Shown here: positions 1-64,000 of the stretch, one piece after another
Numbering within the stretch: the stretch's first letter is position 1
Layout: the number at the start of each line of letters is the position of its first letter
Origin: a virus
Lineage: Duplodnaviria > Caudoviricetes
Length of the DNA: 64,000 nucleotides
Direction: 5' to 3' (one strand)
Virus record (IMG/VR): IMGVR_UViG_3300028591_000086
Coordinates: 96,001-160,000 of that record
Position numbers and translations under genes: made by a program
The notes under the pieces: generated by a model
The model's database searches: none
What the model was told of the DNA's origin: nothing
The model's input: only the letters and a program-made list of their open reading frames with translations

Positions 1-383
1 CGTATAAATGCTTCATATCTAATAAATATATTATTTTTGATATGGGTCATCTCATCTCCAAATATCTTAGATAGAGAATCCATTTTACTCATCAACGATA
101 CTTTAGCTCTATTATATTTAGGCTTATTAATCGTTATAGAACTAAATTCTATTCGTTCAGATATAGTAGTTACAGAATTCTTACCGTAATACAACATTAC
201 ATCTAATGGTATAATCGTTGCTTTTATCTCGATATATCCTAATGTAGGAAGGTATTCTTCTTGATCAACAGGTTCATCATAGTAATGAATATCGAATCCC
301 CAAATAACTTTTCCTATACGTTTATTAAGGTCTTCATTTACTCCACAATGACTAGTATATTCTTCTTCGTTAAAATCAGGCAT
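1..383 (-). CDS. hypothetical protein, runs off the window edge (MPDFNEEEYTSHCGVNEDLNKRIGKVIWGFDIH...)
   Basis: Not in the ORF track; manual translation from ATG at 383 is open to position 1; GAGG RBS upstream, directly after the stop of 386..949. Confidence 0.8.
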   Translation of the reverse strand, partial: MPDFNEEEYTSHCGVNEDLNKRIGKVIWGFDIHYYDEPVDQEEYLPTLGYIEIKATIIPLDVMLYYGKNSVTTISERIEFSSITINKPKYNRAKVSLMSKMDSLSKIFGDEMTHIKNNIFIRYEAFI

Positions 384-385
384 AA

Positions 386-949
386 TTATTTCCTCGCATT
401 AATTCTTTCAACATCGGTTTTAAGTATTTCTATTAAATCTTGTCTTGATATTTTTTTCGTATCTTTAACAAATGAATTCAATGAATCAACCAAAAATCTA
501 GAAAATTCTTCATAAGATAAAGTTTTAACTCCACGTTTTCGTTTCTGCTCACTATCATTACCGAGAAACCTCATCCAATAAAGTTTAATTTTTCTCTTTT
601 TCTTATCAATGGATATACTATTCACAACGTGTCTTGTTCTTGAACGCTGCGATATATTTTCATTAATTATCATTTTAGACTCTAATCCAAGCAATAAATA
701 TTCTTGTTGATCACCATATAGCTTTCTAAATTCACTAACTGAACCGGTATAGTTATTCAATATCATTTTTCTAGCAATTTTAAATGCTTCTGGCCAAGAC
801 TCTATACAAAGAATGCGTTCTTTTAATTTATCTAACGTATATAGATTTCCCCCAGATTCAACCAGTAAATACTTAATCTTGTTGTTCAACCCACTAGGAT
901 TACGATGGTGTTCCAGATTTCTTTTTCCTTTATTGATATTTAATGCCAT
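386..949 (-). CDS. hypothetical basic protein
   Basis: 187-aa ORF, AAGGAG RBS, tightly packed in operon. Confidence 0.8.
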   Translation of the reverse strand: MALNINKGKRNLEHHRNPSGLNNKIKYLLVESGGNLYTLDKLKERILCIESWPEAFKIARKMILNNYTGSVSEFRKLYGDQQEYLLLGLESKMIINENISQRSRTRHVVNSISIDKKKRKIKLYWMRFLGNDSEQKRKRGVKTLSYEEFSRFLVDSLNSFVKDTKKISRQDLIEILKTDVERINARK

Positions 950-962
950 TTTTATTTTCTCC

Positions 963-1649
963 TTATTTTTTTATTTGTCGTGAAATTTCTATTAAAGCTT
1001 TTTGGGACATGTGTCTTTTACATATCATATCGATATTCTCTTTATCTAATCGTATAATATTTATTTCTTGTCGCAATTTCCGCGGTTTATCACAAAATGT
1101 TTCATCCATTACTGGGTTCGCATAATATACGTCAATATTAGAATTTCGTCGCCCTGTATCACAGTTATCGTTTAAATCTTGTCGTAATCGCTTATGCATT
1201 TCATGCATTTCATTTTCTTTATTTGCATATTCGCCAAGAAATTCACTTAAATCATATAAAAATTCATGTATACGTATATCAAACATTGGGATATTCACAA
1301 ACACGTCAAATATTTTTCCTAATGTTGTGTGACATTCATATCTTTCATCCATTGACGTCACATATCCTATAGAAAACGACAAATTTATAACCGAAGTCAA
1401 TACATGTATGATTGCTTCGAAATATTCCCATTTAAGTCCATATATTTTATCTATATATAATTGTCTATCGTTATCATTTGTAACGTGTTTAATAAACTGT
1501 AATATATCTCGAATATATTTATATTGTGGTAAAGTCACTTCATATGACTCGCGATAAGATTTTGAAGATAATAATATCTTATCATAGCATATTTCTTTAC
1601 TACACACCAATTTATCTAACTCATATAGTTCTTTATTTATTATATCCAT
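963..1649 (-). CDS. hypothetical protein
   Basis: ORF track 963..1670; ATG at 1649 (MDIINK) preferred because GGAG lies upstream. Confidence 0.75.
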   Translation of the reverse strand: MDIINKELYELDKLVCSKEICYDKILLSSKSYRESYEVTLPQYKYIRDILQFIKHVTNDNDRQLYIDKIYGLKWEYFEAIIHVLTSVINLSFSIGYVTSMDERYECHTTLGKIFDVFVNIPMFDIRIHEFLYDLSEFLGEYANKENEMHEMHKRLRQDLNDNCDTGRRNSNIDVYYANPVMDETFCDKPRKLRQEINIIRLDKENIDMICKRHMSQKALIEISRQIKK

Positions 1650-1689
1650 AGTTTTTCTCCATAAAAACAATATATAAATAAAAAATAAC

Positions 1690-1711
1690 TAGGAGCCTTC
1701 AAAGGCTCCTA
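1690..1711 (-). terminator. intrinsic terminator
   Basis: TAGGAGCCTT-CA-AAGGCTCCTA hairpin with A-tract on the left (U-tract on the minus strand). Confidence 0.75.
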
Positions 1712-1728
1712 TTAATGGAAATATTTAA

Positions 1729-1947
1729 TTACTTTTCCTGAGCAGCACGAATGCGTTTAAGATTTGCTTTTTCAAGATTTACGGTTTTAACCTCGATCTT
1801 AAATGGATGACGCTGTGCGTTCATACCAATACAAGTAGCAACACCTTTAGTTGCATCATAATCTTCAACACTCATAACTGTTGGATTTGGTGAATTTTCT
1901 TCCTGTTTAAGGACAACAGGCATACCGATTTCACAAGCAGCTCTCAT
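1729..1947 (-). CDS. small protein, possibly YodC/DUF2158-like
   Basis: IGMPVVLK...PTVMSVE...ATCIG...LEK resembles the GDVVxLKSGGPxMTV...CxWF...L pattern; by eye only. Confidence 0.45.
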   Translation of the reverse strand: MRAACEIGMPVVLKQEENSPNPTVMSVEDYDATKGVATCIGMNAQRHPFKIEVKTVNLEKANLKRIRAAQEK

Positions 1948-1948
1948 T

Positions 1949-3514
1949 TTACACTACCTCTTCTTTATTAGTTTTTTGTTTCATCATTAACAATGACATT
2001 AATGACGTAATCTCATCTTTAATAAGACCGAAATTACTATTATAATATGAATCTCCGCCTCTGTCAAGCATAAGCGCTGATGGTGAGATTCCTGCTTTGA
2101 ATGCTTCAATAACGCATTTTTCTTTAAGCCAGAATACAGACAAACAGTCACCATCGAAGTCACCATTTAATTCTGGAAGACTTGAAAGTGGTACAGCCAA
2201 TGTTCTGTCTTTTGGATCAGGAGATATTTTATTTACTTCAAAATACTGTAAACTTCCTAACGCTAAGCTAGGCGGTCTAAGTAACAAGATTGAGTTGTAC
2301 TCTCGTTTATTGAGCAACAATTGACATGCTTCCCAACACAACGGATCGATCTCATCACTGTATTGTGCTTTAGTTACGTAATCAAGTACTTCATATACAG
2401 TTTTGAATTTAAACGAAGGATCTACTAATCCACGTTTCAACACGTTAATTACTTCCAACAGATTAAGTTCCAAAAATCCTTTATAAGACATTTCAACTTT
2501 ATCCATGGAAGCGTCTGCGTCTACATACGAACGTATTACAAATCTTGCTGAAAAATTCATACGATTACCTAATACGGCACCACGTATGAGTTTATTCTTA
2601 CCAGACAATTTAGTTTTAATAGTTGTCTGATATAATTCTTGAAGATTTTGTTGAATATCAAATATGATATTCAACGCTCTCCTCAATTCAACTTCTTTCT
2701 TAAGAGCACGTTTAAGAAGATTTACATTCGTAAGAACCTTAATATAAACCTGATTAAGTTTATCAAAAGAAACTGAACGTTTCTTAGATGAAACATATGT
2801 CGGTCTTAAATACACTGACGATACTGGAATTTTTGATGAGAATACTAAACTTTGATTTTCAATAAGATATTTTGCTTCTTCATGAAAACCTTTAATACTG
2901 TCATAATAATTTATGATTTTAACAAAATTCTGTCTGAATTCGATCATACCAGAATTAGCAAAAGGAACAGTTTGTTTTGTTTGATATCCTCGCTTAGTTA
3001 AAACCTCTATAGTATCTCCATTCTCTTTAAGATTACCATCCAGGTCTATATGAATATCATAAGACAATATTTTCTGGAGATTCTTTCCACCAATTACTTT
3101 AGCTATGAGTTCATATGCACTAGGATTAATTATATAGAACGGAGCTATGTCTATCCAACCTACACGACTAATATCCATAGAATATCTAGATATTACTCTT
3201 GTATTGCAATTAGGACAAACACATCCTTCAAAAAACCGTCCTGTCATTTCTCCACATTCACATGAAAATTCTCGTACATCTTTATCAGTATCAGTTATTT
3301 CACCAAGACCTTTATCGTATATAGAGTTTTCAACAGAAGTAATACTTTGTTTGTTGATACATACAGAATTATCTATCTCAACAAGCTTTCCTTCTTGTGT
3401 TTCTTTACTCCAACGTGCTTCCCAATTCGCTAAATCGAATGTGTGACCCACTACTCTTCTTGTTGGCGTAGAATCTTTTTTAATATTAGTAAATGGTTTA
3501 ATTTGAGTTCCCAC
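1949..3514 (-). CDS. split RNA polymerase beta' subunit, N-terminal/catalytic half (probably non-virion RNAP)
   Basis: Zn finger CECG...CPNC; RGAVLGNRMNFSARFVI (=RQNLLGKRVDYSGRSVI); LLRPPSL (=LNRAPTL); catalytic NGDFDGD; ends shortly after the active site. Confidence 0.93.
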   Translation of the reverse strand: MGTQIKPFTNIKKDSTPTRRVVGHTFDLANWEARWSKETQEGKLVEIDNSVCINKQSITSVENSIYDKGLGEITDTDKDVREFSCECGEMTGRFFEGCVCPNCNTRVISRYSMDISRVGWIDIAPFYIINPSAYELIAKVIGGKNLQKILSYDIHIDLDGNLKENGDTIEVLTKRGYQTKQTVPFANSGMIEFRQNFVKIINYYDSIKGFHEEAKYLIENQSLVFSSKIPVSSVYLRPTYVSSKKRSVSFDKLNQVYIKVLTNVNLLKRALKKEVELRRALNIIFDIQQNLQELYQTTIKTKLSGKNKLIRGAVLGNRMNFSARFVIRSYVDADASMDKVEMSYKGFLELNLLEVINVLKRGLVDPSFKFKTVYEVLDYVTKAQYSDEIDPLCWEACQLLLNKREYNSILLLRPPSLALGSLQYFEVNKISPDPKDRTLAVPLSSLPELNGDFDGDCLSVFWLKEKCVIEAFKAGISPSALMLDRGGDSYYNSNFGLIKDEITSLMSLLMMKQKTNKEEVV

Positions 3515-3604
3515 TTCTAAGTCCTTATTTCTATATTTGTGTTTTTAAAAAATATAGACAATATTTTATTATTGTCTATATTTTATATAAAGTCCAATTA
3601 ACGA

Positions 3605-4687
3605 TTAGACTAAATTACTTGCGGTATTCATTCCAGGCATAGCTGTGGTACCGGTCATCCCAGGCATGTTCATCATACCGTAATTCATACCCATCATACC
3701 AGGCATTCCCATGCCCATTCCCATCATAGGGTTCATACCACCCATGTTATTCATATCAAAACCAGTCATCATGCCATTCATAGCACCAGGCATTCCCATG
3801 CCCATTCCCATCATAGGGTTCATACCACCCATCATCATAGGATTCATTCCGCCCATCATACCAAAATTCATTGGCTGCTGCTGACCGTTACCGTTTTTAT
3901 TCATCTTAGCATAATAATCTGTCTGATAGAGACTCTGTGCTACATAATACAGATTGTTGAAAATCATCGGATTTCTATTTGACATATTGCAAATAGAATT
4001 GAATAACGCATTTGTAAGAATATCTTCAAATACTTTATCTTCTGTGAAATCAATTTCAACACCATCATTGATAATAAGTGTGAGATAGATAATAGGATCA
4101 GTCTGATAGATATATGTCTTAAGATAATTCTTAGCATTTTCAACTTTATTATCTTCAGCCTGAGTATTTGTTGGCTGCTGCATCTGGTTCATGCCCATCA
4201 TACCCATACCATAATTCATACCCATCATACCAGGCATTCCCATGCCCATTCCCATCATAGGGTTCATACCACCCATCATACCCATACCAGGCATACCCAT
4301 AGACATGCCCATACCCATCATAGGATTCATTCCGCCCATCATGCCAGGATTCATATTACCACCCTGCATCATGAGATTACTACGAATCTGGTTTGTCAAA
4401 TTCATAGCATTAAGAAGAATGTTCTGAGCACGAATACAGAATTTTTCGTCACCAGCATCTTCAATCATCTGAAGAATACGTGTTGACAACTGTTGTGAAG
4501 TGAAAGGATCTGCACAATACAATACAGGTCCAATCTGACGTGAGATAGTTTGAAGAATGTCTTTCTTGTCAAGCGATTTGATGACATATCCGATAAACTG
4601 AAGCATCTGATATTTCTGCATCATTGCCTGTTGTTGCTGCATGAACTGCTGCTGTTTCTGAAGTTCTTCCTGATTCTGTTTACTCAT
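3605..4687 (-). CDS. Met/Gly/Gln-rich low-complexity repeat protein
   Basis: 360 aa, GGAGG RBS; two GGMNPMMGMGMGMPG repeat blocks separated by non-repetitive segments. Confidence 0.85.
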   Translation of the reverse strand: MSKQNQEELQKQQQFMQQQQAMMQKYQMLQFIGYVIKSLDKKDILQTISRQIGPVLYCADPFTSQQLSTRILQMIEDAGDEKFCIRAQNILLNAMNLTNQIRSNLMMQGGNMNPGMMGGMNPMMGMGMSMGMPGMGMMGGMNPMMGMGMGMPGMMGMNYGMGMMGMNQMQQPTNTQAEDNKVENAKNYLKTYIYQTDPIIYLTLIINDGVEIDFTEDKVFEDILTNALFNSICNMSNRNPMIFNNLYYVAQSLYQTDYYAKMNKNGNGQQQPMNFGMMGGMNPMMMGGMNPMMGMGMGMPGAMNGMMTGFDMNNMGGMNPMMGMGMGMPGMMGMNYGMMNMPGMTGTTAMPGMNTASNLV

Positions 4688-4755
4688 AGTAATTTTACCT
4701 CCAACTTGAGTTAAATACGTTTATTCTCATTTTTAATGTGATATATTATTTATTT

Positions 4756-4801
4756 TAAAATTAAAGTGCTAGGTTTTTAGTTAACTAGCACTTTAATTTT
4801 A
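4756..4801 (-). terminator. intrinsic terminator
   Basis: TAAAATTAAAGTGCTAG...CTAGCACTTTAATTTTA inverted repeat right after the stop of 4803..8438. Confidence 0.7.
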
Positions 4802-4802
4802 T

Positions 4803-7800
4803 TCATTGATTCATCATAGGGTTCATTCCACCCATCATAGCAGGATTGAAAATGTTTCCATTACCATTCTGCTGTGACATATGTGTCATCATATCCATCA
4901 TCTTCTGCTGATATTCATCATTCATGATTCGTCTAAATAAGTCTTTAGCTTCAGGTGAACCATTTACAATATTAGCATATCTTGACATGAGATTAGGATT
5001 CATCATTACATTATTCATTCCCATGCCCATTCCACTATCGCTTACCATCTTAGATGAATTGAACATGTTTTCATCTACACGTTCTGTAAGACTATATGTT
5101 AATCCATCTGTCATCATAGCGTTTACAGTGGTTTGATTTACAAAGTACTGTTTTATTTCAACCTGTGTTGCTTCAACGTAACCCATGTTCTGGATAAATT
5201 GATTTCTAACCTCAGGTTGTCTAATCGTATTTGCCAAACCAGCCTGTTTAATTTCATCAGCCATACGTGTTATCAGTGATCCAGTATTAAACATTCGTTT
5301 ATCCTGTCTCATATAATCAATATCTTTACTTCCTCGATATTCAGGACGTCTTACATATGAATATCTCAATTCACGGTTAACTCCATTCTGAACATACCGT
5401 GTTCCTTCAATAATGCTTCTGTAAGTATTATCAAGTTTACACAGTAATCCTCTCTCAATACATGTTGCGATTGAAGGAGAAGGGAATAAGTTATTATCGA
5501 TATCCACAACAATGTATGGAGCAATTGTAGAGAATTGTGGATATTTGATGAGATATTCTTTGAGCAAAGCTCTAAGACACTGATTAAATCCATCTGCTAT
5601 TATAGAAGATCCAACTTCAACATACTCAGTAATAGTATATATTACTCGATTTGTTTCTGTATTGAATGATTCTATATATTTAATACTAGCAACCATGAAT
5701 TCGTTATAATCAGATGCAAGAGAATCCAAGTTGTTAACTTTAGCATTCTTATTTTCCAATTGCATTCTAAACTTAAGAACGTCTTTAGTAGTTGCTTGTG
5801 CAGATGAACTCCATCTAGCAATAATACCAACGTGTCCATTAGATGGTTTTCTAGATGGGAATGTTGAATATCGTTTATCAAAATCTCTGATATACTGATC
5901 ATTCTTAGTATATTGGAATATAAAATTATCTTGTAAAACAATTCGTTTTCCTTTATACGCCAATATCTCAGGATTGATATATTTAACAAGAGCTTCGAAA
6001 GTTGCTTCTTTAGCGTATATTACAGAATCACTGAACAACACAACCCACTTATACTTCTTTCTCTTTCTCTTGAGTGTTCCAGTTCCGTCGTCTTCAGCGA
6101 TTTCGTTAAAGAATGAGAAAGGAACTCTTGGGTTAATCCAGTCATATTTAACATTATACAAATCCGAATCATCAAGATTTGAACAAATGATACGAATACC
6201 ACTTTCAAAATCTACTACAGGAATTTCATACGAATTCTCATTTAAAATGAGTTTATATGGTACATCTGTTTGTGCACTAAGCTGTTCTATGAAATCATAG
6301 AATACAGTTTCTTCAAATTCCTGAGTCAATGATTTTTCACGTTCGAATGGATTAATTTTTCCATTCAGTTTAGCAATATCGTTTTTAGAAAGTTTAAGAT
6401 CAGGCGATTTCACGAAAATAGTTTTACGTTTCTCAGCCTTTTCTTTTCTCTGTCTTTCAAATTCAATATCACTAAATGTATTGGTTGCTTTATCTGAATC
6501 AAACATTGAAGCATCGTATTCTGTTCGTGTATTAAAAATGTTTCCTTTCTTAGTTTTTGGTTTTTCAGAAGTTTCATTTTTAACTTCAGATTTAACAGAT
6601 TCTTCAATTTTAGAATTCATTGATTTAGGTTTAAGAACAAATGGTTTTTGTTCAGCCGTATTAGGTTGCTGATCTTTTTCCAATTCAACAACAGGTTTAA
6701 CTGATTCTCCAGATTTAACAGATTTAAAAATCTCGTCTTCTCTTGCATCTCTACCACTGTTCTTACCGCAATATCTTGAAACAATATCTGAATATTTAAG
6801 AGTTTTCTTGACCCCATTACATGAACATTCGAACTCTTCGTTCGAATCACGTATAAACAGATGTTTATCTTCGTCAATAATTTTGAAATGTGAACGATCG
6901 GCAATAGCTTTAACAGTTTTCTTATGGTATTCATTTACTTTATTGTGAAGTAAAGATTCCATACATGAAGGACAGTTTACTACTAACGTTTCTGTTCCAT
7001 CTAAATTATTTCGTTTATCAGAGAAATCAATACCATACATCGACGATATTTCTTCCAGTTTGCTTATTTTTACAAAATCATCCAATGAATCAAAACTTAC
7101 TTCTTTATGACAAGTTTTACATTTTGCAAAAAGCTTACCGTTTCTACATTCAAAAGAATCGGTATCGTATGGTATATATTTCAATTTATCAACCATGAGA
7201 TGCAAATCATTGTTTATGATTGTAGACAGATCATCTGCATCATAACATTCATCTCCAATCCATACAACGTTAGGATTGTCGTCATTTGCTTTCTCAAGTT
7301 CATCTTCTGGTTCTTCAGTTACTGAAAGTTCAGACTGTTCAGACTCAGGTTCTTTATCATCTTCCAATGCTTTGAGGGCATCTTCTGCTTCTTTAGCTTT
7401 AAGATTAGCTTCAGCAGCAAATTGTTCTGCTGTTTCTTTAGCTTTATTAGCGGCTTCAATTTCAGCAGCTGCTTTAGCCTTTTCAGCTTCAAGTTCTGCT
7501 TTCATTTTTGTTTCCATCTCAGCTTTTGCTTTAGCTACTTCTTCAGAAGCTTTCTTCTGAGCTTCACGCATAACTTCTTGTTTAGCTTCTTCAATCGCTT
7601 TTTGTTTTTCTATTTCAGCTACTTTCTTAGCATTTTCAATAGCTTCAGCTTTTTCAGCTTCAATGCGTTTGATTTCAAGTTCATTATTAATAAAGCCACC
7701 GTTCTCTTCAAGTTCAGTATCGATATCTACATCCTCATCATTTTCTTCTTCAACATCGATAATAGCATCCGAGTCATCAGCCATATCATCACCATTATCT

Positions 7801-8438
7801 TCAATTTCAATAGATGGAGAAACTGCTTCTTCAGAAATAGATGCCGAGTAATCATCATCTGATGCCATATATTTTGAAACATCATCATCTATTTCTTTAT
7901 TATCTTCCCATTCCTGATATTCACGTTCTTCTTCATCTGCATTATCGTGAACAGGTTCAGATGGTATTTCTTCAGATGCAACTTCTTCTTCAACGTCTCT
8001 AACATCAAGATCAAATTCACTCATATCGATATCGTCGTCGTTATCTATATCGACATCATCTTCTTTCTTTTCACCTTTCATTTCATCAATTGCTTCTTTA
8101 ACTACATCGATTCCGTGTTCTTTAAGAAGTTCGATTCCTTTAACACGCATATTTTCTTTCTGTTGAGCTTTAAGTTCATCATCTGAAAGAGAACCACATC
8201 CTGTACACACAAATCCATTAAAATATATCGAATTTAACAAGGCAAATGGTGTCATAGTAAATTGTCTACCACACCTCATACATTCACAATTAATTAATGC
8301 GGTCTTATATGGAATCGGTTTAGTTTCATCCTCCAACAACAATCTAGTTGGACATTCTGGTCCATATTGATTGTGCAAGATATTGTTGATATCTTTGGCG
8401 GTTATTATCGGTTTATTCCACTCAAATTCATCAGCCAT
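4803..8438 (-). CDS. large multidomain protein: CxxC zinc ribbons, acidic region, coiled coil, degenerate Hef-like endonuclease/GNAT-like module, Met/Gly tail
   Basis: 1211 aa, AAGGAGG RBS; CMRC..CTGC and CKTC..CPSC; D/E-rich and EAEKAKA-type segments; C-terminus AMMGGMNPMMNQ. Confidence 0.8.
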   Translation of the reverse strand: MADEFEWNKPIITAKDINNILHNQYGPECPTRLLLEDETKPIPYKTALINCECMRCGRQFTMTPFALLNSIYFNGFVCTGCGSLSDDELKAQQKENMRVKGIELLKEHGIDVVKEAIDEMKGEKKEDDVDIDNDDDIDMSEFDLDVRDVEEEVASEEIPSEPVHDNADEEEREYQEWEDNKEIDDDVSKYMASDDDYSASISEEAVSPSIEIEDNGDDMADDSDAIIDVEEENDEDVDIDTELEENGGFINNELEIKRIEAEKAEAIENAKKVAEIEKQKAIEEAKQEVMREAQKKASEEVAKAKAEMETKMKAELEAEKAKAAAEIEAANKAKETAEQFAAEANLKAKEAEDALKALEDDKEPESEQSELSVTEEPEDELEKANDDNPNVVWIGDECYDADDLSTIINNDLHLMVDKLKYIPYDTDSFECRNGKLFAKCKTCHKEVSFDSLDDFVKISKLEEISSMYGIDFSDKRNNLDGTETLVVNCPSCMESLLHNKVNEYHKKTVKAIADRSHFKIIDEDKHLFIRDSNEEFECSCNGVKKTLKYSDIVSRYCGKNSGRDAREDEIFKSVKSGESVKPVVELEKDQQPNTAEQKPFVLKPKSMNSKIEESVKSEVKNETSEKPKTKKGNIFNTRTEYDASMFDSDKATNTFSDIEFERQRKEKAEKRKTIFVKSPDLKLSKNDIAKLNGKINPFEREKSLTQEFEETVFYDFIEQLSAQTDVPYKLILNENSYEIPVVDFESGIRIICSNLDDSDLYNVKYDWINPRVPFSFFNEIAEDDGTGTLKRKRKKYKWVVLFSDSVIYAKEATFEALVKYINPEILAYKGKRIVLQDNFIFQYTKNDQYIRDFDKRYSTFPSRKPSNGHVGIIARWSSSAQATTKDVLKFRMQLENKNAKVNNLDSLASDYNEFMVASIKYIESFNTETNRVIYTITEYVEVGSSIIADGFNQCLRALLKEYLIKYPQFSTIAPYIVVDIDNNLFPSPSIATCIERGLLCKLDNTYRSIIEGTRYVQNGVNRELRYSYVRRPEYRGSKDIDYMRQDKRMFNTGSLITRMADEIKQAGLANTIRQPEVRNQFIQNMGYVEATQVEIKQYFVNQTTVNAMMTDGLTYSLTERVDENMFNSSKMVSDSGMGMGMNNVMMNPNLMSRYANIVNGSPEAKDLFRRIMNDEYQQKMMDMMTHMSQQNGNGNIFNPAMMGGMNPMMNQ

Positions 8439-8589
8439 TTTATATATTTCCTCCTTTATTTGCTTTATTCTATATAAATAGAATATACACTTTATTTAAG
8501 GTTTATATTTTTCCGTAAATGTATAATCGTTAAAAAGTTATACAAACTATTAAAAAACATACATTAGACGCTAATTATTAATAAAAATC

Positions 8590-8601
8590 GACATATTAAT
8601 G
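8590..8601 (+). promoter_or_regulatory. late-type phage promoter (xACA-N6-TG)
   Basis: GACA-TATTAA-TG ~35 nt upstream of 8636; the motif recurs upstream of many units. Confidence 0.55.
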
Positions 8602-8635
8602 AATTTCAAATTCTAATAAATTTAGGAGGACAATT

Positions 8636-10099
8636 ATGTCTAGCCTTGTACAAAATAATAATGCTTTGGTTTTTGGTTCACAAAATCCATTTAGAAATTA
8701 TGTTACGGAGCCAGGTCTTAAAAATACATTCATGCATCTTTTATTAGACAAAAGCTCTAAAATATACAGAAGCCGAAGTTGGAACGTTTTCTGTTTAGCT
8801 AACAAGATTTTTCCAAATAAAGTTGCTGAGATTAATGAAAATATTCGTTACGGAATAGGTAAACTTATTGATCCTTTCATAGGATACAATTTACAGAAAA
8901 CACACGATCAAATTTATTCTACACAACGTCAAAAATACGTTCAAGGAGAAATCGCGTTAACCAACGAACTTGTAAAACTTACAGGTATCAAAAATACTTT
9001 AGTAATGGTTATTGATAATGAAATTGAACATTATGGAACACGCCATGGTATCATAACTTATATCACAAGAAATATGGTAAACGGTTATTCAAGCGAATTA
9101 ATTGCTTCATGGAGTAATAAATTCTTCAAATTCAATGAACCTGATGAATTATCAATGGTTATCGCTATTCCTAAACAATACATTGCTACTGTTGTTGAGA
9201 ATGTATTTGCTGCATCTTCTAAAGAATTAAATAGCATCAGCACAGATAAAATAATCATAAAAGGAAATATGGTAGATGAAATCTCGATAGATTTAATTAA
9301 ATCTATTTTCTCATCAATCTATTCAGACGGAATAAGATGTCGTGTAATCAGTGATATCTTGTTAGCTAATAAACTCCTTCAAACCGAAGGTATGAATATT
9401 ACTGCTACAACTAATGCTAACGACACATATGAAGCAATTAAAGCCGGGGATGTATTTCAGAAACACGCAGAAGCATTACACCAATTCAAAAAATCTTCTA
9501 ATGATGAACATCTCGTTTATGAAATGCTTCAATTCATTAATGAAGGTGCTTCTTCTGCTAAAATAAATCCATACGAATTCTACACATCATTTATTGATAC
9601 TCCATACGCACATATGGAAAATATTTTCAGTAAATGTGGTTCATTCCAAAGATTAGAAGGACAACATATTTCATTCACAGAATTCAATTTCTCTAATAAC
9701 TTATCGGAAATGGACGCTTTCTATGCCGATAAAGATAGAGATATTATACTGTACGGAATCAAACTTATTAGATATCTTCCATTCGTATTATTCAATACTT
9801 ATATAATCGGTGGCGGTTCTGCTCATATAGAAACAAAACAATTACTTGAAAATGCTAAGAAGATAATGGTTTCTATTTTAGGTTACAGAGCATCTAATTC
9901 ATGGAGTGCTCCATTAGTTAACTTTATCGTACAGAATATTAATTACCTTATCGATAAATTATTTGTTGAATTGTCTTCACCTATAACTGTAACTTCTACT
10001 ACAAGAATTGCCCTTACTACCGCTATTAGAAAATTCGGTATTATCGATGAAAACAGAATAGAAGTTCCAAAAGACATTGAAGATCCTGTATCGGAGTAA
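8636..10099 (+). CDS. hypothetical protein (possibly virion)
   Basis: 487-aa ORF, AGGAGG RBS, late-type promoter. Confidence 0.8.
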   Translation: MSSLVQNNNALVFGSQNPFRNYVTEPGLKNTFMHLLLDKSSKIYRSRSWNVFCLANKIFPNKVAEINENIRYGIGKLIDPFIGYNLQKTHDQIYSTQRQKYVQGEIALTNELVKLTGIKNTLVMVIDNEIEHYGTRHGIITYITRNMVNGYSSELIASWSNKFFKFNEPDELSMVIAIPKQYIATVVENVFAASSKELNSISTDKIIIKGNMVDEISIDLIKSIFSSIYSDGIRCRVISDILLANKLLQTEGMNITATTNANDTYEAIKAGDVFQKHAEALHQFKKSSNDEHLVYEMLQFINEGASSAKINPYEFYTSFIDTPYAHMENIFSKCGSFQRLEGQHISFTEFNFSNNLSEMDAFYADKDRDIILYGIKLIRYLPFVLFNTYIIGGGSAHIETKQLLENAKKIMVSILGYRASNSWSAPLVNFIVQNINYLIDKLFVELSSPITVTSTTRIALTTAIRKFGIIDENRIEVPKDIEDPVSE

Positions 10100-10101
10100 A
10101 A

Positions 10102-19779: not shown

Positions 19780-20049
19780 TTATTCCTCTTCTTTTTCTTT
19801 AGCTTCTTTCTTTTCAGCAAGCTTTTTCTTAGCATCAGCTGAAGCTTTACGTACTTTAGCTGCAACATCATCATATCCGGCTGTAAGTTTATCGGATACG
19901 TTTATTCCAGCTTTATGTAATGCGATTGATCCAATAGCTGCTGCGGCTGCTGTAACAATTGCTCCCCATCTGAAGCCAGAAGTCTTTCCTTTCAGGTGAG
20001 CTTCACGAATCTGTGCTTTGTTTTCAAGAACTTTATTTTCTTCTGCCAT
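19780..20049 (-). CDS. small protein with one hydrophobic helix
   Basis: ATG at 20049 (MAEENK) with AGGAGG; late promoter AACA-AAATAA-TG at 20079-20090. Confidence 0.8.
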   Translation of the reverse strand: MAEENKVLENKAQIREAHLKGKTSGFRWGAIVTAAAAAIGSIALHKAGINVSDKLTAGYDDVAAKVRKASADAKKKLAEKKEAKEKEEE

Positions 20050-20260
20050 TTTTATCCTCCTAGGCAATTAAAAAGTTACATTATTTTGTTTAGTATTTAA
20101 TATTATTTTATTAAATACGGTGTAAAGTTGTGTATGTGATAGTTCATCTGTGTATCTTATATTTTTTCATCTTTTCCTCCACATTTAAATAATATATAAA
20201 CAAAAAATGTAACACCGCTTTGCGGTGTTACATTTCGTGATATTACAGAACAGAATGGAA

Positions 20261-20602
20261 TTATTTTACAAATTCAATAGTTGATGGATCTACCTTAGAT
20301 GTAGTATCAACATTTCCGTCTTCATCAACCAATTCGAAGAAACATTCTGCTTCAGGATCAACACGAGCTGAACCAGGAACTGAATGAAGTTTCTTTTCAT
20401 TGTCCCACCATTCTTTTAATTCAACCTGAAGTTTATCTTTGTGTGTGAATGCTGCATTGAGGAAAGATTCAGAAGCACCTTCTTCTCTAGCAGATTTAAG
20501 CTGTTCTTCAATTCCATCCATGCGAATTGAAATAGATTTAAACGAATCAAGTGATTCAGTTGTAAGCTCTATTGGGAGCTTTCTTTTAAAGAATTTTTTC
20601 AT
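20261..20602 (-). CDS. possible CXXX-repeat peptide modification system accessory protein (TIGR04116-like)
   Basis: Helical core then LKEWWDNEKKLHSVPGSARVDPEAECFF, resembling the xxWWDxMxxKY...IDFxTCEIY ending of that family; by eye. Confidence 0.45.
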   Translation of the reverse strand: MKKFFKRKLPIELTTESLDSFKSISIRMDGIEEQLKSAREEGASESFLNAAFTHKDKLQVELKEWWDNEKKLHSVPGSARVDPEAECFFELVDEDGNVDTTSKVDPSTIEFVK

Positions 20603-20667
20603 TTTTAAACTCCTTGTAATTTAATTTCTATTAATATGTACACTACATATTTTAAAATAATAATAAT

Positions 20668-22497
20668 TTAAGCAACTTTCGCAGTTTTACACATCGATTC
20701 ATGTATAGATTTTATAATATCTGCTAGTGTAGGTAACCCTAACCATTCATTGGCAATATCAAATAATGATATGTCTATCGTTTGTATATCACCCAAGAAC
20801 GTACTTTGTCTTGAAGAATTTCCGTCATATATTTTAACACCGTTACCCATATATTTATTAGTTGTACCTTGATATATGCCTATAATTCTTCCAAATAAAG
20901 CATCTTTTGAAATATTATGAGATATGTTTATCGATGGATAAAGTGACGATGCATCGGCGTCGACAGAATTACTATACACATAACTCTTAGAACAACCAAA
21001 AATCTTTACACCATATTGTTCTATCAATTGTGGAAGTCCAACTAAAGCACCTTGGAAATGTTCAACTATATCATAATCTATTGAATTTCCTGGAACCTGT
21101 CCCAATCTTAACAGATACATAGTGATTTCATTTTTCACACAAATACTCATTTGGAAACTTTTAGAAAGTCTAGTATTTGATGAACAAGCTATGTTCTGAG
21201 GGATATCCTTAACTTTATTTTCAATCGAATATTGAACAAATGAGTCACGAATATTATATGCCAAGAATATATAGAAATTCTTAACATTTACATCTTTGAT
21301 AGAATAACCATTCTTGTTAAGATTATATTTACCAATATTAGCTTCAGATTGACCAATATCATCAAGTTTATATGATGGTAACAAAAATCGTTTTCTCATA
21401 CATGAATAGTCAACCATTTGGTCACGGTGTTGTGTGTATGAAGGTGCTTCAAATGTATCAACTAATCTAGATGGATGAGGTTTCTGTTTAGAGTTCTTAG
21501 ATGCCCCATCATCAACTTCTTCTTCATCATCATCCGATTCAGCTTCTTCAAACAATTTTCGTTTAGGGTCAGGTATCCAATTTACGAAACGATATTCCTT
21601 TGGAACTTCAGGATGACAAATTATATCAGCGATTTGTTCTTCCGAATATCCTAATTGTCTAAGTCGATTTACTATCGTAGGAATATCGAAACTCATATTC
21701 CACCATAAACAGAAATCCGGTTTACGTATATGCATATCATTGAAATAATCGATAATCATATCGCCTTCTTTTTCATATACTTTAAACTCGAAACTCAATC
21801 CAGATTCAACAATAATTGGGTCTAGATATTTATTTATAAATTCCTGTTTATTTTTAATTATCCATTCTTGTTCTTTGGCTACTCTTGGGTCATATAAAAT
21901 GTAACTTATACATTCTTTAGAATCACCATAAATATTAGTTATAAGATTTATCGGACATGGAGCAACCTTAGGATCAGGGAAGCTTTCATTAAATCTAGAA
22001 ATGTCAACCTCAGTATCAGAATAACAAATACTATATCTTGATGCAGTAACTTGATCTCCTGTTTCGGGATTAGCATATTTCATTACGTATTTCGTTTTAT
22101 AATAATCTTCTATGTTTTGATCAGCAAAATACAAATCGGGGTGCTTTAATATAGCTTTAGAATATTCTCCATACGAACCATTTCTTTTAGCATAATTATA
22201 TTCCTGCGTTTTATTCAAACATTCTGCTATAGCACGTGCTCTATCAGCATATGGTACAGTAACTTTATTACAATCAGATATATTTATATACATCTTATGA
22301 AAAGGTTGATGTTGTTTAGCTATATAAAAATCTATCTTCGGATGTGGAATTATCTTTAATTCTGTTTTCAAAGTTTCAACATCTTTTTCAGTATAAATCA
22401 ATGCGTCATTCTTCAAATAAACATATTTTCCTGTAATCGGATCAAATTTTGATCCACCCCTATAATACACCGAGTTTAAGAATTGTTTTTTACCCAT
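20668..22497 (-). CDS. split family-B DNA polymerase, N-terminal part (3'-5' exonuclease plus motif A)
   Basis: ExoI SDTEVD, ExoII WNMSFDIPTIVNR, ExoIII YNIRD, polymerase motif A DASSLYPSI; motifs B and C absent. Confidence 0.88.
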   Translation of the reverse strand: MGKKQFLNSVYYRGGSKFDPITGKYVYLKNDALIYTEKDVETLKTELKIIPHPKIDFYIAKQHQPFHKMYINISDCNKVTVPYADRARAIAECLNKTQEYNYAKRNGSYGEYSKAILKHPDLYFADQNIEDYYKTKYVMKYANPETGDQVTASRYSICYSDTEVDISRFNESFPDPKVAPCPINLITNIYGDSKECISYILYDPRVAKEQEWIIKNKQEFINKYLDPIIVESGLSFEFKVYEKEGDMIIDYFNDMHIRKPDFCLWWNMSFDIPTIVNRLRQLGYSEEQIADIICHPEVPKEYRFVNWIPDPKRKLFEEAESDDDEEEVDDGASKNSKQKPHPSRLVDTFEAPSYTQHRDQMVDYSCMRKRFLLPSYKLDDIGQSEANIGKYNLNKNGYSIKDVNVKNFYIFLAYNIRDSFVQYSIENKVKDIPQNIACSSNTRLSKSFQMSICVKNEITMYLLRLGQVPGNSIDYDIVEHFQGALVGLPQLIEQYGVKIFGCSKSYVYSNSVDADASSLYPSINISHNISKDALFGRIIGIYQGTTNKYMGNGVKIYDGNSSRQSTFLGDIQTIDISLFDIANEWLGLPTLADIIKSIHESMCKTAKVA

Positions 22498-22500
22498 AAT

Positions 22501-23424
22501 TTATCCTCTTGCACTCAAAGAATCATAGATATTATCGATGTATCTATATAAAATTAGTGAATTATATTTCGTTTTATTAAACACCATATCTGCTGCTACA
22601 GATACAATATTCTGTTTGTCTTTAACGTTTTCAGATTTCCACAAATATAATGTATCTGGCTTCTGTTTAATAAAATCTTTAAAGATTTTAATATCAGAAT
22701 TCTTAAAAGAGCACATTATTTCATCTTTAATATCTGTTACAATATTTGATAATTCTAGATCTTTACCATACCATACAGCTGGCTCATTATTGGGGTTTAT
22801 CACTGATTCTAATATCGGTTTCACAGATTGTATCTTAGAACAGATGTTGATCAATGGTAATTTTATTAACCTAATATTATCTGATATAGGATAAAGCATA
22901 ATATTATTTTCTAATTCATTAGCTTCTTCTTCGGTATCGGCATTTGTTTTCCAAGCTATAATTGTCTTAGCAGACCTCATATATTTATCACATTGTATTT
23001 TAACTTTAAGTATTTGAAGTTTATTTTTACTTAAAGCGATTTTCAATTCTTTTCCACATATTACATATACGGAACTATAATAATATTTTTCAGAAGTATT
23101 ATATAACACATCATTTCTATCCATATTATTAGGATACACTATAACACTAGGAGTTATAGTAGACGGAGTTTTATTATATATAATATCGCACATGTGATTC
23201 ACTGAATTAGCCATAGATAAAACCATATCTCTATCATCATATGCAGTAAGTGTTATTATTGGTAAAAGAGTTGCTTTATCTACTATAAATTGCATAAAAT
23301 ATATTGGCAATACGCTGTATTTATTCATTAAAGTTAATGCGTTATTCAATGGTTTCAATATAATTTCTTCTAAAGCGTCGCCTTCTATTTCTCTAAAAGC
23401 ATTTTCCATAATTAAAAACCTCAC
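22501..23424 (-). CDS. hypothetical protein
   Basis: 307-aa ORF co-oriented with the DNA polymerase; start may be 23409. Confidence 0.75.
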   Translation of the reverse strand: MRFLIMENAFREIEGDALEEIILKPLNNALTLMNKYSVLPIYFMQFIVDKATLLPIITLTAYDDRDMVLSMANSVNHMCDIIYNKTPSTITPSVIVYPNNMDRNDVLYNTSEKYYYSSVYVICGKELKIALSKNKLQILKVKIQCDKYMRSAKTIIAWKTNADTEEEANELENNIMLYPISDNIRLIKLPLINICSKIQSVKPILESVINPNNEPAVWYGKDLELSNIVTDIKDEIMCSFKNSDIKIFKDFIKQKPDTLYLWKSENVKDKQNIVSVAADMVFNKTKYNSLILYRYIDNIYDSLSARG

Positions 23425-23519
23425 AAATACGTTATTAAAGATTTTATTTTTTATACTCTTGACATCATTATGATTATATAACTTTCATATATAAATCTAT
23501 TTAAATTTGAGGTAATAAT

Positions 23520-24185
23520 ATGAATACTTTAAAAGTAGGAAGTACATATAATTTTTATACTACTAGAGGTACTATACTTGGACAAAAAGTAAGAGTATCA
23601 GGTATATTAACTTTTGATAGATGTTCTGCTATATCATATGACATGTATACTTTAGCAATAAATGAACGTGTTATATCAGTAAGAGATGAAGATCTCGGAT
23701 CTAGAATAGGTACAGATAATATTTATTTATTGACTTCTATTAATCCTAACACAGATGGTACATATAACGAATATATTGTATGGGATTCTATAATAAACTA
23801 CGATAAAACCGTTGCTCTCGATGAAACATACAAAGCAACTGTGTCTTTGAAAATAGACAATTCAACTAACTTCAATGTACAACAAATTCTTCAATCGTGT
23901 GTGTCACACATTAAACAAGTATATGGAAATTCAATTGATATTTCCTTCTCTACTCCATCAGTTGAAAGTAATACCGATACTAATAATGAATTAACTACAG
24001 TTTTAACAAAAGAAAAACTAACTGAAGTTGAAACAATTATTGATAACCTTAAAGATTTCGAAAACAAACTTATACCTGCCGCTCAGCAAATAGTTAGTTC
24101 AAATATATCTGCTAAGATTTCCAATATAAGTGATTCATTATCTGGTATAAAAAATGAAATATCATTAATCAAACGTGGATTATAA
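23520..24185 (+). CDS. putative virion protein (phiKZ-like SH3-type N-terminus)
   Basis: LKVGSTYNFYT..TILG..VRVSGIL pattern; GAGGT RBS; late promoter GACA-TCATTA-TG at 23461. Confidence 0.55.
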   Translation: MNTLKVGSTYNFYTTRGTILGQKVRVSGILTFDRCSAISYDMYTLAINERVISVRDEDLGSRIGTDNIYLLTSINPNTDGTYNEYIVWDSIINYDKTVALDETYKATVSLKIDNSTNFNVQQILQSCVSHIKQVYGNSIDISFSTPSVESNTDTNNELTTVLTKEKLTEVETIIDNLKDFENKLIPAAQQIVSSNISAKISNISDSLSGIKNEISLIKRGL

Positions 24186-24190
24186 AAAAT

Positions 24191-24219
24191 AAAATAGCAG
24201 CACATTAGTGCTGCTATTT
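24191..24219. terminator. bidirectional intrinsic terminator
   Basis: AAAATAGCAGCAC-ATTA-GTGCTGCTATTT between convergent genes. Confidence 0.75.
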
Positions 24220-24222
24220 ATA

Positions 24223-24699
24223 TTATGCATAGCTTGGACCAACTGGTTCGAACTTCTTATTTCCAATAAGATCAAACGGCGTAATACCGTTTCCTGTAAC
24301 TGGAGCATAATGTTCTTTAGACGAACAATCAAATGGCGTAATACCGGCTCCATTATTCATCATACAACACATCAATGCTACATTATTATACATAGCAAAA
24401 TATGTTGCCTGAAGTTCTCTTACAGGGTCTGATTCTCCAGTAAGATCAAACTCTTCAAACTTATGATCATCATCAATCATATCTGGTTCGAATGTTGAAA
24501 TTCTTGCTGCTTCAATCTCCTGTTGGAAATTCAAATAATCAGCATAAGCTTCTGGTGAATCTGCTTCTGTTCCCAAACTGGATACTAATCCCCTAATATA
24601 TCCAGTGAATCCAACTAACTGATCTACACTCAAATCTTGTGGATTTAAAGATACTCCATTAAGATCCGAAGCTTCAATCGGTGTCATAACTTCTGCCAT
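24223..24699 (-). CDS. acidic protein with tandem GITPFD C-terminal motif
   Basis: 158 aa, AGGAGG RBS; GITPFDCSSKEHYAPVTGNGITPFDL. Confidence 0.85.
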   Translation of the reverse strand: MAEVMTPIEASDLNGVSLNPQDLSVDQLVGFTGYIRGLVSSLGTEADSPEAYADYLNFQQEIEAARISTFEPDMIDDDHKFEEFDLTGESDPVRELQATYFAMYNNVALMCCMMNNGAGITPFDCSSKEHYAPVTGNGITPFDLIGNKKFEPVGPSYA

Positions 24700-24781
24700 T
24701 TACGGCCTCCTATAGGTATTTGAATCTGGAAGTCGTGCACAACTTTTACCCAGATTCAGGTTTAGAATATATAATCGTTAA

Positions 24782-24967
24782 TTATTTTACGAATATGCCA
24801 ATTATAGGCATAACAAACATAACTCCAAATAAAGCCAATAACAATAATGAACTACAAAATACCATAATAAAATTATGCATTTTCTTGTTTCGATTAAGCC
24901 ATCTATTTGTTTCAGATTTACTACGGTTAAGTCTAGCTTTTCGTTGATCAATATGATAATGTTTCAT
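24782..24967 (-). CDS. small membrane protein
   Basis: 61 aa, GGAG RBS, C-terminal hydrophobic helix. Confidence 0.65.
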   Translation of the reverse strand: MKHYHIDQRKARLNRSKSETNRWLNRNKKMHNFIMVFCSSLLLLALFGVMFVMPIIGIFVK

Positions 24968-24987
24968 CTAATTACTCCTAATATTTT

Positions 24988-26097
24988 TTAAATCGACAAT
25001 ATTTCAGCAATTTGTTCATCTGTTATCGATCTATGCAATACTTCATTAGCGTATTTAATAGTTATTTCATTGAAACTTAATCCATCGTATTCCTTAATAC
25101 GCTGTTTTCGTTCCTCTGAAAGTTTTTTATCTTCTTCAGATTTAGATTTATCAATAGTTTTAGCTTCTTTATATATCGATACATTATTGAATTGTGTACA
25201 AGCTGCTACCAAATTAGAAGCTTGATTATCAGTAATAGTATCAGATTTAAAAATCTTGATTCGTAATGCCGTACATTTAGAAGATTCATCATGCAATTGT
25301 TTTATTAAGTTTTCTAAATTATCAGTATCAAATTTGTTGAATGATAAAGTTTTATATGTAAATGCATCGGTGTTTACTATAAATTCGTCTTTAATAATTT
25401 TCTTAGTCTCAGTATCATATTCATGATATCTAAAACCTTTATCTTCTTCTTCACCATGTCTCCAACGTTGAAATGAACCGCAGTATTGAACTTTATTTTC
25501 TTCCATAGGCATGTGAATATGACCACCAACAAATTTACCTATTATAATATTATCAAATTCTTTAGAATTAAATGATATTTTATGAATCTTTATATTGTTT
25601 TGCAAAGCATAAGAACCCGCAAAAGTAAATAATCCGTGGAAAAATCCCCAATCATATCTTTCAGTAGTCTTAAGATATTTATCATATACTGATTTATCTG
25701 GATAATATTCTTCAGGTATAACCAGATAATGGAAATCTTTACCATAATAATCATCACACACGGTATTATATATCTTAAAGTTTTCATTACATCTAGATGA
25801 AAGAATCTCTAATTGATCTAAATCGTGTGATCTAGTTCCCTTAACAATAATTATACGAGCATTTGGAAATTCTGAAACCAATCTATCGATGAAACCAATA
25901 GCCATCTTTGCCTCTGTGGAATTCAATGACAACTTCAAATGAAACAAATCTCCACAGATTGCAATTATATTTACGTCAGGATTATTCTTTTTTAACCATC
26001 CAATAAAATTCTTTTCTAAATTTTCAAAAGTTCTTATTGTGTGGGCTGATGATACTCCAAAATGTATATCAGCTATTTCTGCTATTTTAATTTTCAT
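24988..26097 (-). CDS. sbcD: SbcD/Mre11-like metallophosphoesterase nuclease
   Basis: ADIH, GDLFH, GTRSHD, FHG, GHIH and YCGSFQR motifs. Confidence 0.88.
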   Translation of the reverse strand: MKIKIAEIADIHFGVSSAHTIRTFENLEKNFIGWLKKNNPDVNIIAICGDLFHLKLSLNSTEAKMAIGFIDRLVSEFPNARIIIVKGTRSHDLDQLEILSSRCNENFKIYNTVCDDYYGKDFHYLVIPEEYYPDKSVYDKYLKTTERYDWGFFHGLFTFAGSYALQNNIKIHKISFNSKEFDNIIIGKFVGGHIHMPMEENKVQYCGSFQRWRHGEEEDKGFRYHEYDTETKKIIKDEFIVNTDAFTYKTLSFNKFDTDNLENLIKQLHDESSKCTALRIKIFKSDTITDNQASNLVAACTQFNNVSIYKEAKTIDKSKSEEDKKLSEERKQRIKEYDGLSFNEITIKYANEVLHRSITDEQIAEILSI

Positions 26098-26189
26098 AAA
26101 TTCCTCAAAAAATTATAACACAATATTACGTTAACAAAAAAATATATAAATAAAAAATAAACACACCACGACGTGGTGTGTTTAAAAAA

Positions 26190-26432
26190 TCAATATTTAA
26201 GAAGGAATGAAAAATGTTCGCATTTTTTGATATCATATATGCTAGTGGCATCTATATTTATAAGATTATTAACTTTGTGCTTAGTGATTTTCTTTTGTTT
26301 ATAACGTTTTCGCATTTTAAGAATATTATTAGCTTCAAATCTCCCAAAATTTTCACCAAGTAAAATAGGACTTTCATTTTTCTCAAACACTATTTTGGTT
26401 ACTTTACCAAATCTATTGTATTTAATTTTCAT
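26190..26432 (-). CDS. small basic hypothetical protein
   Basis: 80 aa, AAGGAG RBS, flanked by hairpins. Confidence 0.65.
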   Translation of the reverse strand: MKIKYNRFGKVTKIVFEKNESPILLGENFGRFEANNILKMRKRYKQKKITKHKVNNLINIDATSIYDIKKCEHFSFLLKY

Positions 26433-26516
26433 GTTTAGTCTCCTTATATGATTTAATCTAGTAATAGAATATATAAAATAAATAACTCCTGGATAAAATC
26501 CAGGAGTTATTAAATA

Positions 26517-28562
26517 TTAAACTGGGGTTTCTCTTCCTAAATTATCTTTAGGAATAATTTTCTTATTATCCATGAACTCTTCACCTTCACCAATCTGTTG
26601 CTTAGGAGAATACTTCCAAGCATTACGATATTCTTCTGGAAGATCAGGAATAGTAAGTTGAGGTTCACCTGTTGGATTATCAGGAGTACGATACTCTGGT
26701 TTTAATTTTCCATCATCACCATATTTATAGAAATTATATATTTCTTTATTTGAACAAATTGATTTATTGTTATCTTTATCAGATACTCTGAAACGAACTT
26801 CATTTACAATATCATTAAAATAATCAAAATGATTATGTTCAAGCTCTTCTACCATATCCCAATATCGTCTAGCCCAAACAGAACGTAATTTGGTTATATA
26901 ACAGATATGTTCAGTTCGTTTAAATTCGTGGAACTCGGAATAACAACCACCGATACAATATGCACAAGCTCCTTCGTATTCACATTCCATACAATACTGT
27001 GATGAAATCTTTTCACGAGTAGCTTCTTTTACTCTGCGGAAATTATCTTTCCAAATAAATCCTTTATCTGCTGTACCTACGCAGAATTCATCAGCATCAG
27101 TAGTCATGGCTTCCATAGTATGTGGTAACCATCTGAAACAAGGATAAATTTTTCCATTTAAACCGATAGAAGGCATAGCACCAGAACCACACCATCCTTT
27201 CTTAATAGAAGATTTAAATTCTTCAACATTATCACTGCGTCTATTTAAACCTTGAGTATCAAACATTGACCAGTACATTTCATGTCGGTGTTCAAATAGA
27301 TACTTAGAACATTTACGATACATTTCATTTAAAAGAACATAATCGTCTTCTTCGCATCCAGTATCTTCCATGATAAAGTTTTGATTAATGTATGTTATTC
27401 CTAATCCTTTCGGATAAGGTTCATGCATAAATTTTAATGATTTATATAACCAAGGAATTGAATTTTTCGAACAAGTAGATTTGGTTTGTTTAACTGCTTC
27501 TGGACTCCTTTCAGCTAACCATGGCCACCATTTCATAATAGTAGACATAGTTCCGAGTTCTTCACCGTTCTTTCCATGCATAGTGAAAATTCGATTAGCA
27601 TCATGGATTTCAGGACATCCATCAATAGATACACCAATATTAAAATTATCACCATATTTTTTAATAATCTCTTGTACTCTAGGATCACCAAACAAAGTAC
27701 CGTTAGAACTGATATTGGCTCTCCATTTATTTTTATACGGATGATCCAATATATTAGCTTTATAGATAAAATAAGACAATGTTTTATCTATAAGATCCGG
27801 TTGCATAAATGAGTCCCCACCAATGAAGTCAATAATAATTCCAGTTTTAGTGATCCAATCATCTTCTGTTCCAGCTGCTCCAATAGGATCAGCATCTTCC
27901 AAAATTCTATCAATGAATTTATAAATTGTGTTTTCATTAATACGAACAGCACGTTTATTCAATTCATAACAGTTATGAACTAATACATCATTTGCGATAA
28001 ATGTTCTTGTACTAGTAGTCATATTATAGAATTCTAATTCAGGACCATTGTCGATAAATTCAATATCTGGGATATAAGCCACAAATTCAGATTCCCAATG
28101 ATAATCTTCCACAGTTTGTTCATTTTGGAGTCTAACAAAAGTATAATATTTCTTACCAAATTCGCCTTTCTTAAAAATATCATATACTTCTGCTGTAGAC
28201 AAGAACGAAAATTGCTTTTCTTCATTATTGAAAATCAACCACGGATGCTCAGCTGAAAGATAAAGATCACGTTTCTTTTCATGGTAATACGATGTTAAGC
28301 TTCTTGTTTTGGTTATATCATAAATTTTACCATCCATTGGCTCACACATTGTATTACCTGTTATTATGAACGCACTTATTTTATCATTCACTGTTAAATC
28401 TTCAATGTTCTTATACTCAGATACTAACTTTCCATCTACTTCAGATATCTTAGTTGTGATTTTAGTACCTTTAGCTATGTCGTATTTACAGCGAAGATTA
28501 CAATCAAAGGTCGTGCAAATCGTTACATTCATACCATCAAATTGTTTACTAGGACGTATCAT
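26517..28562 (-). CDS. radical SAM/SPASM enzyme, CXXX-repeat peptide maturase-like (TIGR04115-like), containing an intein
   Basis: CNLRCKY|CYE after intein removal; IDFIGGD, DHPY, SSNG, SIDGCPEIHDANRIF; WCGSG..YPCFR; CMECEYEGACAYC SPASM motif. Confidence 0.88.
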   Translation of the reverse strand: MIRPSKQFDGMNVTICTTFDCNLRCKYDIAKGTKITTKISEVDGKLVSEYKNIEDLTVNDKISAFIITGNTMCEPMDGKIYDITKTRSLTSYYHEKKRDLYLSAEHPWLIFNNEEKQFSFLSTAEVYDIFKKGEFGKKYYTFVRLQNEQTVEDYHWESEFVAYIPDIEFIDNGPELEFYNMTTSTRTFIANDVLVHNCYELNKRAVRINENTIYKFIDRILEDADPIGAAGTEDDWITKTGIIIDFIGGDSFMQPDLIDKTLSYFIYKANILDHPYKNKWRANISSNGTLFGDPRVQEIIKKYGDNFNIGVSIDGCPEIHDANRIFTMHGKNGEELGTMSTIMKWWPWLAERSPEAVKQTKSTCSKNSIPWLYKSLKFMHEPYPKGLGITYINQNFIMEDTGCEEDDYVLLNEMYRKCSKYLFEHRHEMYWSMFDTQGLNRRSDNVEEFKSSIKKGWCGSGAMPSIGLNGKIYPCFRWLPHTMEAMTTDADEFCVGTADKGFIWKDNFRRVKEATREKISSQYCMECEYEGACAYCIGGCYSEFHEFKRTEHICYITKLRSVWARRYWDMVEELEHNHFDYFNDIVNEVRFRVSDKDNNKSICSNKEIYNFYKYGDDGKLKPEYRTPDNPTGEPQLTIPDLPEEYRNAWKYSPKQQIGEGEEFMDNKKIIPKDNLGRETPV
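27972..28481 (-). mobile_element. 170-aa mini-intein with non-canonical N-terminal Asp
   Basis: Block A DIAKGTKI..YKNIEDLTVND, block B LSAEHPW, blocks F/G FYNMTTSTRTFIANDVLVHN followed by Cys+1; no endonuclease domain. Confidence 0.85.
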
Positions 28563-28643
28563 ATATTCTCCTTAAAATAATTTTTACATTTAAAAGTCTT
28601 TATAGTAATAAAAAAGAAAAACCCCGAAGGGTTTTTCTAAATC

Positions 28644-30155
28644 CTAGATATCATAAGGCGTTATTCCTTCTCCTTTCATATCTACATATTTATCATTCTT
28701 ATTAATATCATACGGAGTAATACCAGTATTATAATATCTAGGTGCATAGTATAATGATTGAGGATGTCCTGGGTTAATGATACCAAAACACCAATAAGAC
28801 GGATTCATAGGATTATCTTTTCTAAATAATATATTCCAATTAGGATATTTATTATTACAATAATCTATATATTTCTTACAATCATCTTCTTTCCAGAATA
28901 ATACTCCATTAGATAAACCGCATCGGTGTTTTCTTTCATAAAGATCATCCATATATTCTTTTTCTTCGAGAGTAAATTCTTTAGAATTATGATGAAGTTT
29001 ATTATAAGGAAATATCATTTTACCATTATTCCAGAATTGAGGACCTTTCACTTCTACATAATTACCATTAATAATGAAATCAGGTATATAATGACGTACA
29101 TTATTATACATGTCTTTATATTCAAACATATTAGTATTTCTAATAATAGGAATATTATTATCTATACAATATATCCATACAGCTAATTCCCATGAAGAAT
29201 CAAAATATATACCATAATAATTATAATAAAACGATGGATGTAATGTACCGTATTTATTAATTATATCATTTTTCCATTGATCTGAACCTAAATAACTAGA
29301 TCTACCATATTTATTCAAACACGTACTTTTTATCTTTTCCCTAACTTCATAAGTTGAAATGAATGATAATCGACCGTATTTATCCATCATATATTCTTTA
29401 AATTCTGGTGTACCATATTCCATCCAATTACTTTTTCCATATTTTTCAAGATTATTTTGTTTTCTATTTTGCGTAGATTTTTCTTGAACTTCTGGAATCT
29501 GCATGACATTTGAAACACCATATTTTTCAATAATCTTTTCACGCATTTTATCTTTTATCTTATCATTTTGCAAAGCATGTTCAACGCCATATCTCTTTTT
29601 CAAAGTTTCAACAGTTTCATCATAAATCTTTTTACTTTGCAATGCGTATTCTACACCATATTTTTCTTTTGTGGTTTTTCTAGCTTTAGCATTAACCTCA
29701 GGATCTTTAAGCGAACATTTAGAACCGAATTTTTCAAGATTAGTAGATTCTATTTTATCTCTAATTTTTTTATTAGCCATACCGAATCCACCATGTTTTT
29801 CTAAAACCCTATCCAATGCATATCTTTGTTTTTCTTTATTTTCGTACGTATGTGCATAACCATATCGTTCAATATTTAAACAATCTTGACACAGTAAGGT
29901 TTTATGGTTTTCAATATTAGCAGTTCTAAAAGATCTCGTTTGTGTTTTACCACAGGATTTACACTTAAACGTGTATACCATAAGATTAGTGAATACTCTT
30001 TTTTCTCTGATGAATTTTACCTTATCAGGATGATATCTGTCAAAAATACGAGTTATATAAACCGAGTCAAACATATCAGGGTCATCAACTATATAATTTT
30101 CATTATCATCTTTAGGTATATCTATATCATCATATGAATTATAAATTCGTTTCAT
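28644..30155 (-). CDS. putative free-standing homing endonuclease, paralog of 17615..19168
   Basis: CKSC..CQDC; many KYGV repeats; FDSSWE...YIPDFIINGNYVEVKG; C-terminal GITPYD x2. Confidence 0.75.
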   Translation of the reverse strand: MKRIYNSYDDIDIPKDDNENYIVDDPDMFDSVYITRIFDRYHPDKVKFIREKRVFTNLMVYTFKCKSCGKTQTRSFRTANIENHKTLLCQDCLNIERYGYAHTYENKEKQRYALDRVLEKHGGFGMANKKIRDKIESTNLEKFGSKCSLKDPEVNAKARKTTKEKYGVEYALQSKKIYDETVETLKKRYGVEHALQNDKIKDKMREKIIEKYGVSNVMQIPEVQEKSTQNRKQNNLEKYGKSNWMEYGTPEFKEYMMDKYGRLSFISTYEVREKIKSTCLNKYGRSSYLGSDQWKNDIINKYGTLHPSFYYNYYGIYFDSSWELAVWIYCIDNNIPIIRNTNMFEYKDMYNNVRHYIPDFIINGNYVEVKGPQFWNNGKMIFPYNKLHHNSKEFTLEEKEYMDDLYERKHRCGLSNGVLFWKEDDCKKYIDYCNNKYPNWNILFRKDNPMNPSYWCFGIINPGHPQSLYYAPRYYNTGITPYDINKNDKYVDMKGEGITPYDI

Positions 30156-30278
30156 AATTTCATACTCCTATATTATGTATAATATATTATTGAAATTTAC
30201 AACCTAGATTACAATCGTGAAAAACAATAAAAAAGAAAAAAGCTCCTTTTTAAGGAGCTTTTCTTATGTTACTTTATT

Positions 30279-31049
30279 TTAAACACCTAAACGCGATGTA
30301 TCGATTTCTTGTAACAATTTGTGTATTTCTGTTACATCTATTATAAAATTAAAATATATATTTCCGCTTCCGCCAAAATCATCTCCAGCTATATCGACAC
30401 TGACGTCTGATATTATCGGATATTTTTTCTTAAGCAGATTCAATTGTTTTAAAGATTCATTATATGCTTTATCATAAATTCCTCCCCAACCATCATTACC
30501 ATTATTCCACCAAGAATCTTCACTATCTGGAAGTTTATCTAGATCCACGCCTGTATAAAATAATGCAGTTACTCCGCTCTCAAGTTTCATCTTACCGGTC
30601 TTATTCTTAGCATATTTAACAATTTCTTTTAAAAATGATCGAGTTATTTTTTCAGGCTTAAGATAATCATCCAAATCATCAGCTACAGAAAAATCATAAG
30701 CATCATTAAGCTTATTGATGCTATCACAAATGTTTTTTGCATCTTTTTTAATATTTGGAATGTGTTTAATGATGGTATTATTTAAGCTATCTGTTAATAA
30801 TTTTGTAATTTTTTCAACAACTACACGATTTTTCTTACAAAACACATTATATTTGCGATTATCTATCGCTGTTTCTATTCCAAGCGCAACACTTAATATT
30901 GCAAATGCTACAAATGGAAACAATACAAGACCAGTTAATATACCACCAATTATTCCTTCACTACTTTTTACTTCAGGTTTATTATTTATATTATCAGGTA
31001 CAGTAATACTAATAGGACTAGTACCTTCTTGACTTATAGTTATTTTCAT
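30279..31049 (-). CDS. putative virion (head) protein with propeptide, N-terminal paralog of 15234..16046
   Basis: MKITISQEGTSPISITVPDN...KSSEG followed by a hydrophobic helix. Confidence 0.65.
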   Translation of the reverse strand: MKITISQEGTSPISITVPDNINNKPEVKSSEGIIGGILTGLVLFPFVAFAILSVALGIETAIDNRKYNVFCKKNRVVVEKITKLLTDSLNNTIIKHIPNIKKDAKNICDSINKLNDAYDFSVADDLDDYLKPEKITRSFLKEIVKYAKNKTGKMKLESGVTALFYTGVDLDKLPDSEDSWWNNGNDGWGGIYDKAYNESLKQLNLLKKKYPIISDVSVDIAGDDFGGSGNIYFNFIIDVTEIHKLLQEIDTSRLGV

Positions 31050-31117
31050 AATTAATTTACCTCATATAAAAAAGTTATACATTATAAAGTTATGATATTA
31101 TAATGAGAGGTAAAAAT

Positions 31118-31516
31118 ATGAAATTATTACTTATACTTTTTATGATGATCTCTATACATTATTTATTCAGTATATTTTCACTGAATGCAATCGATAAATA
31201 TAAAAATAAAGAGTATTTCGAAAAAACATTCCCTAAAAAAATGTGTAAATACGATTACATTAATTATCTTATAACTGATAGTTATTTGTGGTCTATGTCT
31301 ATTTTATTACCGATAATAATAAATATAAACGGTTATATAACATGGGCTTCATTCATGGGAATAATAGTGAACGGAATAATTCGAGGAATAATAGAAGATC
31401 TAAGAATAAACAAAAAAATAATTAATGCATTTTCAGCAAATATTTGTTATATATTCCAAATATTTGTTACTGAAAGTATCTACGTTTTATTTTACAGAAA
31501 TATTTTATTTAATTAA
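31118..31516 (+). CDS. membrane protein, degenerate DUF3307-like
   Basis: ATG at 31118 after GAGG; four hydrophobic segments; KYDYI..L...S..W and DLRINKKIIN resemble phage DUF3307 proteins, but the His/Asp residues are mostly lost. Confidence 0.55.
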   Translation: MKLLLILFMMISIHYLFSIFSLNAIDKYKNKEYFEKTFPKKMCKYDYINYLITDSYLWSMSILLPIIININGYITWASFMGIIVNGIIRGIIEDLRINKKIINAFSANICYIFQIFVTESIYVLFYRNILFN

Positions 31517-31854
31517 TAAAAATATAGCTGGCTCGTAAGCCAGCTATATAAATTAAAGGAGATAAATCGAAAAAGATTATTTGTAAAATACCCCGTCTAT
31601 CTTTTTCGACAAACGTACATCTTATCATATAACCGCCAGGAGAATAAATGTGTGAACAAAAAATGAAAATGTTTAATAACAAACCCTATTACAACAAATG
31701 ACATTTTATTTCACGATTTATGATATCTTAATTTGACGTACGTTAGCAACAAAAAACAATTTAATTTCAAAATCATTTTAATAAAAATGATTAAGAAAGA
31801 TCAAAACAAAAGTAAAACATTTTAAATAAGGAGAAGTTTTATGTTTCAATTTCA
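31517..31854 (-). ncRNA. putative ~335-nt sRNA with three anti-SD tracts
   Basis: Late promoter AACA-TATAGA-TG (31864-31853), terminator 31523-31549 with minus-strand U-tract, no sizeable ORF, three UCUCCU tracts. Confidence 0.55.
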
Positions 31855-31885
31855 TCTATATGTTATATATCTCTTTTATTTTTTA

Positions 31886-32041
31886 TAAAAAAATGAGGAG
31901 GCCCGTAAGCCTCCTCATAAAACACAAAAAAAGGTCTTTTATACGAATGCAAAAGCACATAAAGCACTCGTATTATATGACTAAAAAAATAAGGGAGGAA
32001 TTCATGTTTATTTACGAGAGTAAATCATCATTGTTCTCTCA
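31886..32041 (-). ncRNA. putative ~155-nt sRNA with anti-AUG/anti-SD tract
   Basis: Late promoter AACA-TTATAT-TG (32051-32040), terminator 31893-31918 with U7, CAUGAAUUCCUCCCUU between two hairpins. Confidence 0.6.
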
Positions 32042-32074
32042 ATATAATGTTTAACTGATATATAAATTAATAAA

Positions 32075-32108
32075 ATTAATTCCCTACCATTACAGGTAGG
32101 GAATTAAT
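32075..32108 (-). terminator. intrinsic terminator after the RNAP beta gene
   Basis: ATTAATTCCCTACC-ATTACA-GGTAGGGAATTAAT. Confidence 0.8.
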
Positions 32109-32111
32109 CAT

Positions 32112-35100
32112 TTATTCTTTATTTTTAAAGTATTCTTCAGCTATTTCTTTTCCTCTCTCAAATAATATCTTAGAAAGATAACCATTTAAGAAAGTACTAC
32201 AAACCATTCTGTTTAGAACACCAATAGTACTTTGAATAAAGTCGATAGTATTAAACTTACTCTTGCTATTGATTCGATAAGCACATTCATCTTTTTCCAT
32301 AGTTTTATTGATTACTGTTTTAAGAGCAGGCATAAGTGCAATCTTATCACCAGGATGTCTATCTTCAACATGCTCTATATAATATTCAATAACTATACTA
32401 CCTGTCTTAGGATTAACAAGAACACCATTTAAACGATTCTTCATAGAATTTAATGGCTTAGAAACCCTTACTTCCATTCTTCGTTTACTTGGTGTATTTG
32501 TTAGGGCTTCTTCTTCTTTAATTTCTTTATTGATCTTCGCTATATATTGCTTAACAAATTTTTTAGCAGATTCACCCATTAAATCAGGATCTATAGTCCA
32601 ATACATTTTTATATCGTGTATTTTACCAGTGTAATTTGCACCTGAAGAGTGTCTAGCAATAGTATCAAGAACATCATCATCAACATCACCTAATTGATCA
32701 AGTAATGCCATATCAGAATCAGCATCTTTAGCATCTTCATATATTAAAAGTGGATCCCCATAAGTTACATGATCACCAACTTTAACACTTGAAATTATAT
32801 TAGCTGTTGGATTAAGAACAATTTGTTTTCGTTTAATAATAGTTGTGGCAACTTTCTTAGCTAATCGCCATGAAATAGCTGAAGAGTCTTCCTCAGTTAC
32901 TTCACCTTCATGAATTGCTACTCTAGCTAATGCCCCTTGTGTGTAAATTAAACGACCCATAGATTTTTTAAAGTAATCTTTATTATGAGTTATTATTTGT
33001 CCTTCTTTTATACTTTGTCCTTCTTTAACATCGACTTCAATATTATTAGCTAAGAAGAAATCCGAATTCTTAATATTTCTATTACCAAAATCTACTCTAT
33101 CAGTAGTTCCGTCATTATATTTTATAAGCACGTATTTGTTCTCTTCATCAACCTTAATAATTTTACCGTTCTGTTTAGCTTTATATCCAAAAGTAGACGA
33201 TACTTTATAAGGTACAGTACGTTCCATTCCAGTTCCTACCATAGGAACGTCAAATGCCGCTCCAGCAACAAGGTGTTTTGTTTGGGAAGATAAGAATCCT
33301 ATACGTTTAGGATCATTATAAATACCGTATGGAACACACTCTTCAAAAGCGTACAACGATGATGCCGACAGATTCTTAGTTTCTTTAACTGTAGTAGATT
33401 GAACAAATCCGTAAGTATTAACTATTCGAGGATTAGCAGTTAACTGTCTGTTAATACCAATATTACCATTATCTGGACCAGATATTGCTTCTGTACCAAT
33501 ATTACTTATAGTTTGTCCACGTTTATCCAACGTAAATGCTCTATCCATATTGATACCGTTAGGTCCTTTAAATGTAACTCCTGATTTTTCTCGTAATTCA
33601 CTACCTGGAGATGTGGTATCATAATTAACTAAAATAAAAGATTTATTAAGCTTATTTATAATATCTTCTTCAGGTATAGAAAATCCTTCTCTAGATTTTC
33701 CTTTTTGCATATAAATACGATAATTTTCAGAAATACTATTATATAATAAATCTGGTAATACTTCATAGTCTCTGATTCTCCAAGAACTAACTTCTCCAGA
33801 AGGAGTAAATTGATTATCTTGAAGTAAAGAGTTTGCATATATCAATAATTCACATAAATCTGTTGGGAGATGTAATTCTTTTATAATCTCTAAAGTCTTA
33901 GGATCTAAGAACAAATCTCTAAATGCTATCCAACCTTTAATAAGGTTTCTAGTTTCAAATTTATTATAAGTGAATTCGATATATGTATTTAAATTATCCA
34001 AATCTTTAAATTCCATCGTACTTAAAGGAAGCATACATAAACCGTTAAGCAACATTGCATGATCTAATGGGAACATTCCATAATACAAACTACCATCAGC
34101 AAATTGTAAATAGTTAGAATTATTCGGATCGATAAATGCTTTATCTTCTTCAGACAATTCTGAATGTTTAGTTCCTTTAGGAATAAATAAAGTTTTAATA
34201 TTTCCTGCTTCTAATACTTTTTGGAAACCAAAAGTACCAGATAAGAAAATTATTAAAGGTATTTCTTTAGACTGTATTTCAATCTTAGAGAAAATTTTCT
34301 TTACATTACCTTTAACTGAATTAATTGTCTTATCTATCAGAGAAATAAGATTTGGATTATCTGTAGATTTTATATCTTCAAAAATTAATTTTGAAACAGA
34401 ACTATCTAGTTTTACTTTATCAAGTGTTATAACTGAATTATCTGCACGTATACCTACAGGTATTTCGGTACTATCAAAATTAAATTTAATATGATTATTA
34501 GTAATAACATCATGTATTTCTTTCTGATTAAAATAATAAATAATTTCTTTAGTTGATTTAGGATTGATAATTATTTTATCATACATACATGCTAATTCAT
34601 CATATTCGATAGATGTATCGTATTCAAGATTTATTTTTGAGTTATTACCGCGATATATTTCGATGTCTTTAATATAATTACTTGCTTCTTTAGAAATTTG
34701 AGAAATAAATTTACTTAACGCAATAGATAATTTATTTATTTTTTGACCGCTTCTAAAAATACGTACTTTATTGTAATTTGATAATACGTACACTTCATCT
34801 GGTGATGTTTTAGTTACAGGTTTTAAAATCCATTGCTTTTTAAGCATTTTAGTATTTCCACCGATATACATAAATCCATCATCATCTATTTTTGGCATTT
34901 TAAATGTGATATTATGACTTTTACCAAACTTATCTTTAAGTTCGAATCTATATCTTTCAAGTTTATTAAATTGATCAGATATATCTTCTTTTTCAAATTT
35001 GACAATAGCCATTTGATTGGATTTATTTTCATCAGAGAATGCTTTAACGTTTGCAACTATATCTTGTGCTAAAGTTTTCTTTACATAACTCTTTGTAAAA

Positions 35101-37043
35101 TCTGTTAAGATTGATGTATTGAATGAACTATCTGCTAAATCAAGTTTTTCATCATGATTATCTATACTTACAGTATTTGCTCTGTTAAGTACATCTTCAA
35201 GTGTTTCGTTTTCATTAAATTTAATACTTTTGTATTTATCTTTAATGCTATTATAATATGCTTGTTGTTTAGCAGAAGTTTTTCCTTCAAGAGTTTCTCT
35301 TACACTATTTATAATTGCAGTAGTTGCATTAGATTGATTTTTCTTATTGTGTTCGTCCATGAAATCTTCATCATCATCAGAAGATTCATCTTCTTCAAAA
35401 TCATCCTCTTCTTCTATATCGTCTTCAGAAGGTTCATTATCAGAAATATTTTCATCAGGTTCTTCAGTTTCATTTTCATCTTCATCATTATCATCACCAA
35501 AATCCCAATCATCATCAGGATTATCTTCATCAGTAAAATTTTGGACTTTATTTATAAATCCGTGTAATTTACTGAGATTATTTATTTCTTTTTTCTCATC
35601 TGAAGATATAACTATATTTGTTTGTTTTTGTTTAGATAAATCGTTTTCAGTTTTAAATCCTAATTCTATTTGTTTATCTAAACGAAGTTTTGCTTCAGTT
35701 AATAATTCAAGTGTAGATTTATTATTATTTTTAGGATTATTATTCTTAATATAATCTAATAATTGTTTATCAGAAGCTTTAAGTTTAGAATTAAAATTAG
35801 AAATATCAGATTTTGATGTGATAGTTTTTTCAGCTTCAATAATAGGTTTATTAATGTCTTGTATCATCTGTTTATTAAATTCTTCATTATTTGAAATCGT
35901 TGAATTTATATTATTTGAAACTTCTTCACTGTCTCCATCAGAAGAGTTAATCATTTGTGTTACTAATTCATCAACTTCATTATCTGAAATTTCAGAATTA
36001 TTAAGACCTATAAGTATTTTCAATGAAGATTTAATAAATCTAAATGTAGAATCAAAACGCATTCCTTTTTCGATAAATTCTTTATAATCTACATAAAAAG
36101 CGTGTGTTTCATTATAAAAAATGAATGTAACATGATCCATTTGTTTAATATAATCTTTTAATAATCTTGATATTGGACTATCTTCGAAAGGAGAATCATC
36201 TAAAAGACCTATTACAAATTTTAAAATACCTAAATGACTAGATATTTCAGGATCACGTTTTAAAATATTTGATGTCAATCTAAATTCTGGATTTATCCAA
36301 ATATTAGGAATTCGTTTATCTTTGCTTGTTATTTTAAACGGTATTATTATATTTTTAAAATTATCAGCAATTGGAGGAAGTGAAGTTATGTAAGTTGAAA
36401 ACAGTGGAGATACTTCATTGTTATTACTGAATACTAATCTCAAAATGTTTTGTAGAATAATTGTTTCAGATGTTCTCATAACAGCTGGTCTACTACACAT
36501 TTTTAAATTAGGTAATGTTTCGTTTAAAATACCAGTTAAATCGAATACTGTATTTTTAAGATTTTTAATTATATAACTTGGTAATTGTGTTAAACCTGGT
36601 AGATATTTATTCTTAATTTGAATAAAATCTTCAGGTTTATTTGTTTTTATAATTTTTTTGCTGCCAGGGATAAATGGGTTTTTATAACCCATTTTTCTTG
36701 GAAAGACATAATTAAAAATCATTTGTTTATACATGTTTTCGCCAAAAAATAACTTAACAGTTTCTGCTACTTCACTAGAAGTATGAACTAATGGCAATAA
36801 TGCAACGTTTGATTTTTGACGAAGTAAAATTCCGTTTTTAGGAAAATCAATTTTATTTTTTCTTAACCTAAATAATTTTCCGAATTTCATCACAGGTGGA
36901 AGTAATTGTGAATATGCTTCCAAACCAAGAATTTCGTTTGGTGAAGAAATAAATAAACTTTCACCAGATTTAATTTTACTGGCTCTTAATTTTTCAAAAT
37001 TGTCAATTGACACGTCGTAAATTTTTGTATTGTCACTGTTCAT
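32112..37043 (-). CDS. RNA polymerase beta subunit, virion-type (phiKZ gp178-like architecture) with long N-terminal extension
   Basis: MPKIDDDGFMYIGG, GPDNGNIGI, NDPKRIGFLSSQTKH (=DDANRALMGANMQRQ), VGTGME, EDSSAIS, GDKIA...KTVI, GVLNRM; lacks the beta C-terminal clamp part; late promoter at 37117-37128. Confidence 0.9.
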   Translation of the reverse strand: MNSDNTKIYDVSIDNFEKLRASKIKSGESLFISSPNEILGLEAYSQLLPPVMKFGKLFRLRKNKIDFPKNGILLRQKSNVALLPLVHTSSEVAETVKLFFGENMYKQMIFNYVFPRKMGYKNPFIPGSKKIIKTNKPEDFIQIKNKYLPGLTQLPSYIIKNLKNTVFDLTGILNETLPNLKMCSRPAVMRTSETIILQNILRLVFSNNNEVSPLFSTYITSLPPIADNFKNIIIPFKITSKDKRIPNIWINPEFRLTSNILKRDPEISSHLGILKFVIGLLDDSPFEDSPISRLLKDYIKQMDHVTFIFYNETHAFYVDYKEFIEKGMRFDSTFRFIKSSLKILIGLNNSEISDNEVDELVTQMINSSDGDSEEVSNNINSTISNNEEFNKQMIQDINKPIIEAEKTITSKSDISNFNSKLKASDKQLLDYIKNNNPKNNNKSTLELLTEAKLRLDKQIELGFKTENDLSKQKQTNIVISSDEKKEINNLSKLHGFINKVQNFTDEDNPDDDWDFGDDNDEDENETEEPDENISDNEPSEDDIEEEDDFEEDESSDDDEDFMDEHNKKNQSNATTAIINSVRETLEGKTSAKQQAYYNSIKDKYKSIKFNENETLEDVLNRANTVSIDNHDEKLDLADSSFNTSILTDFTKSYVKKTLAQDIVANVKAFSDENKSNQMAIVKFEKEDISDQFNKLERYRFELKDKFGKSHNITFKMPKIDDDGFMYIGGNTKMLKKQWILKPVTKTSPDEVYVLSNYNKVRIFRSGQKINKLSIALSKFISQISKEASNYIKDIEIYRGNNSKINLEYDTSIEYDELACMYDKIIINPKSTKEIIYYFNQKEIHDVITNNHIKFNFDSTEIPVGIRADNSVITLDKVKLDSSVSKLIFEDIKSTDNPNLISLIDKTINSVKGNVKKIFSKIEIQSKEIPLIIFLSGTFGFQKVLEAGNIKTLFIPKGTKHSELSEEDKAFIDPNNSNYLQFADGSLYYGMFPLDHAMLLNGLCMLPLSTMEFKDLDNLNTYIEFTYNKFETRNLIKGWIAFRDLFLDPKTLEIIKELHLPTDLCELLIYANSLLQDNQFTPSGEVSSWRIRDYEVLPDLLYNSISENYRIYMQKGKSREGFSIPEEDIINKLNKSFILVNYDTTSPGSELREKSGVTFKGPNGINMDRAFTLDKRGQTISNIGTEAISGPDNGNIGINRQLTANPRIVNTYGFVQSTTVKETKNLSASSLYAFEECVPYGIYNDPKRIGFLSSQTKHLVAGAAFDVPMVGTGMERTVPYKVSSTFGYKAKQNGKIIKVDEENKYVLIKYNDGTTDRVDFGNRNIKNSDFFLANNIEVDVKEGQSIKEGQIITHNKDYFKKSMGRLIYTQGALARVAIHEGEVTEEDSSAISWRLAKKVATTIIKRKQIVLNPTANIISSVKVGDHVTYGDPLLIYEDAKDADSDMALLDQLGDVDDDVLDTIARHSSGANYTGKIHDIKMYWTIDPDLMGESAKKFVKQYIAKINKEIKEEEALTNTPSKRRMEVRVSKPLNSMKNRLNGVLVNPKTGSIVIEYYIEHVEDRHPGDKIALMPALKTVINKTMEKDECAYRINSKSKFNTIDFIQSTIGVLNRMVCSTFLNGYLSKILFERGKEIAEEYFKNKE

Positions 37044-37139
37044 AATTTTCTCTTTGTTTAAAAAAATTTATTGATTTTAAACTGTGATTTTTAAAATTTT
37101 GACGTTTAATTTCAATCATGAAAATGTTTATTGGGTTTA

Positions 37140-38450
37140 TTAAAATTTAAATTTTTTTTAATAAATTTTATTTAAAATCTTGATTTCATTTATATATAAT
37201 TTATATTAATTATTATTATACGAAGTATAATAATAATTATTTTATTAATATTATATATCTAGTTATTATATAATATTATTATAACTAGTTATTATATCTA
37301 GATATTAATATTAGTTATATAATAATATTAATTATAATTAAGATATTATATTTAGTTATTATATCTAGTTATAATAACTCTGTATTATTGCTAAATATAA
37401 TTAAAGTGATATAGCTAAAGTATATCACTTTAATTAATTATAATATAATATTTAGTTATAATATTTAGTTGTAATATTACATCTCAGGATTATATCTCTC
37501 TCTTAAAATATAAATATTACCTAACAATACTGTGTACATTAAATTTTAGTACTTGTATTATAACTAAAAATATTCTTGTAAATTATAGCTAAAGATAACT
37601 AAAATTTAATATAAATTATATATAAACGAATTTTGGATTTTGAATAAAATTTTGATTTTACAAATTTTAAAATTATTTTTTACAAAAATAAAATGACTTA
37701 ATTCGAAAAAGTTTGTAACATAATAATACAACACGAAAAATTAAATAAACGATTTTTTAATTTTTTGACACTAATTGTCCTACCCGCATTATTAGATTCA
37801 TGAAATGTGGTTGTTTACATTGTCTGTTGATTTTTCTAACGCATTTAACAGATTTGAATTTATTTATTTTTTCCGTGTAACACAAAAAATAATAAGGGTT
37901 ACTTGTTTAGAATCCTTCGAGATATAAATCCGATTTTGTTTAGTTATTGTCTGATATTTCGGATAAGACAATAGAGTTTGACCAATGCAAACCTGAAAGC
38001 ATTGGAATAACTAAACGACATATAATATTTTCTTAACGCATTTGTTAAAATGCGATTTAATATATATTTTTTTAAAAGCACGTGTACTTTTAAATGGTGC
38101 TAAATAAAATTGTTTTTAAAATCTCTTAGAATTTATGGATAAATCGACGGATCTTTATTTTTTAGAGATTTTAAAATATATTTTAATAAAATTTTAAAAT
38201 CAGATGAATGCATTTAACAATGGGAGTAATCGTAGGTTTTAAATCTTTTACATTCACGAGTCTTAAACGGATTGCGTAATCCTAAATAAGATATTTACAT
38301 GCAGACTGTTGATATCATTAAAGAAAAATAAAAGACCGTAACTAATTGATTTGAAATCGTAGATGATAAAACGTAATTGTTAAAGACAAGTTCAGCGGTA
38401 AAGACAGACTCGTTTAAAATCGATTTTATTATTTTATTTTAGTTCTTTGA
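37140..38450. other. long non-coding, extremely AT-rich region; candidate replication origin
   Basis: No ORF; 37140-37700 almost purely A/T with recurrent TAGTTAT(T/A)ATA and palindromes; near the switch from mostly minus to mostly plus coding. Confidence 0.4.
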
Positions 38451-38507
38451 CATTTATAAAAAAAATAACGCCTGGGCTTATTCCGCCCAGGTCGCTATTA
38501 TTTAATC

Positions 38508-38732
38508 CTAATCCTCGAACCACCTATCGTTCCAGTCGGGGTTCTTTTCCCCGTATTCTTCGATCTCGTCCATCATTTTCGAGATCTTTTTATTTGTTTT
38601 ATAAACTTTAACAGGATTGATATCCTTATTAAAGTTTCTGTTGACTAAATTGACGCCAACGGCGAGACCTATCATAGACCCTACCGCAGCAGCAACTCCA
38701 CCGATTATTTTTAATATAGTTGATCCTGACAT
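38508..38732 (-). CDS. small early protein with N-terminal hydrophobic helix
   Basis: AAGGAGG RBS, TATATTAT motifs at 38761-38773, terminator at ~38464-38498. Confidence 0.8.
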   Translation of the reverse strand: MSGSTILKIIGGVAAAVGSMIGLAVGVNLVNRNFNKDINPVKVYKTNKKISKMMDEIEEYGEKNPDWNDRWFED

Positions 38733-38846
38733 GACATTTTCCTCCTTTTCTATTTATTCAATAATATAATATAAACGTTTGATTATAGATTGATTAAAAT
38801 ATGTATTAATATTAAATACAAAACAAAATAATGATTGGAGGCGAAT

Positions 38847-39698
38847 ATGTTTGAAAATATGCCATGGTGGGTATCTGCTATTATAATTATTCTTGCGATT
38901 TGTGTTGTATTTGTATTTTTATTAATAGTCATTAAAAATAATAAGGATATAGATGCAACTGCTGAAATAGGAGATAATTCGTTCGGGTTACAGGTTCAGA
39001 GTAGTAGCAATAATAATCAATCTATAAATGAAAAACCCCATCAAACTTCATTATTTACAGAATATGAATTTATTAAAAGTTATATTATGTCTATATTAGA
39101 TTCACATTCGTTGATAACATCGATATTCACGATGATAGCGAATAAAGAAGATATAAATGACAAGATATATCTAAGAATTCTAAAAAACAATGAAATTAAT
39201 TTTAAACATTTAAATATTAATGTAAAGATTATACAAAAATTGTATAAAAATTATTCGTTGAAAATTAAAGAAGAATTATCAAAATCTGTTATAAATATTA
39301 AGAATAATTTAGAAGATATTAATTCCGTATCATTAAACATAGATAAATTCTGTATGCTATTCGAGTCCGATAGTTTTATAGATATTATAATTCAGGAGTT
39401 TAAAAATAAAGGTTTTAAAACTGAATTATTAGATGGTGATTCTTATTCGGCATCTATTGAAACTCTAGATGATAAAATATTCAAATCGTTTAAGTATAAG
39501 ATTCGTAGACATTCTGTTGAATTAGTTAGCGAAATAAAACTAGCTAAAACTCGATTGATGAATACTGATGATAAAATTATTAAATTATTGTCAATTTTAT
39601 ATTGTGTAAATTCTACATACGATGCTGTACTAAAACACTTATATGAAGTGTATTTTGAATGCAAACCTGCTGTCATAGGAGATAGCGAAGGAGTGTAA
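38847..39698 (+). CDS. N-terminally membrane-anchored hypothetical protein
   Basis: ATG at 38847 after GGAGG; WWVSAIIIILAICVVFVFLLIVI; late promoter at 38822-38833. Confidence 0.8.
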   Translation: MFENMPWWVSAIIIILAICVVFVFLLIVIKNNKDIDATAEIGDNSFGLQVQSSSNNNQSINEKPHQTSLFTEYEFIKSYIMSILDSHSLITSIFTMIANKEDINDKIYLRILKNNEINFKHLNINVKIIQKLYKNYSLKIKEELSKSVINIKNNLEDINSVSLNIDKFCMLFESDSFIDIIIQEFKNKGFKTELLDGDSYSASIETLDDKIFKSFKYKIRRHSVELVSEIKLAKTRLMNTDDKIIKLLSILYCVNSTYDAVLKHLYEVYFECKPAVIGDSEGV

Positions 39699-39699
39699 A

Positions 39700-39933
39700 A
39701 TGAGTTTAAATGATGCTATTTATGACGATCTTCTAGACGAATCATTTCAAAAAGATTATGACAATTTTTATAATGATGACGATTGTAATGATTACAATGA
39801 CGATGAAGATGAAGATTTTGATGATTTTTCTTGGGCAGTATCATCCGATAGTTGTAATCCGTATAGTATTGGTTCACCATATGATGACGTTGACGATGAC
39901 GATGATTATTATGATGATTTATTAGATTTTTGA
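39700..39933 (+). CDS. small hyper-acidic protein
   Basis: 77 aa with 30 D/E and one K; AAGGAG RBS. Confidence 0.75.
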   Translation: MSLNDAIYDDLLDESFQKDYDNFYNDDDCNDYNDDEDEDFDDFSWAVSSDSCNPYSIGSPYDDVDDDDDYYDDLLDF

Positions 39934-39975
39934 AATAAAATAATCCTACCCATAATAGGGTAGGATTATATTTTG

Positions 39976-40587
39976 TTATTTTTTGTTTTTAAAGAATTTA
40001 AAAGACGATAAATCAATATTTTCAGCAAGTTTATTACCATACCTAGCAAATAAATATGCAATAACGTTTGATGTTAAACCATCAATAAACTCATTAGTTC
40101 CATATTCTGGTAAAATTAATATCTCTTCTATATTCTCTTTAGGCATATTAGTAAATCTACTTTTAGTTATAAATTCGAAAACTATAGCAACTAATGTGAT
40201 TATACAAAAAGATAATAAATACCAAAATAAAATTCTAAGTTTATATGCTGGAACAGGTGTTGACGTATCTACGCCAGTTTTTGTAAGACTGCGAAATCCT
40301 TCAGCTAAACCGATAATTACTATAAACACATTTAATGTATTAGCAAGTTTTGATATATCTATACTTAATAAAATTTGATATTTATTGAATGATATAAACA
40401 TATAACTTAATGCCGCTAATGTAAATGTGTATATAACATAAAAGACGAATTTTAAATCTCTTTGATTTAATTTATGTCGTTTTTTCATAAGCATTTGAGA
40501 TTCAGTTAATTCGTCGTCATCTATGATTCCGTTTTGATTTATATCTTGCGATATATCAAATGATTCTTCAATAGTTACTCTATTCAT
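39976..40587 (-). CDS. multi-pass membrane protein
   Basis: Three to four hydrophobic helices; N-terminal DINQNGIIDDDE (DxDxDG-like loop). Confidence 0.75.
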   Translation of the reverse strand: MNRVTIEESFDISQDINQNGIIDDDELTESQMLMKKRHKLNQRDLKFVFYVIYTFTLAALSYMFISFNKYQILLSIDISKLANTLNVFIVIIGLAEGFRSLTKTGVDTSTPVPAYKLRILFWYLLSFCIITLVAIVFEFITKSRFTNMPKENIEEILILPEYGTNEFIDGLTSNVIAYLFARYGNKLAENIDLSSFKFFKNKK

Positions 40588-41682
40588 CTATTCATGTACC
40601 TCATTTATCTTCATCGTATTCTTATTAAAGAATATTGAATTCATTAAAGAATGATTATTCAATATACTTCCATCAAGAGATGAAGATATTATTCTGTCAT
40701 AGAAATTCATTTCTCCTATCAAAGCACACAATGTAATACATATTCCGTACGCGTTTTTTAATATTCTTATTTCGAAATCTTTATTGTTTTCGTTTACTTC
40801 TTTATCGTTAACATTCACATCGTCGAAGAAATTGAATATTGCATCAAGGTTTTTATAGAACACATCTATAAGATCAAATTTGTTTTTTATAGATAAATTT
40901 ACGTTGGAAATTGAATAAATTCTTTCACTAGGAGTTTCATACGGATACCCTTTTATACAGAATTGAAATGCTGTATAATTAATTATGCTTCTAGGGAATA
41001 ATTGATTTGTATTTCCTGACATCGATGTTATGATATCTGAAACAAAACTTCTGAAAGAATTTTCTGATACAGTTAAATATGCGCTTAGATTACTTAGTTC
41101 ACACAATTTAACTATTAAATCTTTTACGTTTTTAAGTGCTAAGTCTATAAAATCATTACTTTTTATTTCATTTCGTAAAGAAGGAAATGAAATGTATGAT
41201 ATTTTTGATTCTGCGGGATAATGTCTATCAGTGTCGTTGTCTGTTAAGATATCTTTATTGTTTTTATCAACTAAACAATTGTTTATTATAAAAGTTTCAA
41301 TCGTTCCTTTTTGAACGTTTTTATCGCTTTTAATTAGCGATACATAAGGTTTTATGATCGCGGATAAACATTTAGATAAATCTGAAATCGATTGAAAATA
41401 TTCTTGTCGTTTAGATTCTTTTTCTTCAAAACTTAAACTGTTATTATTTTCAGAAAAATTATCTTTACATGTTGAGAATATTTCATCAAAGAAATTATTT
41501 GGAAGCAATCTTCTATAATCTTCACTTATTGAAATTGGTAAGAATTTTTTCACAGATGAAAATGTGGTAATATCGTTTCTTAAATAATATTCTTTGAATT
41601 CAAAAGATTTCACGTCGTTTGTTACGTTGATAATTCGATGCTCATTATGAATTGAAGTTCTAGATTTAATAGAACCGCTCAT
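40588..41682 (-). CDS. hypothetical protein
   Basis: ATG at 41682 after GGAGG; late promoter AACA-TGAATA-TG at 41719-41730. Confidence 0.8.
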   Translation of the reverse strand: MSGSIKSRTSIHNEHRIINVTNDVKSFEFKEYYLRNDITTFSSVKKFLPISISEDYRRLLPNNFFDEIFSTCKDNFSENNNSLSFEEKESKRQEYFQSISDLSKCLSAIIKPYVSLIKSDKNVQKGTIETFIINNCLVDKNNKDILTDNDTDRHYPAESKISYISFPSLRNEIKSNDFIDLALKNVKDLIVKLCELSNLSAYLTVSENSFRSFVSDIITSMSGNTNQLFPRSIINYTAFQFCIKGYPYETPSERIYSISNVNLSIKNKFDLIDVFYKNLDAIFNFFDDVNVNDKEVNENNKDFEIRILKNAYGICITLCALIGEMNFYDRIISSSLDGSILNNHSLMNSIFFNKNTMKINEVHE

Positions 41683-41786
41683 AAAGGCCTCCAATTAATA
41701 TAAAATAAATTCGCTCATCATATTCATGTTTTTTTATAAAGTATATTACATTTAATTGATATACTTTAAAATATGGGAGGCCTAAA

Positions 41787-43019
41787 ATGGCAAAAGAAGA
41801 AACACGTAAATTGAATATAAATTATTCAAATAAAAATCGTGGGTTTAAGAAAAAGTTTTCTAAATCAACATTTAAGTCTGGTGAAGAAATTTTACATGAT
41901 TCTGAAATTTTCAAGAGTGGCGCATTTAAAGAATTTGAAATTGGAGCAAAGTATTGTCTTCCAACAAATAAATTAAGTGATGAACAGCTTGCAGAAATTA
42001 AAGAACTATTTGGACAGGGAGAAGATAAACGTAATATTGTTTCATCTTTCGGCATCAATGATTCTGGTTGGATTGGAACAACTGTTAAAACCGGTGATAT
42101 TTGTAGAAATGATCCTGTAAATACTATCGATGTTGTTTCACCAGCTATTGATAAGTATCGAGGTTTCGCTGAAGGCAATAAAGAACTCTTTGTTTCAAGT
42201 TATGGTTACTTCAAAGCAACGATTGATTTTTCTAAATTGAATATGCTTAGCGATCCTTATACTGATGAAATTTATTATCCATATGGAGCAATGTTTTTCT
42301 CAGATAATAAGCATATGAATCAGTTTGAAGCATCGGTAGCATGCATTCCTAAGAAATACGATGGTGTAAAAAACAAGAAGAGCATTAAACCTGTTACTTG
42401 TGAAAATTGGACAAACGCCGTAATTGAAGGAAACTTTACTCGTCACGGATATCTTGTGATTTTCTATGTAAGTGAAGAAATAGTTGAAAATGACAATTAT
42501 AATCCAACAGTAAAAACTGTAGTTATCGAAATTGCTGCTAAGAAAGATTATAAAACTTCTAAGATTGAAGATGTATATATTGGAAGAGTTAAAACTTCTT
42601 CAGATAATACTTCTGATCTTTGTGGATATATTGTTGATGAAATTTATAAAAAATATGCGACATTTGTTGAAAAATCAAATGTTAAATATTGTATGATTGA
42701 TTGGATTTTCTCTGTAGGAAATAATCCTAAGAATTATGACCTTACACTTGAAAATAAACCTAAAGATACTAAATCTCCTGATTTCAAGAGCAATTTAAGT
42801 ATTGGCAACAAACGAAGGGTTGTTGTAGAAAATAACGAAAGTCAAGTTGATGAAGCAAAGGAAGAGGAAGCTAAAACAGATTGCATTTGTGAATGTGAAA
42901 CAATTGATGAATCTAGCGTGAGCGAAGCGGATTCTGAAGAATCAGAAGTTTGTGAATGTGAAGCTGAAGCCGAAACATCAGATGCTGAAGTCGATGTTGA
43001 CTCTGATAGTGAGGATTAA
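41787..43019 (+). CDS. hypothetical protein with basic N-terminus and acidic C-terminal tail
   Basis: 410 aa, GGGAGG RBS. Confidence 0.85.
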   Translation: MAKEETRKLNINYSNKNRGFKKKFSKSTFKSGEEILHDSEIFKSGAFKEFEIGAKYCLPTNKLSDEQLAEIKELFGQGEDKRNIVSSFGINDSGWIGTTVKTGDICRNDPVNTIDVVSPAIDKYRGFAEGNKELFVSSYGYFKATIDFSKLNMLSDPYTDEIYYPYGAMFFSDNKHMNQFEASVACIPKKYDGVKNKKSIKPVTCENWTNAVIEGNFTRHGYLVIFYVSEEIVENDNYNPTVKTVVIEIAAKKDYKTSKIEDVYIGRVKTSSDNTSDLCGYIVDEIYKKYATFVEKSNVKYCMIDWIFSVGNNPKNYDLTLENKPKDTKSPDFKSNLSIGNKRRVVVENNESQVDEAKEEEAKTDCICECETIDESSVSEADSEESEVCECEAEAETSDAEVDVDSDSED

Positions 43020-43021
43020 TT

Positions 43022-43423
43022 ATGGCCGTAACTAAAACCACTACAGCTAAGACAGCTGCAAAAAAGTCTGCACCTGCTAAGAAAGCAGCTCCTGCTAAGG
43101 CAAAAACACCTGTTAAGACTACTGCTAAAGTAGCAGCTAAACCTACTAAAAAAGCAGAAGTTAAGAAAACTACTGCTAAAACTGCAGCAAAGAAAGCTAC
43201 TACTGCACCTGCTAAGAAAGCAGCTCCTGCTAAGGCAAAAACACCTGTTAAGACTACTGCTAAAGTAGCAGCTAAACCTACTAAAAAAGCAGAAGTTAAG
43301 AAAACTACTGCTAAAACTGCAGCAAAGAAAGCTACTACTGCACCTGCTAAGAAAGCAGCTCCTGCTAAGGCAAAAACACCTGTTAAGACTACTGCTAAGA
43401 AAGTAGATGTTAAAAAAAAGTAG
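43022..43423 (+). CDS. histone H1-like K/A/T/P-rich basic protein
   Basis: PAKK/TAKK motifs; 45-aa unit repeated ~2.5 times; GAGG RBS. Confidence 0.85.
   Translation: MAVTKTTTAKTAAKKSAPAKKAAPAKAKTPVKTTAKVAAKPTKKAEVKKTTAKTAAKKATTAPAKKAAPAKAKTPVKTTAKVAAKPTKKAEVKKTTAKTAAKKATTAPAKKAAPAKAKTPVKTTAKKVDVKKK
43068..43398 (+). repeat. 135-bp tandem repeat, ~2.5 copies
   Basis: CTGCACCTGCTAAGAAAGC starts at 43068, 43203 and 43338. Confidence 0.9.
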
Positions 43424-43452
43424 AAACTAACAAAAAGCCAATAATTAAACAC

Positions 43453-43683
43453 ATGCCTCCTAAAGAAGAAGTTAAGATTATTCGTGATCATCTAAACAGA
43501 GTAACTAAAGCGGCTAGTGATTATGAAAAACCAGTTGCTAAAGCTGCATCTAAAGTCTATGACAATAGTAACGAAATAGTCACATCTAGTGTATTCAAGA
43601 AAACAAAATCTATAGCTCCTTCAGGTAAAGCATGTGATATTGGTGAGAATCTGTTGGATTCTTTCAATGGTAGTCTAACGTAG
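43453..43683 (+). CDS. hypothetical protein
   Basis: 76-aa ORF followed by a terminator at 43692-43719. Confidence 0.65.
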   Translation: MPPKEEVKIIRDHLNRVTKAASDYEKPVAKAASKVYDNSNEIVTSSVFKKTKSIAPSGKACDIGENLLDSFNGSLT

Positions 43684-43740
43684 ATTCAAATAAACTGGTC
43701 TTATATAAGACCAGTTTATTTTTATTTAAAGGAGAAAAAA

Positions 43741-44712
43741 ATGGAATCAAAACAATTGTTTTTAGTTGAAGGTCCCGATATGTGTGGCAAAACCTTCATC
43801 TGCAACCTTATGAAGGAAATTATAGAAGTAGATAAAACTATTAAAGATACTTCTTATAAATATTTTAAATTCCCACAATATGATCAAACGTTTGGTGATT
43901 CTATAATGGATCATTTGATTAATTTTGATCCTAAAAGTATACACATGTTTGAAAAACGTGAAAAAATTTCAAATGAATTGATTATCAATAAGATCGATAG
44001 TCTTGGTAAGATATTGGATGAAATAAATAAATCAACAGAGAAAAATACAGTTATAGTGTTTGATAGATTTACTATGTCCCAATTAGTTTATGATTTGGCA
44101 TGGACAACTAATCCTAGATTCAGAAACCACATAAATGTATACAGATATTATGATATTAAAAATAAATATGCTAGTATAGTGTATAATATGTATAAAAATG
44201 CTTTTCCTAAAGAAACATCTATATCATCTATATATTGTAAATCGTCGGTATATATTAAATGTGTATCACAAGTTGAAAAAGGTTTACGTAGATTAGATTC
44301 ATATGATAAAAATAAATTATATCAAGATACTGTTAAGATTTTGTTTCGTTTGATGTATGAAGGTTTGACTTTTAGGGAACTTCGAACTTGTGTAAGCGGA
44401 AGCACGTTGTCTAAAAGATATTGTTCGATACGTTCTATGAAAGAAATAATTTTTGAATCAAAATATACTAAAATCCAACAACCGTATTCGGAACAAAACG
44501 TTCGTGTAATACATCCTGATATTATTTATTCTGAAATTTATTCATCTATGGGAATTGAAAAAGTAGCTAAGGCCATATTAGATCAAGATGAAAAATGTAT
44601 AGTCAGATTTTTAACAAACCCGGCAAATGCAGACACTATTAATGAAGCAAAAGAAAAGTATATCTCAGAAATTAAAAATATTTTAACTGAGCTAATAACA
44701 CAAGGAGTTTAA
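43741..44712 (+). CDS. tmk: thymidylate/dNMP kinase-like protein
   Basis: VEGPDMCGKT P-loop, FKFP, VFDRF..SQLVY. Confidence 0.8.
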   Translation: MESKQLFLVEGPDMCGKTFICNLMKEIIEVDKTIKDTSYKYFKFPQYDQTFGDSIMDHLINFDPKSIHMFEKREKISNELIINKIDSLGKILDEINKSTEKNTVIVFDRFTMSQLVYDLAWTTNPRFRNHINVYRYYDIKNKYASIVYNMYKNAFPKETSISSIYCKSSVYIKCVSQVEKGLRRLDSYDKNKLYQDTVKILFRLMYEGLTFRELRTCVSGSTLSKRYCSIRSMKEIIFESKYTKIQQPYSEQNVRVIHPDIIYSEIYSSMGIEKVAKAILDQDEKCIVRFLTNPANADTINEAKEKYISEIKNILTELITQGV

Positions 44713-44714
44713 TT

Positions 44715-47048
44715 ATGAATAATATAGAATTAATTTCTATTGGCGAAGATTCTAAGGAATTGTTTTTAAAAAAAGATAAAAACTGTATTGTTAAATTATC
44801 GGAAAATATATCGAAGTTGAAAGATGAGACTAAAAATATTCTTAAACTTGATCCAGATTATACCAACGTAAAGAATGTTATTGATGAAATTGATTCTTTA
44901 GGAGTTAATTTTAAATACATGTTAGATTCTTATTCAGAGTATTATAAGAGTCAACATGATGGTTTTGTACCAGATTCATTAAGATTACCGTATTCGTTAT
45001 CTAAGAAAGTTTTAGGTTCTCAAATATATTATAAGAAAGCGAATTTCAATTATAAGACTAATGATTTAGTTAAAGATACCTATGGTGTAGATTTTGGATC
45101 TAGATTTACATACATATTTGATATAGTTATTAATCTCGTTAATGATAAAACAATTGTTGAAGATAACATTCCTGAAGTGTACGAATCATTTAAATGCATG
45201 TTATTTGAAGCAGCGAATACTTTACATCCAAGAGCATTTGCTGAATGTATCGATAATATGATACCATCTATTAAAGATACTTTTGGTGAAAGATGTGAAG
45301 GAGATATCATTCAGATTTTCGAAACTTTGGTTATAACTGAAGGAAATAATTTGAATAATAATAATTATATCGATACTATTAATACACGTGAAAAATCAAA
45401 CTTTGTATTTGATATTCTCAGTAAACATGTGTTTACGGATGTTCATGAAATTCTTGATGATCCGAATCATCACAACTGGTTCAACACTATATTGGCTAAT
45501 TCTAATTATGAAAAATATAGAAAATCGTTTTACACAAATGCTTTGTTGGATTTAGTGATTGATTATGGTGAAAAAATCGATAAAGATGATGTTAAACAAA
45601 ATAATATGATCTATGCTAATAGATATATTAGACAAAGTGTAACTAATTGGATTAAGAATCCTATAATTGCGGATCGTCAAAAAGAACCTGAAGTATACGC
45701 TTATATTAATATTCCTGAATATCTTGAAGCAATTTATAGATATGGTGTCTTCTTTATTGGTAATATTGATGATAGAATTAATGAGTTTGATAAGATCCAA
45801 GAGGATTTAACAAATGAAATTAAAGAAATTGATGAAAAACTCTTACATGATAATACTAAAGAAGAAAACAAAGATTTGAAAAAGGATAAAGAAAACCGCG
45901 TTGAATCTCTTGAAAAATCTGAATCACAGAGAAAACATCTTTTAAAACTAGAATCTCTTATCAGTTTCTTATTTATAGAAATATTGTCTAATGAGAAATT
46001 AACATACATGTCGTTTGATGATAATTTTATATATTCTATCTTTTTACATGAGCCAAATGTAGATAATGCAATGCATAGTACATTTGTTGCTATATCTTCA
46101 TTGTATTTTAAACGCGATTTTATTGGTGGAATATCTATATCACCTATTAATCCATACTTTGTACATAAAGGATTTGATTCTGATATAGCATCTGATGAAG
46201 CAAAATTCATTGCTAAAATGTTGTCTGTTAACGTTAATTATAACAATAGTAGTATGATTAATGGTGCTACGTGTGTTACTCCTAGAGAAATTTCGAACGT
46301 TATGATTTCTTTAAAAGAATCATTGAATAAATTGTATTTCCACGTTAAAGGCCATACTGTAAATTCAATTAATTTCATTTTGGGAAATTTACAACAGTCT
46401 ATAAATGATTTAGATACTTATGAAGATAAAATTGCAGATATTATCGGAAAAACTAAACATCATGATATTTGGGAAGCATTTAACTCTGCAGAAAAATTAT
46501 TACGTGAAGTATATCACGAAATATTTAATACAGATAGTGACAATGATAGAAATGTGGTTAAACTATTCATTGAAGGAGTAGATAAATTAAATAACAAGTT
46601 TAAATCTATTAAGGATTTAATTAATTCATGTATAGAATCTGTTTCTAAACAACAAAATAAAAATCTGTTACTTACGTTGTTAGGTGTCGGTTCACCTTAT
46701 AATCCTGAAGGAGATATAGATAAATATTTTGATGATAGCTACTTTAATTATCTAAATAAAATAAATGTTTATTTGGAATATCTTAAAGAAGCATACATGG
46801 GCACAGATAATAGTTTTAAAGTTATCAACGAAATAATGGATAATTTTGAAAAATGTATCATGGGGTATTTTGATGATGAAGACCTCAAGACATTATGGCC
46901 CGTACTAACTCAAGTAAATATTCCTATCAATGAAGAAACAACTGTGTTAGATGATACTAAGTTTAAAGATATTAAACCTGGTGATATTAAATCTGGAAGA
47001 TATAAACGAACAATTACTAGATTCAGTACATCCAGCGCATGCGATTAA
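44715..47048 (+). CDS. hypothetical helical protein
   Basis: 777-aa ORF, AAGGAG RBS, terminator at 47062-47091. Confidence 0.85.
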   Translation: MNNIELISIGEDSKELFLKKDKNCIVKLSENISKLKDETKNILKLDPDYTNVKNVIDEIDSLGVNFKYMLDSYSEYYKSQHDGFVPDSLRLPYSLSKKVLGSQIYYKKANFNYKTNDLVKDTYGVDFGSRFTYIFDIVINLVNDKTIVEDNIPEVYESFKCMLFEAANTLHPRAFAECIDNMIPSIKDTFGERCEGDIIQIFETLVITEGNNLNNNNYIDTINTREKSNFVFDILSKHVFTDVHEILDDPNHHNWFNTILANSNYEKYRKSFYTNALLDLVIDYGEKIDKDDVKQNNMIYANRYIRQSVTNWIKNPIIADRQKEPEVYAYINIPEYLEAIYRYGVFFIGNIDDRINEFDKIQEDLTNEIKEIDEKLLHDNTKEENKDLKKDKENRVESLEKSESQRKHLLKLESLISFLFIEILSNEKLTYMSFDDNFIYSIFLHEPNVDNAMHSTFVAISSLYFKRDFIGGISISPINPYFVHKGFDSDIASDEAKFIAKMLSVNVNYNNSSMINGATCVTPREISNVMISLKESLNKLYFHVKGHTVNSINFILGNLQQSINDLDTYEDKIADIIGKTKHHDIWEAFNSAEKLLREVYHEIFNTDSDNDRNVVKLFIEGVDKLNNKFKSIKDLINSCIESVSKQQNKNLLLTLLGVGSPYNPEGDIDKYFDDSYFNYLNKINVYLEYLKEAYMGTDNSFKVINEIMDNFEKCIMGYFDDEDLKTLWPVLTQVNIPINEETTVLDDTKFKDIKPGDIKSGRYKRTITRFSTSSACD

Positions 47049-47157
47049 TGATTGATTCTATAATAGATAGACGGAATTCCGTCTATCTATTTTTATTTAA
47101 ACAGATTTTAATTTTCATAAATATGAGTAGGGTTATTTTTTTTTTGATATAAAATTA

Positions 47158-47165
47158 TATATTAT
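47158..47165 (+). promoter_or_regulatory. early-type promoter TATATTAT
   Basis: Same octamer upstream of units at 15158(-), 20189(-), 38761(-), 48633(+), 51173(+). Confidence 0.6.
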
Positions 47166-47188
47166 ATCTTAAGAAGGAGATATAAATT

Positions 47189-48487
47189 ATGCAGATTAAA
47201 CCGTTTGAAGCAATAGCTTCTGGATATTATGATAAGGATACTATTAAGTCTATAAGAGTAGATATGCACTATATTCCTAAAACCGTGACTTATGCTAAAG
47301 CTGGAAAAGACGAAAATTATTCAAATATAGTAGGTAAGTTGATTGTTTCTAAAAAATATTTAATTAAATTTGAAAATATTGGAACAGTATTTGTAAAAAT
47401 TATTTATATTTATCATCATAAAAACACTTCGGAAATAAATAATGTGGAAGAATTGAATGATCATAAAGACACAGAATTGAAATTGACTGATATAATCACG
47501 TCGATGTATGATGATAATTATCATCATTATTTTGGAAATGTAATATATACCTTCACAGGTTCAGGTCAATTAGTTACCACGGTATTTGAAAGTAAACAAA
47601 AATATGCTCAAGATAATGATGATTCGAACAGTGCTATAAAAACATTTAATAATTTTGATAAATGTTTATATGCTTTCATAGTTTCAGATAATCCGTTAAA
47701 AATTCACATAGATAAAAACGATAATAAGATATTTAATTCTAATGGTAAGAGTTTTAATGCTACACGCCAATTAGCTAGAGATGAATTATTTAAAGAAACT
47801 ACTGATATTGGTGAGTTATTAAATAATAATTTTGTTAATTTAGAATTCAACGGATATAAATCTACTATGTATAAAGACATGAATACGTTTAATGATTCTA
47901 ATCTTTTAAATATATCACAGGGTTATATTACTGCTGCTATTGAGGATGAAAAACATTTAGGTCATCCAATATCTCGTGTTTTATCAGCAAGAGATAATAA
48001 ACTTGGTGATATGATGATATATTCCGAATGTTTAAAGTCTATGATGCTAGAATTATTTAAAGGTTTTAAAATGTCGATGATAGATAGGATAGATATGACA
48101 TATACTAGTGATGGAGATAAATTACATATCAACAAAGTAATAACGCCTTTTGATAAGCCTCATGTGACGATGGAATTAAATGCGATGACATCAATATGTG
48201 ATAGATTTAGAAAAGCGGTAGATGATATACTTACGATATTTGATAATTGTATTATACATATTTCGATAAATGACGTTTATATCTTTGTTAGGATTAAAAA
48301 TAAAGACAAAGATGAAACAGTTGATAAAATGGTATTCATAGACGATTTAATAAATGATTTTGTTTATTATAATTTTAAATCTAAACGATTTAAAAAGAAT
48401 CATTATAGTAACGTTATGAAAGACAATATGCGAATGAGTACAATGATGCATTATTTTGATAAAGAAATTGAAGATATACCATTCTAA
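47189..48487 (+). CDS. hypothetical early protein ending in EIEDIPF
   Basis: 432 aa, AAGGAG RBS. Confidence 0.85.
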   Translation: MQIKPFEAIASGYYDKDTIKSIRVDMHYIPKTVTYAKAGKDENYSNIVGKLIVSKKYLIKFENIGTVFVKIIYIYHHKNTSEINNVEELNDHKDTELKLTDIITSMYDDNYHHYFGNVIYTFTGSGQLVTTVFESKQKYAQDNDDSNSAIKTFNNFDKCLYAFIVSDNPLKIHIDKNDNKIFNSNGKSFNATRQLARDELFKETTDIGELLNNNFVNLEFNGYKSTMYKDMNTFNDSNLLNISQGYITAAIEDEKHLGHPISRVLSARDNKLGDMMIYSECLKSMMLELFKGFKMSMIDRIDMTYTSDGDKLHINKVITPFDKPHVTMELNAMTSICDRFRKAVDDILTIFDNCIIHISINDVYIFVRIKNKDKDETVDKMVFIDDLINDFVYYNFKSKRFKKNHYSNVMKDNMRMSTMMHYFDKEIEDIPF

Positions 48488-48650
48488 AGCAAAATATTGT
48501 AAAAAAATATAGCGCATAAACATATTTGTGTATTAGAAAGAAAGCTGTGTTGTAATGTCATATTCTACTAGACAGAAATAAAATATTGAATCTTCTGTCT
48601 AGTAGCATTTGATTCAATACAGTTATTCTTTATATATTATGCCTATGTAT

Positions 48651-48724
48651 GGAGTTATGGAAAAGTTGGTTAATTCGTCAGCTTGTCACGCTGAAGATCC
48701 CGGGTTCGAGTCCCGGTAACTCCG
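48651..48724 (+). tRNA. trnD: tRNA-Asp(GTC), copy 1
   Basis: GGAGTTA/TAACTCC acceptor, TCAGC-TTGTCAC-GCTGA anticodon arm, CCGGG-TTCGAGT-CCCGG T arm; no encoded CCA. Confidence 0.93.
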
Positions 48725-48731
48725 TATAGTC

Positions 48732-48803
48732 TCCCGGATCGTATAAAGGTAGTTACATCGGCTTTTGGTGCCGATTGTGGGGGTTCGAGTCCTCCTTCGG
48801 GAA
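48732..48803 (+). tRNA. trnQ: tRNA-Gln(TTG)
   Basis: TCCCGGA/TTCGGGA acceptor, TCGGC-TTTTGGT-GCCGA anticodon arm, TTCGAGT T loop. Confidence 0.88.
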
Positions 48804-48807
48804 TAAA

Positions 48808-48908
48808 AACGATTCGAGAAAAAGCTAAACCTATATGCTCATAATTCGCAGCATTTAATTTGCGGCGCGAGGGAATAGGGAGATTGAGAAGCATAAACTC
48901 GAATCGTT
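48808..48908 (+). ncRNA. unassigned ~100-nt structured RNA
   Basis: Perfect 11-bp closing stem AACGATTCGAG/CTCGAATCGTT; internal CCTAT/ATAGG pairing. Confidence 0.5.
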
Positions 48909-48918
48909 ATTAATGTGA

Positions 48919-49001
48919 AGGAGCGTATCAGCGCGGTCTTATAAACCGTCCAGTATAATGCTTGTAACTGGTGGATGTGGGTTCAAATCCCACCGCTCCT
49001 A
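48919..49001 (+). tRNA. D-armless tRNA-like RNA with TAT (Ile) anticodon and long variable arm
   Basis: AGGAGCG/CGCTCCT acceptor; only 7 nt replace the D arm; GCGGT-CTTATAA-ACCGT; CCAGT/ACTGG extra arm; GTGGG-TTCAAAT-CCCAC. Confidence 0.65.
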
Positions 49002-49004
49002 CTC

Positions 49005-49706
49005 GGAATCCGTTTGGATTCCATTCTATTCTGTATTCTAGTAATGTCCAGTATGGATAAGAATGTGTTGTTACGCGTATATGTTACGCGTATAAAGTTA
49101 TCTTAAACACATATCAAAACAGATCATAAATGAATGAAAGGATAATTTGTGATTTGGCATGAAGAAAGGATCAGCAGTTATGAACTTCTGAAAAAAGTTG
49201 GAACACGTCATGTTAGGACTGAAATTCCGTCACTTTCAACAGTGGGTAAAGTCCGAGTATTGATCAACCGAGGCGATTGTCGGTTTCGACATAACTTCAT
49301 GCGTTGATTTTAACGTGAAATACCGAATTGAAAGAAGTGCTTAGTTTTATGGTTTTCTAATGCTAACTAACTCTGATTAGGGATGCTGTAGAACAGGAGC
49401 AACGTTTTTAATAGAGCTTGATGAGTTAGACAAAAAAGATCGAGTTACTAATCACTCGGTTGTAGATTTATCAGATGTTAAAGTTATAACCTTTCTTAAA
49501 TAACAACATGACACTGAAATGAATCTATTAATTGACCACTTAGCTTGTTTAGCTGTTTGGTGGGCGATAACAAAAAGCGCTCGTAATCCATGCGAGATGC
49601 AGAGCTCGTGCATCAAAAACGAATCTATTGATTCTTAGAGGAGGATTACGTCACTTTATGATTTTCTACGTTGGAATTTCATAAAGTGGTCCAGTACGAG
49701 AACCTG
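49005..49706 (+). ncRNA. candidate large structured ncRNA (ROOL/GOLLD size class)
   Basis: ~700 nt ORF-less, richer in GC than surroundings, many hairpins, embedded between tRNAs. Confidence 0.5.
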
Positions 49707-49710
49707 GTAT

Positions 49711-49784
49711 GGAGTTATGGAAAAGTTGGTTAATTCGTCAGCTTGTCACGCTGAAGATCCCGGGTTCGAGTCCCGGTAACTCCG
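49711..49784 (+). tRNA. trnD: tRNA-Asp(GTC), copy 2, identical to copy 1
   Basis: Sequence identical to 48651-48724. Confidence 0.93.
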
Positions 49785-50000
49785 TTTTATGCTGAATTCT
49801 AACAGCCGTTGTTCGATTTAATATAAACGATAGAAGATATATAAGGGTATATGCACTGTCGTTGTTCAGTCGAATGATAAAATGGAATATTGTCATTGAG
49901 AATCAGTGAATCGAGACGTATATGGCTAATCATTGTATGCGTTTTTAAACTATAAGATTAGACGGCTTGGAAATACCCTAACTTGTTTCCAGGTATTCGT

Positions 50001-50299
50001 GGCGGGATGGCGGAATTGGTAGACGCCCAGGACTTAGGAATGAATTTGAGCACCTAGATAGGAAACTTCTAGTGTGAATGCTATCTAAACGGAGAACTCT
50101 GTAAAATGACAACTTCGTACTAACTGAATTAATTCAGGAATGCGTAGAGACTATACGGTAGCCACCTAAACAGAAAAGCATGGTGAAGACATAGTCCAGA
50201 CCACCAAACGATGTTCTTTACATTGGTAACGAAAGTTATAGTGGTATGAAAATCCTGTGCTGAGTAATCAGCGTGTGAGTTCAAGTCTCATTCCCGCTA
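50001..50299 (+). tRNA. trnL: tRNA-Leu(TAA) interrupted by a group I intron (exons 50001-50035 and 50249-50299)
   Basis: GGCGGGATGGCGGAATTGGTAGACGC 5' half; spliced anticodon arm CAGGA-CTT|AAAA-TCCTG; long variable arm; GTGAG-TTCAAGT-CTCAT T arm. Confidence 0.9.
50036..50248 (+). mobile_element. 213-nt group I intron, no ORF
   Basis: U before the 5' splice site, terminal G, R element GTAGAGACTATAC and S element AAGACATAGTCC (P7), P1 guide TTGAG. Confidence 0.88.
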
Positions 50300-50304
50300 C
50301 CTAT

Positions 50305-50426
50305 GGAAGTGTGCGCAGAATAGTAAATGCGGAACGCGAGATAATATCAACCGCTCAAACGGTAGCTAAAAATTGGCCCGGTAGGAATTAACCTTTTAAT
50401 TGAGGGTGCAACTCCCTTTACTTCCT
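50305..50426 (+). ncRNA. tRNA-like RNA with expanded non-canonical anticodon domain
   Basis: GGAAGTG/TACTTCC acceptor, CGCA-GAATAGTAAA-TGCG D arm, GAGGG-TGCAACT-CCCTT T arm, ~70 nt multi-hairpin insert. Confidence 0.55.
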
Positions 50427-50430
50427 TTAA

Positions 50431-50637
50431 GAGATAGTCACCAAACAGGAGAACTTGATATTGATGAATTTCTATGTACTGATTACGCGCGTGTGGTCAG
50501 AGATTAGTGTTCATCGAATCTTGTTCTGCTCTTTCTAGAGCAGATAGGGTCTGGTCAACTCTAATACGTGGTGAATATTAGAGGATTTTATACGCCTGTC
50601 TTACTGTGACTCCCTAGGGAGTCACTATCTCTTTTTT
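50431..50637 (+). ncRNA. unassigned ~200-nt structured RNA ending in a terminator
   Basis: GAGATAGT/ACTATCTC closing stem, ACAGG/CCTGT, long internal hairpin, GTGACTCCCTAGGGAGTCAC palindrome plus T-tract. Confidence 0.45.
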
Positions 50638-50659
50638 ATTTTTTAAGGACGGTTAAGTA

Positions 50660-51109
50660 ATGAGTGAAGAAAAGAAAATTACAACCAATTATCCTATACC
50701 TGTAATATCTATTTCTAATGTAAATCTTGAAAAAATTAGACCTGCTGAGTATTTAGCAACTATGTCTAATAATTTATTGAAGTTTTTATCAGAAATTAAT
50801 AAAAGTTTTGAAACTGTAAATTTTCATACTGAAGGAACCGATGAGTTAGTAGATCGTACTACGAATAAGACTGAAAGCAGATTTATGATAAATCTCACAA
50901 GTAAAGATAAAAAATATAAATGTGAATTTATTACTTGTATTTTTAGACACGATACATTGACTCGAAATAATGATACGATCTATGATATAGAACTTACTTC
51001 GTGTGAACCTTTACCCGTAACAATATTACCATATTGGACAAGGATGAAACTTTTACGTGAATTTAGAAATATCATATTTAAGGAAATAAATAACATGATA
51101 GTTTATTAA
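50660..51109 (+). CDS. hypothetical protein
   Basis: 149-aa ORF followed by a terminator at 51115-51147. Confidence 0.75.
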   Translation: MSEEKKITTNYPIPVISISNVNLEKIRPAEYLATMSNNLLKFLSEINKSFETVNFHTEGTDELVDRTTNKTESRFMINLTSKDKKYKCEFITCIFRHDTLTRNNDTIYDIELTSCEPLPVTILPYWTRMKLLREFRNIIFKEINNMIVY

Positions 51110-51285
51110 TATTATAAATATCCTAGGCAATTTGCCTAGGATATTATTTTTATTTAAACGGATTTTCGTGTTTATATTATATTCATGACATAGTATAGAA
51201 AGAACTCTATGGGGTGTATAAATAAAAGCCTTACGATAGATAGTAATTCTATACGAAAATACTTAAAGGTGTAAAGGAGAACACT

Positions 51286-51840
51286 ATGAAAATTAATTAC
51301 AATCTTAAGGGTAGATTCGGATTTGACAACAACAAAGATACTGGTTCAAAATCAGTTAAAGGTTTCAAGAAATTCTTCGCTAAGAAAGAAGAAGAAACTA
51401 CTGATGAAAAACCATCTGTAAAAAGCGAGTCTATATTTAAGAATGACACAATGGGGTTTGGCGGAAACTGGCTCTTATCAGGATCAGTAGAGCTTACTGT
51501 TGACGAGTTAAAAGAACTCGACCGTGAATATAGAGAGCAGATCAAGAATGGAGACGTTCTTGAAACTGCTAAGCAGACAGCTGGTGGTCTTAAAGAAATC
51601 TTAAGTGGAATGTGTGAAGCATTTGTTGAAAATGCTGAGCCAGTCTATGACAAGATTGAAAATCTTGTTCAGCGCTATGCTGATAAGGATCACGAATTTG
51701 ATATGCAGTCAATTCGTGAAGAAGAAGAAAAGAATGCCGCTCGTCATGACAATCGCATGAATGAACTTCGCCGCGATTCAGAAGCAACTCGTTTAAGAAA
51801 GCAGCTTGACAAAGAAGAAAAAGCTCTTGATGAAGAGTAA
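51286..51840 (+). CDS. hypothetical early protein with coiled-coil C-terminus
   Basis: AAGGAG RBS, TATATTAT at 51173, terminator at 51860-51893. Confidence 0.85.
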   Translation: MKINYNLKGRFGFDNNKDTGSKSVKGFKKFFAKKEEETTDEKPSVKSESIFKNDTMGFGGNWLLSGSVELTVDELKELDREYREQIKNGDVLETAKQTAGGLKEILSGMCEAFVENAEPVYDKIENLVQRYADKDHEFDMQSIREEEEKNAARHDNRMNELRRDSEATRLRKQLDKEEKALDEE

Positions 51841-51914
51841 TCTGTCTTAGTCCAACCCTAAAAAGAAGGAATCTGTATAAGGTTCCTTCTTTTTTTCTTG
51901 ATTTTATATGAAAA

Positions 51915-51926
51915 AACATCCTAATG
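51915..51926 (+). promoter_or_regulatory. late-type promoter of the structural operon
   Basis: AACA-TCCTAA-TG immediately after a terminator. Confidence 0.65.
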
Positions 51927-51974
51927 ATTTATATAGTAAATACTTTAATTTTCTTGTTTAAATAGGAGAAAATT

Positions 51975-52961
51975 ATGAATAAATTATCACAAACTTTAAC
52001 TTTTCAGAGGATTTCAAAAGCTTTACCTTCGCTTAAAGAGCAATTGAATCCTGCTAATTTTCCTAAATATACGATACCTATCAATTACTACGATAGTTAT
52101 TTTAATATTATCGGTGTTAAGAAATATCCATTAGTACAACCTACTATCAAAGCAGCTAAAGCTGGAAAAATTAGATTATTGAATCATTCTGATCCTTATA
52201 ATTATAATGATAAAAAATCTATTCTTTCAGATGCATTATCTACTTTGGTAACACCATCTAAAGATGGAGATTATGTTGTATATGTAAACGCAATGAAAAA
52301 AACCGGATATATAAGAAACGTTGATAAAGAACCTGTTGGTTTAAAAATCAACGAAGTTTCTTTACACGCATATCTTCAATCAGGATACATTAGTTATCTA
52401 TTTACTAAAAAAGATGCTGAGATAACTAATAATGTTAAATTACAGACTCTTATGGCCGAATTTTATGCTTCTGCAATGAGTTATGTCATTGATAAGATTT
52501 ATCCTATATCTGGTGAAACAGATGCTCCTATTAGATTAAATTTTCTTTTAGGATTATATTACTTACAAGTAATGTGTGGATATGATTTAGAAAAAGCATT
52601 GAAAATCGCATTAAATATTAAAACCGTGGATGCTGTAGTCGTAGCTAATCAGTCTAGAGCTTTCCAAAATGAACAGCTTGTTATGAAAGATTTTGAAGAT
52701 TTCTTAGAAGCGTTTAAAACTGAATTTCCGTTTGTTAAGAGAGATTCTGTTACGTTACATAGTATAGTAGGTGCTGTTCAGAAATACTATGGTTCTTCGG
52801 CTATGTATGCTGTTGAACATTCACAATCATTCATGAATATGATTATGCATGCTAGATTCGGTTCTGGTATATATTCAGATAAGGCTATAACAGGACGAGT
52901 TCCTTCTCCATTAGTTAAAAACGTAGAAAGTATTTTATTACTTATAAGTGGAGAAGTATAA
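51975..52961 (+). CDS. hypothetical protein, first gene of late structural operon
   Basis: 328 aa, AGGAG RBS. Confidence 0.85.
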   Translation: MNKLSQTLTFQRISKALPSLKEQLNPANFPKYTIPINYYDSYFNIIGVKKYPLVQPTIKAAKAGKIRLLNHSDPYNYNDKKSILSDALSTLVTPSKDGDYVVYVNAMKKTGYIRNVDKEPVGLKINEVSLHAYLQSGYISYLFTKKDAEITNNVKLQTLMAEFYASAMSYVIDKIYPISGETDAPIRLNFLLGLYYLQVMCGYDLEKALKIALNIKTVDAVVVANQSRAFQNEQLVMKDFEDFLEAFKTEFPFVKRDSVTLHSIVGAVQKYYGSSAMYAVEHSQSFMNMIMHARFGSGIYSDKAITGRVPSPLVKNVESILLLISGEV

Positions 52962-52975
52962 TTTGGAGGATTTAT

Positions 52976-55900
52976 ATGTCTATTATTAATGACAAAATCG
53001 CATCCAATGTGTTGGACGGAGTTATTAATGTACATGGTACACGTAGAAACTTAGATGCTTCTACTGATGAACGAAGATGTATGAGATTAACTTCTGAAGA
53101 TATACAGCATTATTTATCTCAGTTTAAATATAATACTGGGACAGTATCGGATGGTAAAAATATAGTAATAGATGAGTCTGTTATTTATGTTAGGATACCG
53201 TTAAACATGTGTTTAGTTGAAAGTAATAATAATACTGAAAATGAACACGAGAGTTATTTATATAACGTGGAGAATCGTTCTATGTCTAATAGAGATTCTT
53301 TGTCAGTATATGTTGACGGTTTTAAAATACCAGATTCGGAAATAAGGTTTTATCCTACTATATCAAACGTTGATGTATTTATACCTACAAAGTATTTAAC
53401 TGTAGATAGAGAACATGAAGTTATAATTGAAGAAAAACGATACGATTTATTTCCATATATTCATTATTATGAAAAGAAAAGTTCTAGTCAGCATATAATT
53501 ATTCCTATATCTCAAGCAGTTAAAAATAAAATATCAGGAATGTTAAAAGGAAATCTAGAAAAATATTTTCAAATATATTTAAATAGAAGATTGTATAATA
53601 GTTCTAGAACAGTAAATATCGTTGGAAACAATATAGAAATTTATATTACGTCTGAAGTAATTGATTCTGAAATAGAAATAATGTTTGATCCTTTTATCGT
53701 TTGGTATTTTCCATCAAATACATCAGTATATAATGATACTAAGAATGTTTGGAAGGTATCTGAGGAATATTTGGACTCGATACATGGACCTTTGTCTAAA
53801 TTTTCATGTGCATTCTTTGTTAACGGATTACGTATAATGAATGACGAAGTTGATCAGAAAGGTAGACTTCATTTTGAATATGATGGTGTATCTACTTCTG
53901 ATAATGCACTTTCTTTTTATTTATCAGACAGAGGTTATATAACCGATGAATATCTTAAATTGTATGGTAAAGATTATTATCTGTACAATTTCATCGGGTG
54001 TGATGCTGTAAATAACGCGTTACATAATACTATTAGCGGTTCTCCTTTTATTGATGAGGGTGCTAATAAAATAATACCATTTTCAGTTATGAAGTCTATA
54101 GGTTCAACCAAAGTCAATTTATCTTTACCTAATGGTGTAAGATATCATGAAGATGGCGTTCAAAACTTAAAAATAAAAGTATATAAAACCCGATCCATTG
54201 GTGAAAACAGATATCAGGTTGATACTGAATTAACTGAAATAAACAGAGATGATTTTGAAATAAATTATTCATCAAATCCTGTAACCATTGCAATTAATGC
54301 TCCATCTTCATATATGGCAAACGGTACAACTACTTATGGATTTATAGAAATAGATTCTTGGTTTAGTTGGGATTACGTATTGAATGATAATGGTTCATTA
54401 TTTACTAGATCATCTGTTGATGAAATAATTTCTAAGTTTGAGAAATCTTATGACCATTCTGAAAAAGTTGCTAATCTATTAAGAGATAGACCGTATTTGA
54501 TGAGAACTTTCTTAGAGAATTTTGGTTATAAGAATTTTGATTCGCAAGTAGAATATAATGGAACAGATGCTTATGTGTATTTTGGTATACCGGATGATAT
54601 AGGTAAAAATACTAAAAAAATATATGATATCTCTATAAACAATAAACATATTCCTAATAGTAGAATTACGGTCATAAACAAAGATTTAACTGACGTTTTC
54701 AAACTTGAGGGTAAATATTTTGAAAAAGGTATAAATGACATATCTATACAAATAATAGATAAAATACCAATACAATATAAGAAATATACGCAAGATGATA
54801 TACGTGAAATTGATGGTCTTAGGATTCTTGAGGTAAAAGGTTTTGAAAATTTTGGGAATATTGAAAACAATATTATTGTTCTCGAACAGGTTGATTCCAC
54901 CGATGAATCAATACAAAGATTTCCGACATCAGCAAATAAGGGATATAGATTATTTACCGATTATGAATTCGGTCAATATGATGGAGAAAATAATATAATA
55001 AACTTAATTTTCACAAAAATACCTGAACACGATTTCTTAGTGTATAATAAAAATTTTTCAATGTCTTATGCATATGTAAAACCTGCTATATCTACTGTAA
55101 CTGATGTAGTTATACCGCTGTATCATGGTCAAGAATTTGATCCTATACCACTTATACCTAGAGGAAAAATTTATGTATATTGTGGTAATGATAAATTCAT
55201 TGAAGGTGTAGACTATTTTGTTAAAACTCCAGAAGATGACCCATCTATAGTAGGTTCATATATTATAATGAAACGAATTGTCCTCCCTGGTTCACAAGTA
55301 GATATATATTTTTCAAACCATAGAACCACTTCTATTTATAACAAAACAGGATATTTTAATAATAATAAATATGGTCTTTTTTATTTGAATAATTTAAGAT
55401 TCCCTTTTTCTCTTAAATATATGAATTTTTATATTAATGGAAATAAATTAAGTGAAAATGATATCGATATTCTTTCAGATAAATTGATCCGTGTTCATTC
55501 TGTTCCGATACCAATGTTTGATTTGGTTGTTGAAAGTGTATTTACAGTAGATGATAGTGAACTTGAACCTTTTATAATGCAATATCAGCCAGATGCATTT
55601 GAAAGATATTTGGCTAGATTATTTGTTGGGGCAAATTATGCCGGAGCATATCAAGATTCTGGATACGATATAAATGAAATATACGAATCATTCATCGATA
55701 CGGTTGATTCAGTCAATAAACGTCCTAATCCTATATCTAGAGATGACGAATGGATACCTTCATATAATGATGATGAAAATAAAATAGGACCTTACAGTGA
55801 TGGTAGTGTATTAGACGGTAAAGATATTCACACTTCTCTTATAGTTGGTAATATCTATATTGTAGCTGGTGACAAAGGTAAAGTTGCTTCATGTAATTTA

Positions 55901-57319
55901 GATAATGAATTATGCAGATGGACTAAATGTAATGATGAAGTTCCTTCGTTCCAAGGAGCAATTTTCAATGACGGTACTAATTTAAACAATGAAGATATCG
56001 TTAGCTCAGTTTTATTTCATGATTATATAATTTTTGGAACTAAAATTGGACATCTGTATGCTTATGGTGTAAATAGTAAACGTTGGTATAATTCAAACGA
56101 TTTATCATTTTTAAACATATCCAATTCGTGGGTAGAAAATACTTCTATAAACGGATTCGTTGTAGATCCGGTTTCAGATGTATTATATATGTATGGTGAT
56201 AATGGAACAGTAGATGGTTATTCAATAGCGGATAATAAATGGTTTGGAACATCTTATTCTAAATTTAAGCCTTATAATTATTCGGTTGGAACAACTGGGG
56301 TTATGGGCAACATTTATGATGCGTTTATAACTAATGAAGTCCCATATAGAACTTTAGTCGTTTTAGGTGAAGATGGAAAAGCAGCTTCATGCTTTATAGA
56401 CTGTGATAGTAGTAATAACTGGGTAAAACCTGATTCAACTAATCATTTAGATTCATCCGGTTTTAAACCTAAAATATATTCTGATGGTAATTATAGAAAT
56501 AACTCAACAATCCGTTCACATTGTGAATATTTTGGATTTAAAGTATTAATTGGTGATAATGGTGTAGTATCATATTTCGACGGTTCATTTTTTATAAATA
56601 ACGATAGTTTGCATATTTGTAATGATGGTTCACATCTTAATAATTTGATAGCATATGATTGTGTTTCTTATAATGAAAAGATGATTGTCGTCGGTGGACA
56701 AAACGGAAAAATATCGGAATATGAAGGTGAAACCAAAAAATGGTTTAATTGTGATAGCGGAAATGGAATTTCTAGTGATGGTATATATATGGAAGGTAAT
56801 GATATTTATACAATGCAGTTGATAACAGGAAATATTAATTATATAATATTTGCTGGAAAAAATGGAAAAGTCTCTTCATATAACATATCATTATCTAATG
56901 TACCATATAGATATAATCCGTTTAAATCTGCTTTTTTGGAATGGTATACTACACCAGGAAATGCAAGAATTGCAACTAAATGGGAAATACCAAAAGAAGT
57001 TTCTAAAAAATTTGATATGCTTTTGGAATCTAACACAGATGATGCTTCTGGAAGTATTTGTATCAGGGACGGTGATGATGATCTTATGGTAGAAATACTC
57101 ATGAATGATAACGGTGATTATCCATGGGAATTACCTAAACGTCGTAAAATTCTAGCAGATTTTATACATAGTTTACCAGACGGATTATATTCCATAGACC
57201 AAATATTTGAATTATATAAACAATCTAATATTAAACATTCTTTATATGAAGAAGATCTTATATGTCTAAAAGACGGTGATGAGATAGATTCAGATGAAGA
57301 TATAAATATAACCCAATAA
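52976..57319 (+). CDS. putative tail/baseplate structural protein with C-terminal beta-propeller-like repeats
   Basis: Repeated YVDGFKI / FVNGLRI / YINGNKL modules; xxGDxGKVxS...W blades; late operon. Confidence 0.65.
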   Translation: MSIINDKIASNVLDGVINVHGTRRNLDASTDERRCMRLTSEDIQHYLSQFKYNTGTVSDGKNIVIDESVIYVRIPLNMCLVESNNNTENEHESYLYNVENRSMSNRDSLSVYVDGFKIPDSEIRFYPTISNVDVFIPTKYLTVDREHEVIIEEKRYDLFPYIHYYEKKSSSQHIIIPISQAVKNKISGMLKGNLEKYFQIYLNRRLYNSSRTVNIVGNNIEIYITSEVIDSEIEIMFDPFIVWYFPSNTSVYNDTKNVWKVSEEYLDSIHGPLSKFSCAFFVNGLRIMNDEVDQKGRLHFEYDGVSTSDNALSFYLSDRGYITDEYLKLYGKDYYLYNFIGCDAVNNALHNTISGSPFIDEGANKIIPFSVMKSIGSTKVNLSLPNGVRYHEDGVQNLKIKVYKTRSIGENRYQVDTELTEINRDDFEINYSSNPVTIAINAPSSYMANGTTTYGFIEIDSWFSWDYVLNDNGSLFTRSSVDEIISKFEKSYDHSEKVANLLRDRPYLMRTFLENFGYKNFDSQVEYNGTDAYVYFGIPDDIGKNTKKIYDISINNKHIPNSRITVINKDLTDVFKLEGKYFEKGINDISIQIIDKIPIQYKKYTQDDIREIDGLRILEVKGFENFGNIENNIIVLEQVDSTDESIQRFPTSANKGYRLFTDYEFGQYDGENNIINLIFTKIPEHDFLVYNKNFSMSYAYVKPAISTVTDVVIPLYHGQEFDPIPLIPRGKIYVYCGNDKFIEGVDYFVKTPEDDPSIVGSYIIMKRIVLPGSQVDIYFSNHRTTSIYNKTGYFNNNKYGLFYLNNLRFPFSLKYMNFYINGNKLSENDIDILSDKLIRVHSVPIPMFDLVVESVFTVDDSELEPFIMQYQPDAFERYLARLFVGANYAGAYQDSGYDINEIYESFIDTVDSVNKRPNPISRDDEWIPSYNDDENKIGPYSDGSVLDGKDIHTSLIVGNIYIVAGDKGKVASCNLDNELCRWTKCNDEVPSFQGAIFNDGTNLNNEDIVSSVLFHDYIIFGTKIGHLYAYGVNSKRWYNSNDLSFLNISNSWVENTSINGFVVDPVSDVLYMYGDNGTVDGYSIADNKWFGTSYSKFKPYNYSVGTTGVMGNIYDAFITNEVPYRTLVVLGEDGKAASCFIDCDSSNNWVKPDSTNHLDSSGFKPKIYSDGNYRNNSTIRSHCEYFGFKVLIGDNGVVSYFDGSFFINNDSLHICNDGSHLNNLIAYDCVSYNEKMIVVGGQNGKISEYEGETKKWFNCDSGNGISSDGIYMEGNDIYTMQLITGNINYIIFAGKNGKVSSYNISLSNVPYRYNPFKSAFLEWYTTPGNARIATKWEIPKEVSKKFDMLLESNTDDASGSICIRDGDDDLMVEILMNDNGDYPWELPKRRKILADFIHSLPDGLYSIDQIFELYKQSNIKHSLYEEDLICLKDGDEIDSDEDINITQ

Positions 57320-57340
57320 ACCTAAAAGGAGATTACACAT

Positions 57341-59515
57341 ATGGGATACAATAAAGGTCGTTTGATACCAGATGCAAGACCGTTGTCTGAATTTAGACAA
57401 GAAGACTCTCGTTCTCCTTTTGATGGAGAAGTGGTATTTGACGATACTGATAAATCTTTAGATATAGGTGTATGGGTGAAAAATATGAATAATGTCTGGG
57501 AATGTCACATGAGAACAAAAGAAATACAAGAAATTATAGATTCTTATGGTTCTTCAGGAGACAATACTTTTCAAAATGCTACTGCATTTTATGAATCAGG
57601 CATTATTCATAAATTTTTCTTTTCCCAAAAAGGTCAAAGAGTTTGGTTAGATAGTTCTTTTGATATTTCGAAATTTGCATATTATGCGATAAAGACTATA
57701 AACACTGAACGATATGTTACTGGTTTAGTAGATTCAGATGGAAACGATTATTTAAAAGCATTGATTCCTGTTTCCATGAAATATGGAAAAATAACTTCTG
57801 AAATCCGCATTAATACTTGGTATACTGTTGAGTTTTATAATGATAAAAAAGATTTAATGCATTCTATAAATTATTTATCTCATCAAGCTCTAACTATGCC
57901 TATAGATCTCATTAATGAGCCTTCTGGTAAAGAAAATACGATAACTAATGTAAAATTGACTTTTGACAGAGTCGATAGTGATGGTAAGGGTATTTTATAT
58001 AAAGGTGAACGCCTATCAGATATACATCCACATTTGCGTTTAACTATATCAGATGGTCATATCGTTATAATTGACGATATTGAGAAAATGAAATTATCAT
58101 ATAATGAATTAGATACCGATAGGGTCGGTGAATACAATATCAAAGCTTCATACCCGGTTTTTGACAACGATAATGCTTCACAACGAAAAATATTTAAATA
58201 TTTTAAAGATATAATTTTCTATTACGGATACGAAACGCAGAAACCATATATCAGTATAGTTATGCCGAAAATTGAAAATGGAATGTATAATCGTGAATAT
58301 AAAGAAGTTCGTGTTAGAGGAATTGGTAATGAAGATACCCAATATATAACAGATTTTGAAATTGTACAAAATGAAAATGGTAATGATGTAATATTAATAC
58401 CTCATAAATATTTTAAAATTGAAAAGAATTCAGTATTAATTTATTTTACCGAAACTACTGATTCCAATCTTGTTCATTCTGATTCATTATATATTCCTGT
58501 TGAAAATACCGTAAAAATCATTGAACCTGAAATATACGAATACGATGATTTTAAAGCTATTGGATATATCGTTAATGTTGGTGGTGAAAATAAAGTAGCA
58601 TATAAATCATACGTTATACGAAACGGTATAGTTGAAGAAATAACTAATTTAGTAAGTTATGTTTATCCACCAGATTATGAATCTGGTAAAATAAATAGAA
58701 TAGTTGCTAAATTTAAAGGACATGAAGAAGCGTTTTTTAGTTATTTCATGGACCCAAATGTTTCAGGTAACACTAAAATTCTTACATCTAAATCTAGATC
58801 AGATTTAGGTTTGACACCTGAAACATTAGAAACGCCAGTATTACTATACTCTACAGGTTATTCAGATTTTACATTAGGAATGGGAAACTTTAATAAATCT
58901 AATCCTGTAAATTTTGATGTTATATTTAATATGATATCTCCTAATGTAGATTTGATTCGTGTAAGAAACGTTAAAGTCAATAAATATATGACACATTATG
59001 TAAGAAGTAATTCTTTTACATATATGCCATCGCATAAAACTTTTGTTCGAATACCAAATAAAGCTAAAACTTTAAAAGATGTTGTTTCTAACGTGTTTAC
59101 ACCAGATAATTATTCTGTGTCTTATAGAATAATAAAATGTAAAAATAAAGTTCTAACTAATATGTATGGTACTAGAACAGTTAAAGAACTATTACAAATG
59201 GTTAATGAACCATCTGATTCATTTGGTACATTTATAGGATATTCTTTAAGTAATGGATGGATTATAAATGATAGTGAATCTGAAAGATTGATTAATAATG
59301 GTGAAAAATTATATTATTATGAATGGTTTGCTTTAGAAGTTGATAATATTAATACACCTTTACCTTTAAATTTTGATGGTTTAGTTGAATTTAAATATAC
59401 TTTAAATCGAATAACCATTTCTAATAATGATTGTTTCTTAATAGAAGGATACAATTCGACTAATAAGGGCAAGTGTTTAGGAAGTATAATAGCACACGCT
59501 GCTGTTAAGATATAA
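57341..59515 (+). CDS. putative baseplate/virion structural protein (paralog of 59533..61233)
   Basis: Shared PxxGxxxxDDxxK, WExxxRTxEIQ, YYAI, YxVEFY motifs; Ig-like DTDRVGEYNIKASY. Confidence 0.65.
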   Translation: MGYNKGRLIPDARPLSEFRQEDSRSPFDGEVVFDDTDKSLDIGVWVKNMNNVWECHMRTKEIQEIIDSYGSSGDNTFQNATAFYESGIIHKFFFSQKGQRVWLDSSFDISKFAYYAIKTINTERYVTGLVDSDGNDYLKALIPVSMKYGKITSEIRINTWYTVEFYNDKKDLMHSINYLSHQALTMPIDLINEPSGKENTITNVKLTFDRVDSDGKGILYKGERLSDIHPHLRLTISDGHIVIIDDIEKMKLSYNELDTDRVGEYNIKASYPVFDNDNASQRKIFKYFKDIIFYYGYETQKPYISIVMPKIENGMYNREYKEVRVRGIGNEDTQYITDFEIVQNENGNDVILIPHKYFKIEKNSVLIYFTETTDSNLVHSDSLYIPVENTVKIIEPEIYEYDDFKAIGYIVNVGGENKVAYKSYVIRNGIVEEITNLVSYVYPPDYESGKINRIVAKFKGHEEAFFSYFMDPNVSGNTKILTSKSRSDLGLTPETLETPVLLYSTGYSDFTLGMGNFNKSNPVNFDVIFNMISPNVDLIRVRNVKVNKYMTHYVRSNSFTYMPSHKTFVRIPNKAKTLKDVVSNVFTPDNYSVSYRIIKCKNKVLTNMYGTRTVKELLQMVNEPSDSFGTFIGYSLSNGWIINDSESERLINNGEKLYYYEWFALEVDNINTPLPLNFDGLVEFKYTLNRITISNNDCFLIEGYNSTNKGKCLGSIIAHAAVKI

Positions 59516-59532
59516 GTTTAAGGAGTTAAGAA

Positions 59533-61233
59533 ATGGCAAAGTTGTCTATGGGTTTAAACCCTATTTCTAAATATAGAGGACCTAATGCTGCTGTTCCTAT
59601 AGAAGGAACAATGGCATATGATGATAGCACCAAGGATATATATTCTGCACATTGGAACGATGTAAAGAACGAGTGGGAGTGGAAAAGTAGAACAGCGGAA
59701 ATCCAGAGATTTTTAGATAATCTTTCGTCTGCTGGTCTTTTTGAGGCTTCTGCAGCATTCGTTAATAATAGAAAGATTTTGAGATTTTATTACGATACAG
59801 ATAACGGTATCGTTAGACTTAATTCTGATTTACGTTTCGATGCATCTTACAGATATTATGCTATTCGAAGTATTTCTAAAACTGCGAATGGCGGATATGA
59901 ATATATCACTGGTGAAACAAATCATGATGGAAACATCGTTAGTTCTCTTGTAAATATGGATCTTGTTGATTCTGCTGTAGCAGACGGAACGCAAGAATCT
60001 AAACCAGGAACAGGTAAACTGTATGGTGACGTAATTGATGGTAACGCTTATATTGTAGAGTTCTATGATATAAATAGAACACTCATTGATGTAGAATCTT
60101 ATCAAGCAGTTAAAGTTAGAACAGCTGATACTGATTTGTGTCCTGACACAGCTATTAAAGATTTACTTGTACATTGTAATCAGGAAAGTAATGGAGCATT
60201 TTATTTACATCAAGGTCAAAGCGTAGATGAACTTGCAATACAAGTCCTTCTTGATTACGGTGATGATCTACTTAAAGATGTTTCTCATGAAGAAACTAAT
60301 GGTGGAAGATTAGCTATTCAAGGTTTAGATGAAATAGATACTTCTACACTTACAGCTGATTCAGGTGTTCAACAGAAAATAGTTGTTGCTTATACTATGA
60401 TACGTTCAAATGCGTCATACCCAGTTCAACAGTCTTATAACTCTGAAACTGGAGCTATTATTTCACCAAATAGTAATACTATATATAAGGAAATACCTAT
60501 TAATATTGTAGCTAATGATAACACTGATTTAGTTGAAGTTATACCTGTTGGATATATTCTTCCTACAATTGAAAATGTTTATGATTCTACAACCGGTGCT
60601 ATTATCGGAGAAAAAAGTGTTAAGAAAATTAAACTTAAGTTCTTTGGTCATTATTCTGATGGTACATTGTATGATATTACTCGTCTTACATCCATTAACA
60701 ATGATGTTGAACAGTTTAACGATGAAAATATTATTTCTCCACAAAATATTGTAATACAAGTACGTTTAGGATACAGTAACTATAAGTACAATACTTATCA
60801 ATTTACTATATATCCATTTGGTATTGAATCAAACGCTGTAACTTTCAAAAATGGGGTAAGTAGTTATGTATCATTTGATACTACTCAGAATGCTGGTGGT
60901 ATTTATTCTGGTTCATTTGTAGGTTTCACATACAATGGACAGTTACTTGATCCTAGTGAATTAATAAATCAGGACGCAGCTAAATACGGTGATATTCAAG
61001 CTAACTATATTAGAATACGAGACGTTAAAGATCCATCATTTTATTACACTGATATAGTTCAGCCTTCAGATCAGATTTTCTATAAAACAAATAGTGAACA
61101 TATTTTAACTAAAGACACTCCTTTATTAGTTGAATTCTACAGAGTAACAGTAGAATCTTCTACAAATAAAACAATCAATATTTTTGCAACAGGTGCAATG
61201 TTATTCTTTGCTGATACTAGAATTACAAATTAA
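59533..61233 (+). CDS. putative baseplate/virion structural protein
   Basis: Paralog of upstream gene; GRLAIQGLDEIDTS..QQKIVVAY resembles phiKZ-like baseplate proteins (by eye). Confidence 0.65.
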   Translation: MAKLSMGLNPISKYRGPNAAVPIEGTMAYDDSTKDIYSAHWNDVKNEWEWKSRTAEIQRFLDNLSSAGLFEASAAFVNNRKILRFYYDTDNGIVRLNSDLRFDASYRYYAIRSISKTANGGYEYITGETNHDGNIVSSLVNMDLVDSAVADGTQESKPGTGKLYGDVIDGNAYIVEFYDINRTLIDVESYQAVKVRTADTDLCPDTAIKDLLVHCNQESNGAFYLHQGQSVDELAIQVLLDYGDDLLKDVSHEETNGGRLAIQGLDEIDTSTLTADSGVQQKIVVAYTMIRSNASYPVQQSYNSETGAIISPNSNTIYKEIPINIVANDNTDLVEVIPVGYILPTIENVYDSTTGAIIGEKSVKKIKLKFFGHYSDGTLYDITRLTSINNDVEQFNDENIISPQNIVIQVRLGYSNYKYNTYQFTIYPFGIESNAVTFKNGVSSYVSFDTTQNAGGIYSGSFVGFTYNGQLLDPSELINQDAAKYGDIQANYIRIRDVKDPSFYYTDIVQPSDQIFYKTNSEHILTKDTPLLVEFYRVTVESSTNKTINIFATGAMLFFADTRITN

Positions 61234-61247
61234 TGGAGGAATTATAA

Positions 61248-63341
61248 ATGTCAGGTACTGTAGGTGAAATGCTTAATAAGATTAAAACATCGTGTGATCC
61301 TAAAACAATGATGTTTTGTTTTAAAGATACTAAAATAGCTAAAGCATATAACAGAACAGTATTATATACTCCTTGGGAATCTAGAGTTAAACCGATATCT
61401 AATTATATAAATTATTCTGAGCAGAATGTTTTTGAAAGTTGGAAACAAAATGATATTTTTGCTGCTGGAAATGTAGCTTTCGATTCAAGAGAACATTCTT
61501 CCAAAGTAGTAGTTAAAATAGAATATAGTGGAAATCCAGCAGATTCTTCTACTAAAAAGAAAACTACTACAACAGTAGAAACATATAATTTTAATGGAAC
61601 GATTACTACGACAATAGAAGTAATTTATACGTATAATAATAAAAATTATACAACTCCTGTTGAAGGTAGTTTAGATAGACCATTATTCGGTGTGGCAGTA
61701 GATCAATTTACTACTTATAGTGAAGCGTTTACTGCTAATCCGAATTATTTAAGAGTATATAAATTTGTTCCAGATAATATTGGAATTTATTATTGGGTAG
61801 AATCTCCATATTTTTGTGAATTTAAAACTGAAAGATTATCGTCTGGGAATATAGACAGTTATTATGCGTATAAAAACGAAGATGATACGTATTATATAAA
61901 AGATATTCTGAAACGTTCAATACGTAAACCTTTATTAAACGTTTATTATAAAAATTCTCAAGGCATTTGGATTGATTATAATCAATGTATTAGATCATAC
62001 CCAGAATATGATGTTGAAGAAGCTAGTAAGATATGGACAGAACGTTTACGGGTAGATAATGATATTTTACCTAGATGTGAATATATTGATGAAAATAAAA
62101 ACAGATATTTCATAGATAACGGAGATGGTCAAGATACTTATGTTGAAAACTGTACTAGTATAGAACTTGATACTGTAAAAGCTATAACTGTATTATCGAA
62201 AGAATTAGAATTTAATATCGACACTGAAATAGATGCTATTACATTTTTGAGTGGCGAAATTGTTCCTCGTGTATCAGGATTTGTATTTAATCACTGGTCA
62301 TGGATTAAAGATGGTGCAGAGATTACATCAATGTCGAATAAAAATCTTAATCCAGGTGATGTGTTAAAAGTTTACGCCGTATATTACAGATCTACTGGTA
62401 AAGTATTATATGAACCTTATTCATTAGATGATCCTACTATTCCATGGAAACGTAGATTCATGTATGATGATCTAAAAATTACTTTACCTGAAGGATATAA
62501 GAAAGAGCAATTCTTAGTGTGGTTGAATGGTGCATTTGTTCCTTCAACTAAAGATAATACTTACGAACACGTTATGTATCTAGAGAATGCTATGACCATG
62601 ATAGGAAGTAAATCTGTAAATCAGAAACTCGGTTCAACTTATACAAATGGTGATTATGGTACAGTTATAACATCTGAAGAAAATGATGAGTATAGATATG
62701 ATATCAATTTAAGATTATTTGGTTGGAAAGGTGTAAAAGTTTCTAATTTTTATAGACCAGTTAGTTCAACAACTACACCAATAACTTATAATTTTGAATC
62801 TATTTATCCTCTGAAAACATTAACCTTCCCAGTAGCAGTTAATAAATCTGCTCATTTAATTATGTGTAATGGTAAAGTATTGGATTCTAGTGAATATTTT
62901 GTAGATGAAAATAATCCTAAGACTATAATATTGAAGAATGTTGAAGCTGATGCTAATATTCTTCTTGACGAATTAGTTAAGGAAATAGATGAAAATCTTG
63001 ATTACTATGAAAACGTAAATCCTTTACATTTATTACGAAGTATGATACTTGAGAGAACTTATTCTTTAATAAATTTTGAAGCAGAAGATCCTACTAAGGT
63101 AGTAGAACTTCATAATTCAAATGCTTGTGCGGTAGATTTTCCTAAAAAAGGAGAAATAACGTTCACAAGATTAAGAATAGGTGATATGGTATTGATAAAT
63201 GGTTTATTCGAACCTTATATCTGGGTTCATCAGAATACTATAAAGATACCTAAGACTGCTAATACATATAGTGACGGCGTTGTCGATAAATTGTATGCTG
63301 AAAATGTCATTAGATACTATTTCGTATTAAAGGATAAATAA
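61248..63341 (+). CDS. putative virion structural protein
   Basis: 697 aa; LVWLNG / IMCNG / LINGL modules as in 52976; PRVSGFVFNHW B-repeat-like motif; terminator at 63343-63375. Confidence 0.65.
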   Translation: MSGTVGEMLNKIKTSCDPKTMMFCFKDTKIAKAYNRTVLYTPWESRVKPISNYINYSEQNVFESWKQNDIFAAGNVAFDSREHSSKVVVKIEYSGNPADSSTKKKTTTTVETYNFNGTITTTIEVIYTYNNKNYTTPVEGSLDRPLFGVAVDQFTTYSEAFTANPNYLRVYKFVPDNIGIYYWVESPYFCEFKTERLSSGNIDSYYAYKNEDDTYYIKDILKRSIRKPLLNVYYKNSQGIWIDYNQCIRSYPEYDVEEASKIWTERLRVDNDILPRCEYIDENKNRYFIDNGDGQDTYVENCTSIELDTVKAITVLSKELEFNIDTEIDAITFLSGEIVPRVSGFVFNHWSWIKDGAEITSMSNKNLNPGDVLKVYAVYYRSTGKVLYEPYSLDDPTIPWKRRFMYDDLKITLPEGYKKEQFLVWLNGAFVPSTKDNTYEHVMYLENAMTMIGSKSVNQKLGSTYTNGDYGTVITSEENDEYRYDINLRLFGWKGVKVSNFYRPVSSTTTPITYNFESIYPLKTLTFPVAVNKSAHLIMCNGKVLDSSEYFVDENNPKTIILKNVEADANILLDELVKEIDENLDYYENVNPLHLLRSMILERTYSLINFEAEDPTKVVELHNSNACAVDFPKKGEITFTRLRIGDMVLINGLFEPYIWVHQNTIKIPKTANTYSDGVVDKLYAENVIRYYFVLKDK

Positions 63342-63440
63342 AATAATAATCCCCTGAAATTATCAGGGGATTATTTTAATCTATCAGTTTAACGATTGTA
63401 TATTCTGTTAGTATCTATAGATAAAATATGGGAGGGCCAT

Positions 63441-63875
63441 ATGGTCAGAAAAAGTAAAAGGCAGATAGATATAGATAAAAATCTATATCTATCATTTGTG
63501 GAGAAATCGACTCGTGAAGAATTAATTTCTCTAATGGAATTATTGGTTTCACGAGAAACAGTAAGCAATAATTCGTATGAAACACCTTTAGATGATTTGA
63601 TAAAGGAAGTTGATGCGATTGCTGCCGCATGTGCTGATTTAGAAAAACGTACTGCTACTACTGGTGCTTGCATAAGACCGATGTTGCGAAGAATGTCTCA
63701 GAGAAGTTTTACTGAGACATGTGAATTGATGAATGACATAATCGAGAAAAACATTTTCGACTGTCCATGTAACAAGATGAAACATATCGTCGACTTTAAG
63801 AATAAGTTGAATGAACATGCTCTTGTGGACTATGTTGATATCGTCGATTCTATAGCAGATATCATCTCACAATAG
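63441..63875 (+). CDS. hypothetical protein
   Basis: ATG at 63441 (MVRKSK) after GGGAGG; terminator at 63888-63917. Confidence 0.8.
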   Translation: MVRKSKRQIDIDKNLYLSFVEKSTREELISLMELLVSRETVSNNSYETPLDDLIKEVDAIAAACADLEKRTATTGACIRPMLRRMSQRSFTETCELMNDIIEKNIFDCPCNKMKHIVDFKNKLNEHALVDYVDIVDSIADIISQ

Positions 63876-64000
63876 TAAAACTATGGACAAAGAAGAGCGC
63901 TTTATGCGCTCTTCTTTTTTTATTTATTATATAATACTATTTATATATTGTATTATTGATATGGCAGAGTAAACTCTTTAATTATTTTAACCATATAATA

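Follow-up and report, generated by a model that had tools for sequence, protein, structure and literature searches.

What is made from an intergenic region of a phage that lies directly downstream of an RNA polymerase (RNAP) gene and that can be read either as the template of a small RNA or as a row of very short open reading frames (ORFs)? The question is raised by a gap of 595 nt in the window, as the whole analysed stretch of 64,000 nucleotides is called here (bases 96001-160000 of a 195-kb viral record; G+C 29 %). An initial annotation had proposed a multivalent antisense RNA on the minus strand of the gap and had named micropeptides on the plus strand as the alternative. Gut DNA and RNA runs containing the stretch derive from sheep and cattle. 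Like AR9, the phage encodes a split-type RNAP beta-like protein, which is about 29 % identical to its counterparts in AR9, PBS1 and Staphylococcus jumbo phages, and the source of the DNA is an AR9-like jumbo phage of ruminant guts.

No match to the gap DNA was found among GenBank phages. Rfam returned no match at E <= 5 for positions 31517-31864 and no score near the gathering score for positions 30000-33500, and searches of IMG/VR for the locus with single proteins found none. Homologues of the polymerase were taken from gut metagenomes (99 to 49 % identity over the C-terminal third), and the DNA downstream of the gene was compared in eight relatives. Their polymerases are identical to that of the window to 99 % (L004), 92 % (L003), 77 % (L005, L021 and L009) and 63-64 % (L011, L024 and L023). 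The window has an insertion adjoining the gap which is missing in L003 and L004.

Architecture of two tandem units

Only two late-type promoter motifs are present in the gap (at 31864 and 32051), both on the minus strand, and they define two tandem units, A and B. Unit B, to which the initial annotation referred, is the second of the two past the RNAP beta-like gene (Table 1). All sequences quoted in that annotation are present where it had placed them, and its outline of the transcript, a minus-strand AACA-N6-TG promoter, about 335 nt and a terminator with a U tract, was recovered with a length of 336 nt from the G of the TG to the end of the U tract. The three anti-Shine-Dalgarno (anti-SD) tracts which it described were found as well, two of them complementary to an SD, a spacer and AUG. 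Tract 1 is opposite a plus-strand SD followed after 7 nt by ATG and tract 2 opposite an SD followed after 5 nt by ATG; opposite tract 3 there is an SD without a start codon, and this tract therefore has no anti-start codon. In the predicted fold of unit B the three UCUCC tracts are 81-99 % unpaired, and the unpaired probability of the tracts is 0.5-1.0 in five of the six unit B RNAs that were folded. Both stems named in the annotation exist, and their arms vary in L003 with paired changes.

Table 1 Features of the gap and of the adjoining polymerase gene
Feature	Position	Strand	Remarks
RNAP beta-like gene	32112-37043	minus	1643 aa; matches phage RNAP beta families
Gap	31517-32111		595 nt, between the 137-aa gene (plus) and the RNAP beta-like gene (minus)
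Terminator H3	32075-32108	bidirectional	end of the RNAP beta-like gene
Unit A promoter motif	32051-32040	minus	AACATTATATTG; AACA-N6-TG
Unit A	32040 to ~31886	minus	tandem RNA, ~154 nt; same build as unit B
Unit A tract	complement of 31990-32006	minus	CAUGAAUUCCUCCCUUAUUU
Terminator H2 of unit A	31918-31893	minus	apex GCU-UACG-GGC, U7 tail
Unit B promoter motif	31864-31853	minus	AACATATAGATG; AACA-N6-TG; predicted start G 31853
Unit B	31853 to ~31515	minus	predicted non-coding RNA, ~336 nt; no conserved ORF
Tract 1	31821-31843	minus	CAU-N7-CUCC in CAUAAAACUUCUCCUUAUUUAAA; near the 5' end; unpaired probability 0.99
Long-range stem, 5' arm	31735-31746	minus	AACGUACGUC; pairs with 31611-31621
Tract 2	31636-31650	minus	CAUUUAUUCUCCUGG; tops the long-range stem; unpaired probability 0.81
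Long-range stem, 3' arm	31611-31621	minus	GAUGUACGUU
Hairpin	31567-31609	minus	UCGAAAAAGAU/AUCUUUUUCGA; loop motif ACGGGGUA
Tract 3	31553-31566	minus	UUUAUCUCCUUUAA; directly 5' of the terminator; unpaired probability 0.83
Terminator H1	31549-31522	minus	12 pairs, tail TTTTATTAAT, apex GCU-UACG-AGC; U tract to ~31515
Mini-ORF, 17 codons	31648-31701	plus	strong SD and ATG
Mini-ORF, 15 codons	31841-31888	plus	strong SD and ATG
Mini-ORF, 16 codons	32004-32054	plus	opposite unit A

The strand of the terminators was read from their T runs, which genome-wide are found on the transcribed strand in hairpins between co-oriented genes. H1 has 7 T in 10 on the minus side and 2 in 10 on the plus side, H2 has 7 on the minus side and none on the plus side, and both were therefore assigned to the minus strand. 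The UACG loop of H1, which is of the UNCG type, is legible on this strand only. Among the 73 genome hairpins listed, the apex GCU-UACG-RGC occurs in H1 and H2 only. A terminator scan gave nine sites in 3 kb versus 0.6 expected.

Late promoters of AR9 have the consensus AACA-(6N)-T(A/G), the last base of which is the transcription start, and seven of them give rise to antisense transcription (PMC5312081). AACATATAGATG and AACATTATATTG both fit this consensus, and by analogy with AR9 unit B may be transcribed late. Two sets of motifs are enriched upstream of genes of the phage studied here. The AR9-type early motif, TATATATTAT, has 12 exact copies, 9 of them intergenic and mostly 30-50 nt before a gene. 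The other set, AACA-N6-TG, has 137 copies, of which 32 are intergenic (a 2.4-fold intergenic enrichment genome-wide), and 21 of these 32 sit 25-107 nt upstream of gene starts. The motif is thus promoter-like in the genome, and it is kept in relatives (see below), to which a weight matrix trained on the gene-associated sites adds little. This matrix holds almost no information outside AACA...TG; its 25 best sites outside the training set all outscore the 31864 motif, which it does not set apart from matches in coding regions. Since the matrix cannot rank the 31864 site, the case for a promoter rests on conservation.

A reading in which the gap has no dedicated gene has to be weighed at this point. 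The promoter-like motifs would then be chance matches, three minus-strand terminators would insulate the two convergent genes, and the RNA described below would be a stable 3' read-through fragment of the polymerase mRNA. The minimal motif AACA-N6-T[GA] is indeed frequent, with 396 sites in the genome or about one per kb per strand, the failure of the matrix points in the same direction, and one RNA contig (31986-32197) spans H3. These points have to be set against the behaviour of the motifs in relatives and the depth of the RNA contigs.

Conservation of the units and RNA coverage

Both AACA-N6-TG motifs are found at aligned places in L004, L003, L005 and L021 amid flanks that have diverged, and the unit A motif is invariant or near-invariant in these four, which argues against chance matches. 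In the four other relatives, in which the region is not alignable, [AG]ACA-N6-T(G/A) is found just past the polymerase gene, and a second such unit is present in most of them. The order of promoter motif, CUCC tract or tracts, hairpin with a UACG or UAAG apex and U tract is common to all eight relatives, and in every relative examined the units directly follow the polymerase gene. A CCUCC(U/C)UUA tract after the polymerase terminator is seen in every relative down to 63 % identity; past the 92 % relative most other sequence of the units is unalignable. A profile search of IMG/VR returned only distant relatives (<= 42 % identity), whose polymerase genes are without such units, so that the family seems to be limited to about 60 % identity or more.

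The gap contains additional genes in some relatives: one of 363 aa in L005, one of 106 aa in L021 and genes of 88-95 aa in L011 and L024. In L021, L011 and L024 units A and B are separated by a complete small gene that has a terminator of its own, and unit B keeps its own promoter motif there in spite of it. The units thus form separate cassettes rather than a single long 3' tail, which speaks against a read-through fragment of the polymerase mRNA.

The stems and tracts could be followed over a shorter distance. Between the window and L003 six pairs are changed on both sides, in the long-range stem, the inner stem and the terminator; the covariation set comprises three sequences, two of them nearly identical, and is supportive rather than a statistical proof. 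In the long-range stem two pairs are changed on both sides and three on one side, stem pairs of H1 are changed on both sides, and the H3 stem likewise differs in L003 with compensation. The arms of hairpin UCGAAAAAGAU read GAAAAGAA/UUCUUUUC in L003, an exchange of A-U for G-C noted by eye in the alignment, and the loop motif ACGGG(G)UA is retained in L003, L004, L005 and L021. Tract 1 is also present in L004, and another UCUCC tract is found at a similar place in L005 and L021. The counterpart of tract 2 in L003 is CAUAUAUUCUCCUC, shifted by about 10 nt, and tract 3 is kept in L004 and L003. In L009 unit B shows only weak variants of the CU tract.

RNA was examined by comparison of four metatranscriptome runs with positions 30200-33200; the assembled contigs carry no strand and no ends, and their level is rough. 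A contig over 31591-31841, which also carries 13 letters of the insertion of L004 type, was found in two runs of one cattle-gut sample with depths of 68.3 and 15.6, and a contig over 31604-31765 with a depth of 36.3 in a second cattle-gut study. In the same runs the contigs of the polymerase gene and of the 137-aa gene have depths of 2-9 (2.2 for the latter), which places unit B 2- to 30-fold, mostly about 10-fold, above the flanking genes; unit A is covered at a depth of about 3 only. The sheep-gut run X5, which holds the nearest strain, gave flank contigs of low depth and none over 31311-32320, and this uncovered part is taken as no evidence. Two other sources of the RNA were considered and rejected. 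Uniform carry-over of DNA cannot produce the depth pattern of unit B versus the flanks, and read-through from the 137-aa gene, given its depth of 2.2, leaves the depth of unit B unexplained. As the contig ends (31591, and 31841 plus the 13 letters) are near variable indels, they were not taken as transcript ends. Strandless contigs with unreliable ends are evidence of abundant RNA from unit B and of nothing beyond it.

A depth about 10-fold that of the polymerase-gene contigs is also hard to reconcile with a 3' fragment of the polymerase mRNA, and the strand-specific enrichment of CUCC described in the next section needs selection. That the gap lacks a dedicated gene is hence considered quite unlikely. 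The gene for a minus-strand non-coding RNA is, in our judgement, very probably real.

CU-rich tracts and the opposite strand

The tracts read (U/C)CUCCUUA, as does the 3' end of the 16S rRNA, and equal the anti-SD sequence over 8 nt (CCUCCUUA). Their complement TAAGGAG is the most enriched 7-mer among the ribosome-site words upstream of genes of this phage. When all loci are taken together, YCUCC occurs outside hairpin stems 25 times on the RNA-sense strand and not at all on the other strand (3.2 expected); with one locus per lineage the count is about 15 versus 1.7 expected. The genome-wide rate of [CT]CTCC is 7.6e-4 per nt per strand. For the gap, taken as 566 nt and outside hairpins, 0.43 copies are expected, and four are found on the minus and none on the plus strand (P = 0.001).

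This bias bears on the reading that the SD and ATG sites of the plus strand are relics of deleted genes and that nothing in the gap is under selection. The gene content of the gap does vary (in L005, L021, L011 and L024), and the neighbouring insertion of the window is missing in L003 and L004. Against relics stand the CUCC motifs, which occur on one strand at about 8 times the expectation down to 63 % identity, the stems maintained by compensatory change and the high RNA depth, which relics leave unexplained. They are very unlikely to account for the locus.

Of 19 tract instances (relatives included), 10 have a CAU at a distance of 5-8 nt on the upstream side; the background at this spacing, determined for the same pentamer elsewhere in the genome, is 8.9 %. 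A tract thus often mirrors a whole start region, which fits an RNA covering both SD and AUG. The excess of CAU suits real start sites on the plus strand equally, and this is the main reason why a rival reading persists in which the plus strand does the work. SD and ATG would then drive minigenes of the lambda bar kind or CreT-type RNAs, in which very short ORFs with products of no importance tie up tRNAs or ribosomes, or else fast-evolving micropeptides, and the minus-strand RNAs could be their antisense brakes. The mini-ORFs of 17, 15 and 16 codons follow AGGAGA or GGAGGA, and this gap contains three of the eight sites in the intergenic DNA of the 195-kb genome that have a strong SD, an ATG and fewer than 30 codons. 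Moreover, L003, L005, L021 and L009 show SD and ATG again at comparable positions, followed by unrelated codons. H1 and H2 have no U tract on the plus strand, which would permit read-through from the 137-aa gene, and the contigs, being strandless, are compatible with RNA from either strand.

The codons themselves are not maintained. A frameshift turns the 17-codon ORF into one of 31 codons in L004, L003 has 13 unrelated codons in its place, and three distinct indel variants within this ORF are found in the RNA contigs. In the 15-codon ORF, L004 has an insertion of 15 nt between SD and ATG, and L003 is without the SD. The ORF opposite unit A has 6 codons in L003, and unrelated ORFs of 18 and 26 codons are found in L005 and L009, respectively. 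L021 has one SD followed by ATG-TCA-AAA-TGA, i.e. three codons. No usable start codon exists at tract 3, at the tracts of L011, L024 and L023 and at two tracts of L005. On the minus strand, ORFs of 35 and 57 codons are without an SD and broken in L004. In the comparison of the unit with its relatives no ORF is conserved on either strand. As frames, lengths and starts are not kept among relatives, peptides are not what is conserved, and the micropeptides offered by the initial annotation as the alternative find no support. A type I toxin-antitoxin system, in which an antisense RNA overlaps a conserved ORF for a small hydrophobic toxin, was rejected on the same grounds, no peptide being conserved on either strand and frameshifts separating near-identical relatives.

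For a minigene or CreT-like RNA, a plus-strand promoter and conserved start and key codons were looked for and not found. Ahead of the highly covered part the plus strand has neither an early-type nor a late-type motif, the contig of the 137-aa gene has a depth of 2.2 versus 68 within the unit, and in L009, L011, L023 and L024 there is no convergent gene to feed the plus strand. Together with the tracts that have no usable start and with ORFs that range from 3 to 31 codons and are frameshifted between 99 %-identical relatives, this makes a working plus strand improbable. A CsrB-like sponge with GGA motifs on the plus strand was also rejected, since it is the minus strand that bears the transcription signals and Rfam gave no match.

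Possible function and relation to known systems

For the minus-strand RNA the following mode of action is proposed. The non-virion RNAP of the phage would start the RNA at the AACA-N6-TG late promoter, as the analogy with AR9 suggests, and the U-tract hairpin with its UACG loop would terminate it. A few stems would keep the three YCUCCUU tracts single-stranded, two of which carry CAU at the natural distance between SD and AUG. The tracts could pair with the SD and start-codon regions of mRNAs and thereby exclude 30S subunits, and a single RNA molecule could hold several messages. The full statement, a late multivalent minus-strand RNA that masks ribosome-binding sites, is given an even chance.

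Possible partners were sought by calculation of pairing energies between four tract windows and 155 phage start regions, with flank-shuffled controls. Start regions are predicted to pair with about -10 kcal/mol and gene interiors with -5 to -8 kcal/mol, as is the case for any anti-SD sequence, and after correction for the four tracts no phage start region beats the flank-shuffled controls. The best pair, tract 2 with gene 19780-20049, reaches -24.2 kcal/mol (3 of 100 shuffles) and falls short of significance over four tests. The likeness to the start of gene 51975, to which the initial annotation had drawn attention, does not exceed chance, and this gene is not among the five best partners. 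Predicted pairing is no different between genes that have early-type and those that have late-type promoters. Duplex energies of the full-length RNA do not separate start regions from gene interiors and are uninformative, because an RNA so rich in A and U finds pairing partners everywhere. The tracts have a generic look and do not seem to be fitted to any single gene of the phage. Of the multivalent antisense RNA put forward by the initial annotation, the ORF-less minus-strand unit is supported by the conservation of its signals and CUCC tracts and by the depth of the RNA contigs; in the pairing check no phage start region rose above shuffled controls.

The RNA may be real and its CU tracts may serve a role other than masking ribosome-binding sites, for instance as a sponge for an RNA-binding protein of phage or host, as a decoy of the 16S 3' end for a factor or nuclease, or as a regulatory element of the polymerase gene. 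The evidence for a conserved minus-strand unit applies to this reading in full, no specific mRNA partner was found among the phage start regions, and all relatives have the units immediately behind the polymerase gene. The apex GCU-UACG-RGC, confined to H1 and H2, could be a handle for a protein. We know of no candidate protein, and the 8-nt identity with the anti-SD sequence and the frequent CAU are explained directly by pairing and not by protein binding. Another role is accordingly thought unlikely, although there is an appreciable chance of it.

A broader proposal has a clade of gut jumbo phages make abundant late RNAs that imitate the 16S 3' end in several copies and act as general competitors for SD sequences. 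It is rather doubtful at present; if it were true, the set of messages open to ribosomes late in infection would be reprogrammed, and strongly SD-led messages of the host and earlier messages of the phage would be shut off, instead of a single gene being regulated. Should the units act in the proposed way, RNA would also steer the start of translation in jumbo phages that have a transcription machinery of their own, and the docking sequence of the ribosome would be copied several times per abundant transcript. Regulatory RNAs of lytic phages are barely known. Against the masking of ribosome-binding sites it counts that an anti-SD RNA of generic type would also act on late messages of the phage itself, and nothing explains how these would be spared.

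Several known systems share single traits with the units. The bar minigenes of phage lambda and RNA toxins of CreT type, one of which is described in a preprint, consist of a strong SD, a start codon and a few codons, and they act on the strand that bears the SD. Isolated strong SD and ATG sites with 3-31 codons and a peptide that is not conserved are found here too. However, minigenes and CreT need a promoter on the SD strand, and none is seen here; several tracts have no start and no codon is kept.

Phages P1 and P7 encode the c4 RNA, which covers a ribosome-binding site with more than one short complementary block; it acts on defined sites of its own operon and is cut from a longer precursor. 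The shared trait is a phage RNA with multiple short segments against ribosome-binding sites, which for unit B are predicted. In contrast to c4, unit B is equipped with a promoter and a terminator of its own, the comparison with phage start regions gave no specific complementary site for it, and it has no match to the C4 family of Rfam. A review of phage small RNAs names the c4 antisense RNA of P1/P7, covers mostly cases from temperate phages together with antisense RNAs in the jumbo phage phiR1-37, and lists nothing of the kind of unit B (PMC12197685). The words 'noncoding', 'non-coding' and 'small RNA' do not occur in the paper on the AR9 transcriptome (PMC5312081). Late units of AR9 have the same promoter consensus and a G start; the units described here differ from them in being intergenic, conserved stand-alone cassettes with anti-SD tracts.

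The closest functional parallel is seen in the CU-rich or UCCC-containing small RNAs of low-GC Gram-positive bacteria, which include LhrC1-5 of Listeria, RsaE, RNAIII and SprD of S. aureus and FsrA of B. subtilis (PMC4132741). Through their CU-rich motifs these RNAs attach to the G-rich SD region and prevent initiation, several mRNAs may be held by a single molecule, and LhrC has three redundant motifs that bind SD regions (PMC4132741). Unit B likewise combines a stand-alone promoter and an intrinsic terminator with the lack of a conserved ORF, and its redundant C/U-rich motifs are in regions predicted to be unpaired, one of them adjoining the terminator. Whereas the bacterial RNAs carry UCCC, unit B carries YCUCCUUA, the full 16S 3' end, often with an anti-start codon at natural spacing, and it is encoded by a jumbo phage of lytic type and apparently read from a late promoter of AR9 type. 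As there is no relationship in Rfam or in sequence, unit B is not classed as a member of this family; it is predicted to work most like these CU-rich multi-seed small RNAs of low-GC bacteria.

Surroundings of the RNA polymerase gene

A gap of 1.46 kb (37044-38507), in which neither an ORF nor an SD was found on either strand, lies 5' of the RNA polymerase beta-like gene, and this region, containing iterons bracketed by an inverted repeat (table), could be origin-like. On the other side of the gene, L005 (a relative with 77% polymerase identity) carries an additional 363-aa gene with a faint DUF7487 match, of which the window possesses no counterpart.

Features of the window and its relatives (unprefixed coordinates: window)
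Feature	Position	Strand or orientation	Location
Iterons, 13-nt period	about 37242-37476		inside the 1.46-kb gap
53-nt inverted repeat, 85%	37163-37215 / 37600-37652		brackets the iterons
363-aa gene	L005:5109-6200	convergent with polymerase	between polymerase gene and unit A
Early-type promoter TATATATTAT, exact, with SD and 8-codon ORF	20150-20200	minus	upstream of gene 19780-20049
CCCGAAAG...CGAAA...GAGTAGGGTTATTTTTT, phage genome			5' of window gene 47189 and of two genes beyond the window
CCCGAAAG...CGAAA...GAGTAGGGTTATTTTTT, relatives	L021:5925-5960, L024:7978-8015, L011:6000-6035		
tRNA-Asp (two), tRNA-Gln	48650-49785		within 1.8-kb gene-poor region

Promoter and terminator-like motifs

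The start region of gene 19780-20049 is the top predicted pairing partner, albeit marginal, of tract 2, one of the three anti-SD tracts of the predicted non-coding RNA unit B. This gene has a late-type promoter besides the early-type one, behind which stand a strong SD and an ORF of 8 codons (MKKYKIHR). Orphan late-type motifs occur at 48519 and 49505 in the gene-poor tRNA region. Furthermore, a terminator-like motif is repeated at several sites of the phage genome; its copies in the relatives are found at small genes inserted between the predicted RNA units A and B.

Gene content near the 137-aa gene

A 256-aa gene and a 503-aa homing-endonuclease-like gene (28644-31049) are seemingly missing from L003 and L004, where the 137-aa gene homologue is directly followed by a gene of 667/679 aa (L003:5931-8379, L004:8253-10630). 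That gene is probably the counterpart of the 681-aa radical-SAM-like gene of the window, with size as the sole criterion, and the 256-aa/503-aa pair looks like a mobile insertion.

Follow-up and report, generated by a model that had tools for sequence, protein, structure and literature searches.

The window, that is, the whole stretch of 64,000 nucleotides that was analysed, covers bases 96001-160000 of a 195-kb IMG/VR record (IMGVR_UViG_3300028591_000086; 29% G+C, record estimated to be ~70% complete) of a virus of the Caudoviricetes; sheep and cattle gut metagenomes contain the DNA of the window or near copies of it. Near its middle, on the minus strand, lies a gene for RNAP beta (32112-37043, 1643 aa), which matches phrog_3148 (E 6e-160) and gives weak PDB matches to bacterial beta. 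The closest relatives of this protein (P0001-P0010) are 76-99% identical to it, and the nearest cultured ones, at 28-30% identity, belong to the jumbo phages S6, MarsHill (Staphylococcus), LPJP1 (Listeria) and phiR1-37 (Yersinia). Between the RNAP beta gene and the next gene lies a stretch of 595 nt (31517-32111) that holds three minus-strand intrinsic terminators, T1, T2 and T3, within at most 600 nt; over 31000-32600 there are five terminator-like sites, as against 0.3 in shuffled sequence. T1 (32074-32109, minus strand) is the hairpin that ends the RNAP beta gene; it has 15 pairs and a weak, interrupted U tail, scores on the plus strand too, and could act on both strands. T2 and T3 each close a small unit on the minus strand, which we call unit A (32051-31886) and unit B (31517-31864), the latter with a late motif at 31864, three CUCCU sites and T3 at 31549-31522. 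The block is bounded by a convergent gene on the plus strand (31103-31516) for a conserved hydrophobic protein of ~130 aa, which marks the end of synteny; the protein is without a match in Pfam or PHROG, and is 31% identical (E 5e-19) to the product of its positional counterpart in L011 (6406-6804, minus strand), one of the related loci described below. Translation probably begins at the ATG at 31119, which is preceded by GAGAGGT, and a plus-strand terminator is absent between the gene and T1.

Inspection of the sequence located on the minus strand, between 32051 and 31886, every element that an earlier note on this DNA had listed for unit A. In the order in which they would be transcribed, these are a late-type promoter motif of the form AACAT-N5-TGA (32039-32051; AACA-N6-TG at 32051-32040), with G32040 as the predicted start; a 5' domain, predicted to fold into an imperfect hairpin of 46 nt that begins at +1 (31995-32040); an anti-start-site tract, or seed (31983-32009), in which a CAU (32006-32004) is followed by CCUCCC (31998-31993) and then by UUAU and U7; hairpin 2 (31941-31973), whose 10-bp arms (31973-31964 and 31950-31941) enclose a 13-nt loop and are predicted to pair with a probability of ~1.0; and the intrinsic terminator T2 (31887-31918), with an 11-bp stem (31918-31893, six G-C pairs) and a U run that extends to 31887. 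Only when read on the minus strand do T2 and T3 end in a U tail, the T2 hairpin being followed on the plus strand by an A-rich stretch; judged by this sequence pattern, they are one-directional terminators for the minus strand. The late-type promoter motif, the 5'-terminal stem and the one-directional terminator support the earlier note's view of unit A as a minus-strand transcription unit in its own right. Its coding potential on that strand is confined to frames of 7 and 10 codons, both of which lack an SD.

Unit A has no repeat elsewhere in the genome, and orphan SD-like cores with tiny frames cluster in the 195-kb record at this place only (outside terminator stems and the tRNA region); the genome-wide search for further such units that the earlier note proposed therefore returned none in the record. 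No Rfam covariance model, including RsaE, RNAIII, LhrC, C4 and all others, matches the region at or near its gathering score: the highest score, on the T1 hairpin, is 27.5 bits where the cut-off is 65, and unit A reaches at most 22.2 bits, on the T2 region. A blastn search of the region against the phage collection likewise gave no match.

The promoter motif belongs to a series. The 195-kb record contains 27 copies of the pattern [AG]ACAT-N5-TGA. Of these, 16 are intergenic where 3.2 are expected (a 5-fold enrichment), and most of the intergenic ones have a co-directional SD and ATG 20-110 nt downstream. Copies stand before the RNAP beta gene (37128) and before the tRNA cluster (49505), and units A and B are headed by one each. 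Phage AR9 has the late promoter consensus AACA-N6-T-A/G, in which the last base is the start site (PMC5312081). The motif of unit A (AACA, six bases, TG; 32051-32040) fits this consensus, and it is on this basis that a start at G32040 and an RNA of ~154 nt are predicted. The enrichment upstream of genes and the fit to the AR9 late consensus together make it credible that unit A has its own promoter, as had been proposed. On the plus strand, neither a late nor an early promoter motif lies upstream of the 16-codon frame that mirrors the seed.

Several other sequence elements of the record were seen alongside. A second promoter-like motif, TATATTAT, which often has TTTATTTAAA 12-15 nt before it, is over-represented in intergenic DNA, with 17 of 30 copies for the 9-mer TATATTATA, and is found just upstream of many SD and ATG starts (for example at window positions 47158, 51173 and 64342, and at 38773 on the minus strand); it is probably an early promoter, resembling the early type of AR9. 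Another enriched 9-mer, CGATACATT, counted together with its complement, is intergenic in 9 of 16 copies, one of them near window position 15165. On the minus strand at 20150-20200 of the window, a frame of just 8 codons comes after an early-type promoter motif and a strong SD (GGAGG); the site may represent a micro-ORF, the broken start of a gene or a further small RNA mirror. A perfect palindrome that lies outside the window, at G000:C1:174650-174713, has the arms CCUCCC and GGGAGG with A/U flanks, and looks like a terminator made from an SD/anti-SD pair.

The predicted fold of unit A is more stable than that of shuffled sequences, both for the whole unit (z -5.3) and for the body without the terminator (z -3.0; none of 200 shuffles is as good). 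The first 12 bases of the predicted RNA, a purine-rich stretch and an AUG, resemble a start site, and this 5' end (GAGAGAA..AUG) is predicted to pair with the CAU and the UUCCUC of the seed, which leaves these with unpaired probabilities of 0.03-0.3. Of the earlier proposal that the seed is unpaired, only the 3' part thus holds: in the minimum-energy fold as in the ensemble, the free portion consists solely of the last C of CCUCCC and the UUAU-U7 tail. About half of the seed is paired in the predicted ensemble. The computed cost of opening is 3.1 kcal/mol over 18 nt of the seed, or 1.2 kcal/mol if UCCUCCC alone is opened, and the mean unpaired probability of this anti-SD site is 0.41 in unit A, and 0.45-1.0 in its relatives. 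The short 5' hairpin that had been described does have its two arms, GAGAG (32040-32036) and CUCUC (32020-32016); it corresponds, however, to the next-best alternative fold and not to the one of minimum energy. An antiterminator role of the seed, through pairing with the 5' arm of T2, was considered and rejected, such pairing offering only 5 bp against the 11-bp stem of the terminator.

Relatives of the locus were collected from JGI metagenomes by a profile scan, which yielded twelve loci (L011-L022) with RNAP beta proteins 41-66% identical to the one described here. In all twelve, representing about seven lineages, the RNAP beta gene is followed on the same strand, at most ~1 kb downstream, by a late motif, a body that contains CCUCC but no ORF, and a terminator. 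Across 15 unit bodies there are 34 anti-SD sites and not a single SD site, and the anti-SD sites are mostly predicted to be unpaired. In the relatives the motif has the form ACCUCCUUA or ACCUCCC and so equals the anti-SD together with its native flanks; a 12-mer, UUACCUCCCUAA, is common to L011, L012, L014 and L015. A stem at +1 is shared with the A-type units of the relatives and is also present in L016-L019 and L021. The two-unit cassette perceived by the earlier note is itself syntenic, since L011 and L012 retain both unit types, the second being longer and unit B-like, together with the convergent ~130-aa gene. The homology between unit A and the A-type units of these two loci is weak except in the seed and at the 3' end; in both, a second anti-SD lies in the loop of the second hairpin, and the stem of that hairpin shows compensatory changes. 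The loss of the seed with retention of the 16-codon frame, which the earlier note had named as the outcome that would speak against it, is the reverse of what is seen: the anti-SD core is kept in 12/12 loci and the mini-ORF is not conserved. The claim that an anti-AUG accompanies the anti-SD at natural spacing carries over in part; it applies to the first seed of A-type units (with TTG instead in L022) and to that of B-type units, but is not robust across the family, the CAU being within a stem in L011 and L012, and a start codon being absent opposite 13 of the 34 anti-SD sites.

In L014 (5471-5605) and L015 (7868-8003), the small unit begins ~20 nt past the RNAP beta stop codon; no terminator separates the two, so the RNA shares the terminator of the RNAP beta mRNA, an arrangement that may be likened to a small RNA embedded in a 3'UTR with its own promoter. 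Outside the JGI loci, the RNAP beta genes of the cultured phages LPJP1 and S6 are not followed by a unit of this kind, nor is there room for one. A profile scan of genome contigs returned nothing. In IMG/VR, a single-protein search likewise returned nothing, and a profile search returned only loci of at most 42% identity, without an evident unit of late motif plus terminator after RNAP beta; the 18-mer seed has three matches there. A pattern scan of IMG/VR (late motif, CAU, CCUCCCU) was discarded as a means of finding members, as 75 of its 111 matches were real genes on the opposite strand and only one of the other 36 had a terminator.

A variant strain, present in one RNA run and two DNA runs, offers a comparison at shorter range. 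Its contig over 31872-32025, a piece from the RNA run, differs by exactly three substitutions (31948, 31967 and 31973), all within the stem of hairpin 2, and none falls between 31974 and 32025. Read on the minus strand, the three produce a G.U, an A-U and a G.U pair, and all ten pairs of the stem are kept; read on the plus strand, two of the same three produce A.C mismatches that break the hairpin. This asymmetry between G.U and A.C is diagnostic of the minus strand, in a small sample of three substitutions. Unit B of the variant strain differs by several small indels, one of them an insertion of 6 bases after 31703.

The evidence from RNA consists of assembled Logan contigs of metatranscriptomes, from which strand and ends cannot be read. 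In run X23, a 272-nt contig over unit B (31591-31841) has a depth of 68, against 2.6-6.9 on the flanking genes, and the RNA of unit B looks abundant. The sole RNA-library contig over unit A (151 nt, 31872-32025) has a depth of 2.8, no deeper than the flanking genes, and crosses T2; it may stem from read-through or from contaminating DNA, and is evidence neither for nor against an RNA of unit A. In run X2 the intergenic region is without cover, which tells neither way.

The seed predicts a target, and this target was sought at several levels. The earlier observation that the window contains no exact match holds for the entire record: with up to two mismatches allowed, the 16-mer target occurs only at the locus itself. 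Among the start sites of the phage (n = 147), the best duplex reaches -19.1 kcal/mol, a value equalled by 55% of seeds with shuffled flanks. The best site genome-wide (30461-30500; 15 bp, -24.3 kcal/mol) was rejected, as it lies out of frame inside a gene for 256 aa and is equalled by 63% of shuffles; so were the start site of the gene at 24988-26097, with a 12-bp match that is within chance, and that of RNAP beta, which has a weak SD and no match. A scan of GTDB for the 20-mer gave 11 matches and no start-site target among them: nine are cyanobacterial, one is from Bdellovibrionales and one, from a rumen Prevotellaceae, is inside a coding region. The 20-mer mirror of the seed (L137-L146) is conserved in nine cyanobacterial genomes, including Planktothrix, Snowella and Crocosphaera; this is presumably one conserved cyanobacterial locus unrelated to the phage. 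The predicted silencer target was thus found neither in the 195-kb record nor as a GTDB start site. Since the searches with the 16-mer, over start sites, genome-wide and in GTDB all ended without a target, the seed shows only generic anti-SD complementarity to the sequences searched, namely the ~70% complete record and the GTDB genomes.

RsaE/RoxS, LhrC and the C-rich loops of RNAIII block ribosome-binding sites by base pairing. As described for these RNAs of low-GC Gram-positive bacteria (RNAIII being that of S. aureus), unit A and its relatives would give short, terminator-ended RNAs that act in trans, with a 5'-terminal stem and with exposed C-rich motifs complementary to the SD, which frequently lie in hairpin loops and of which one RNA often has several. 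Unlike them, unit A is encoded by a phage, has a promoter of the phage RNA polymerase type and matches no Rfam model; its motif, moreover, is the full anti-SD, CCUCC with flanks, where theirs is UCCC or CCCC. Among phage RNAs, the c4 antisense RNA of P1 and P7 blocks a ribosome-binding site by pairing, acts on the neighbouring icd-ant mRNA and is cut from a longer transcript (PMC12197685). Unit A resembles c4 in being phage-encoded and in its predicted pairing with ribosome-binding sites, and differs in that P1 and P7 are temperate, whereas unit A comes from a jumbo phage encoding RNA polymerase, has its own late promoter and has no complementary mRNA in the record. With the PBS1-like phage AR9 it shares the late promoter consensus and the start at its last base, although the RNAP beta identity to AR9 and its cultured relatives does not exceed 30%; late transcripts that are non-protein-coding or antisense exist in AR9 (PMC5312081), and in the papers searched no anti-SD RNA is described for AR9 or for jumbo phages in general.

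The four lines of promoter, terminators, variant strain and relatives favour the minus strand as the functional one, and the combination of a late promoter, a 5' stem, a pyrimidine tract and a terminator is, in its predicted anatomy, that of a base-pairing RNA that blocks ribosome-binding sites. We consider it likely that unit A is a minus-strand gene for a late non-coding RNA within a conserved cassette; to the overall reading, in which this late RNA acts by anti-SD pairing, we assign a probability of roughly 0.55. The late RNA polymerase of the phage itself, of the non-virion type, would start at G32040 from the AR9-type late promoter and stop at T2, releasing an RNA of ~154 nt with a 5'-end stem, one extended anti-SD tract (CCUCCC with a CAU 4 nt upstream), the stable hairpin 2 and the terminator. 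Unit A would represent a family of late, ORF-less CCUCC RNAs encoded downstream of RNAP beta in a clade of jumbo phages from the ruminant gut, present here in tandem with a longer unit. The weak internal helix that masks the seed would open first; the exposed pyrimidine tract would then pair with the SD and the start region of an mRNA and block the binding of the 30S subunit late in infection. We infer the production of this RNA, its ends and its pairing with mRNA, and likewise the role of unit A as a translational silencer, from these features.

Two alternatives start from the plus strand. Opposite the seed, a perfect SD, AAGGGAGG, a 5-nt spacer and an ATG (31991-32006) open a frame of 16 codons (32004-32054), its mirror, which we judge not to be a gene. 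These could drive the synthesis of a micro-protein, or form with the minus-strand RNA, as antisense repressor, a type I TA-like pair; the end of the frame sequesters the plus-strand SD, a trait of many type I toxin mRNAs, and unit B contains two further mirror frames of the same kind, one of them very hydrophobic. The likeness to the tandem type I loci Sib/Ibs, where a short frame with a strong SD is fully antisense to a small RNA and such units are also arrayed in tandem, ends at the conserved small hydrophobic toxin frame that characterizes them: the 16-residue peptide is polar and unlike membrane toxins, and the frames of this cassette are not conserved, nor are all of them hydrophobic. In the relatives the matching frames have 5, 18, 17 and 4 codons and are unrelated in sequence, one point change turns the 17 codons of L014 into the 4 of L015, and the ATG of L017 is gone in its close relatives L018-L021. 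Given also the anti-SD sites that have no start codon opposite them, the plus strand without a late or early promoter motif, a T2 that is not a terminator on that strand, and the variant substitutions that break hairpin 2 there, we regard a functional plus-strand frame as very improbable. A further, quite improbable, reading keeps the minus-strand RNAs and assigns them a partner in cis: the late RNAs of units A and B would pair perfectly with read-through transcripts of the convergent gene, leading to cleavage, or would prevent collisions between polymerases. The only perfect partner of the seed is indeed its own opposite strand, the convergent gene is conserved in position and meets no plus-strand terminator before T1, which scores on both strands while T3 and T2 lack a plus-strand U tail, and AR9 does make late antisense RNAs (PMC5312081). 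The conserved, exposed and strand-biased CCUCC motifs of every lineage would, however, be left unexplained by pairing in cis; moreover, L011 and L012 have a gene between the A-type unit and the convergent gene, and the terminator beside the convergent gene in L012 works on both strands.

It is unlikely that unit A lacks a function of its own, being a spare terminator region of RNAP beta with a chance or decaying promoter, and its pyrimidine tract the relic of an inverted gene start. Such a reading would accommodate the low RNA depth over unit A as against 68 over unit B, a seed that is partly masked, the target searches that found none, the weak U tail of T1, such that T2 may be the real end of the RNAP beta mRNA, and the single terminator that the unit and RNAP beta use in L014 and L015. 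It is at odds with a layout that recurs in 12/12 loci of about seven lineages, down to 41% identity in RNAP beta, with the folding z of -3.0 for the body, and with a variant strain that has only three substitutions in ~154 nt, all of them compatible with the structure. The same motifs could also be read as mimicry, the RNA presenting a copy of the 16S rRNA 3' tail to a protein or nuclease that recognizes this tail, such as a factor of the phage or a defence of the host, instead of pairing with mRNA. The native flanks around the anti-SD of the relatives, the several copies of the motif per RNA and the lack of a specific mRNA target agree with a decoy, which we hold to be improbable; complementarity to a canonical SD predicts the same sequences, such that these two readings are not separated, and the cassette is without a candidate for the partner protein. 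More broadly, units A and B and their relatives may constitute a dedicated late device of a jumbo-phage clade, in which abundant RNAs that copy the 16S tail either mask strong SDs throughout the cell, and so reprogram translation as a whole instead of single genes, or decoy a factor that binds or attacks the ribosomal anti-SD tail, a conjecture that we rate as distinctly unlikely.

Regulatory RNAs of virulent jumbo phages are, to our knowledge, almost unknown, and the phage small RNAs found in the literature searched come from temperate phages and each act on one defined message. The anti-SD pairing reading offers a directly testable handle, as compensatory mutants of seed and start site are feasible. 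For annotation, it matters to the treatment of micro-ORFs that the strongest intergenic "gene starts" in such phages can be mirrors of RNA seeds. If the reading is true, conserved RNAs that are read by the phage polymerase and show the docking sequence of the ribosome would mean that the jumbo phages of this clade tune translation by RNA as well as by proteins.
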